Positions 1-38,438 of a DNA stretch of 38,438 nucleotides are shown one piece after another; within the stretch, counting starts at the first letter, position 1; each line of letters opens with the position of its first letter. The position numbers and the translations under genes are program-made. The stretch is from IMG/VR virus record IMGVR_UViG_3300028072_000159, positions 1 through 38,438 of that record; one strand, given 5' to 3'. The notes under the pieces were generated by a model. It searched no databases. It was not told the DNA's origin and saw only the letters and a list, made by a program, of their open reading frames with translations. The DNA comes from a virus. Lineage: Duplodnaviria > Caudoviricetes.

Positions 1-115
1 GGCGGACTCGGCGGCGGACCTGGCGGACCCGGCGGCGGACCTGGCGGACCCGGCGGCGGACCAGGCGGACTCGGCGGCGGACCAGGCGGACCTGGCGGCG
101 AACCTGGCGGCGGAC
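1..115. repeat. Coding tandem repeat of GGCGGC/GGACC units, also at 38381-38438
   Basis: 9-46 is identical to 38401-38438; repeated GGCGGCGGACC(T/C/A) units. Confidence 0.9.
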
Positions 116-582
116 CGATCTCCCTTGCCTTCAAGCGCGGCGACGGTTTGCTCGATTGCCGCGACTACCTCAGCCCGCACAGATTCGGGCCATTGGCCGC
201 TCAGGGGCAGGCACTCCTCCTTCAGCCGCCGGATTGCGAGGCGATCCGCAAGGCCATCGAAGTCGGCGCCCACGGGAATCGCCGAGAGGAACCGTTCAGG
301 CCAGAGCTTTGCCTTCTCTATTGGGAGGCCCTCGAAGATCCCGTCCTCAAGGTGTGCCAGCCACTCTGGTATCCCCCAGCGCTCGGGATAGAGATGATGG
401 CCGCCTTCGGGGTCATGGGTAAGGCACCCCACGGCGCAGAATTCGCGCCCGCCGTTCTCCTTGTAGTAGAGGCCATGAACGAACTCGTCGGCTTCGCGCC
501 CGAGCCGGGCCAGTTCGACGGTGCTGTCCTTGAGGTCGGAGTCGCCGTGGTAGGCGCGTAGTTTTGTCGCTGTCTTGCTCAT
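1..582 (-). CDS. Hypothetical phage protein with C-terminal SAA(R/W/E/G) low-complexity repeats (5' part, continues over the junction)
   Basis: Not in ORF track because it runs off the edge; manual translation MSKTATKLRAYHGDSDLKD...FCAVGCLTH...YPERWGIPEWLAHLEDGIFEGLP...RSAWSAAESA; ATGA overlap with the 579-797 gene. Confidence 0.85.
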   Translation of the reverse strand, partial: MSKTATKLRAYHGDSDLKDSTVELARLGREADEFVHGLYYKENGGREFCAVGCLTHDPEGGHHLYPERWGIPEWLAHLEDGIFEGLPIEKAKLWPERFLSAIPVGADFDGLADRLAIRRLKEECLPLSGQWPESVRAEVVAAIEQTVAALEGKGDRSAARFAARSAWSAAESAWSAAGSARSAAGSARSAAESA

Positions 583-797
583 CTGGCTTTCCTCTCTTGT
601 TTCAGGTAGTCATACACAGTCGCCCGCCGCTTGAAGCCGAGCAGCCTAGCTGCTTCGGCCAGGGAGACTTCGGGGTGCTTGTCAGTGGCCTTGAGCAGGC
701 GCCCAATGCGTTTCTCTGCCTGGTTCTTGCGAGCGGTCGAGCGGAAGCGCTCGGTCCCGGCGTTGCGCAGTTCCTCGCGCAGTTCCTCGGCGGTCAT
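579..797 (-). CDS. Small helix-turn-helix DNA-binding protein
   Basis: VSLAEAARLLGFKRRATVYDYL is HTH-like; coupled stops and starts with neighbours. Confidence 0.7.
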   Translation of the reverse strand: MTAEELREELRNAGTERFRSTARKNQAEKRIGRLLKATDKHPEVSLAEAARLLGFKRRATVYDYLKQERKAR

Positions 798-1009
798 TCG
801 CCCGTGGCCGCAGTCTCGTTATAGACGTAAAGGACGGCCTGGATCTTCCCTGGGCAGCGCCCGCCCCCGGGTTGTTCGTGCCGAGGCCCAAGATGTTTGT
901 AGCGGTCGTCCTTGCCGCATTCTGGGCAGAAGCGCAGCGTGACCTCCATGGGTGGGAACCAAGCCTTCTTGCGGACCATCACTGGACAAAACCACCGGAA
1001 GGTGAACAT
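794..1009 (-). CDS. Hypothetical Cys-rich protein
   Basis: CPECG motif; ATGA overlap with downstream gene. Confidence 0.6.
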   Translation of the reverse strand: MFTFRWFCPVMVRKKAWFPPMEVTLRFCPECGKDDRYKHLGPRHEQPGGGRCPGKIQAVLYVYNETAATGE

Positions 1010-1049
1010 CGCGCAGTCTTCCTCCCCCGAAACCGTATACGAAGCGGCT

Positions 1050-1355
1050 TCACGGGCGCCACAGTTCCTCGCAAGAGCCGCCGATCGCCACCGGGATCAT
1101 CTGCTCCAACTCGCCAGCCTCCACCAGGTGCAGCGGCTCCACGGGCTCTCCCGCGATTCGTTCCATGGCAACCTCATGCACGAGCGAGTCGTGAGCCGGT
1201 GGCACGAGCCCCGGCGGGTAGCAGGCATTGAGGTGAGAGCAGATGCCAGCCGCGTCTCCGAGCGCCGAGCGCCAGGCGATAGCCTGCCCGTCCCGCGTGT
1301 CGCAGACGTTGAAGCCGCCCTCTGAGTCTTCGGCTATGAGGAAGTGGGGGCTCAT
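1050..1355 (-). CDS. Hypothetical protein
   Basis: ATGA-coupled to the upstream gene of the leftward operon. Confidence 0.6.
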   Translation of the reverse strand: MSPHFLIAEDSEGGFNVCDTRDGQAIAWRSALGDAAGICSHLNACYPPGLVPPAHDSLVHEVAMERIAGEPVEPLHLVEAGELEQMIPVAIGGSCEELWRP

Positions 1356-1579
1356 GGCTTTGGCCCAACGATGTCCTCGACCGCTACGTAGATTGTGGTT
1401 GGCTCGCGCCCATTATCCCGCTCGGCGAAAACAGGTACGTGGGTGACGCGCTTCTCGTAATCAGTCAGCGGCGGCCCGTTGACGGTCCCCGTGCTAATGC
1501 CGTCAACTTCGTCGGAGACGGTGGCGGTGCAATCTCGGAAAGCCAGCCGAGTTCCCATCTTGTAGGAGCGCTCGCTCAT
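1352..1579 (-). CDS. Hypothetical protein
   Basis: ATGA overlaps at both ends. Confidence 0.65.
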   Translation of the reverse strand: MSERSYKMGTRLAFRDCTATVSDEVDGISTGTVNGPPLTDYEKRVTHVPVFAERDNGREPTTIYVAVEDIVGPKP

Positions 1580-1857
1580 CGATCCAGAGCTCCTACCCCG
1601 CCCGTGTAGCGCTCAGCCCCACCTGCATCTGAGACCCGGTAGCGAAACGAGCCGTCCTCGAAGACACGGACGATCTCAACGCAGGGACGCCACTTGTCAG
1701 GCAGCGGGCCCCACTTGGTGGCGGGGAAACAGCGTTGGGCGCTTGGCTGGCTGTGGCCAGAGGACATAGCGGTAAAGGCAATGGCGAAGGCGAGCGCCGC
1801 TGCTGCAGCGAAGGCGACGAGAGCGATCCAAGCCAGGACTTCGTTTCGGCGGTTCAT
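1576..1857 (-). CDS. Membrane-anchored or secreted protein
   Basis: Basic N-terminus plus hydrophobic segment, then a small domain with a Cys pair. Confidence 0.7.
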   Translation of the reverse strand: MNRRNEVLAWIALVAFAAAAALAFAIAFTAMSSGHSQPSAQRCFPATKWGPLPDKWRPCVEIVRVFEDGSFRYRVSDAGGAERYTGGVGALDR

Positions 1858-1889
1858 GGGGCGTCCCCGTAGCAGATTACGGTCTGCAC
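1854..1889 (-). CDS. 11-aa mini-ORF (MQTVICYGDAP)
   Basis: GAGAGGAGA RBS before GTG; stop overlaps the ATG of the next gene (ATGA). Confidence 0.45.
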   Translation of the reverse strand: MQTVICYGDAP

Positions 1890-1912
1890 GGCGCGTCTCC
1901 TCTCATGGTGCA

Positions 1913-2143
1913 TCACTCCTCAAAGTACGCGGCGATCTCCTCAGGAGTCGCCTCGCGGATCGAATCAGTATCGGCTCCGGTAACCTCTCCGCCCGGGAAC
2001 TGCCGGGCTGCTTCGAGGACCGGGCCCCCAAGGCCCGAGAGGCCCTGCCCAAACTCCCGTGCGACCTTCTCCGGGTCCCACTCGGACTCAATGAAAAAGA
2101 CTACGCCCAGCGCGAGCTTGTTCCGCGTAGGTGCAGTGCTCAT
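1913..2143 (-). CDS. Hypothetical acidic protein
   Basis: GAGAGGAGACACC-ATG start; directly downstream of a leftward promoter. Confidence 0.7.
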   Translation of the reverse strand: MSTAPTRNKLALGVVFFIESEWDPEKVAREFGQGLSGLGGPVLEAARQFPGGEVTGADTDSIREATPEEIAAYFEE

Positions 2144-2169
2144 GGTGTCTCCTCTCATGGTGTACGCCT

Positions 2170-2198
2170 ACCGTACACTACCGTGGGCACAGTGTCAA
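2170..2198 (-). promoter_or_regulatory. Leftward sigma70/HrdB-type promoter
   Basis: TTGACA-17 nt-TACGGT on the minus strand; same hexamers as 3922-3950. Confidence 0.75.
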
Positions 2199-2262
2199 GC
2201 TGCCTTCTCCGGTTAATCGCATGGCGAGGGGCACAAGAACTCACGTTGCGCTATACTGTTTT

Positions 2263-2381
2263 CAATCCGCACCCGGGGGACAATGAAGACCGGGCTCTGG
2301 GACCGATGACCCACCAAAACGGAGCGTAATCGTCGGCCACAAGGCAATGCCGCGGCCCCGGTGGAATGCGGGGTCATTTTT
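2263..2381 (+). ncRNA. Candidate small RNA or minigene transcript
   Basis: TATACT at 2252-2257, internal stems and an intrinsic terminator at 2354-2381. Confidence 0.45.
2354..2381 (+). terminator. Intrinsic terminator
   Basis: GGCCCCG-8 nt loop-CGGGGTC followed by ATTTTT. Confidence 0.65.
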
Positions 2382-2438
2382 CTGCCCGACGCCCGACGCG
2401 CTTGCCTCATCCCTTCACTGGCTTGGCGCGTCGGGCCT

Positions 2439-2663
2439 TTAGGTTCGCTTCTCTTGGCTCGTGAGATGCCAGCGCGAGCAGAATCCGCAAAGGTAGGCTC
2501 GCTTGACTGCGATCTTCCTCGACTCCCTTGAAGCTGCGCCGAGTGCGTCGCCCTTCGTTGCGTAACCCAGCTTCTTGGTCGTCTCGCACCGCTTGCGCTT
2601 CGCCTTCGGCGGCTGCAGGGCAGGTTGGATGCGCTTGCGCTGCTTTCGCCTCGCCGAGCTCAC
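2439..2663 (-). CDS. Small basic Zn-binding phage protein
   Basis: GTG start overlapping the recombinase stop; KLGYATKGDA...RAYLCGFCSRWHLTS motif. Confidence 0.75.
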   Translation of the reverse strand: MSSARRKQRKRIQPALQPPKAKRKRCETTKKLGYATKGDALGAASRESRKIAVKRAYLCGFCSRWHLTSQEKRT

Positions 2664-3247
2664 GATGCTCCCTCCAAGGCTCCGAGGATCGCCCCTCGCA
2701 GGGCCTCGTCCTCGACGTGCAGGTAGCGCTGCGTCGTCGCCAGGTTGGCATGGCCCAGGGCGAGCTGCACCTGGCGGATATCGGCGCCGCCGGAGAGCAA
2801 GCGCGTGGCGTAGCTGTGGCGCAGCATGTGCGGGTTCACTGGACAATCGCGGTTGGCATCGTCGAGCTTGTAGACGCTGGCCGTAACCGAGAGCCGGGCC
2901 AGCATCGCCCGGACGTAGCGACCGGAGAGCTGCTGTCCGGCCAGGGTGCAAAAGAACCAGCGCGACTCGGGCCTCACCGCAGCCCAGCGCTCGAAGGCAT
3001 CCCATGCTGCAGAGGGGATCGGCAGGTTGGCCCGGTCCTTGCCTCCCTTTCCCCGCCGCACCGAGAGAGTCCTTGTCTTCGAGGCTATGTCACGCTCTGA
3101 GAGGCCCTGTACGTCCCCGACACGCAATCCGCAGTCCCACATCGCGTAGAGGACCGCCCGGTTGCGACGTCCCGTTAGCGAGTCTCCTGTGGCTTCTAGG
3201 AGCTTGGCGAAGTCCTCAGCCCTGATCGTGCGAGGTAGGCGCTTCAT
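2660..3247 (-). CDS. Tyrosine recombinase (Xer/integrase family), catalytic domain only, ~195 aa
   Basis: Catalytic R (CGLRVGD), K (GKGGK), HxxR (HMLRH), LGH and Y (TTQRY); likely ATG at 3247 in an ATGA overlap. Confidence 0.92.
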   Translation of the reverse strand: MKRLPRTIRAEDFAKLLEATGDSLTGRRNRAVLYAMWDCGLRVGDVQGLSERDIASKTRTLSVRRGKGGKDRANLPIPSAAWDAFERWAAVRPESRWFFCTLAGQQLSGRYVRAMLARLSVTASVYKLDDANRDCPVNPHMLRHSYATRLLSGGADIRQVQLALGHANLATTQRYLHVEDEALRGAILGALEGAS

Positions 3248-3474
3248 GAGACCGCGGGCGCCGTCGCCCACAGGAAGTCGGCGACGGGAGTTGAGCCAAG
3301 CCCAACGATTCCAGCCCAACGCTCGAAGGCCTGGCAGGCGCAGACGTGGCGCGCCATTTCAGCGCTGATCGCACCCGGCTCACCTCGCCCCTTGTCGATC
3401 ACCTCAATGAATCGCCTCTCGCTTGAGTCCCACGCCCTTGCAGTACAGCGCAGCATGTGCTCAGCGCTCAGCAT
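3244..3474 (-). CDS. Hypothetical protein
   Basis: Fills the operon gap and overlaps both neighbours. Confidence 0.5.
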   Translation of the reverse strand: MLSAEHMLRCTARAWDSSERRFIEVIDKGRGEPGAISAEMARHVCACQAFERWAGIVGLGSTPVADFLWATAPAVS

Positions 3475-3722
3475 GAGAGCACGTAGTGGGTGGCATCGGG
3501 ACGTCCGTCCTTGCAGGCCACGGGCTTCACGTCCTCGTCAATCGACCAAGAGCTACTAATGCCGGTCATGTGCTCGCGGTTGACGACTCGCTCGATCTCC
3601 TCGTTCGTCACGTAGCTCCTGGCGCAAACCAGGGCGTTGACGATGCCGATATGCAGTACGACGACATCGGGCAACGAGGCCCAGTCCTCGGCCGTCTTCT
3701 CAGTGTCGGGGATTGCCTTCAT
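3468..3722 (-). CDS. Hypothetical protein
   Basis: Strong GAGAGGAGA RBS upstream of ATG. Confidence 0.7.
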   Translation of the reverse strand: MKAIPDTEKTAEDWASLPDVVVLHIGIVNALVCARSYVTNEEIERVVNREHMTGISSSWSIDEDVKPVACKDGRPDATHYVLSC

Positions 3723-3736
3723 CTCTCGTTCTCCTC

Positions 3737-3877
3737 TCAGGGTTGAAGGGCTAGAGCGTCAGCCCGAAGGGCTTCAGCTACAGGGCTAAGGCTGTTGTGC
3801 CGAAGGCTGCTGGATACCGCACCGCCTGCACGCACGCAGTCACGCCCGCGCGTAGGGCACCACGTAGGGCAGTTCAT
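3737..3877 (-). CDS. Possible 46-aa protein (MNCPTWCPTRGRDC...)
   Basis: GAGAGGAGAGAG-ATG; first ORF after the 3922-3950 promoter. Confidence 0.4.
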   Translation of the reverse strand: MNCPTWCPTRGRDCVRAGGAVSSSLRHNSLSPVAEALRADALALQP

Positions 3878-3921
3878 CTCTCTCCTCTCGTCGAGTACCG
3901 GTTCTGCCTAAAAGCGGTACT

Positions 3922-3950
3922 ACCGTAGTGCCTGAGCCCCAGGCTGTCAA
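3922..3950 (-). promoter_or_regulatory. Leftward promoter of the recombinase operon
   Basis: TTGACA-17 nt-TACGGT; flanked by AGTACCG/CGGTACT half-sites. Confidence 0.75.
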
Positions 3951-4131
3951 CGTTTCCGGTACTCAATCAGCCATGAGCTGAAATCCCAAAAGCCCCCGCC
4001 TGGATCATGCGTAGGGGGAGGGGAGTGGGGCTTTCCCTGTGGCTGTGTTTTTAGCTATGGGCCGTCCCTCTGTACAAATCCTAGTTTCTCTAAGCCCTTG
4101 TGGGCACAACGTGCTAGGGTCTCGCCTGCGT

Positions 4132-4234
4132 GCGCCCCTAGCTCAGATGCCTCGGCCTCCTAGGAATGGCCGGAAAGAGTGGGTTGGGTTCATGGTCCAG
4201 CCAGGTCGCGGGATTGGGCAGCCCGCGGGGCGCT
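4132..4234 (+). tRNA. Atypical tRNA-like RNA, anticodon CAT (Met/Ile2-like), possibly non-functional in translation
   Basis: Acceptor GCGCCCC/GGGGCGC, TA linker, D-stem GCTC/GAGT, anticodon loop TTCATGG, variable AGGTC, T-stem GCGGG/CCCGC; enlarged D-loop, 7-bp anticodon stem, aberrant T-loop, no encoded CCA. Confidence 0.65.
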
Positions 4235-4248
4235 GCCCCTAGAACGTA

Positions 4249-4279
4249 TTGACATTACGCCGGGGGCTCAGCTAAAGAT
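4249..4279 (+). promoter_or_regulatory. Rightward promoter candidate
   Basis: TTGACA at 4249 with TAAAGAT 18 nt downstream. Confidence 0.5.
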
Positions 4280-4382
4280 CAGCGAGCAGCGGCCCTAGCT
4301 TCTTCCCGGCTGGCGCCGCTGCACCGGACCTCGCGTCTCTCTCTCTCTCTCTGTGCCCACAGGATCTGCTAGGGTCCCGGCC

Positions 4383-5147
4383 GTGGCAGAGAGCATGGGT
4401 AAAGAACTTCGCCGCCTCCAAGCCGACCTGGCTGAGTGCTACCGGCTCTCTGGGGCTGATTCCGATGGGGCTCCAGATGCGATGCTGGCCCCCGAAGCCG
4501 TAAAAGAGGTCCGGCGCTTGCGCGGGGAGGCCGATGAGCTTGAGAAGCGCGTCGTCGAGCTCGAAGGAGGGATCGGTGGCTGGGGCGCAGATCACCGGGC
4601 AGAGGCGCTGAAGGCATTGAGCCGACGTCTCCCCGGCCGCGTGGGCAAACCCGAATCGACGGTAGCTCCTGATTACGGAGCGGCCCAAGTCCACGCCTCT
4701 CTCGCTATAGCCCAAGGGCAAGAGCGGGTGGCGGAGGAGATCAGGGCGTTTCGCGAGCTGATGGGGAGGTCGGCGCGATGGCTTGGGTCGAGTGCTCCGC
4801 CGACCACCCCGATGCCGTGCCCTTCTGGAAGGACGATCCGTATGCCTAGCCCCTCCACACATCAGGACAGCCGGGAGGTGCGGGAGATTGAGACTCGTTC
4901 TCGACGGCGTATACGTGAAGCCGTCGAGAGCAAGGGCGGCACGGTTCTCGCAATCCGCTGGGAGCCGATTCGCCACGAACCGAACCTCGGCCCGGTAGGC
5001 GGCTGGACCGTTGAAGCCGAGCATCCCTACCAGCCGAATCCATCGGTTCCGATGGAGGCTCTTGGCTACAACCTCGCCGAAGTGCTTGAGGAGATCGCTG
5101 GTTGGCCCGTAGGAGGCAAAGACGTAGGAGGTGGTGAGGGTGGTTGA
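4383..5147 (+). CDS. Hypothetical protein, possibly mosaic, likely leaderless GTG start
   Basis: TAGGGT -10 element 7 nt before GTG 4383; coiled-coil-like N-terminus. Confidence 0.55.
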   Translation: MAESMGKELRRLQADLAECYRLSGADSDGAPDAMLAPEAVKEVRRLRGEADELEKRVVELEGGIGGWGADHRAEALKALSRRLPGRVGKPESTVAPDYGAAQVHASLAIAQGQERVAEEIRAFRELMGRSARWLGSSAPPTTPMPCPSGRTIRMPSPSTHQDSREVREIETRSRRRIREAVESKGGTVLAIRWEPIRHEPNLGPVGGWTVEAEHPYQPNPSVPMEALGYNLAEVLEEIAGWPVGGKDVGGGEGG

Positions 5148-5313
5148 TGCGATGGTGCAGATCGAGATGCCGCGGTCGGTCGCGGAGTGGGTCATCCGCG
5201 AAAGCGTGGAACGGCTCGGTGGCCCCTGCGAGACACCGGACTGCGAGCGCTGCGCTCCCCGGCGTGTGGCCCGCGCCGCCTTCGATGCAGCCTTGGAGTT
5301 TGACGATGAGTAG
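5131..5313 (+). CDS. Hypothetical Cys-containing protein
   Basis: GGAGG RBS; CETPDCERC motif. Confidence 0.55.
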   Translation: MVRVVDAMVQIEMPRSVAEWVIRESVERLGGPCETPDCERCAPRRVARAAFDAALEFDDE

Positions 5314-5659
5314 CGCACACGAGAAGGTGCCGGAGGAGTGGCCCACCTGCGAATGCGGTTGTGGGGAGCCCGTCCCGGCTGCCCCGCATTCGCATCGTGC
5401 CCGCGGCCTCGTCAAAGGTCAGCCCCGTCGGTTCGTCCACGGTAGGAGGTGGTCAGGGGTGAGCGGCGAGCGAACGCAACTCGAAGATGAGGTTTACGCG
5501 GCGATGCAGCGCTGGCCCGAATTGGATTCCCGCCGGACCGAGTTGGGGCTGATTGCTGAAACGCTCGGCCTGGAGTTTGAGGGCGAACCGCGATTGGAGA
5601 CAGGCGTCGTTCTTGGCGCAGTCCGCAGCCTTACCGAGGCAGGAGGCAAAGACCAGTGA
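5306..5659 (+). CDS. Hypothetical protein with CECGCG zinc-binding motif
   Basis: CECGCGEP...GQPRRFVHG resembles the N-terminal module of many phage HNH proteins, but no HNH domain follows. Confidence 0.65.
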   Translation: MSSAHEKVPEEWPTCECGCGEPVPAAPHSHRARGLVKGQPRRFVHGRRWSGVSGERTQLEDEVYAAMQRWPELDSRRTELGLIAETLGLEFEGEPRLETGVVLGAVRSLTEAGGKDQ

Positions 5660-5961
5660 GCGACCCCGGCGTCGCCATTCCCGACGCCCTCGAAGCCGCT
5701 GTTGCCTTCGACGGTCCCAATGCATCTATCGACCTCGACCTCTTCGAACGCCTGCTGAAAAAGGCCAAAGTCACGGTCAAGCGGGCCAACAAGTCAGCGC
5801 TGTCCGCAGAGCTTGCGAACACCCGCGAGGAGATCCGGATTCAGAAGGTGCGGCTGGCCCATGACGAGGACAAGGGAGAGCGCCAGGGGCGGATAGCCGA
5901 ACTGAGCCGCCGTGAGGCGGAGATCGAGGAAGTGCTTTGGCCGAGGGAGACCGCAGCGTGA
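5656..5961 (+). CDS. Hypothetical coiled-coil protein
   Basis: AGGAGG RBS; GTGA overlaps. Confidence 0.65.
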   Translation: MSDPGVAIPDALEAAVAFDGPNASIDLDLFERLLKKAKVTVKRANKSALSAELANTREEIRIQKVRLAHDEDKGERQGRIAELSRREAEIEEVLWPRETAA

Positions 5962-6236
5962 AGCAGTTGTATGAGATCGTGATTTGCCCATACTGCGGGG
6001 GGATGTTGATCGGGGAAGAGCACGATGATCCCGATGGAACTCCCAACGGCTGGTATTGCCAGGAGTGCGACGCGCACGAATTTGAACCACGGGTCCTCAA
6101 CCTTATACCGGTCGAGAAGGTGCGCGAGGGGCTGTCAAATCTAATAGAGCGTCAGGTAATGCAAACCCGGGAAGCTGGCGAAGTGGTAGCGACCTCGTCC
6201 ATCGAAGCCTTCGCCGATTTTCTTGAAGATTCCTGA
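5958..6236 (+). CDS. Zn-ribbon hypothetical protein
   Basis: CPYC...CQEC; GTGA overlap. Confidence 0.65.
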   Translation: MKQLYEIVICPYCGGMLIGEEHDDPDGTPNGWYCQECDAHEFEPRVLNLIPVEKVREGLSNLIERQVMQTREAGEVVATSSIEAFADFLEDS

Positions 6237-6505
6237 TGCCCCGCTACGCCCGCGTCTACCGCTTCCGCCTCACCCACGAAGAGCACGAGCGCTTCGAGAA
6301 GGAAGCTGCAGCCCAGGAATGCTCGAAGGCAGACCTGATCCGCAGGGCGCTGGGCTGGGAAACCTGGGGGCTGCCACCTGGCGAGGAAACCGTGAAGCGC
6401 TTCGAGCGAAAGCCAACCGCCAAAGCCCCCGACCCCGAGGCCGAACCGGGCAACGCAGCCCTGGCGCGGCTCGGGGATCGTGTCCGGGAGAGTTTGGCAA
6501 GATAG
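6236..6505 (+). CDS. Ribbon-helix-helix (CopG/MobC-like) DNA-binding protein
   Basis: RVYRFRLTHEEHERFEKEAAAQECSKADLIRRAL. Confidence 0.75.
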   Translation: MPRYARVYRFRLTHEEHERFEKEAAAQECSKADLIRRALGWETWGLPPGEETVKRFERKPTAKAPDPEAEPGNAALARLGDRVRESLAR

Positions 6506-6513
6506 GAGGAGAG

Positions 6514-6765
6514 ATGGCATTGCAGCGATTCAAGGTCGGGGAGGATGCTGAGCATCCAGGCTTTAAGGAGATGGCCCCAAGCGAGAGCGGACCTTGGGTT
6601 AGGCTGGCGGATGTTCGGCGAGCATTGCTGAGCGACGAGGCTATTGACGCCGCCGAGGGAACATCTTCTCGCCGGGCCTACCGGAGCGCTAGCGAAACGG
6701 AGCGATACAAGCAGCGCTGCCGGGCCGTAGTCGAAGCCGCCTTCGATAAGGCTGCCGAGGTCTGA
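6514..6765 (+). CDS. Hypothetical protein
   Basis: AGGAGGAGAG-ATG; MALQRFKVGE... Confidence 0.65.
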   Translation: MALQRFKVGEDAEHPGFKEMAPSESGPWVRLADVRRALLSDEAIDAAEGTSSRRAYRSASETERYKQRCRAVVEAAFDKAAEV

Positions 6766-7010
6766 TGCCCCGTCCCCGCCTCCCAGTCTCCCAGCTCACT
6801 GCTGACGCCCTCTGGAAGCGTGCCCAGCGCGCTGACTCCCGCCCCCCCAACCGAGGCATGGTCCGCCATCACACAGACCGAGCCTACGGCCGTAAGAGCC
6901 CGCGCACCGAATACGTCAGCCGCGCCCAGCACAATCGGTTGCACAAGCGCCGCGATGCCGTCCTGGCGGAGCTGAAGCGCAGGCGGCGGGTGAGGAAAGG
7001 GCGAGCATGA
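6765..7010 (+). CDS. Small Arg-rich protein
   Basis: TGATG coupling; very basic composition. Confidence 0.55.
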   Translation: MPRPRLPVSQLTADALWKRAQRADSRPPNRGMVRHHTDRAYGRKSPRTEYVSRAQHNRLHKRRDAVLAELKRRRRVRKGRA

Positions 7011-7312
7011 TCAAACCCAGCTTCGAATGTCCCGTCTGCCACGGGCCTCTGATGGGGTCCTCTGAAGTGTGTAACGGCAGCTTCACCGAACGGGACCACC
7101 CGAGTGGAGTCAAGGCGGTTGTTGCTAAGCCAAAAGAGCCCTCCCCTGACCGCTGGGTCAACGCCGTGGTTACCTTCAGGGTCCCGCTCTCAGTTGACCC
7201 CGGCGCAAGCGATGAAGAAAAGCTCAACGCTGCCGTGGCGATCTCGGAGGAACGCTTCGATCTTGGCCAGGACACCGTGAGCGAAATCGGGCACGAAACG
7301 GTTGAAGGCTGA
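7007..7312 (+). CDS. Hypothetical Zn-binding protein
   Basis: CPVC...C...H; ATGA overlap. Confidence 0.6.
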   Translation: MIKPSFECPVCHGPLMGSSEVCNGSFTERDHPSGVKAVVAKPKEPSPDRWVNAVVTFRVPLSVDPGASDEEKLNAAVAISEERFDLGQDTVSEIGHETVEG

Positions 7313-7488
7313 TGCCCTACGCGAGCGAAGCGCAGAGCAGGCTGATCCACGCGAAGGCAGCGGAAGGCGTCCCCTGGGCTGTCAAATTCGTTCGGGATGC
7401 ACATGGCTCCCGCGTGCCCCGGGCCAAGAAAGTAGCTGCGCTGGTCAAGAAACGGCGCAGGGGGAGGAAGAAGCGTGTATCCGACTGA
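7312..7488 (+). CDS. Small basic phage protein (MPYASEAQSRLIHAK...)
   Basis: Manual translation, 58 aa; resembles MPFxSxAQRR-type small phage proteins found near packaging genes. Confidence 0.65.
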   Translation: MPYASEAQSRLIHAKAAEGVPWAVKFVRDAHGSRVPRAKKVAALVKKRRRGRKKRVSD

Positions 7489-7813
7489 GAAGCAGGAACA
7501 GCGGCTTGTGGCTTGGGTTAACCGCCAGCGTGACTGGCGCGTAGGGGTCAAGGGCCGCATAAAGCGGCTTCCGCGTGGGGTCCCACTCGACGGCTGCGAG
7601 TGCGTTTTGGCCCGAGCCCTTGGAGGCAATGCATTTCTCAACGGCGATGGCTCCTGGAACGTAACCCCGTACCGCGTTGAGCCGTTGCCCAAGTATGTCC
7701 GAGAGTTTGAGAGGCGCTTCGACGAAGGCAAATTCCCCGGCCTCGTTGAAGAACCAGCGAAGGCTAAGCGGGAAAATGTCGAGCTATATTACGAACGGGT
7801 CGCAGTGGTCTAA
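7475..7813 (+). CDS. Hypothetical protein
   Basis: GGAGG RBS; CECVLARAL...FERRFDEGKFPGLV. Confidence 0.65.
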   Translation: MYPTEKQEQRLVAWVNRQRDWRVGVKGRIKRLPRGVPLDGCECVLARALGGNAFLNGDGSWNVTPYRVEPLPKYVREFERRFDEGKFPGLVEEPAKAKRENVELYYERVAVV

Positions 7814-9508
7814 GTGGCCTTCCGAGCCCCAAAGCAAGGTGTCTACGCGACGGGACGAGGGACGTACAACACCAGCAAGCGCACCTTCTCGGGCAAGGGA
7901 CCGGCCCCGGCAGGCTCGCGCAAGGTCCGTGAACGCTCCTACAGCGAAGTCCCGACCGTCACCAAGTCAACCGGCCCGACGGGCACCCGCTACGCGGCCA
8001 CGGCCTTCTCATCGCGCCAGGCGGCTTCTCGCGCCACGGCACGGGCTCGCAGGGCCTCCCGGCGCGTAGCACGCATTACCAGCGTCCGCCAGCGCCGCCA
8101 CGCGGTTCCACGTGGAACGAAGCCGCGCTACTACGTTGGCAAGCCCACGGCCGGGACGCCGACCCTGGCGGAACTGGGCCGCGCACGCTCGAAGGAAACC
8201 CTCGGGATCAACAAAGCGGGCTACGTGACGACGCCGAAGGTGCGCCAGGTCTCGGGTCGACTGCACCACCTAGAATCGAAGGCGCGACAGTCAGGCGGTC
8301 CTCTCCCCGGCCTGGGCCGCGCCGAAAGCCGAGTGGCGCGCAAGGTGCTGCGCCAGGGCCGGGGAGAGCCTTACAAGCTGAAGCTGGCCGCCGCTGAGAC
8401 AGGGCTGGTCGAGTCGGGCTTCAAGAACCTGCCAGGCGGCGATGCAGATTCCGAAGGCTGGCGCCAGGAACGCGCCTCGCTCTACCCGAACCCCCGCAAC
8501 GTCAGGGCCGGGGCGCAGCGCTTCTTCGCCGAGGCCAAAGCCCAGAGCGGCACCACGGCGGGAGAACTCGCGGCCAACGTGCAGCGCCCCGCCGAACAGT
8601 ACCGGGGGCGCTACGACGAACGAAAGCCAGAAGCCGCCGCGATCGTCAAGGCCGTCGAACACGGCACGCTGAAGCCCGCGCAGCGGGCGAAGTTGCGCGA
8701 GACGCAAATAAAAGCCCGAAAACTTGGGTTGCGGCCGGGAGACGCAAGTTCCCTTGCACCCGTTGGCAAGCCGTCCAGGAAACTCGTCAAGCGTGTCGTC
8801 GTAGCCGAAACCGCGATGCGCGAAGTCGAAGGCACGCCCTACGTCTGGGGCGGGGGCCACGGTGCCTTCACGGCCTCCGGCGGCCTGGACTGCTCAGGGG
8901 CGGTCTCCTACGTCCTGCACAAGGTCGCCCCCGGCCGTGTCAAGGCTCCGCTCACCTCGGGTGCGATGGGCTCCGTGCTCGCCCCCGGCCCAGGAGCGCT
9001 GACGGTCTTCTACAACGCCGGGCATACCTTCCTGCGGCTAATCAATCGTAAGGGCGAAGCCGAATACTGGGGCACCTCTGTGGGCGACTCGGGCGCGGGC
9101 GGTCTCACCCGCCACCCGACGCCCAGCGCCGCCTACCTGTCCCAGTACAGCGTCGGCCACGTCCCGGGCATGGGCCGCAAGCAGGCGCTTCAGCTCGGAG
9201 CCGCCCCTGGCGCCATTGGCTCCTTCCCGGGGATGGCACTCTCGGCATCTGGGACCACGGCGACCATCAAAGCAGGGGCCGGGACGACCCGCGAGCAGCC
9301 TGGCTTCTCCAAGGGGCCGATCACGCTGGCCCAGCGCTTCACCCGGGCCAAGCGCAAGCTGAAAGCCCTCGGCGCCCCGCTGGATGGGAAGCCCAAGGAA
9401 GCCGAAGTGCATCCGATCCTGAAAGAACTGATGGAGAAATACGGGTCGGCCGGACCTGCACCCACGAAGAGCAAGCTGGAAGCGGCCCGGGTGGCGGCGA
9501 GAGCATGA
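7814..9508 (+). CDS. Putative virion-associated peptidoglycan hydrolase (lysozyme-like + NlpC/P60 domains) with Arg-rich N-terminus
   Basis: ETGLVESGFKNLPGGDADSEGWRQER...FF...VQRP (transglycosylase-like); GTPYVWGGGHG...GLDCSGAVSYVL...NAGHTF (NlpC/P60 Cys-His). Confidence 0.8.
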   Translation: MAFRAPKQGVYATGRGTYNTSKRTFSGKGPAPAGSRKVRERSYSEVPTVTKSTGPTGTRYAATAFSSRQAASRATARARRASRRVARITSVRQRRHAVPRGTKPRYYVGKPTAGTPTLAELGRARSKETLGINKAGYVTTPKVRQVSGRLHHLESKARQSGGPLPGLGRAESRVARKVLRQGRGEPYKLKLAAAETGLVESGFKNLPGGDADSEGWRQERASLYPNPRNVRAGAQRFFAEAKAQSGTTAGELAANVQRPAEQYRGRYDERKPEAAAIVKAVEHGTLKPAQRAKLRETQIKARKLGLRPGDASSLAPVGKPSRKLVKRVVVAETAMREVEGTPYVWGGGHGAFTASGGLDCSGAVSYVLHKVAPGRVKAPLTSGAMGSVLAPGPGALTVFYNAGHTFLRLINRKGEAEYWGTSVGDSGAGGLTRHPTPSAAYLSQYSVGHVPGMGRKQALQLGAAPGAIGSFPGMALSASGTTATIKAGAGTTREQPGFSKGPITLAQRFTRAKRKLKALGAPLDGKPKEAEVHPILKELMEKYGSAGPAPTKSKLEAARVAARA

Positions 9509-9711
9509 AGTCCCCAGATCTTCTAGCGAAGTGGAACAAAGCCCTTTGGAGGATTCTGCGCGAGATGGAGGAAGAGAACGGGGAAGAGACCGCAGCTCGT
9601 GACGAGCTCGAAACGCTCCTGCTTCTCACCTGCAAAGAGGCGAACCGGCAATTCCGACGAGAATTCCGACGAGAATTCCAACGAGCGACATTGCCTGGAC
9701 CTGGCGGATGA
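9505..9711 (+). CDS. Hypothetical protein
   Basis: ATGA overlaps on both sides. Confidence 0.6.
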   Translation: MKSPDLLAKWNKALWRILREMEEENGEETAARDELETLLLLTCKEANRQFRREFRREFQRATLPGPGG

Positions 9712-11294
9712 CCGCAGCCCAGGCAACCGCCTCTATCGAAGAACTGCGCGGCCTCGGGATCGAGATCGATGACCCCTCGCGGCTCAAGGACCCCCGCTAC
9801 GCCGAGAAGTTCGGCCAGCTAGTCGAGCTGCGCAAAGCCAACCCGCTGATCGGCTACCACCCGCATGGCAAGCAGGAGCCCTTCCACAAGGCGCGCAGGC
9901 AGGTCAAGGTCTTCGTCGGGGGGGAACGTTCGGGGAAGACGCTCGGAGGGACGATGGACGACCTGATCAACGCCGTGGACGTGGAGGTCGTCCCACCCTG
10001 GCTTGGGGAATACAAGATTTGGGGCCTCGACGAGCCCTTTACCTGCCGGGTCATCCTGCCCGACTACGGCCAGGGCTACCAGGAATACCTGAATACGCTG
10101 CAAGCCTGGTGCCCTGGGTCCCAGCTCTACAAGGGCGAGTGGGAACACGCCTACTCGGAGCGCAACCACAAAGTCCAGTTCGCAAACGGCTCGTTCTTCG
10201 ACTTCATGACGCAGGAACAGGACCTCTTGAAGTTTGGGGGGACCTCGCGCCAGCGCCTGCACTATGACGAGGAGCCCAAGGGCCACAAGGGCGAAATGAT
10301 CCGCGAAGCCAATGTCTCGCGCCTGATCCAGTACCGGGGCGACGAACTCTTCACCTTCTCGCCCGTCAACGGCCTGGGGACCATCGGTCACGACCTCTGG
10401 GAGGGGCGGGGGACCGAAATCGCGAAGGAAGTCTGGGACAAGCCCGAGGGCGACGAGGACAGCCCCAGCATGGTTCTCGTCGTCGCCAACCAGGACGACA
10501 ATCCCTACCTGAGCGAGGAGGGCAAGCGCGAAGCCGAAGCGAAGATGGGCGAGAAAATGCGCGAAGCCCGGACCAAAGGCCTCTTCGTCCACGCCGAGGG
10601 CTTGGTCTACCCGAGCTTCAGCGAAGAGCTGCACGTCTGCGATCCGCTCGACCCAGAGTTCGTCGCGGGCCTCGAACAGTTCGACTGCATCGACCCGGGC
10701 AACAACATGGCCGTGCTCTTCGCGGGCTTCGACTCAGACAACGTGCTGTGGGTTTACGACGAACTCTTCCTCACGGGCACCGACGCGATCCCCGCGAATA
10801 CCGTCGCCAAGATGCGCGAGCTCCGGGTCGAGAAATGGGGCCTGCCCGAGAAGCCCAAACGGACGCTGATCGACCCGGCCTCGGCGGCGATGCACCACCA
10901 GACCAACAAACGGACCGATGCCCTCTTCCGCGAGGCGGGTCTCTTCACGATTCCTGCGGACAATGCGGTAGAAGCCGGTATTCAGGAAATGCGCGGGCGG
11001 CTCGATAACTGCAATGATCAGGGCGACCCGCAACCGCTCATCCAGATCGCCCGCAACTGCGAGGGGCTGCTCTGGGAGCGGCGGCGCTACCGGATGGAGA
11101 TAGAGGACGGCAAGATCGTGCCAATCAAGGAAAACGACCACCGCGAGGACTGCGGCCGCTACATCTCGATGCAGCGCAAGCGCAAGGAGCGAAAGCGCCG
11201 CCCGAGGCGCCCAGCCTACGTGCCGGGCGAAGCCCCGCCGGTCAGGAAACGCAAACGGGGGCGCAGCGGCGGCCCAATGGGGAGGTTCACATGA
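9708..11294 (+). CDS. terL: Terminase large subunit
   Basis: Q-motif PHGKQ, Walker A GGERSGKT, Walker B HYDEEP, DNPYL, nuclease motifs IDPG/IDPA and KENDHREDCGRY. Confidence 0.95.
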   Translation: MTAAQATASIEELRGLGIEIDDPSRLKDPRYAEKFGQLVELRKANPLIGYHPHGKQEPFHKARRQVKVFVGGERSGKTLGGTMDDLINAVDVEVVPPWLGEYKIWGLDEPFTCRVILPDYGQGYQEYLNTLQAWCPGSQLYKGEWEHAYSERNHKVQFANGSFFDFMTQEQDLLKFGGTSRQRLHYDEEPKGHKGEMIREANVSRLIQYRGDELFTFSPVNGLGTIGHDLWEGRGTEIAKEVWDKPEGDEDSPSMVLVVANQDDNPYLSEEGKREAEAKMGEKMREARTKGLFVHAEGLVYPSFSEELHVCDPLDPEFVAGLEQFDCIDPGNNMAVLFAGFDSDNVLWVYDELFLTGTDAIPANTVAKMRELRVEKWGLPEKPKRTLIDPASAAMHHQTNKRTDALFREAGLFTIPADNAVEAGIQEMRGRLDNCNDQGDPQPLIQIARNCEGLLWERRRYRMEIEDGKIVPIKENDHREDCGRYISMQRKRKERKRRPRRPAYVPGEAPPVRKRKRGRSGGPMGRFT

Positions 11295-11305
11295 GAGGAG
11301 AGGCT

Positions 11306-11551
11306 ATGACAAAGGAACTCGAAGTTCCGGTGGAGGCGGTAGAGGCATTTGAAAGCGCAATGGGAGAAAAGTTCGGCCGGGGCGGTCGTACTCATCGAGC
11401 GCTGAAGGCCGCCGCCACTTTCCTCCGCGAGCAGGAGCGCCAGCGGGTGAGGGAGGCGCTGCTCAAGCATCCCGAGATACAAGGCCGCGAAGCCGTATGC
11501 GAATGGATCGACGAAGCTATACCCGACTCCCCGGAGGACCAATGCGCCTAA
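11306..11551 (+). CDS. Hypothetical accessory protein
   Basis: GAGAGGAGAGG RBS before ATG 11306. Confidence 0.6.
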   Translation: MTKELEVPVEAVEAFESAMGEKFGRGGRTHRALKAAATFLREQERQRVREALLKHPEIQGREAVCEWIDEAIPDSPEDQCA

Positions 11552-11892
11552 CTGACAAAGCTGAACGCAAGCCGCCCGGCCACTGCGCCGTCACGGGCCG
11601 CGAGGACGGCCCCTTCATCGACTTCCAGGTCGGCCTCGACCTGCCCCGCAACGAGCCCTACCAGCTCTACCTGCACAAGCTGATCGTCGAAGAAGCAGCC
11701 GAGCTGTGCGGCATGATGAGGGCCAAAGAGGTTCAGGAGGTCATCGAGGAACTCAAAGAGCTACGCGGCGAGCTAGCCCAGCTCAACGAGGCCCTCGGAG
11801 CCTTGGATGTCTTGCGCAAAGTCTTCAAAGAACAGGAGCCAGGAGGCACAGATGCCAACGACGTACACGATCAACCCGAAGCAGTCGATTGA
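11542..11892 (+). CDS. Hypothetical protein with C-terminal coiled coil
   Basis: GGAGG-ATG; MRLTDKAERKPPGHCAVTG... Confidence 0.7.
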   Translation: MRLTDKAERKPPGHCAVTGREDGPFIDFQVGLDLPRNEPYQLYLHKLIVEEAAELCGMMRAKEVQEVIEELKELRGELAQLNEALGALDVLRKVFKEQEPGGTDANDVHDQPEAVD

Positions 11893-12247
11893 GCTGGACC
11901 GCAGCGTCGATACGGTGACCGTGGACTTGGGCACGGCCCTCGTCTCTTACCCGGGCTTTGAGGATGAGCCGATCTTCCTGAGCGCAGAGGGCGTGCGCGA
12001 GCTGGGCATCGCAGGCGGGGCTGCACCGGTCACGATCTACGCGCCAGACTCGGCGACTGTCACGGTCACCTTCACGGAAGAAGCCGCGCCCAGCGCCCCC
12101 GCCTCCCGCGGCGATACCGGAGGCTCAGGCGGTGGCCTAGAGGCCCGCACCCGCACGGAGCTCCGCTTCGAGGCCAAGAAAAAAGGCATCACCGGGTCTT
12201 GGAAAATGAACAAGAACGAACTGGTCGCAGCGTTGAGGAAGTCCTAG
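11852..12247 (+). CDS. Protein with C-terminal Rho N-terminal-like (HeH) domain
   Basis: RTRTELRFEAKKKGITGSWKMNKNELVAAL; AGGAGG RBS. Confidence 0.75.
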   Translation: MPTTYTINPKQSIELDRSVDTVTVDLGTALVSYPGFEDEPIFLSAEGVRELGIAGGAAPVTIYAPDSATVTVTFTEEAAPSAPASRGDTGGSGGGLEARTRTELRFEAKKKGITGSWKMNKNELVAALRKS

Positions 12248-12250
12248 CCG

Positions 12251-12583
12251 ATGTCAACCCGCAGCGGCAAGAACTTCGCGGCCTATGGCCTCAACTTCAA
12301 ACGCGTCAACGCGACCGCCGATGGCGCACAGACGATCGTCGAAGGCGTGACCGGCAAGAAGATCGTAGTTCTGGGCTACACGCTCAACGCCACCGCCGCC
12401 GGGACGATCGTCCTCGAAGACAAAGAAGTGCGGGCGAGCTTCAAATTCGCTGAATCTGGTGGGGCTGTCTACAGCGGGGGGCCTGAATGCCCGGCCTTCG
12501 AATGCGCCGCCGGGGCTGACTTGAAAGTCAACAACGGGGCCGGGGTAGACACACTGGGGCACATCACCTACATCTTGGTCTGA
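12251..12583 (+). CDS. Probable virion structural or decoration protein
   Basis: Beta-strand-rich pattern; in the head module. Confidence 0.6.
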   Translation: MSTRSGKNFAAYGLNFKRVNATADGAQTIVEGVTGKKIVVLGYTLNATAAGTIVLEDKEVRASFKFAESGGAVYSGGPECPAFECAAGADLKVNNGAGVDTLGHITYILV

Positions 12584-12584
12584 C

Positions 12585-13328
12585 ATGGGTATCGCCCGGA
12601 CCAGCACCTTCGCTCACACAGGCAACCCGACGACGGCCCCCACCGCGGCCTTGCCTGCCACCGAAAAAGACGACGTTCTGGTCCTCGTGGTTGCGAATGG
12701 CGGGTCCAACGCGAACCCGACGCTGAGCGGAACCTCGGTGACGGTCGGCGGCCTGGCCTGGACGAGGAAGATATCGGGGGTCGGCCCGATCGAAGCCAAT
12801 GCCTTCAACGGCTCCCTGTGGTGGGCGCGGGCGAAAGGGGACCACGCAGGGCAGACGGTTATCGCCGCTACGGTGGACTCAGGCTCTCTGGTCGGCGCTT
12901 CTTATCGGGGAGTGATTTCGACGGGCGACCCGTTCCGCTTCGCCCTCACGGAAAACAATGACTCGGCCCCGATTACGAGCATAGACGGCCTTCTTTCGAC
13001 GCTTCTGGCGGCCGATATGTTGACCTTCTGCGTGGCAGTCGATGACAACTCGACGGCGCCCACGGACCGCATTCTTCTCATGGTGGGTGGCGAAGTCGTC
13101 AGCGAAGGCGAAGTTGCCGTGTATGCAACAAGCGAAGGGGGCAATGACACGGGGGCGGCCTTCTGGGATTATCAAGTCGAAAGCACGGATTCGCTGGAAA
13201 GCGGCGAGGCGGAAACGCTTGAACCTGCCTCCCGCTCGACTCCTATCTTCGCTGACTTGATCCCCCAGCCAAAAGAAGGAGAAGGCGGCAAAGTGGACTC
13301 CTGGATGCTCTTGGGGCTGGGCGCATGA
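12585..13328 (+). CDS. Probable virion surface protein (fibre/decoration, beta-sandwich)
   Basis: Thr/Gly/Ser-rich; DDVLVLVV...GLAWT...LWWARA pattern. Confidence 0.6.
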   Translation: MGIARTSTFAHTGNPTTAPTAALPATEKDDVLVLVVANGGSNANPTLSGTSVTVGGLAWTRKISGVGPIEANAFNGSLWWARAKGDHAGQTVIAATVDSGSLVGASYRGVISTGDPFRFALTENNDSAPITSIDGLLSTLLAADMLTFCVAVDDNSTAPTDRILLMVGGEVVSEGEVAVYATSEGGNDTGAAFWDYQVESTDSLESGEAETLEPASRSTPIFADLIPQPKEGEGGKVDSWMLLGLGA

Positions 13329-13570
13329 TCATCGTGGCTCTCTGCCTGACGATCGTCTATCTGGCCCTGCTCGTCTCGCACATCGCCGCGCGCCAGGAAT
13401 GGACCCGTGAGCGCGCCGCACTCCTGCAGCGAATCCAGAGCCCTGAGCAGGCCGTGCGTGCCCACGCGCAGCCCGAGAGGGAGAAGCGCCCCAGGCCGCG
13501 CAGCATCGTCGCAGACGACCGCGCGCAGGCCAGAGCAGCCAGGGCGCGGCAAAACGGGGACACGAGCTGA
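13325..13570 (+). CDS. Small membrane protein upstream of portal
   Basis: N-terminal hydrophobic helix then WTRERAALLQRIQSPE. Confidence 0.7.
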   Translation: MIIVALCLTIVYLALLVSHIAARQEWTRERAALLQRIQSPEQAVRAHAQPEREKRPRPRSIVADDRAQARAARARQNGDTS

Positions 13571-13798
13571 ATGCCAGTTAAGGACGGCCCGGCTTGCCCT
13601 GGATGCGGCCTGCCGAACTACGAGGGCTTGTGCCCTCACTGCCGCGGCGACGCGGAGGCTTACGAGCATGAGCTAGTTCCGCCGTTCCCGAGCCTTCGCG
13701 AGGAAGAGGAGGAGAAGGCGCGCGCACGCGCTCAATACGCCGAAGATGAGCAGATGGCCGAGGCCGACATGGCCGCTGGCTATGAGACCCTGAGCTGA
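13571..13798 (+). CDS. Small Zn-finger protein
   Basis: CPGC...CPHC; TGATG coupling to portal. Confidence 0.6.
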   Translation: MPVKDGPACPGCGLPNYEGLCPHCRGDAEAYEHELVPPFPSLREEEEEKARARAQYAEDEQMAEADMAAGYETLS

Positions 13799-15846
13799 TG
13801 GCCCTTTTCTCCAAAGCCAAGCCCGTCGATCAGGTCGTCAAGCAGCGCATCGACCGCGCCACAAAAGAGCTGGAAAGCGTCCTGGGCCGTCGCCGCGAGG
13901 CGGAAGAGTTCGCGGCCAACAACCACTACGTCTCAGTCGGCAAAGACAAGGTCCGGCTGACCAAACTGAACAACGTCGCGGTCTCCGAAGGCGGTGACCG
14001 CCCCGACCACCGGGTGCGTATCTCCCGCGACGTTCTCGCTCCGATCCTGAAGGGCAAGGTCTCCGCCGCCACCCAGCGCATCCCGGGCTACGAAGTCGGC
14101 CAGCCGACGAAAGACTGGGAAGACTTCTCCGCTGCCCAGCTCTCCAAAAAGATCGCCTTCGGGGGCTATGAAAAGTGGGAGTTCAAAGAGGCCTTCCGCC
14201 GCGCTTGCTGGCTCGCCTTCGTCACCGAGGAAGCCTTCCTGATGCCCCAGTGGGACGCCGATATCGGCCCCTTCATCGAGATCCCCGGCGAGAAGCCCGG
14301 CGAAGTAGCCGACTACCTGGGCATGGGCGACGTGCGCCTGGAGGTCTTCGGCGGCACGGAAGTGAGCTGGGAATCGGGCGTGCAGTTCAAGGACGCCCGC
14401 TACTACATCGTCCGCCGGGCCCGCCCGGTCGAACGGGTGCAGAGCGAAGAGGGCTATGAGGGTGGCAAGCTGAAAGCCGATGCGGTCGGCGCAGAGGCCA
14501 AGCAGACCGAAAACTCAGACCTCTGCATGGTCACCGAATACCTTGAGCGCCCCTGCCGCGAATGGCCTGACGGTCGCCGCCTGATCTACGCGAACGACAA
14601 ATGCCTCTTCCCCGAAGAGGACTACCCGCTGCGCGACGAGAAAAACGAAGTCGTAGACGCCCCCTGCCTGCACCGGCTCTACTACAGCGTCACTGGCTCC
14701 CCGCGAGCGCGTGGCCTTGTGCAATCGCTGATCGAGACCGTGCGCCAGTACGACCACATGGGCAACAAGGCGATGGAGTTCATTGCGCTGACCCTCGTGC
14801 CCCAGATGATGGCTCCCGAGGGCGCGATCCTCAACGAGGACATCGACGACAACCCCGGCGCGGTCCTCGAATACGACCCCTCGGCCCTCGTCGGCGGTGC
14901 GGAGATCAAATGGCGCGATATGCCCTCCATGCCTCGCGAGTTCGAAGCCGAGCGCAAGCTGGCCCTCGAACAGCTCGGCTTCATCGCCAATGACAACCTG
15001 ATCCACGCGACCACGGAGTCAGGCAAGCAGGTCGAAGCCCTGGTGCAGAAAGACATCCTCGCCTGGCAGGACTTCATCGAACAGCTCGCCGAAGTCCATG
15101 CCTCAGTGATGCGCGACGCCCTCGTTCTCGTCCAGCTCTACTACACCGAGCAGCGCATGATCGCCTTCAGGGGCCGCACGGGCTGGGAAGACATCGAGGA
15201 GTTCAGGGGGGCCGATATCCGGGGCCAGACCGACGTTCGTATCCAGCCCGGCTCCCTGGAACCGCTGACGCGCGGCGTCGTCGAGCAGCGGATCATGAAC
15301 ATAAACAGCATGTTCCCCGGCTTCTTCAGCCCCGAAGTCCTGATCGCGGCGCTCACGGAAGGCAACGTGGACCGGCTCACCGAACAGTTCGAAGCCGCCG
15401 AAGAGCAGGCCCATTTCATCATCGGCCAGATCCGCGCCGGGACCTTCTGGGAGCTGCCCCCCAGGCGCGTGCTGCCGGGCGAGGAAGTGCCGCGCCTTAA
15501 CCTCGAAACCGGCGAACCGGAGCTCGACCCCGAAACGGGCCAGATGGCCCTGGAACAGACGATCCCGGGCTGGATGCCACGCCCCTTCGAAAACGTATCC
15601 GTGATTCGCCGCCGCATCGAGTCCTTCATGCAGTCCGACGAGGGCCGCCACCTCGACGCCGAGGCCCAGGAAGCCACCGGCCTCGTCTACGACGCCCTGC
15701 TCAAACTAGAGGCCCAGCGCCAGGCCAAAGAAGCCGCCCAGCAGTCCCAGACGGCCGAAGAACTGGGCCAGGCCAATGCAGCCAAACCGCAGCCGCCGAA
15801 GGCGCTGCCATCCCTGCCTGCGGGAGGAGGAGAAGCCAGTGCCTAA
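13798..15846 (+). CDS. Portal protein (P22-like)
   Basis: 682 aa between TerL and scaffold; RGLVQSLIETVRQYD, PQMMAPEG, PGAVLEY, ESGKQVEALVQKD and a Q/A-rich C-terminus. Confidence 0.88.
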   Translation: MALFSKAKPVDQVVKQRIDRATKELESVLGRRREAEEFAANNHYVSVGKDKVRLTKLNNVAVSEGGDRPDHRVRISRDVLAPILKGKVSAATQRIPGYEVGQPTKDWEDFSAAQLSKKIAFGGYEKWEFKEAFRRACWLAFVTEEAFLMPQWDADIGPFIEIPGEKPGEVADYLGMGDVRLEVFGGTEVSWESGVQFKDARYYIVRRARPVERVQSEEGYEGGKLKADAVGAEAKQTENSDLCMVTEYLERPCREWPDGRRLIYANDKCLFPEEDYPLRDEKNEVVDAPCLHRLYYSVTGSPRARGLVQSLIETVRQYDHMGNKAMEFIALTLVPQMMAPEGAILNEDIDDNPGAVLEYDPSALVGGAEIKWRDMPSMPREFEAERKLALEQLGFIANDNLIHATTESGKQVEALVQKDILAWQDFIEQLAEVHASVMRDALVLVQLYYTEQRMIAFRGRTGWEDIEEFRGADIRGQTDVRIQPGSLEPLTRGVVEQRIMNINSMFPGFFSPEVLIAALTEGNVDRLTEQFEAAEEQAHFIIGQIRAGTFWELPPRRVLPGEEVPRLNLETGEPELDPETGQMALEQTIPGWMPRPFENVSVIRRRIESFMQSDEGRHLDAEAQEATGLVYDALLKLEAQRQAKEAAQQSQTAEELGQANAAKPQPPKALPSLPAGGGEASA

Positions 15847-16072
15847 CGACGCAGCAGCTCACCCCGTTTGGTCGAGTGACAACGAGGCGGTCAAGGAGGA
15901 GTTCCGTCGCTTGGAGGCTCGTGCGAAGCGCTGGGAAGATGCGCATGGACGTGCCGAGGGGGACGCTGAATGCTTCCAGATTGCCCTTGAGGAGATCGCC
16001 AAACTGCCGTCCTCCCGCCTCGACGAGGCCGCTGTGCTCGCCGCCTCCGCACTTGAGCGACGCGGTATCTGA
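15839..16072 (+). CDS. Hypothetical accessory protein
   Basis: GGAGGAG RBS, GTG start, coiled-coil. Confidence 0.6.
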   Translation: MPNDAAAHPVWSSDNEAVKEEFRRLEARAKRWEDAHGRAEGDAECFQIALEEIAKLPSSRLDEAAVLAASALERRGI

Positions 16073-16085
16073 GACTCATTCTCAA

Positions 16086-16203
16086 AAGGTCGTCCACCGC
16101 TGCGTCTACGCTCGCGGCGGTGAAAGCTAGACCTTCACGCCGGACAAGCGAAAGCACCCGGCCCATCATCGGGGCGAACAAGGCACTCGCTACTCGCCCC
16201 CGA
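16086..16203 (+). promoter_or_regulatory. Structured 5' leader of the scaffold gene
   Basis: Three hairpins, two with ACAA/AC internal loops, ending next to the AAAGGAG RBS. Confidence 0.55.
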
Positions 16204-16217
16204 GAAAGGAGCGCTTC

Positions 16218-17132
16218 ATGTGCTCAGTAGCTCCCGCATCGCGGGATCGCCTGTCGGACAACCTCTCCGAGGAGGTTCTTCGCCTCGCGCCATCGCTCGA
16301 ACAACTCTGGCCCGGCCTCGAAGCGCAAGCCGCCAGCCAGGGACTTGTAGCGATGGCAGAGGAGAACGAGGAGACCGCCACCGCAGTAGAGGACCCGACG
16401 CCCCCCGAGACCGACCCGGAGGCGAAAGCCACGGACAACGAGACGGGGGATGGGGAAGTACCGTCCTTTCTGGACGAGTACGACCTGGGTGAAGTGCCGG
16501 AGGAGGGGCGGGAGGCCGTCGAGGCGCATATCAAGCGCATCTCGGGGGCCTACACGCGCCAGCGCCAGCAGGACACCCAGGCAATCCGGGACGCGAAGCA
16601 GCACGAAGAAATCGTTCAAGGGCTGCTCAACCCCCAGACCCAGGCCAGCGTCGCACAGGCGCTCGGCCTTCCCCTCGGTCAGGAATACGAAGACGCCCTC
16701 TATGAGGACGACGAATTCGGTGTCGATCCAGCCGTCCAGGAGCAGCTTGACGCAATGCGTGGCGAGCTGTCCCAGCGTGACGAACTCGCAGCTGCCGCCG
16801 AGGCAGAACAAGCCGAGAACCTTCAGATCGCGGAGGGGCTGGAGCAGATCGAACGCCAAACCGGCACCGAGCTGACCGACGAGGAAGTCGATGTGCTGAC
16901 AGCGCTGGCCGAAGAACACCCCGACGAGAACGGCGTGCCCGACGTGCAGGCCGGTTTCAGGGCCCTCGACGCGATAGTCGCGGGCCGTATCCAGGGAATG
17001 CGCACGCGGAAACCGCCGCGTCGCACGGGCTCAGGGGGTCCCGGGAATCCAAAGGTCGATCTCAACGATCCCGACCAGCAGATGGAGGCCATGGAGGCCG
17101 CCGTTGCCGCTGCGAGGGCATCCGGCGAATAA
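16218..17132 (+). CDS. Capsid scaffolding protein
   Basis: Acidic, helical; GAYTRQRQ motif; immediately upstream of MCP. Confidence 0.8.
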   Translation: MCSVAPASRDRLSDNLSEEVLRLAPSLEQLWPGLEAQAASQGLVAMAEENEETATAVEDPTPPETDPEAKATDNETGDGEVPSFLDEYDLGEVPEEGREAVEAHIKRISGAYTRQRQQDTQAIRDAKQHEEIVQGLLNPQTQASVAQALGLPLGQEYEDALYEDDEFGVDPAVQEQLDAMRGELSQRDELAAAAEAEQAENLQIAEGLEQIERQTGTELTDEEVDVLTALAEEHPDENGVPDVQAGFRALDAIVAGRIQGMRTRKPPRRTGSGGPGNPKVDLNDPDQQMEAMEAAVAAARASGE

Positions 17133-17144
17133 GGAGCGAAAGCG

Positions 17145-18377
17145 ATGGCGGTTCTCGAAACAACCCTCTGGGAAGCGGCCTTCAAGGAGGGCTGGACCCA
17201 GGAAACACTGGAGCGGCAGTTCTCCTCGGGGGACAAGGTCCTCGAAACGATGGAGACCAAGAAACCCGTGGACGGCAAGCTCGGCGAGTACGGGCTGACC
17301 CCGATTGAGACCTCGATGGGCGGCGGCGTCTCGATGGTGCCCAAAGGCGGGACCAAAGAACTGAACGAAGCCGACGGCCCCACGGTCAACCAGGCCAAAT
17401 GGGACTACGGGCGGATCTGGGGCGCGATTGAAATCGACACGGCGACGATCCGCAAGTCGAGCGGGTCGGACAAGGCAGTCGCCTCGGCCGCCTCGGAGGC
17501 GCAGAAGTCCAACCTCGGCAAGATGCGCCGCCAGCTCTCCCGCCAGCTCTTCATGGACCAGTCGGGGATCATCTGCCAGTGCCTGGCGACTGAAAAAGGC
17601 AAAAAAGTCAAACTGAAGATCACGGGCGAATACGGGCTCGGGGTCGAGGCGGTGCGCCAGCTCTGGCTGACCAAGGGCCAGGTCATCGACATCGGCACCA
17701 AAGCCGAACCGGCCTCGCTCGCCAAAGGCGTGAAAATCACCGCCGTGACCGACTCCGAAACGGAACCGATCATCACCGTCTCCGGCGAAGAAATCAAACC
17801 GGAAGAAACCCACTACATCACGATCGCGGGCTCGAAGTCGGGCGAAACGTCCTATGACATCTCGGGCTTCCGCCAGATCCTCTCCAAAACCGCAACCCTC
17901 GGAGGGGTCAAACCGGAAAGCGAGCCGAGCTGGATCGCCGCCTTCGTTGACACCTCGGGCGGCGCCATAACCCGCCAGCGACTGCTCGAATGCCGCATGG
18001 CGGTCGCCCAGCGCGAAGCCGACCCGGACTGGGCCATCACCTCCTTCAAACAGGTGCTGAACCTGGAAAACGAAACCTACGCCAACGTCCGTTTCGACGT
18101 CGGCGGCCAGAACCTCGGTGACGGCCAGTCAGCGGAAAGCGGGCGGCTCAAGGTGACCCCACACGCCAACTGCCCGAACGGGGACCTGAACCTGATGAGG
18201 CAGGAGAAAGTCTTCCTCCTGCGCGACCAGGCTCCCTACTGGGCGACGGAGGAGTACGGAGGCAAAATCCTGATGCTGAAGCTGGGCGGGACCTTCGTCT
18301 ACGGGGCACAGGAGTACATGCTGCAACTGGCTACCAACCGGCGCCTGGCCTTCGGCGGCTTCAGGGGCCTGGAATAG
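17145..18377 (+). CDS. Major capsid protein
   Basis: 410 aa after scaffold with strong RBS; RRQLSRQLFMDQSG and a C-terminal QLATNRRLAFG typical of P22-like coat proteins. Confidence 0.88.
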   Translation: MAVLETTLWEAAFKEGWTQETLERQFSSGDKVLETMETKKPVDGKLGEYGLTPIETSMGGGVSMVPKGGTKELNEADGPTVNQAKWDYGRIWGAIEIDTATIRKSSGSDKAVASAASEAQKSNLGKMRRQLSRQLFMDQSGIICQCLATEKGKKVKLKITGEYGLGVEAVRQLWLTKGQVIDIGTKAEPASLAKGVKITAVTDSETEPIITVSGEEIKPEETHYITIAGSKSGETSYDISGFRQILSKTATLGGVKPESEPSWIAAFVDTSGGAITRQRLLECRMAVAQREADPDWAITSFKQVLNLENETYANVRFDVGGQNLGDGQSAESGRLKVTPHANCPNGDLNLMRQEKVFLLRDQAPYWATEEYGGKILMLKLGGTFVYGAQEYMLQLATNRRLAFGGFRGLE

Positions 18378-18385
18378 GACTGATC

Positions 18386-18423
18386 TGGCTCCCGCCCCTA
18401 CTCTCTCCCGGGGGCGGGAGCCA
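18386..18423 (+). terminator. Strong hairpin after MCP (terminator or mRNA stabiliser)
   Basis: TGGCTCCCGCCCC/GGGGCGGGAGCCA 13-bp stem. Confidence 0.6.
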
Positions 18424-18442
18424 CTTCTGAAAGGAACCTGCA

Positions 18443-18766
18443 ATGGCGATCAAAGCCAAAGTTCTCGAAAGGGCTCGGGTCCCGGGGGCCGAACGCGTCA
18501 CCTTCACCGAAGTCACCTTTGACAGCGAATACGCGAAAGAAGGCGAGCCCTGCACGGCCAAAGAACTCGGCCTGCGACGGATCATCGGCCGCCCCCGCGT
18601 CTCGATCATCAACGCGACCGAAGCCGAAGCGCTGCCGATCCTCTGTGTCTACTACGACACGAAAGAATCCAAGCTGCGGGCGATCAACGCGAAAAACCAG
18701 AAAGAGATCGAAGAAAAAAAAGACCTCAGCAAAGTAGTCGTGGTCGTCGAAGCTCGCGGGTACTAG
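18443..18766 (+). CDS. Probable head decoration or minor structural protein
   Basis: AAGGA RBS; VTFDSEYAKEGE motif; directly after MCP. Confidence 0.7.
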   Translation: MAIKAKVLERARVPGAERVTFTEVTFDSEYAKEGEPCTAKELGLRRIIGRPRVSIINATEAEALPILCVYYDTKESKLRAINAKNQKEIEEKKDLSKVVVVVEARGY

Positions 18767-18775
18767 ACTCCGGCC

Positions 18776-18952
18776 ATGATCGCTGAAAGCTACCCAATCA
18801 CGACCTGCGACCTCCGCCTTACGTCCTCTGAAACAGGGTTCATCGTTTCGCGCCCCGTGACCGGTATCTTCGGCTCCGGGGACTCCCCGCTAAGCGCCCT
18901 GCGCGATTACGAGGTGGCGGTCGAAGAGCATCGCGAAGTCGAAGGGCCGTAG
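18776..18952 (+). CDS. Small HicB-N-like protein, probably leaderless
   Basis: Manual translation MIAESYP...GIFGSGDSPLSALRDYEVAVEE; TAGACT 6 nt before ATG. Confidence 0.5.
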   Translation: MIAESYPITTCDLRLTSSETGFIVSRPVTGIFGSGDSPLSALRDYEVAVEEHREVEGP

Positions 18953-18954
18953 CC

Positions 18955-19458
18955 ATGCCCGGCCTCCTGCTCCCCCGCTCCTACGCGGCCGAGGAGCTGA
19001 ACCGAATGCAGGAGGCCCGCGTGGACGAAGAGTTCCACGAAGCAGAGCGCTGGAACCGCGAGCTGAAGCGGATCGACCGCGAGCTCTCCCTGGTCTGGGT
19101 TGGCGAGCAGCCCTTCTCCTCCCAGGCCGCAGAACGCTTCCACATCCGCAAACGGGTCCCCGGAGGGCTCGACGGCTACATTCCCCTCCCCCCTCGCCCC
19201 CTCGGGCCATGGTTGCTCGATACGCTGCGCGAGGCCGATATGTGGGATGAGCGGGTACGCGGAGAACGACGGACCCGCGAAGGAAAAATCGAAGAGGCCA
19301 AGCGCCGCGCCCTGGCGCTCGAAGAGGAGCAGTCAGAGGACGAAGCCAGGCTTGCCGTGCGGGCCGCTAAGCGCCTGCGGGGCGACTCGGGGATGCAGGT
19401 CCGCACGGACCTCAAACGGGCGCCTCAGAAGGGCCAGCCATCACCTTCGCGGAACTGA
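18955..19458 (+). CDS. Hypothetical morphogenesis-region protein
   Basis: ELKRIDRELSLVW...LREADMW; GAAGGG RBS. Confidence 0.7.
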   Translation: MPGLLLPRSYAAEELNRMQEARVDEEFHEAERWNRELKRIDRELSLVWVGEQPFSSQAAERFHIRKRVPGGLDGYIPLPPRPLGPWLLDTLREADMWDERVRGERRTREGKIEEAKRRALALEEEQSEDEARLAVRAAKRLRGDSGMQVRTDLKRAPQKGQPSPSRN

Positions 19459-20066
19459 TCACCGAGGCTTGCTCTCGCGGCTTCTCTGACCTCCTCGACA
19501 AAGGGACCCAGGAAGCCCGCGTCAAACGCTGGGTCAACAGCGCTCACCGCGAGGTCTGTGACCTTGCACCCTGGGCCTTCCTGGAAAAATCAGCGGAAGG
19601 GAAAATGCCGCTCGAAGTCTCTGACCTGGGCCACGTCCTCGCCGTCACCTGCCCAACCCAGGAAACCGGCCTGCCCTTCCAGGACCGCCGCCGGGTCCTC
19701 AAGGCCGACCCCGCCCAAACCCAGACCGGCTCCGCCGAGTGCTGGTACCGGGAAGGCGTGAAAACGCTCAAGGTCTGGCCTGCGGATACCTCCTCGACCT
19801 TCAAGGTCCTCTACTGGAAGGTGCCCGCCGAACTGAAAGAAAGCGCCGACGAACCTCTCGTCCCTGCCGCCTACCACGACGACCTGATCGTCAGCGGCAC
19901 CGTGATTCGGCTCTTCAAGAACCGCAAAAACTACGAGGCTGCGCAGTTCGAGCGCCAGGAGTGGGAACGGGCCGCGCAGCGGCTCCTGCATGCGCTTGGC
20001 AAGCCCAACTACGACCGCAGCCGCGTCATCGCCCGGACTGGCACGGCCGCGGACTACTTGCAGTGA
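19440..20066 (+). CDS. Head-tail adaptor protein (apparent ATC start)
   Basis: In-frame extension (I/M)TFAELITEACSRGF...RVKRWVNSAHREVCDLAPWAFLE plus LKVWP and DEPLVPAAYHDDLIVSG motifs. Confidence 0.75.
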   Translation: MTFAELITEACSRGFSDLLDKGTQEARVKRWVNSAHREVCDLAPWAFLEKSAEGKMPLEVSDLGHVLAVTCPTQETGLPFQDRRRVLKADPAQTQTGSAECWYREGVKTLKVWPADTSSTFKVLYWKVPAELKESADEPLVPAAYHDDLIVSGTVIRLFKNRKNYEAAQFERQEWERAAQRLLHALGKPNYDRSRVIARTGTAADYLQ

Positions 20067-21619
20067 CCGAACCGCGCCCGATTCCCTTTGAGCGCTTCGG
20101 CAGCCTGAGACTCGACCAGTCGATCGACGAGGTGAGTCCTAGCGAAGCGATTCTGTTCCAGGACATGGACTGGAACGACGCTCAGATGGGCTCCCTGCGA
20201 CAGCGCGGCGGGGCAGCGGCGTGGAGCGACGAAGCAGCCGAAGAAACCGGCCGCCTGATCCCCCACCTGGGGCGCACCACCCGCCGCTTCATGGCCCATG
20301 TCGGCAACAAAAAAGTGATCGCCTACAACGTGACCGGGAAAGCCAAAGAGGAAGTGACCTACGAAACGACGGGGCTTCTGGGCTACTCGTTCTTCGCCAC
20401 CCCCACCGCCGACTTCACCTACATCTGCGGCGACTCGGGCAAGAAAGTCCTGCGCTACGCCGATGCCACCGGGACCTTCAGCGAACCGACCGCGACCGTG
20501 GACGGGGTGGCAGGCAAAGCGATGCCCAAACCCGCCTTCCTGATCGCTTGGCCCGAAGGGGACAACCGGATGATCGCCCTCAGTGGCGCCAGCGGCAAAT
20601 TCGGTCCCGGCGAAGCCGAAACGACATACTCCCACGCCTGGCTCTCAGACGCGGGCAACGCCGAGTCCTGGCACACGGTTGCCCCGGAAGCCAACTACCT
20701 GCAGCTATCGCCTGGCGACGGCGAGCGTTTCACCGGGGGCTGCGTCTGGAACGGCCAGGCCTTCATCTTCAAGAAGACGCGGATGTTCGTCCTCTACTCG
20801 GTTGACGAAGACTCCGAAGGGGCGCCGATCTTCAACTATCGCACGGTCGAGCTCGGCACCGAAATCGCCAACGAAAGCGCCAAAGAACTCGTTGACAACT
20901 GTTGCATCCCGACCCGCGAGGGAGTCGTCTTCCTCTCCTCGGACGGCATCTACATCACGACCGGGGGAACGCCGGTCAACCTGGCAGGAGCACTTGACCC
21001 CCTGGGACGCGCAGGCAAAGTGATCGGCCCGGCCGGGGAAGAAGGCACCGGCTTCGCCAACCTGAACGAATTCCCCTTCACGGTCTTCTACGGGCTCGCT
21101 TACACGCCCTGGGAGGGCCGTCTCTATGCCTTTTCCGAAGGGCTGATCCTCGTCTATGACTTCGACCGCCGGGCTTGGCTGACGCGCTCGGCGAAACTGA
21201 AGTCGATGGCCGTCTCCAACGTCTCTCCCACCGCTCCCGTGCTCAACTCCCTCTACCTGTCGAGCGGCAAACGGATCTACAAAGTTCTGGCGAGGGAAAC
21301 GGCCGACCCGACTGTGACCGTCAAACCCGTCTGGCAGTCGGGCTTCTACGGCCTCGAACTGCCCGATGAGAAGACACTGGACGAAGCGGAGGTACTGGGC
21401 TCGGGCAAAGGCGTGACGGTCTCTGGGCTGATCGACCTCGAAACCAAAGTGGGCTTCAAAGACGAAGTGACCTTCAACGGTTCCCGTGCGCGCCTCTACG
21501 AGGCCCAGACTGGGGCGCTCTTCAGCCACCGGATCGAAATCACCAAAGAAGGCAGCTACGTCAACCGCCTCGTGCGCTACCTGCGCGAGACCGAGACCGC
21601 GGGCTCTGAATCGCCGTGA
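20063..21619 (+). CDS. Tail nozzle or packaged-DNA stabilisation protein (P22 gp10-like beta-propeller)
   Basis: GTGA overlap start; WLSDAGNAESW, PGDGERFTG, FIFKK, VVFLSSDGIY, WQSGFY motifs. Confidence 0.78.
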   Translation: MTEPRPIPFERFGSLRLDQSIDEVSPSEAILFQDMDWNDAQMGSLRQRGGAAAWSDEAAEETGRLIPHLGRTTRRFMAHVGNKKVIAYNVTGKAKEEVTYETTGLLGYSFFATPTADFTYICGDSGKKVLRYADATGTFSEPTATVDGVAGKAMPKPAFLIAWPEGDNRMIALSGASGKFGPGEAETTYSHAWLSDAGNAESWHTVAPEANYLQLSPGDGERFTGGCVWNGQAFIFKKTRMFVLYSVDEDSEGAPIFNYRTVELGTEIANESAKELVDNCCIPTREGVVFLSSDGIYITTGGTPVNLAGALDPLGRAGKVIGPAGEEGTGFANLNEFPFTVFYGLAYTPWEGRLYAFSEGLILVYDFDRRAWLTRSAKLKSMAVSNVSPTAPVLNSLYLSSGKRIYKVLARETADPTVTVKPVWQSGFYGLELPDEKTLDEAEVLGSGKGVTVSGLIDLETKVGFKDEVTFNGSRARLYEAQTGALFSHRIEITKEGSYVNRLVRYLRETETAGSESP

Positions 21620-22254
21620 AGCCGCCCCGCACCGACTACGAACCCAAGCCCTTCGAGAACCTCTCGAACCCTCGGCTCCTGCGGCTCTTCGAAGCGGTCA
21701 ACGAGAACGTCCTGCACCTCTACGACCTCGCCAGCGAAGCGCCCGGCGGCATTTTCACCGAACTGCCGACCCGCAACCTCTTCGTCGGGCGCCGCATCGT
21801 CTACTCGGCCCCCAGCGGCCTCTGGGACCTCTTCTACGACGGCGAAGGCGAATACCCCTGGAAGAAGATCGGCGGGCCGCCCTTGCGAGCAAAGGACGCC
21901 GCAGGCGAACGCCTGGCGAAAACCGGGGAAGGCTTCCTGACCACCGGGGCACCCTCCATCACCGTCCCCCTGAAGATGGAATTCGACGCCGCCTTCGGGA
22001 CCCGCTTCCTCGCCTTCTCGACCGGCGGCTTCGCGACCCTGGGCCTCTTCGTCAACGGCGTCGAAAAAGACTGGGCGAAAGCGACCAACCAGGAGGCGGG
22101 GGGCGAAAACGAGGACGCCTTCCCGCTGCGAAACGACGCCCTCAACCTGACCGTCGAAGCGGGCAAAGCAATCGCCCTGCGCTACAAGGCCGAATTCTCG
22201 AACGACACCTTCTACCAGATGTACCTTGAGGTCGATCCGATCAGGGTCGGCTAG
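21616..22254 (+). CDS. Probable tail tip or spike component
   Basis: Follows the nozzle gene; beta-rich C-terminal domain. Confidence 0.55.
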   Translation: MKPPRTDYEPKPFENLSNPRLLRLFEAVNENVLHLYDLASEAPGGIFTELPTRNLFVGRRIVYSAPSGLWDLFYDGEGEYPWKKIGGPPLRAKDAAGERLAKTGEGFLTTGAPSITVPLKMEFDAAFGTRFLAFSTGGFATLGLFVNGVEKDWAKATNQEAGGENEDAFPLRNDALNLTVEAGKAIALRYKAEFSNDTFYQMYLEVDPIRVG

Positions 22255-22284
22255 GGTCCGGCCCAGGCTGTAGAAAGGACAGAC

Positions 22285-22953
22285 ATGGCAGCATACGGAA
22301 GCTCTTCGAACCCCCTCGTCAACACCGGCCTCCTGGGCAGAAAACCTCAGCCAACCGGACTCAACCAGCAAAGGCCACCTCGCCGAGGCAGGGAAATCCG
22401 GCCCAACGCGAAGCGCGAAGCGCTTGCCGCTCGCGTTGCCTTGACCCGCCAGCGGGCCAACCGAGGCGGCCCGACCCTGAACACCGGCCTCCTGGGCCGC
22501 AGGCCAACCACGCTCCCAGGGCCGCAGCGCCAGGCCCGTCCGGTCGAGGGTGCCAGGCCGATGGGGCCGCCCGGCAACAACGCAGCCCAGGTGAGCCCCA
22601 ACGCGGCGGTTATGGTTCGCCCGCGCTCAGAAGATGCCAGCGCGAGAGGGGCTAGTCTCGGGCGCCAGCTCTCTCGCCGAGTCGCGAGCGGAGCGATAGA
22701 CCAGGCGCAGGCGCAGCGCACAGCTAACCAGCGCCAGCTCCTCAAATGGGCCTTTGGCAAAGACTGGCGCACCCAGATCGGCGGCGGGCCTGGCAACGTG
22801 CGGCTTGCTCGCGAAGCGCTTGCCAAGGAACCCCAGAATCCACTTGTTCGGGCCAACTACGAAGCGCTGACCAAACGGCGCTCGCAGTTGATCAAGCACG
22901 CGAGAGGGATGAGGGCAGGCGGCCCGGCGCGAACGGAACCCTACGCCGCCTAG
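22285..22953 (+). CDS. Basic internal virion protein candidate
   Basis: AAAGGA RBS; Arg/Gln-rich; NTGLLGR repeated twice. Confidence 0.65.
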   Translation: MAAYGSSSNPLVNTGLLGRKPQPTGLNQQRPPRRGREIRPNAKREALAARVALTRQRANRGGPTLNTGLLGRRPTTLPGPQRQARPVEGARPMGPPGNNAAQVSPNAAVMVRPRSEDASARGASLGRQLSRRVASGAIDQAQAQRTANQRQLLKWAFGKDWRTQIGGGPGNVRLAREALAKEPQNPLVRANYEALTKRRSQLIKHARGMRAGGPARTEPYAA

Positions 22954-22959
22954 CGGGCG

Positions 22960-23673
22960 ATGGCGCATCCGCGACTAGTTGCGAGGGTTGCGGCCTCAAG
23001 AGCGCGCCGTGGCGCCTCAGGCGTCCAGAACGCCCGTCCCGCCCGTTCGGGGATCGGAGTAGGCCCAGGCCGCCCGGCAGGCCAAAGGCCGCCCAGGAAC
23101 CCCCAGGGGCCGCAGACACCCTCCTACACGCCCCCTGCACCGGTCGGCTCCCCCTGGGACGCGCAGGCCGAACGCGAAGCGGGCGAATCGCAGACCTCCT
23201 ACGGCGACCAGCTCGCCATGCTGCAAGGCAACTGGCAAGCGCGGGAAGACTGGTATGGGCTCGGGGCGACCAACAACCCCTACTCGCAGGCCTCTCTGCT
23301 GCAGCGCCGCCACGAAGTCGAACAGCGCGGGGTGCTGACCGGCTCGGGCAACCAGCTCTACGCGGGCTCGACCGTCAACGCAAGGGCTGCCACGGACCGC
23401 CGCTACAGCGTTGACCGCGAAGCCCTCGAAGCCCAGTTCGCCGCCGAGTCCTCCCAGCACGAACGCGAACAGGAAGCCCTGCAGCACGCCCGCGGAGCCG
23501 AAGGCGGGCGGATCAAGGAAGGCGCTATCGGGCGCGAAGAAGAACGCGAACCGCCGCCCGCTCCGCTCGGGCCGGGCAAACCCTCCGGCGGCGGCGGTAA
23601 AAAAGGCGGGAAAGCAGGCAAAAAAGGCCCAGGGGTGGGTGGCAACAAACCGGCCAGGAGAAGGAAACGATGA
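22960..23673 (+). CDS. Internal virion or ejection protein candidate
   Basis: Position; RGVLTGSG motif; basic termini. Confidence 0.65.
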   Translation: MAHPRLVARVAASRARRGASGVQNARPARSGIGVGPGRPAGQRPPRNPQGPQTPSYTPPAPVGSPWDAQAEREAGESQTSYGDQLAMLQGNWQAREDWYGLGATNNPYSQASLLQRRHEVEQRGVLTGSGNQLYAGSTVNARAATDRRYSVDREALEAQFAAESSQHEREQEALQHARGAEGGRIKEGAIGREEEREPPPAPLGPGKPSGGGGKKGGKAGKKGPGVGGNKPARRRKR

Positions 23674-24770
23674 AACCAGCGCAGCGCCAGAACAGAATGC
23701 GGCAGATCCGCGAACGCCGCGAAGCCCGTGGGCGCCAGCGCTTCATCGAACCGCTCACCGCCCACGGTGCCCGCAAGGTCTCCAAGGGGCTGGCCAAGCT
23801 CGAATTCGGCCCGACCGAAAGAGAGGTCCGTTCCCAGGTCCGCGGCTCGCGCAAGCGCGAAGGGGAACTAGGCCGCTGGTACGGCGAACTCGGGCAGGGC
23901 TATGACGAAGGCGGCAAACGCGCCCAGGAAGCTTTCGGCGCCGCCGAGGCCGCGACCAACCAACGCCTCGGCGCAGCCTCACAGAGAGCGCAGGAGACGC
24001 TGAAAGGACTGAGCGAAGGGGATGCGTCCTTCGCTGCGCTCGTAGGCGGTCCTCGCAACTCCAGCGGGCTCTCACAGGCCGCAGAAGCAGCCGCAGCGGC
24101 CGAACGTACCCGCGCAGCCGCCGCCGCTCCCCTGAGCACGATCAGGGCCGACTACGTTGCCTCCTACGCCCCGCGCGCCAACGCGGCGCGCCTGAAAGGG
24201 ATCGAGGCGCGCCAGAACGAGCGCGAACGGCGGCGCAAACTGCAACAGGACCTGGGGGCGCTGAAACGCGAACGGGGCGCTGGGGCGGTCAAGAGCTACC
24301 TCGGGCTGCGCGAACAGGACCAGACAGCGCAGGTTCAGAGGGCAGCGCTGGGCACTAAAGAAAACTACAACAAGGCACTCAACCTTCAGAGTCGCTTGGG
24401 CTACAAGGGGCGCGTCCAGCAGGCCCAGATCGAAGCCCAGGCCACTGCTCTGCTCGCCAGCGCGAAGCGCCGGGGGGCCACGGCCCAGGAAGAGGTCGCC
24501 CGCCTCTACAGCGAAGGCAAGGGACGGATGGCGAAGGCGCTGGAAAACGTGGCGCACATTCAGGGCAAGAACCAAAGCCGGGGGGGTGGTTACGGTTCGA
24601 TCCAGCAGGCTGAATCCATGCTGAAGGAGGCGGTTCGAACCGAAGGCGCTTTCAAGTCACCGGGCGAAGCCGTCGATTACCTGAATGGCAGCCGCTCGAT
24701 TCCTCGCGGCGTGGCCAAGCGCGCCGTCCACAATATCTGGCGCGCTGAAAGACGCAAGCATCGCCGCTAG
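23670..24770 (+). CDS. Internal virion or ejection protein candidate
   Basis: Helical, Ala/Gln/Arg-rich; ATGA overlap. Confidence 0.68.
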   Translation: MKPAQRQNRMRQIRERREARGRQRFIEPLTAHGARKVSKGLAKLEFGPTEREVRSQVRGSRKREGELGRWYGELGQGYDEGGKRAQEAFGAAEAATNQRLGAASQRAQETLKGLSEGDASFAALVGGPRNSSGLSQAAEAAAAAERTRAAAAAPLSTIRADYVASYAPRANAARLKGIEARQNERERRRKLQQDLGALKRERGAGAVKSYLGLREQDQTAQVQRAALGTKENYNKALNLQSRLGYKGRVQQAQIEAQATALLASAKRRGATAQEEVARLYSEGKGRMAKALENVAHIQGKNQSRGGGYGSIQQAESMLKEAVRTEGAFKSPGEAVDYLNGSRSIPRGVAKRAVHNIWRAERRKHRR

Positions 24771-24780
24771 GGGTGCTGAA

Positions 24781-24869
24781 TGGCAAGGATGCCATCCCCA
24801 TATCGTGGCACCCTTGCCATTGCGGTCCCTCGAATCCGGCTTGCTAGAGCCGTTCTGGCAAGGATGCCA
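24781..24869. repeat. Three TGGCA-N4-TGCCA palindromes
   Basis: 24781-24794, 24806-24819 and 24856-24869. Confidence 0.8.
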
Positions 24870-27800
24870 TGTTCCGAGTAAGGCCGCTCGGGGCAAAGCC
24901 TCCGCGCCGCAAGCCCAGGCCCAGAACCAAGCAGGTAGCTGCTGGCCCCTACCGCTCGCAGTCCTCGGTCCCGAGCATCCGCCGCAAAGCGACTCCCCGC
25001 GAACACCGTCGCGTTGCTCCTCCCACCCGGCCCTCTACGCGCCGGGCAACCGCTGCGCTGCGTCCCCGGCTGAAGCCCCCGACCCCTCGCCATAGCGCCG
25101 CGGCCGCTGCTGCGCAAGCCCGCGCCCTGAACACGCTCAAGCGTGGCCTGCGTGCAGCGCCCCCCGACCCCCGGACGGCAATCCAGAAAGCCCGCTACGG
25201 CGGCGTCTTCCTGAACCCCAAACAGGAACGGCAGCTGAGCGACAAGAGGCCCAAGCCGGTCCCCGTGCTGCAACCCGGTCCTTACAGGGCTCAGTCCTCG
25301 GTTCCCTCGGTGCGGCGCAAGGCGAGGACCAAGGAAGTCATCAGCCTGAAGCCGCAGCTCTCCGCCCGCGAGAAATACAACCGGGCCAAGTACGAAAACA
25401 TCGCCGGGCACGAAAACCTCAAGCAGCCCGAAGACCTGACGAACCTGATCACGCTGGGCATCCCGCTCGGTATCGGCGTCTCCCAGATTGCACGCGGGGT
25501 TGCCAAGTACGGGCTGAAGGCATTCACCGCCCAGCTTGAGGAGCAGGCGGCAGGGAAGACGGAGGCGACGATTGCCAAAGCCGCCGCCGCCGCGCGCTCG
25601 CCTGCGACTGGGCTTCGAGCGGCACGCAACATCGCTCGGAGGGCTACCCGCCGCACTCGCATCCCGGTCCCCGAGAGGGCCGCACCGATGTTCACGGCCA
25701 AGGCGCCGGGCACCGCGGCGCTGAAGGCTGCCGCCGGGCAGAGTCTCCCGGTCGTCAGGGGCCACGAGCGGGCGAACCCGGTCAAAACGCTTGAAACGAC
25801 CTCCCACGCGGCCCCGGGCCTGATCGCTGCCCCGGTCGCCCTCGCAGCCTCCCCCTTCACCGCCGCTGGCCGCGTCGTCTCAGAGGGCCTGCACGCGGCC
25901 CACGTGCCCGGCTTCAAGGGCTACAGCGCCTCTGAGATCGCCCAGCCGGTCACGAAGCAGGTCCAGGCCCAGGTCGAATTCGCCAAGCAGACCGCCCGGG
26001 TGCTCACCGCCGACGACCCGAAGGAGGTGCAGAAAGCGGTCGAAGGCGAACTCGGCTACATCTTGCCGATCATGGCTGGCCTCGGAGGCTATGCAGCGGG
26101 CAAGGAGCTGAGCCGTGGGCGCATCACTGAGACCGTGCGGAGCACCGTGGACCGCGCCCGAGCCAAGGTCGGCCGCGAGCATGGGATGCACGGCGGCAAA
26201 GCGCCCAAAGTCTTCGAGCGGGCCGGGCAGCACCGCGAGGTGGCGGTGACCTTCGCCAAGGGCAAGAACCGCCGCCAGATTGAGACCCAGGCGCGCATGG
26301 ACGCGGCGCTGAAGGCCGCCCAGGGGGCGCGGCGCAAAGAGGTCGTGCGCGAGGGCGTACGCCGCTCCAAGCGCCTGCACCGCAAGCGTGACCTTGAAAT
26401 CGCCGATGGCGACGTCGCGAGCTTCCTCCAGCCCCACCCTGAAATCTCACTGGACAATCCGATGCTGGCGCTTGAGGAGGTCAAACGCATCGGGCGCTCC
26501 CTGAAAGAGCTGCCCGAGGGAGTGCACCTGCGCGAGGACCGCATCCACACCCGCGACGTGATCCGCCACATCGAAAGCCACCCCGGCGTCCTGGCCAACC
26601 CCCATGTGATCGAGGCGGTGCGCCAGTACCGTGCCCAGGGCCGCCATGCCCGTACTGTCCCGGGCCTCTCCCCCGAGCACTCAGACCGCGCCCGCTTCCT
26701 CACTGCCGCCATCCGGCGGCGCAACCCGCTCCCCGAGCACATGTTCCCGAAGGAAATCAGGGGCGAGATGCGAGCGAAAGCGACCTACGGCGTTCCCGCG
26801 AAAGAGGTGATGCGGCGAGAGGCCAAGTCTGATCGCTCGCGAGCTCGCAAGCTGCAACGCAAGGCAGCCACGCGTGAGTCCCGCGCCCGGGCCCTGCGCC
26901 GGGAGCTGGCGGTGCGCCAGCGCGCTGAGCCGCACCGCGCCGAAATGAACGCCACCATCGAGGCACGGGCACAGCGCATGGATGCCCAGGCCCGCACCTA
27001 CCGCGAGGGGGCAAAGAAGGCAGCTGAGATGGCGAAGCGCAAGCGCAAGGCCTCCCAGGGCTTCGACAAGGGGCTGAACGAGGAGTTCGTCAAGCGCGAA
27101 GAAGCCCGCCTGCGCAGCGAAGGCGTCAAGGAAATGCCCGAGTACCAGCAGCGCGGTCAGGGTCATGCCCATGAGGCTCCCGCCTTCGGCTCGAACACTG
27201 GGCAACTACCGCGCTGGCCGGGCAAGGCCAAGTTCCGCAAAGGCACGGCCGAGGAGTACGGCATGGTCGAAGAGGGGATCGGCCCGATGCTGCGCTCAAT
27301 CAGCGATTCGGTCTCCCGTCGCGAGTCCTACAAGGCGGTTCGTGAGCTGATCCAAAAACGCCAGTTCGGGAAGACATGGGACTCCGAGGCGGCCGACGCG
27401 CTCTTCAGGGGGCCGGACCCCGTGCTCAACAAGCAGAATTGGATGAAGGTCGATGCCGGGTTCTTCAAACGAGTCTACGACGTGCTCGAAAAAGGCGGCG
27501 AGGAGATCGGGCCTGCCGATGAGCAGTTGATCGCCGACTTGGAGGGGTTGCTGAAAGGCAAGACGACGCTGGCGAAACCGACCCACCGCTACAAGGTGCT
27601 GCCCACGGGCACGATGAAGGAGATCGTGCGCCAGCTCTCAAGCGCCGGGGTCTGGGCCCCAGCGGCGCAGGTGAACCGGGCGACGAACTTCCTCATGCTC
27701 GCCACCTCCCCGGCCTGGGCCGCAGCGCAGGTCTTCGCCGAGGGTGCACAGGCGGTCGTCGCCCAGCCGAAGCTGCTCAATCCCGCCTACGTCCACAGGC

Positions 27801-29284
27801 TGATTCGCGCCTACAAGGAGATGAGCCCGCACGAGCGCTGGGCCTATGACGCCTTCGTGGGCGTGACCAAGCGCGAGATCGCCCGCCCGGAGGAGATCGG
27901 GCTCGGCGTTACCTCCCAGGAGGCCGCCGCCGGACCGGAGGCTTTCACGTGGTTCAACGGGACGGCAGAGGGGCGCACGATCAAGGCGATCCCCCAGTCG
28001 ATCCGCAGCTTCGACCAATGGAAGGGGGGCCGCATCCGCGTCCTCGTCACCGCCGCCAAGCTCGACTCTGAGCTGAACGGCTTCTTGCGCGGCCTGCCCA
28101 AGCTGTACGGGGAGATGGGCAAACAGGCTCGCGCCCTGCGAGGCAAGTCGCTCTCCGAGCAGATGGCCTTCATGGCCGAGCACCCGAAGTGGGCGGAGCG
28201 CTACGGGACCTACCTCGACGACGTGATGGGCAACTGGTCGGCGCTGACCCACAAGGAGCGGATCGCCTCCCAGGTCGTGATCTTCTACCCCTTCCTGCGC
28301 ATGGCGATGCGCTGGTTGCACCGCTACCCCGCTCGCCACCCGCTGAAGGCTGCCGCCCTCGTCTACCTCGGGCAGGCCAACGCCTCGGCGGTGAAGAAGA
28401 TGCTGGGCGGTGCAGAGCCCTCCTACTTCTACCAGTGGGGCCAGGCTCCGCTCTACACGGGCAAGGGAGGCAAAGCCGAAGCCCTGCCGCTGGAACGGAT
28501 TAGCCTCACCCCGGCCCTGATCGAAGCGCTTGGCGAACGAAACGCCGAAGGCCCGCTCGGCGCTCGGCTCCTGCAGTCCGCCCAGCCGGTGATCGGCGCC
28601 GGCCTCGCGGGCCTCTTCGGCCTCAACCCCCTGACGGGGAAACAGGAAGCCCACAGCGCGGTCAACGCCGCCAACCAGTTCCTCTCGCTCTCCCCCATAA
28701 CGCGCGTCGCCAACGAAGCCCTCCTGCCCTCCGGGCGCAAGCGGGCGGCTGGGGCGCCCAACCTCTTCGGCTCGACAGAACGACAGGAAGCCCTGGACAA
28801 GCTCTTCGCGAAGCTGAACGAATACGGGACCCCGAAACGCTACGCACGCAGCCTGGGTGTCCCCTTCCTACCCCGCGACTCCTCCTATGAGACCGACCTG
28901 GTCCGGTTGCGCAATATCCTCAAAACGCTCGCGAAGAGCGGCACTGACGCGAAGAAAGAACTGGCGGTCGAAGCCGCGAAGAAGGGGATCGGGCGCTCAG
29001 CAATCGAACGCGAAAGGCTGCGCGAAGCGGGGCTGCGCCGGGCAGCGGTGATGAAAGGCACCTACAGGCGTGCCAATGCGGCCCTGGACCGGATGCTTGC
29101 GAAATACAAAGTCCCCTTCAAGAAAGAGGAGAAGGAATTCCTCGACCTGTACGGCGAGGTGTACTACGAATCCAAGCCCCGGCATCGCGGCGACGTGCAG
29201 TTCTTCGATACGAGAGCCGGGAGGCCAGACCCCACCAGCAAACGCGGCTCGGTCCGCGTCTTCCAGCCAAGCGCCTTCAAATGA
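24869..29284 (+). CDS. Large internal virion / DNA ejection protein (1471 aa)
   Basis: Size and position; IFYPFLRMA and GLNPLTGK motifs seen in podovirus ejection proteins; Arg-rich N-terminus. Confidence 0.75.
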   Translation: MFRVRPLGAKPPRRKPRPRTKQVAAGPYRSQSSVPSIRRKATPREHRRVAPPTRPSTRRATAALRPRLKPPTPRHSAAAAAAQARALNTLKRGLRAAPPDPRTAIQKARYGGVFLNPKQERQLSDKRPKPVPVLQPGPYRAQSSVPSVRRKARTKEVISLKPQLSAREKYNRAKYENIAGHENLKQPEDLTNLITLGIPLGIGVSQIARGVAKYGLKAFTAQLEEQAAGKTEATIAKAAAAARSPATGLRAARNIARRATRRTRIPVPERAAPMFTAKAPGTAALKAAAGQSLPVVRGHERANPVKTLETTSHAAPGLIAAPVALAASPFTAAGRVVSEGLHAAHVPGFKGYSASEIAQPVTKQVQAQVEFAKQTARVLTADDPKEVQKAVEGELGYILPIMAGLGGYAAGKELSRGRITETVRSTVDRARAKVGREHGMHGGKAPKVFERAGQHREVAVTFAKGKNRRQIETQARMDAALKAAQGARRKEVVREGVRRSKRLHRKRDLEIADGDVASFLQPHPEISLDNPMLALEEVKRIGRSLKELPEGVHLREDRIHTRDVIRHIESHPGVLANPHVIEAVRQYRAQGRHARTVPGLSPEHSDRARFLTAAIRRRNPLPEHMFPKEIRGEMRAKATYGVPAKEVMRREAKSDRSRARKLQRKAATRESRARALRRELAVRQRAEPHRAEMNATIEARAQRMDAQARTYREGAKKAAEMAKRKRKASQGFDKGLNEEFVKREEARLRSEGVKEMPEYQQRGQGHAHEAPAFGSNTGQLPRWPGKAKFRKGTAEEYGMVEEGIGPMLRSISDSVSRRESYKAVRELIQKRQFGKTWDSEAADALFRGPDPVLNKQNWMKVDAGFFKRVYDVLEKGGEEIGPADEQLIADLEGLLKGKTTLAKPTHRYKVLPTGTMKEIVRQLSSAGVWAPAAQVNRATNFLMLATSPAWAAAQVFAEGAQAVVAQPKLLNPAYVHRLIRAYKEMSPHERWAYDAFVGVTKREIARPEEIGLGVTSQEAAAGPEAFTWFNGTAEGRTIKAIPQSIRSFDQWKGGRIRVLVTAAKLDSELNGFLRGLPKLYGEMGKQARALRGKSLSEQMAFMAEHPKWAERYGTYLDDVMGNWSALTHKERIASQVVIFYPFLRMAMRWLHRYPARHPLKAAALVYLGQANASAVKKMLGGAEPSYFYQWGQAPLYTGKGGKAEALPLERISLTPALIEALGERNAEGPLGARLLQSAQPVIGAGLAGLFGLNPLTGKQEAHSAVNAANQFLSLSPITRVANEALLPSGRKRAAGAPNLFGSTERQEALDKLFAKLNEYGTPKRYARSLGVPFLPRDSSYETDLVRLRNILKTLAKSGTDAKKELAVEAAKKGIGRSAIERERLREAGLRRAAVMKGTYRRANAALDRMLAKYKVPFKKEEKEFLDLYGEVYYESKPRHRGDVQFFDTRAGRPDPTSKRGSVRVFQPSAFK

Positions 29285-29328
29285 GCCCCCGCCATCGCCA
29301 GGTCCGCTGAGGCCGCCAGAATAGTCCA

Positions 29329-29400
29329 ATGCCCTTGATCTCTATCTTGATCCTGGTCCTCATCGTCTTGGGGATCATCTACCTGATCCGCCACTTCTGA
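29329..29400 (+). CDS. 23-aa hydrophobic peptide (MPLISILILVLIVLGIIYLIRHF)
   Basis: Single transmembrane-length ORF in the intergenic gap. Confidence 0.6.
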   Translation: MPLISILILVLIVLGIIYLIRHF

Positions 29401-29412
29401 GCGAGCAGCGAC

Positions 29413-29811
29413 GTGAGCGCCGAGGAGGTGTCGCTGCACGAATACGTGGACCGGCTGATCGCCGACCTCGACCGGCGCTTCGCAGACCTGAGGACCGCCG
29501 ACCAGCTTGCCGTGAAGGCAGCCCTGGCCGCCGCCGAGAAGGCCGTCGAGACGGCCAAGATCGCCTCTGACGAACACCTGAAAGCGCACAACGACGTGCT
29601 CGACGGCTGGAAGACAGACCGGTCTACCTTCGTCACCCGCGAGGCTATCGAGGAACGCAGCCGCCATGTCGATGCCCTGCGAGAGGCCGACAAAGCCGCC
29701 AGCGACGCGCGCTTCAAGCGCCTCGAATCCTTCCAGGCCAGGATGCTCGGAGGCATCGGTGTGCTTGCCGTCATCGGGCTCGGGAACCTAATAAAGCTAT
29801 GGCTGGCCTGA
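29413..29811 (+). CDS. Coiled-coil protein with C-terminal TM helix (lysis region)
   Basis: AVKAALAAAEKAV...TFVTRE; hydrophobic C-terminus. Confidence 0.75.
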   Translation: MSAEEVSLHEYVDRLIADLDRRFADLRTADQLAVKAALAAAEKAVETAKIASDEHLKAHNDVLDGWKTDRSTFVTREAIEERSRHVDALREADKAASDARFKRLESFQARMLGGIGVLAVIGLGNLIKLWLA

Positions 29812-29827
29812 TGGGCGGGACTGGCCC

Positions 29828-30076
29828 ATGAGCCCCGCTGAATCGGTTGAGGAACGGCTGCGCGCCCTGGAGCAGGCCGTCTGGGGTATACGCGGGGAGA
29901 ACGGGCTGATCCAGATCCTGAAAGGAGTGCGCGAAGACATCGGCGCCTGGCGCAAGGAAGACATCGCGCGCCGCGAAGCCTCCCAGCGGGCGCTTGCGAT
30001 CGCGCTCCTGGCCGCTACCGTATCTCTGATCGGAACCGTGGCAGCGTTGCTAACCGTCCTGACAGTGGGGCACTGA
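29828..30076 (+). CDS. Membrane protein (lysis region)
   Basis: AVWGIRGENGLI; C-terminal TM helix. Confidence 0.7.
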   Translation: MSPAESVEERLRALEQAVWGIRGENGLIQILKGVREDIGAWRKEDIARREASQRALAIALLAATVSLIGTVAALLTVLTVGH

Positions 30077-30615
30077 TGACGCCCGTAACCAGGCTGGAGC
30101 AATGGATTGCACCCAGAGTGCTCCCCTTGCTTTGCATCGTCTCCGTGCTGGTCGTGGGCGGCGGCATCGCCCTCTACGTGATCCGAGAACACGACCTGGG
30201 GCGGATCGAAAAGCTAGAGCGAGTGATCTCCTGCCAGGACACCCGCGCCTGCAGGCGCTTCATCTACCGGGCGATCCGCGACCTGATGCGCCAGCGCGAA
30301 GCCGAAGCGCACAAGGCAGGACCGCAGAGGTCAGGGGCAACGCTCAACCTCGCCCCGTTGAACGAACCCGGCCTGGCAGGGCTGATCGCCCCGTCTGGGC
30401 CTCTCGTGGCGCCTCCTGCGCCCTCGGGGTCCAAAACAAGGGCCAGAGCACCCGAGGGGACGAAACGAGCGCCCAGGCCGCACAAGGTGGCCCCTCAGCC
30501 CGAACCTGCGCCGCCTACGGACACGGCGCCGGGCAACTCGCCTGACAACGGCCACGGCGTCAAAGCCTGCGTGAACCTCGTCGCGAACCCCTGCGTCGAA
30601 GTGGGGACGCCCTAA
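30076..30615 (+). CDS. Membrane-anchored Pro-rich protein
   Basis: N-terminal TM helix, two Cys pairs, Pro-rich linker. Confidence 0.7.
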   Translation: MTPVTRLEQWIAPRVLPLLCIVSVLVVGGGIALYVIREHDLGRIEKLERVISCQDTRACRRFIYRAIRDLMRQREAEAHKAGPQRSGATLNLAPLNEPGLAGLIAPSGPLVAPPAPSGSKTRARAPEGTKRAPRPHKVAPQPEPAPPTDTAPGNSPDNGHGVKACVNLVANPCVEVGTP

Positions 30616-30877
30616 ATTTAGCCGCAGGGCTAAAGCGTTCTAAAAGCAGCGGCCCGGCGGTTGCGGCGTGTCTAACCGTGACGAATTCCGCTGCCAATTC
30701 GCACCGACCACGAGGTAGCACGTGCGGCCCCTCGCGCGCCTCTCTGACGGGCACTCACCGGTTACCCGAAGCCAATGCCACTCGGCCCGCCCGGCACCCT
30801 ACCAGAAGCTCTGACCGCCGCGCTTGCGAGGCTACTTCTACTTGCAAGCCACATGCAAAGAAAGCGAGTAGAGGAGC
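30616..30877 (+). promoter_or_regulatory. Long structured leader of the endolysin gene with alternative RBS-sequestering folds
   Basis: Hairpin 30646-30694, possible pseudoknot 30700-30734, competing stems over 30822-30877. Confidence 0.55.
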
Positions 30878-31828
30878 ATGAGATACGCCGTTCTTGACGG
30901 GTGCCCCGTCCCCAGGCCGCTGTACCCGATCCTCAAGAAGCTGAAGAAGGAGACGGGCTGCACCTACAACTCCCTCTACCGGGGCGATGACGTAGCTGGC
31001 ATCCTGCACCGCTACGGCAAGCACACCCAGCGCGAGCTCTACGAAACCCTGCCGCCGGGGATGGCCAACCCGCCAGACCGCGGCACGCACATCCTGCGCG
31101 GGGACGGCGTGGTCGGGAAGCTCTTCGCGAAGCTGAAGTTCTGGCAGTGCGGGATCGACCTGGACGATGCCTATGTGGACGACGTGATCGCGGCCGCTGC
31201 GGAGCACGGCTGGGAGCTCTACCGGCCCTACTCCTCAGGGAGCGAGTACCACCACCTGAACTTCGCCTCCAAGCCACGCCGCTGGAAGGCCTTCTTCCAT
31301 CACGTCTTCGGCCCGAAGAAAAAGCCCCACGCGGTCCACAAGCCCCGGCGGCGCAAGCCGAAGGCCAAGGCCCCCGTGCATGTCCACCCTTCGGCCCTCT
31401 CGAACCAGGGCGCCAAGTTCATTGCGGGCTTCGAGGGCTTCCGGGCCGATGCCTATTGGGACCAATGGGGCAGCGTCTGGACGATCGGGTTTGGGCATAC
31501 GGGAGGCGTCAGGCCGGGCGAGAAGGTAACCAAGGAGCAAGCGCTGAAGGTGCTGCGAGAAGACGCGGCAACCGCCGGGCAAGCGGTCAAGGATCTCGTA
31601 GACGTAGAGCTGAGCCAGAAGCAGTTCGATGCCCTCGTGTCCTTTTGCTTCAACCTCGGCGGCGGGGCACTTGCCGAATCGACGCTCCTGAAGAAGCTCA
31701 ACCGGGGCGATTACAAGGGAGCCCAGCACCAGTTCGGGCGCTGGGTACATGCAGGCGGGCAGGTGCTGCCCGGCCTGGTCAAGCGGCGAGCCGCTGAGGC
31801 TCGCCTGTTCGGAGGAGGTAGCTACTGA
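30878..31828 (+). CDS. Endolysin: M15-like Zn peptidase + GH24 phage lysozyme
   Basis: N-terminal SLYR...TQRELY...ANPPDRGTH...GID...EYHHLNF; C-terminal FEGFRADAYWD...WTIGFGHT, QFDALVSFCFNLG, GLVKRRAAE. Confidence 0.9.
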   Translation: MRYAVLDGCPVPRPLYPILKKLKKETGCTYNSLYRGDDVAGILHRYGKHTQRELYETLPPGMANPPDRGTHILRGDGVVGKLFAKLKFWQCGIDLDDAYVDDVIAAAAEHGWELYRPYSSGSEYHHLNFASKPRRWKAFFHHVFGPKKKPHAVHKPRRRKPKAKAPVHVHPSALSNQGAKFIAGFEGFRADAYWDQWGSVWTIGFGHTGGVRPGEKVTKEQALKVLREDAATAGQAVKDLVDVELSQKQFDALVSFCFNLGGGALAESTLLKKLNRGDYKGAQHQFGRWVHAGGQVLPGLVKRRAAEARLFGGGSY

Positions 31829-31992
31829 TGGACGCAGGAGAAACCACGACCGGGGCAGCGACCGCAGGCGCGGCCTTCGGCGGTATCGTCGGCTGGGTCG
31901 CCTCGGCGGTAACTGGACTTGACACAGCACCGATCAGTGGCGGGCTCGCTACGCTTGGGGCCTTCACCTTCTCGATTGTCTTCCCACGGTGA
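31828..31992 (+). CDS. Holin-like small membrane protein
   Basis: GGAGG RBS; TGATG coupling to endolysin; two hydrophobic segments in 54 aa. Confidence 0.65.
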   Translation: MDAGETTTGAATAGAAFGGIVGWVASAVTGLDTAPISGGLATLGAFTFSIVFPR

Positions 31993-32327
31993 ACACGGCC
32001 CGCAAGGGGTCGAGCGGGGAGCTGTTCGCCGCCGCGCGCCTCGAAGCGATGGGCTACGTCGTGGCCTCTCGCCGCCACATCGGGGGGGCGGGGGACCTGC
32101 TCGCCATCCACCCCAACCCCTACCAGGAACCGCCGCTCGGGCCCTCCCTGCTCGCCGAGGTCAAGGCCCGCAAGAACCCCTATGAGGGCTTCCGCAGGGC
32201 GGACCGCCGCGAGATGTTGGACACCCCGCTGCCCCCCGGTGGCGTCCGCTACCTGGCGGTGGTCCGGGGGTCGGGCGATAACAGGAGCCTCGAATGGATC
32301 GATGAAAAAAGCTGGCCCGCCTGCTAG
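31989..32327 (+). CDS. PD-(D/E)XK nuclease, Hjc-like Holliday junction resolvase
   Basis: RKGSSGELFAAARLEAMGY...GDLLAI...LAEVKA. Confidence 0.8.
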   Translation: MNTARKGSSGELFAAARLEAMGYVVASRRHIGGAGDLLAIHPNPYQEPPLGPSLLAEVKARKNPYEGFRRADRREMLDTPLPPGGVRYLAVVRGSGDNRSLEWIDEKSWPAC

Positions 32328-32410
32328 GGTGCGGGCCACATAGAGGAGAGCCTGCACTGGTTCGTTGTGGTGTTATCCCTCTGTCTCTCCTCGCATATAG
32401 CCGTTCGAGC

Positions 32411-32450
32411 AACGACAGGCGCCTCCGCGAAAGCAGGGGCGTTTGTCGTT
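32411..32450 (+). terminator. Intrinsic terminator at the end of the late region
   Basis: AACGACAGGCGCCTC...GGGGCGTTTGTCGTT long hairpin with GAAA loop. Confidence 0.7.
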
Positions 32451-32474
32451 AAGCTGCCCACGTAGACAGGAGCG

Positions 32475-32556
32475 AGGGCCGGAGCCGTTCGCTTATTGCC
32501 CGGCAGGCGAAAGCTGAGCCGGGTGCGGGTATAAACCGCCGGGCGGTTCCGGCCCT
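32475..32556 (+). ncRNA. Candidate three-way-junction RNA
   Basis: 17-bp closing stem with G-U pairs, GAAA-capped arm and a 4-bp arm with 7-nt loop. Confidence 0.5.
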
Positions 32557-32612
32557 ACAAACTTTGACTGGTCGTGTACTCTTTCCTTGCAAATTCCTTG
32601 AGAGGAGAGAGG

Positions 32613-32780
32613 ATGCAAATGACCGATAGGCTCAAAGTCGGCGATTGGAGCCAACATCCCACCCAGGCCCAGGCCGACCGCCGCGCGGAAAGCTACGAAA
32701 GCCAAGGCTGGCTGACGCGCACTACGGACAGAGGCTACCCCCACTACCGCTACCGGGTTGAAATCGTGGGCAAGCGATGA
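32613..32780 (+). CDS. Hypothetical protein
   Basis: GAGAGGAGAGAGG RBS; ATGA overlap. Confidence 0.65.
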   Translation: MQMTDRLKVGDWSQHPTQAQADRRAESYESQGWLTRTTDRGYPHYRYRVEIVGKR

Positions 32781-33112
32781 GCAGCCCGGTAGGCAAGCGA
32801 GCCGGGACCCCGCCTCTAGACCCAGCCCAAGTCAGGGCCATCGCCACACCCCGCAGGGCAGCGATCATGCTGGCCCTGCACGAGCCGAAGTCAGTGAAGC
32901 TCCTGGCCCAGGAGATCATCGACACTGCCCCGAACGAGGAGGGCTTCTCGCGCTTTTGCTACGACGTGAAAGCCCTCCGCGAGGCCGGCTTGATCGCCAT
33001 AGAGCGACTAGTCCCACGGCGGGGCGCTACAGAACATGTCTACAAGAGGACCGACGCCTTCGGCGCGACGCTGCGCTCGGTTGCGTGGAGCATCGTGGAG
33101 CCCTGGGTATGA
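32777..33112 (+). CDS. Winged-helix (ArsR-like) transcriptional regulator
   Basis: AIATPRRAAIMLAL..PKSVKLLA...YDVKALREAGLI...RRGATEHVY. Confidence 0.8.
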   Translation: MSSPVGKRAGTPPLDPAQVRAIATPRRAAIMLALHEPKSVKLLAQEIIDTAPNEEGFSRFCYDVKALREAGLIAIERLVPRRGATEHVYKRTDAFGATLRSVAWSIVEPWV

Positions 33113-33366
33113 AGGTGTCCGAGGAGTTCGTGGATGCCGTACGAGCGACCCCGGCTGGGCGTGCTATCGGTTATTTCGATGCTGAACTGATCCTCGAAGC
33201 TGTGCTACCGAAAGTGCGGGAGCGGCTGCTGAGCGAGGAATCCCAAGCGCTAGCGGTCACGGCGTTCTACACGACAAAGAAGGGCCCGCCATCCAAGCCC
33301 GACAGGCGGATGGAGCAGGCATTGCGAGCCGCTTTCGACGCCGCCTCCCCCGAGGAGACCCCGTGA
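33109..33366 (+). CDS. Hypothetical protein
   Basis: ATGA/GTGA overlaps; KVRERLLSEE motif. Confidence 0.65.
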   Translation: MKVSEEFVDAVRATPAGRAIGYFDAELILEAVLPKVRERLLSEESQALAVTAFYTTKKGPPSKPDRRMEQALRAAFDAASPEETP

Positions 33367-33861
33367 GACGTTCTGAGCGGGCCGCTGAGGCGAAGAGACT
33401 GCGCAAGCAGGGCCTGGGACTACGCAGCCATTGGGGAGCGCCTAGGGGTCCACGAAAGCACCGCTTACACCGATCTCAACCCGAAGCCTCCGGGCCACCA
33501 GGCGGAGGCAAGCGCCCGGTTCCGCGAAAGACACCCCGAGAAGATCAGGGCCGAAAACCTCGCCCGCAACGGCTACAAGCGCGAGTGGGAAAGCGGCAAA
33601 TGCCAGTGCGGGAGGAAAATCGCCAAGGCGAAGGGGAAGAACGCGTCGAAAGTCTGCGCCCGCTGCGAGCGGGCGGGTCGTAAACAGAAAGCCAAAGAGC
33701 GCTGTGAACGCTACATCGCCATGCGCGAAGAAGGAATGTTGAACCGGGAGATTGAGGAAAAGGAGGGCATCAAAAACGCCGGGGCCATCTTCAAAAGGGC
33801 CAAAGATGTCTACGGCCTCAAGGTCCCCCGCAGCCCCTACTACTGGCCCGAGCTGCCTTGA
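33363..33861 (+). pseudogene. HTH + Cys-rich protein interrupted by a +1 frameshift near 33417
   Basis: Frame 1 MRRSERAAEAKRLRKQGL joins frame 2 DYAAIGERLGVHESTAYTDLN...CQCG...CARC...PYYWPELP-stop. Confidence 0.7.
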
Positions 33862-34052
33862 CGGAGCACCTGCAACCGCGCATCCGCGAACAGGAACGAG
33901 CTATCCACGGGCTCGAAGCAGAGCTGGAAGTCGCCCTGCTCGAACGGCTCTGGGGACACCGCGAGCGCCCGCTCCCCCAGGAGCCTGACATCCACCGCAA
34001 GCTGGCTCGCAGGCACTCGGAGCTGGCAGCGCTTCTGAAACACCTTGTGTGA
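33858..34052 (+). CDS. Hypothetical protein
   Basis: TTGA overlap with the upstream stop. Confidence 0.5.
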   Translation: MTEHLQPRIREQERAIHGLEAELEVALLERLWGHRERPLPQEPDIHRKLARRHSELAALLKHLV

Positions 34053-34100
34053 ACGGCTCGAAGCATTCCTCGTAAATTGCAGGGAGTTCAATGTGGGTTC

Positions 34101-34130
34101 TTGACAACCGGGAAGCCTGGCGATTAAACT
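34101..34130 (+). promoter_or_regulatory. Rightward promoter
   Basis: TTGACA-18 nt-TAAACT. Confidence 0.65.
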
Positions 34131-34205
34131 CAAAGCCTCGCAGGGAGGGAGGAAGGAAGGGCAAAGCCTTCGTCCCTCAAGCACTCAGCTAGGGAGGGAA
34201 AAGAA

Positions 34206-34478
34206 ATCAGCTCTAGGAAAAGCCCTCCCTCCCTTCCTGGTTCTACACCTCGGACCGTTTACTCAATACTCAAGGGAGGCGTCGAAGGCCTTAGCCCCAA
34301 CGACTTCGGGAGGCCTTGGCCGAATCCAAGGCTCAACCGGATCGAAGCTCTCGTAAAAGACGTCGAGCACGAGCAGTGCATTAGGGCGGCACGTGAGAGC
34401 CGCAGGGTTGTCCAGGAACAGGACCGGGCCCCGAATATCACCGGCCTTTTTGAAATGAAGCTTGAGGAGCTAACATGA
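34206..34478 (+). CDS. Hypothetical protein without a canonical start (possible ATC start)
   Basis: Open frame ...VYSILKGGVEGLSPNDFGRPWP...FEMKLEELT ends in an ATGA overlap with the next gene; GGGAGG before ATC. Confidence 0.5.
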   Translation: MSSRKSPPSLPGSTPRTVYSILKGGVEGLSPNDFGRPWPNPRLNRIEALVKDVEHEQCIRAARESRRVVQEQDRAPNITGLFEMKLEELT

Positions 34479-34855
34479 AAGTTCAGAGCCGTAAACCTGG
34501 GAGTTCGGTCGCAGCCGTAGTCGCTTCCCCGTCGCCGAGGCAGATCCGGGAAGCGCGGTTGCACCCGATGGTTGCCAAGACCCCAACGGCCGAGAGATCC
34601 TGGGCCCGGGTCCAAAGTTCCCTCAGGGATGCCCTTCCCTCTTCGACCTACTCGCTCTGGCTTGAGCCCTTGGCCTGCATCGGCGTGGCAGACGGGGCTC
34701 TTTGCGCCGAGGGTCCCAAGCACGTCGTGGAATGGACCGAGAGGCGCTACGGGCGCCTCATAGGCGAGATGGTGCGCGAGCACACGGGTTACGCTGGGGC
34801 CTACCTCTTCGTGGCTCAGGAGGACCCTGAGAGCGCCGGAGATGGCTTGCTGTGA
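34475..34855 (+). CDS. DnaA N-terminal (domain I)-like protein
   Basis: WARVQSSLRDALPSSTYSLWLEPL...HVVEWTERRYGRLI matches the DnaA_N pattern; no AAA+ domain. Confidence 0.75.
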   Translation: MKVQSRKPGSSVAAVVASPSPRQIREARLHPMVAKTPTAERSWARVQSSLRDALPSSTYSLWLEPLACIGVADGALCAEGPKHVVEWTERRYGRLIGEMVREHTGYAGAYLFVAQEDPESAGDGLL

Positions 34856-35007
34856 AGCCCTACGAGGTCTACCAAGACACCGAGCAGTGGATTCCCTGGT
34901 TCAACTGGTTCTGGATCAGGGTGCCTGTAAGGCCCGGAGAAGAAGGCCAGGGCGGTTACCCCTTCCGCTGTCTGGCCGAGCGTGCAGCTAGGAGGGCGAC
35001 GCGATGA
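34852..35007 (+). CDS. Small Trp-rich protein
   Basis: Manual translation MKPYEVYQDTEQWIPWFNWFW...; overlaps on both sides. Confidence 0.5.
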   Translation: MKPYEVYQDTEQWIPWFNWFWIRVPVRPGEEGQGGYPFRCLAERAARRATR

Positions 35008-35210
35008 GCGATCTCATATTGCACAGCTGGGCTGAGACTACGGTCTATCCCGCCGGAACTAGCAATTCCTCCAAAGCTCCCTGTGACGGCGATCAGTGCC
35101 CCGTTTGCGAGGAGCCGTTGAGCGAGGGCGAACGAGTCCACCTAGTTACCGAGTCAATTGCTGCCGACAAGTGGGTCCACGATTCGCATATCTGGAAGGA
35201 GGGCCGATGA
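35004..35210 (+). CDS. Small Zn-binding protein
   Basis: AGGAGG RBS; CPVC...WVH. Confidence 0.6.
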   Translation: MSDLILHSWAETTVYPAGTSNSSKAPCDGDQCPVCEEPLSEGERVHLVTESIAADKWVHDSHIWKEGR

Positions 35211-35560
35211 CCGACCCCACACAGACAGTGCATATAGAGCTGGAGCGGCTAGCGGCTGAGCAAGAGCTGCGGTTCCTGCTCGCTCGCCAGGGAGAAGTCA
35301 CCTGCGAGAGCCATTCAATCGATGGTGACTGCGATGCCTGCGAATGGGAACAGGCGGCTATTAAGCAGCTCCGAGCCGCCCTCTCGTCTTCCCCGGAGCA
35401 GGCGGGATCAGAAGCCGAGCGAATAGCGCGCAAGGCGTTCATTGCTGGCGGCCAGTTTGTGGACGACAGCGTCTTCCGCGACAAACGAGGCAATTTCCAC
35501 GCGGCGAGCACGGAGTCCCTGGTAAAAGCTGCCCGCGACTATTCCAAGGAGCCGTCATGA
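35207..35560 (+). CDS. Hypothetical protein
   Basis: AGGAGG-ATG; CESH...CDAC. Confidence 0.6.
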   Translation: MTDPTQTVHIELERLAAEQELRFLLARQGEVTCESHSIDGDCDACEWEQAAIKQLRAALSSSPEQAGSEAERIARKAFIAGGQFVDDSVFRDKRGNFHAASTESLVKAARDYSKEPS

Positions 35561-35850
35561 CCGAGTGCACCTTGCCTCCTAGTGGCTGGCGTTGCACCCG
35601 CGAAGCTGGACACGACGGTCCGTGCGCCGCAGTTCCCTCTTCCCCGGAGCAGGGAGGGGAGGGAGCGGCGGCTGCATTGCTCCGAACGATTCGTTCATGG
35701 TGCGACGACCCGCCCGCCGGGCACGACGCCGTTGGTCGCTGGCTGAGCGCTGACCGACTCGCCGAGAAGCGCCTGCGGCTGGTCGCGACCCCGGCGGCGG
35801 GCAACAAGCGCCGCAAGAAAGCCCAGCTTCAGATCGGCGAGGCCGTCTAA
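35557..35850 (+). CDS. Hypothetical protein
   Basis: CTLPPSGWRCTREAGHDGPCAA module. Confidence 0.65.
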   Translation: MTECTLPPSGWRCTREAGHDGPCAAVPSSPEQGGEGAAAALLRTIRSWCDDPPAGHDAVGRWLSADRLAEKRLRLVATPAAGNKRRKKAQLQIGEAV

Positions 35851-36659
35851 TGCCCGAGTGGCCCCAGCAGAAAGAGTGGACCGTCCTGGCGGTGCGCGAG
35901 GGCAAGAAGAACCTGAACACGCATGGGGAGTTCCAGGCCTTCTACATCGACTTCCAGGGAGCCGACGATGTCAACTGGTACCGCAAGCTCCCCGCTACGG
36001 TCGAGGTCGGCAAGAGCTACTTCGGCACGATCAGCGAAGGCGAGCGTGGCTTGCGCTTCAAAAAGGAAACGCCTGGCAACGGGGCTGGCCCCGAACACAA
36101 GAGCACGGGAGGGCGGCAGATGAAGCCAGAGTCCGAGTGGGACCCTGAGAAGGTCGCGAGGATGGGGAGGGCTCACGCCCAGGGCGTGGCGATCCGGATC
36201 ATGGAGTACCTGCAACGCCAGAATACGCACCCGGTCGATGCGCTGGCTGCTTCTGGCATCGGGGACCCGCCCGAAGACACGCTCGGGCTTCTCTTTGCCA
36301 TCTCGGACCTCCTCGCCCAGGACGTCGACACGGCGGGCGAGCGCGCCAAGGCCGCTGCGTCACTGGACAAACCTGCCGAGCCAAAGCCAGCGCCCATGAT
36401 GACGCGGCAGGCATTCGGCAACGACGAGCCCGTGGACGAAACCACGATGCGCAACCTCTGCGAAGCAGCGGGCCTAGACAAGGTTGCAGCCCCCGCCCTC
36501 ACAGAGTTCATCTGCAAGCGCCTCAACGCCGAGCAAAAGCAGCGGGCCAAGGTTGGTCTGGAAACAGAACCGCAGGTCGTCGTGGGCCAGCTCAGGACGG
36601 CTTACGGGGAGACCTTCGGGAGCGACCTGCCCGAAGACGGATCAGATGTGCCCTTCTGA
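35850..36659 (+). CDS. ssDNA-binding or recombination-associated protein
   Basis: OB-fold-like beta-rich N-terminus and an acidic tail ending DGSDVPF like SSB C-termini. Confidence 0.6.
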   Translation: MPEWPQQKEWTVLAVREGKKNLNTHGEFQAFYIDFQGADDVNWYRKLPATVEVGKSYFGTISEGERGLRFKKETPGNGAGPEHKSTGGRQMKPESEWDPEKVARMGRAHAQGVAIRIMEYLQRQNTHPVDALAASGIGDPPEDTLGLLFAISDLLAQDVDTAGERAKAAASLDKPAEPKPAPMMTRQAFGNDEPVDETTMRNLCEAAGLDKVAAPALTEFICKRLNAEQKQRAKVGLETEPQVVVGQLRTAYGETFGSDLPEDGSDVPF

Positions 36660-36843
36660 CGAAGAGCGCCAACGAGTGCAGTCAGAGCTCGCCTACGTCC
36701 GCGGCCACCTCGAAGGCTACGCCGACGTACTTGCCCTGACCGACACGATCGTCAAGGGGTCGCTTGTGCGGTCGCTACGCGAAGACGCTGGCGCCCTACG
36801 CGCTCTTGAAGACGCTCTTGAAGATGAGAACGAGTCTCATTAA
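36646..36843 (+). CDS. Hypothetical protein
   Basis: Short helical ORF after the SSB-like gene. Confidence 0.5.
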   Translation: MCPSDEERQRVQSELAYVRGHLEGYADVLALTDTIVKGSLVRSLREDAGALRALEDALEDENESH

Positions 36844-36855
36844 GCCAATGATGCA

Positions 36856-37050
36856 ATGACAGATTCAAAACGTCACCCCGGGGACGATCCCTCCGTCGAA
36901 GCCGAGTTCGGCGCAGCTCCCCTCGATTGCGACGAGGGCTACAACGTCCCTTCAGCCATGGAGCCCGCGGACCGCAGGTGGGAAGAGAAGGCCAAGCGGA
37001 TGCGCGAGGACGAAGCAGGCGAACGGGCTGCGTTGGGGCACTGGCCGTGA
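36856..37050 (+). CDS. Hypothetical acidic protein
   Basis: ORF track; GTGA overlap with the next gene. Confidence 0.55.
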   Translation: MTDSKRHPGDDPSVEAEFGAAPLDCDEGYNVPSAMEPADRRWEEKAKRMREDEAGERAALGHWP

Positions 37051-37214
37051 GCCACAGCCCAAAAGAGCGCCTGCCGCGCTGCCCTTCCTGCAAGAGCAGG
37101 AACCCGATGTTCACGCGCTGCATGGATCGAAGGCTGGCAGAAGCCGAAGGGCACAAAGTCCCATCCCCTTCTCTTCGCGGCGGGTGCCCCGATTCTTGGC
37201 ACGAGAGCCGCTAG
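37047..37214 (+). CDS. Small Cys-rich protein
   Basis: CPSC...CPDSWH. Confidence 0.55.
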   Translation: MSHSPKERLPRCPSCKSRNPMFTRCMDRRLAEAEGHKVPSPSLRGGCPDSWHESR

Positions 37215-37251
37215 CATTCCCCGCGAGGCAATCAGCTCTCCTCTCGCCTCA

Positions 37252-37293
37252 GCCCCGCTGGCCGTGACTTCGACGGGATACGGTTGGCGGGGC
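37252..37293 (+). terminator. Long GC hairpin, probable terminator
   Basis: GCCCCGCTGGCCGTG/TACGGTTGGCGGGGC followed by CTCTTGCTT. Confidence 0.55.
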
Positions 37294-37316
37294 CTCTTGC
37301 TTGTAGGATCAAGGGC

Positions 37317-37673
37317 ATGGAGAAAGAGAGGAAGAGCATCGCGCCGACCTACGACAGCCGTGCAACAGGTGACGCATACACGGTCGAAGTCCGAGAGAGA
37401 GGCAGCCGTCTCGACCGCCACGCGGTTGCTGATCCCTTTGTGAATACAACGGTCCACCCGCGTGGCTGGCGGGCGGCTCTCGCGGTGCTCCTTAGGCGGT
37501 ACGAGGTTTCAGTCCACGTTTCGGCAGATCTTGAACGGGTTGAGGACATCTTCGAGCTAAACGACGACTACAAGGGGCAGCCAGGATCAACTAGGCGTGC
37601 CGAGTGGGACGCTGAATTTCAGAGGGGCCTCGAAGACTTCGCGGCGGTCTGCGGTGAGCACGAAACTGACTAA
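37317..37673 (+). CDS. Hypothetical protein, probably leaderless
   Basis: TAGGAT 7 nt before ATG 37317. Confidence 0.65.
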   Translation: MEKERKSIAPTYDSRATGDAYTVEVRERGSRLDRHAVADPFVNTTVHPRGWRAALAVLLRRYEVSVHVSADLERVEDIFELNDDYKGQPGSTRRAEWDAEFQRGLEDFAAVCGEHETD

Positions 37674-37678
37674 GTGTC

Positions 37679-38191
37679 ATGAACAGGCGCAACCGCCACA
37701 CCCCCGAGGAACGCCATGAGGCGCTGACAGTCTACGCAAGCTGCGAAGGCCGCAGGGATCTCTACGAGAAGACGAAAGCGGACCTCGGCCTTCAGGTCTC
37801 CCTCTCCGCGGTCAGGTCCATCGCCTACGAACACCGCGAGCTCTACGAACAGATCAAGGCTGAAGTCGAGCAGTCCAACAGGCTGCGAATGCAGGACCGC
37901 TACGGAGCCTTCTCAGACGCAGCGATGGACGCGGCAGAGGAGGGGGCAAGGCAGACGATGGAAGCCCTGCAGGCGGGTTCCCTGCGGCCCAAGGAACTGC
38001 CCAGGGCAACGCGCGAAATGGTCGAGGCTGCACGCATCGCGACCGAGGAGAAGGAAACCCTCGCCGGCCGTCGCCAGCCCGCCTCTCCGGTCAGCTTCAC
38101 GATCCTGCTCAAGGAGCTGGCCGAGCTGCCGGGCGTGACCGTGCGCGGGGTAGAGGACTCCGAGCGCCCTCAGCTGGTAGCTGAGGCCTAG
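37679..38191 (+). CDS. Terminase small subunit-like protein
   Basis: N-terminal HTH-like HTPEERHEAL, helical core and ARIATEEKETLAGR resembling TerS C-termini. Confidence 0.55.
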   Translation: MNRRNRHTPEERHEALTVYASCEGRRDLYEKTKADLGLQVSLSAVRSIAYEHRELYEQIKAEVEQSNRLRMQDRYGAFSDAAMDAAEEGARQTMEALQAGSLRPKELPRATREMVEAARIATEEKETLAGRRQPASPVSFTILLKELAELPGVTVRGVEDSERPQLVAEA

Positions 38192-38305
38192 CCCTTTCCT
38201 AGCCTCAGCCCCGCATTTCGGGCAGGCGCTCTGGTCTCCTGCGTAATGCGGCATGAAGACGTAGGGCTTGCCGCAGATTTTGCACTTGACGGTTTGCTCA
38301 GTCAT
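37913..38305 (-). CDS. Zn-ribbon protein (N-terminal ~40 aa credible)
   Basis: GAGGAGG RBS; CKICGK...CPKC; the rest overlaps the TerS-like gene in antisense. Confidence 0.5.
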   Translation of the reverse strand: MTEQTVKCKICGKPYVFMPHYAGDQSACPKCGAEARKGLGLSYQLRALGVLYPAHGHARQLGQLLEQDREADRRGGLATAGEGFLLLGRDACSLDHFARCPGQFLGPQGTRLQGFHRLPCPLLCRVHRCV

Positions 38306-38320
38306 CCGGGAACCTCCTCT

Positions 38321-38438
38321 CTAGCTCGTGGATAGCGCTTCTAGCTCAGTGACAACGCGGTCCGCTTCTCGTTCATAGGCGCCGGACTCGGCGGCGGACC
38401 CGGCGGCGGACCTGGCGGACCCGGCGGCGGACCTGGCG
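38321..38438 (-). CDS. 3' end of the same SAA-repeat protein
   Basis: Minus strand reads ARSAAGSARSAAGSAAESGAYEREADRVVTELEALSTS-stop (TAG at 38321-38323). Confidence 0.8.
   Translation of the reverse strand, partial: ARSAAGSARSAAGSAAESGAYEREADRVVTELEALSTS

Follow-up and report, generated by a model that had tools for sequence, protein, structure and literature searches.

The window analysed here is the whole stretch of 38,438 nt of a virus record, in which profile searches identified genes for an integrase, a terminase, a portal, a major head protein and an endolysin. The closest relatives of this endolysin in the genome collection are encoded in Solirubrobacterales assemblies, and a soil member of that group is therefore the likely host. 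The locus of interest lies on the plus strand and consists of a gene for a 179-aa protein (30076-30615), whose translation has a hydrophobic N-terminal stretch and a Pro-rich tail, a non-coding gap (30616-30877) and the endolysin gene itself (30878-31828), coding for 316 aa with an unnamed N-terminal domain followed by a phage lysozyme domain (Pfam Phage_lysozyme, E 1.7e-46; PHROG 7). An original prediction made from the sequence had placed a gap of about 260 nt before an endolysin gene; the gap measures 262 nt and the downstream gene is confirmed as an endolysin. Position 30878 is the sole possible start of the latter, an in-frame stop codon being located at 30869-30871. The 179-aa gene and its orthologues share the Cys-containing motif at which they end, and the gap is thus not the broken tail of this gene. 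A single contig of sequencing run X1, possibly the source of this DNA, spans the gap with no differences or joints; run X2 leaves it uncovered. The N-terminal 140-aa domain of the endolysin (30878-31300) has no Pfam match and is common to 63 proteins, in which it is fused to GH24, GH25 or peptidoglycan-binding domains; its invariant His, Asp and Glu-His-His residues suggest a metal-binding enzyme.

No gene-like reading frame was detected in any frame of the gap by coding score per codon, and neither ARAGORN nor a scan for terminator-like sites found anything in it. A 67-codon frame ending in ATGA was rejected as a hidden gene, given its score of -0.61 bits per codon and the occurrence of ATGA also in one relative (L030). 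In all six relatives with the same two upstream genes the gap is reduced to 12-51 nt and the 262-nt stretch is missing. Three of them (L001, L030 and L048), which also share the endolysin, have gaps of 14-16 nt around a common AACCGAAGG word, and in L208-L210 gaps of 12, 15 and 51 nt are followed by other genes. The differing genes after the Pro-rich gene thus mark this site as a module boundary and the 262 nt as lineage-specific. Another insertion at the junction is seen in L033 (2009-2452), where an ORF that looks HNH-like by eye adjoins a related endolysin upstream. The window's segment 30766-30777 (CCGAAG..CCAATG) resembles the RBS AACCGAAGG of the relatives, as if insertions had split an ancestral site, a resemblance that may be due to chance.

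Homology searches with the gap were equally negative. Comparison with 50,697 phage records by blastn gave only chance matches of 23-32 nt, and 20 related virus records, three host MAGs and 401 genomes of the class yielded short matches and no homologue; five of these matches fell below E 0.001 (23-37 nt), four of them within open high-GC3 frames. Searches of four whole related records with nhmmer and tblastx returned nothing meaningful, and four pattern scans of viral contigs retrieved 4, 43, 3 and 38 stretches, none of them alike beyond the pattern. Two other arrangements were noted in passing. In seven loci (L009, L012, L014, L018, L019, L049 and L208) a GCCGC/GCGGC hairpin is followed by a pyrimidine-ATA stretch and GAAAGGAG, at most 70 nt upstream of the lysin start, and in 28 of 38 loci of unrelated viral contigs (L146-L182) a perfect inverted repeat, CTACTTGC/GCAAGTAG, precedes a G run; the latter is not homologous to the gap.

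The stem that had been proposed to bury the endolysin's Shine-Dalgarno (SD) sequence, pairing 30831-30845 with 30864-30877, was reproduced with 14 pairs (two of them G-U, plus one bulged A) and -18.8 kcal/mol. The anti-SD arm (30831-30845) contains a tandem CTACTT repeat at 30832-30843, and the opposite arm (30864-30877) bears AGGAG at 30872-30876. This SD is oddly placed, with AGGAG separated from the AUG by 1 nt and GAGG by 3 nt, compared with 4-10 in most relatives; distances of 5 and 7 are mentioned in the accessible part of PMC5303271. The stem was matched in 3 of 400 dinucleotide shuffles, and jointly with the competing hairpin described below in 2 of 400, the counts being identical under whole-gap and local shuffling. 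Among upstream stems pairing with an SD it ranks second over the 49 gene starts of the window, which were crudely called and some surely mis-called, and first over 27 endolysin starts, the 26 related ones having been drawn from 50 fetched loci once the window's own record, duplicates, lysozyme-domain-only matches and loci without a placeable start were dropped. With some 50 starts per genome, about 0.4 such stems are expected somewhere by chance. As the stem is not conserved, covariation lends it no support.

The SD-hidden form makes up 0.60-1.00 of the predicted ensemble across 5' and 3' windows containing the whole arm and, in computations on an 80-nt window, at least 0.99 from 10 to 55 C; an RNA thermometer was discarded in view of this lack of melting over the physiological range. 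The computed cost of opening the RBS drops from about 11 kcal/mol to 3.6-8 with the competitor arm and to about 2 without the anti-SD arm. Overall closure of the site is nonetheless ordinary, 14 of the 26 related endolysin starts being costlier to open (8.4 kcal/mol here at 60 nt upstream; range 4.1-14.5), and folding as unusual as in the best 60-nt window of the gap recurs in 18 of 640 genome tiles. The endolysin family shows no enrichment of RBS hairpins (p at most 0.1 in 5 of 26, median p 0.62), and hairpins between SD and coding sequence, which seemed common across the family, proved not to be enriched.

The competing stem of the original prediction, 30822-30830 with 30841-30849, exists as a hairpin of 9 bp with a 10-nt loop and -13.8 kcal/mol (30822-30849, plus strand), also readable as a DNA dyad, which could form before the SD is transcribed. 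It had been held to free the SD, but it occupies just the 3' five bases of the anti-SD arm and removes only 5 of the 14 pairs, while its loop still complements the SD (6 pairs at -8.0 or 9 pairs at -12.1 kcal/mol, before any pseudoknot penalty). Therefore, rather than an open state, the modelled hairpin is better viewed as a toehold or a source of delay. Stepwise equilibrium folding gives it a probability of 0.92-1.0 until the chain reaches 30869, the SD stem replacing it by 30875, and the direct refolding path between the two stems crosses a high saddle (+4.5 versus -13.8). What survives in silico of the proposed two-state RNA is thus an SD-burying stem with an earlier-folding competitor, but the two states are unequal (SD hidden in 60-100%, depending on the window) and not fully exclusive. 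A trans activator from 32340 was also considered for the loop and abandoned, ranking merely 21st among its partners.

The original prediction had further described this leader as a riboswitch-like, possibly ligand-responsive element, with a hairpin and an H-type pseudoknot upstream of the two stems. Taken as a whole, the gap is not more stably folded than its shuffles (z -0.94, 32 of 200), its 3' 76 nt reach z -1.18 (28 of 200) and z -2 is attained by no plus-strand window that lies entirely upstream of 30800. The pattern of the pseudoknot does occur on the plus strand at 30700-30734 (CGCAC 30700-30704, CGAGG 30711-30715, GTGCG 30722-30726, CCTCG 30730-30734), but at chance level, since 112 of 300 shuffles contain one, as do 49 of 146 genome tiles; each of its stems has a probability of at most 0.001 in nested folding. 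The hairpin can be drawn at 30617-30634, but its pair probability on the plus strand in full context is 0.0; the 7-bp inverted repeat behind it sits in a cluster of CTAAA/TTTAG words, of which 4 of the genome's 10 fall in 30612-30644, and might act as a weak terminator of a leftward RNA or as a protein site. No known aptamer is recognisable, nor had the original prediction matched one: the Rfam scan of the window gave no family at gathering score and one irrelevant match at E up to 10. The pair of stems does resemble an expression platform and there is a precedent for riboswitches in lysis modules, the available text of PMC3649979 describing two of the c-di-GMP-I class in C. difficile prophage regions that match the PhiCD119 lysis module. 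However, with no Rfam family, no structured aptamer region, a chance-level pseudoknot, absence from the six relatives of the same gene order and no homologue in phages, in the pattern scans of viral contigs or in the 401 genomes of the likely host class, the ligand-responsive switch is not supported, and it is extremely unlikely that 30616-30820 holds a new aptamer of a genuine riboswitch binding a ligand or protein.

How strong structure can look in this genome is indicated by a non-coding leader at 32336-32640 (plus strand), which we used as an internal control. It folds with z -6.35 (0 of 100 shuffles), the look of strongly selected structure, so that the finding in the endolysin gap is far weaker by comparison. 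This leader can adopt four long stems including a three-way junction, the final stem burying the SD and AUG of a 55-aa gene at 32613; it belongs to no Rfam family and has no homologue in four related records. On these folding predictions it appears the better RNA candidate of the two. Other 60-nt tiles with z below -4.8 lie at window positions 6421, 6841, 16081 and 16501.

The comparison with T4 gene e drawn in the original prediction is apt as a working analogy, in that the SD of a lysis gene falls in a predicted helix. According to the accessible part of PMC3014915, the RBS structure of gene e cuts lysozyme synthesis 100-fold on long transcripts, where a helix buries the SD as is predicted here; in T4, however, late promoters inside the 5' arm give an escape and the structure is common to relatives, whereas in the window the hairpin is not conserved, is overlapped by a second one and has no convincing promoter inside it. 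The full T4 arrangement would require a late promoter in the 5' arm producing a short mRNA from near 30846 that lacks the anti-SD arm, just the read-through mRNA being silenced. A CTGACC motif separated by 16 nt from TACTTC (30833-30838) would indeed start RNA at the first loop bases, with an opening cost of about 2 kcal/mol, and the genome's only two TTGCAA words both lie in SD-burying arms. Nevertheless, the final T is missing from the box, its score is -0.6 on a host matrix, which may not fit the late promoter type of the phage, and a consensus scan found no sigma-70-type site. This arrangement is very unlikely. The two TTGCAA words, at 30842 and 32587, end pyrimidine-rich anti-SD arms and are each followed by ATGCAAA, and could be a shared regulator site. 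The lysis leader of mycobacteriophage Ms6 is said in the title of Garcia et al. 2002 to contain promoters and a transcription terminator. As far as that title tells, it resembles the gap in preceding the lysis genes of an actinophage as a non-coding, regulatory and structured leader, but it works by promoters and a terminator, and no terminator-like site was found in the gap.

Regulation at the DNA level has to be weighed as well. An extended -10-like box, TGGTAGGGT, faces left at 30796-30804 on the minus strand and is one of four TGnTAGGGT sites (the others at 4112, 4367 and 32322, plus strand), which are the genome's only matches to TGnTAnnnT. The insert might be read as a small leftward unit, with RNA starting near 30788 and possibly ending at 30617-30634, that makes antisense RNA against the upstream membrane genes, the competing stem then being an operator-like dyad just upstream of the promoter. 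Four TGnTAGGGT sites exceed the 0.38 found on average in shuffles, none of 100 reaching that number; TGnTAnnnT occurs on the sense strand in 13 of 24 ilvB upstream regions of the host order and on the other strand in 1 of 24, and a promoter scan trained on the host places three minus-strand sites of the gap among its top 100. The phage also encodes an integrase, and silencing in lysogeny is therefore plausible. On the other hand, TGnTAGGGT is found in none of five related phage records, the leftward RNA carries no structure signal (z 0.33), the copy at 32322 contains a stop codon and sits in a hairpin loop, and there is no enrichment of the dyad pattern (3 matches; 16 of 100 shuffles). We consider this leftward unit unlikely; it can coexist with a hairpin acting on endolysin translation.

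The anti-SD arm also lies within a putative upstream ORF of 40 codons (30775-30897, plus strand), which has an ATG start without SD, a weak -10-like TACCCG at 30763-30768 and a stop inside the endolysin gene, giving a 20-nt overlap. In this frame the CTACTT tandem (30832-30843) reads Leu-Leu-Leu-Leu and pairs with 30866-30876. It is tempting to speculate on a leucine attenuator, in which ribosomes stalling at four rare Leu codons would occupy the anti-SD arm, leaving the RBS of the endolysin free, and a starving host would thus be lysed sooner. A four-Leu run falls in the arm in just 31 of 3812 shuffles having a strong SD stem, CTA and CTT account for 3% and 8% of the Leu codons in the genes of this phage, and the bulge and one wobble by which the stem departs from perfect pairing are both required for the run, although the test was picked after the run had been seen. 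The available text of PMC1262725 describes the same pairing between an upstream Leu run and the SD of the next gene as forming the base stem in the LEU element that lies upstream of leuA in actinobacteria, and the same logic has been proven for mycobacterial poly-Cys leaders, in which a stalled ribosome would block an SD-sequestering duplex (10.1101/834739, as far as accessible).

As a positive control we used 25 leuA-like loci of the host class (L106-L130), 23 of which have leaderless Leu-run peptides; in 10 of 23 of these leaders the minimum-energy fold pairs the Leu run to the zone of the SD. Against this reference the phage frame compares poorly. Its -10-like box (TACCCG, 6 nt from ATG) lacks the final T and scores 3.4, versus 7.4-12.3 for host leaders that had been preselected by a TANNNT filter (box 7-12 nt before a leaderless ATG). 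Its stop lies 17 codons past the run and inside the endolysin, whereas in host leaders 2-7 codons separate the run from the stop, which precedes the gene by 62-108 nt (23 of 23). The CCCC..GGGG motif of host leaders is absent, there is no DNA likeness, and CTA appears once in the 156 Leu codons of host leaders. With a modelled ribosome footprint on either of the first two Leu codons, opening costs 5.0-5.6, a gain of about 3 kcal/mol, but at the last two the cost stays at 8.2-8.3 (baseline 8.1-8.5), and evidence cited in the accessible part of PMC1262725 indicates that Leu codon changes left leuA regulation unaltered. Compared with the LEU element as described in that part, the window has an 18-nt loop only in place of the enclosed conserved pseudoknot, CUA codons, a stop far from the run, a weak promoter and an endolysin as the gene controlled; compared with the poly-Cys sORFs (10.1101/834739, same limitation), which are expressed leaderless ORFs before matching metabolic genes, its ORF is putative. 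The 40-codon ORF is not a LEU element, judging by its promoter, the position of its stop and the missing motif, and it is quite improbable that it works like one. No leucine-sensing attenuator on a phage endolysin was evident in the literature searched, which included few subscription papers and consisted partly of titles and abstract starts.

Several observations accompany this comparison. The leader peptides of 23 of the 25 Thermoleophilia-class leuA-like loci (L106-L130) are conserved and leaderless, end in LLLPR or LLLPxRGE and carry the CCCC..GGGG motif, and could serve directly as the alignment from which to model LEU elements; no comparable leader peptide was seen in the ilvB leaders of the host order. 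The sole phmmer match of the 40-aa peptide (P0064, E 2.8e-6) was dismissed, its score being the sum of five repeats, each of 20-27 bits, within a protein that is unrelated. The frame also recalls the coat-lysis arrangement of MS2, where, in the accessible text of PMC12548453, a structured lysis RBS is opened by ribosomes translating an overlapping gene that ends past the lysis start codon. In MS2, however, a genuine gene with a high level of translation supplies the upstream frame, at -50 nt, whereas the window has a putative 40-codon ORF at -20 nt, a spacing with which coupling is reported there to be much reduced.

Setting these alternatives side by side, we tentatively favour, with a probability of about 0.4, that the last 60 bases of the gap act as a ligand-independent hairpin brake keeping endolysin output low. 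The stems, their energies, the order in which they could form and their absence in relatives were computed or compared directly; the steps that follow are a model. The endolysin would be carried on a long late transcript. In relatives, where it starts 14-16 nt behind the upstream stop, its translation is probably coupled to that of the upstream gene, and the insert would abolish this coupling and leave a poorly spaced SD. On the nascent RNA the 30822-30849 hairpin would form first, with the SD briefly open; once transcribed, the SD would be bound by the loop and then captured by the stronger stem. Endolysin output would then be limited to a short window on new mRNA, or to the passage of ribosomes through one of the frames crossing the stem, and such a brake would need no metabolite. 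It would be a lineage-specific device operating in the manner of the T4 gene e or MS2 lysis hairpins, apparently gained recently at a module boundary. In holin-endolysin systems it is the holins that time lysis, and here too lysis timing is more likely set by membrane proteins than by the hairpin.

The plainest alternative to the brake is that the stretch is junction DNA which entered at the module boundary and has no RNA function, its stems being accidental. The gene after the Pro-rich gene varies, three of the six relatives carrying others, as expected of a swap point; no search returned a homologue, and the whole-gap z score and the chance expectation of such stems per genome given above speak for the same conclusion, to which it may be added that a single CTACTT duplication would account for both the long arm and the Leu run. 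Nonetheless, the one strong stem lands on an endolysin, a gene with precedents for such control, and is the strongest of the 27 endolysin starts compared. We hold an accidental origin to be somewhat unlikely.

If the Leu run were used after all, the locus would represent an amino-acid-sensing attenuator on a lysis gene, tying lysis to host starvation, and would give direct access to the way in which phages gauge the nutritional state of the host in deciding on lysis. If, as we favour, the hairpin is a plain brake, its significance is more modest, and it would add another case of phages damping their lysis enzymes through structure at the ribosome-binding site.
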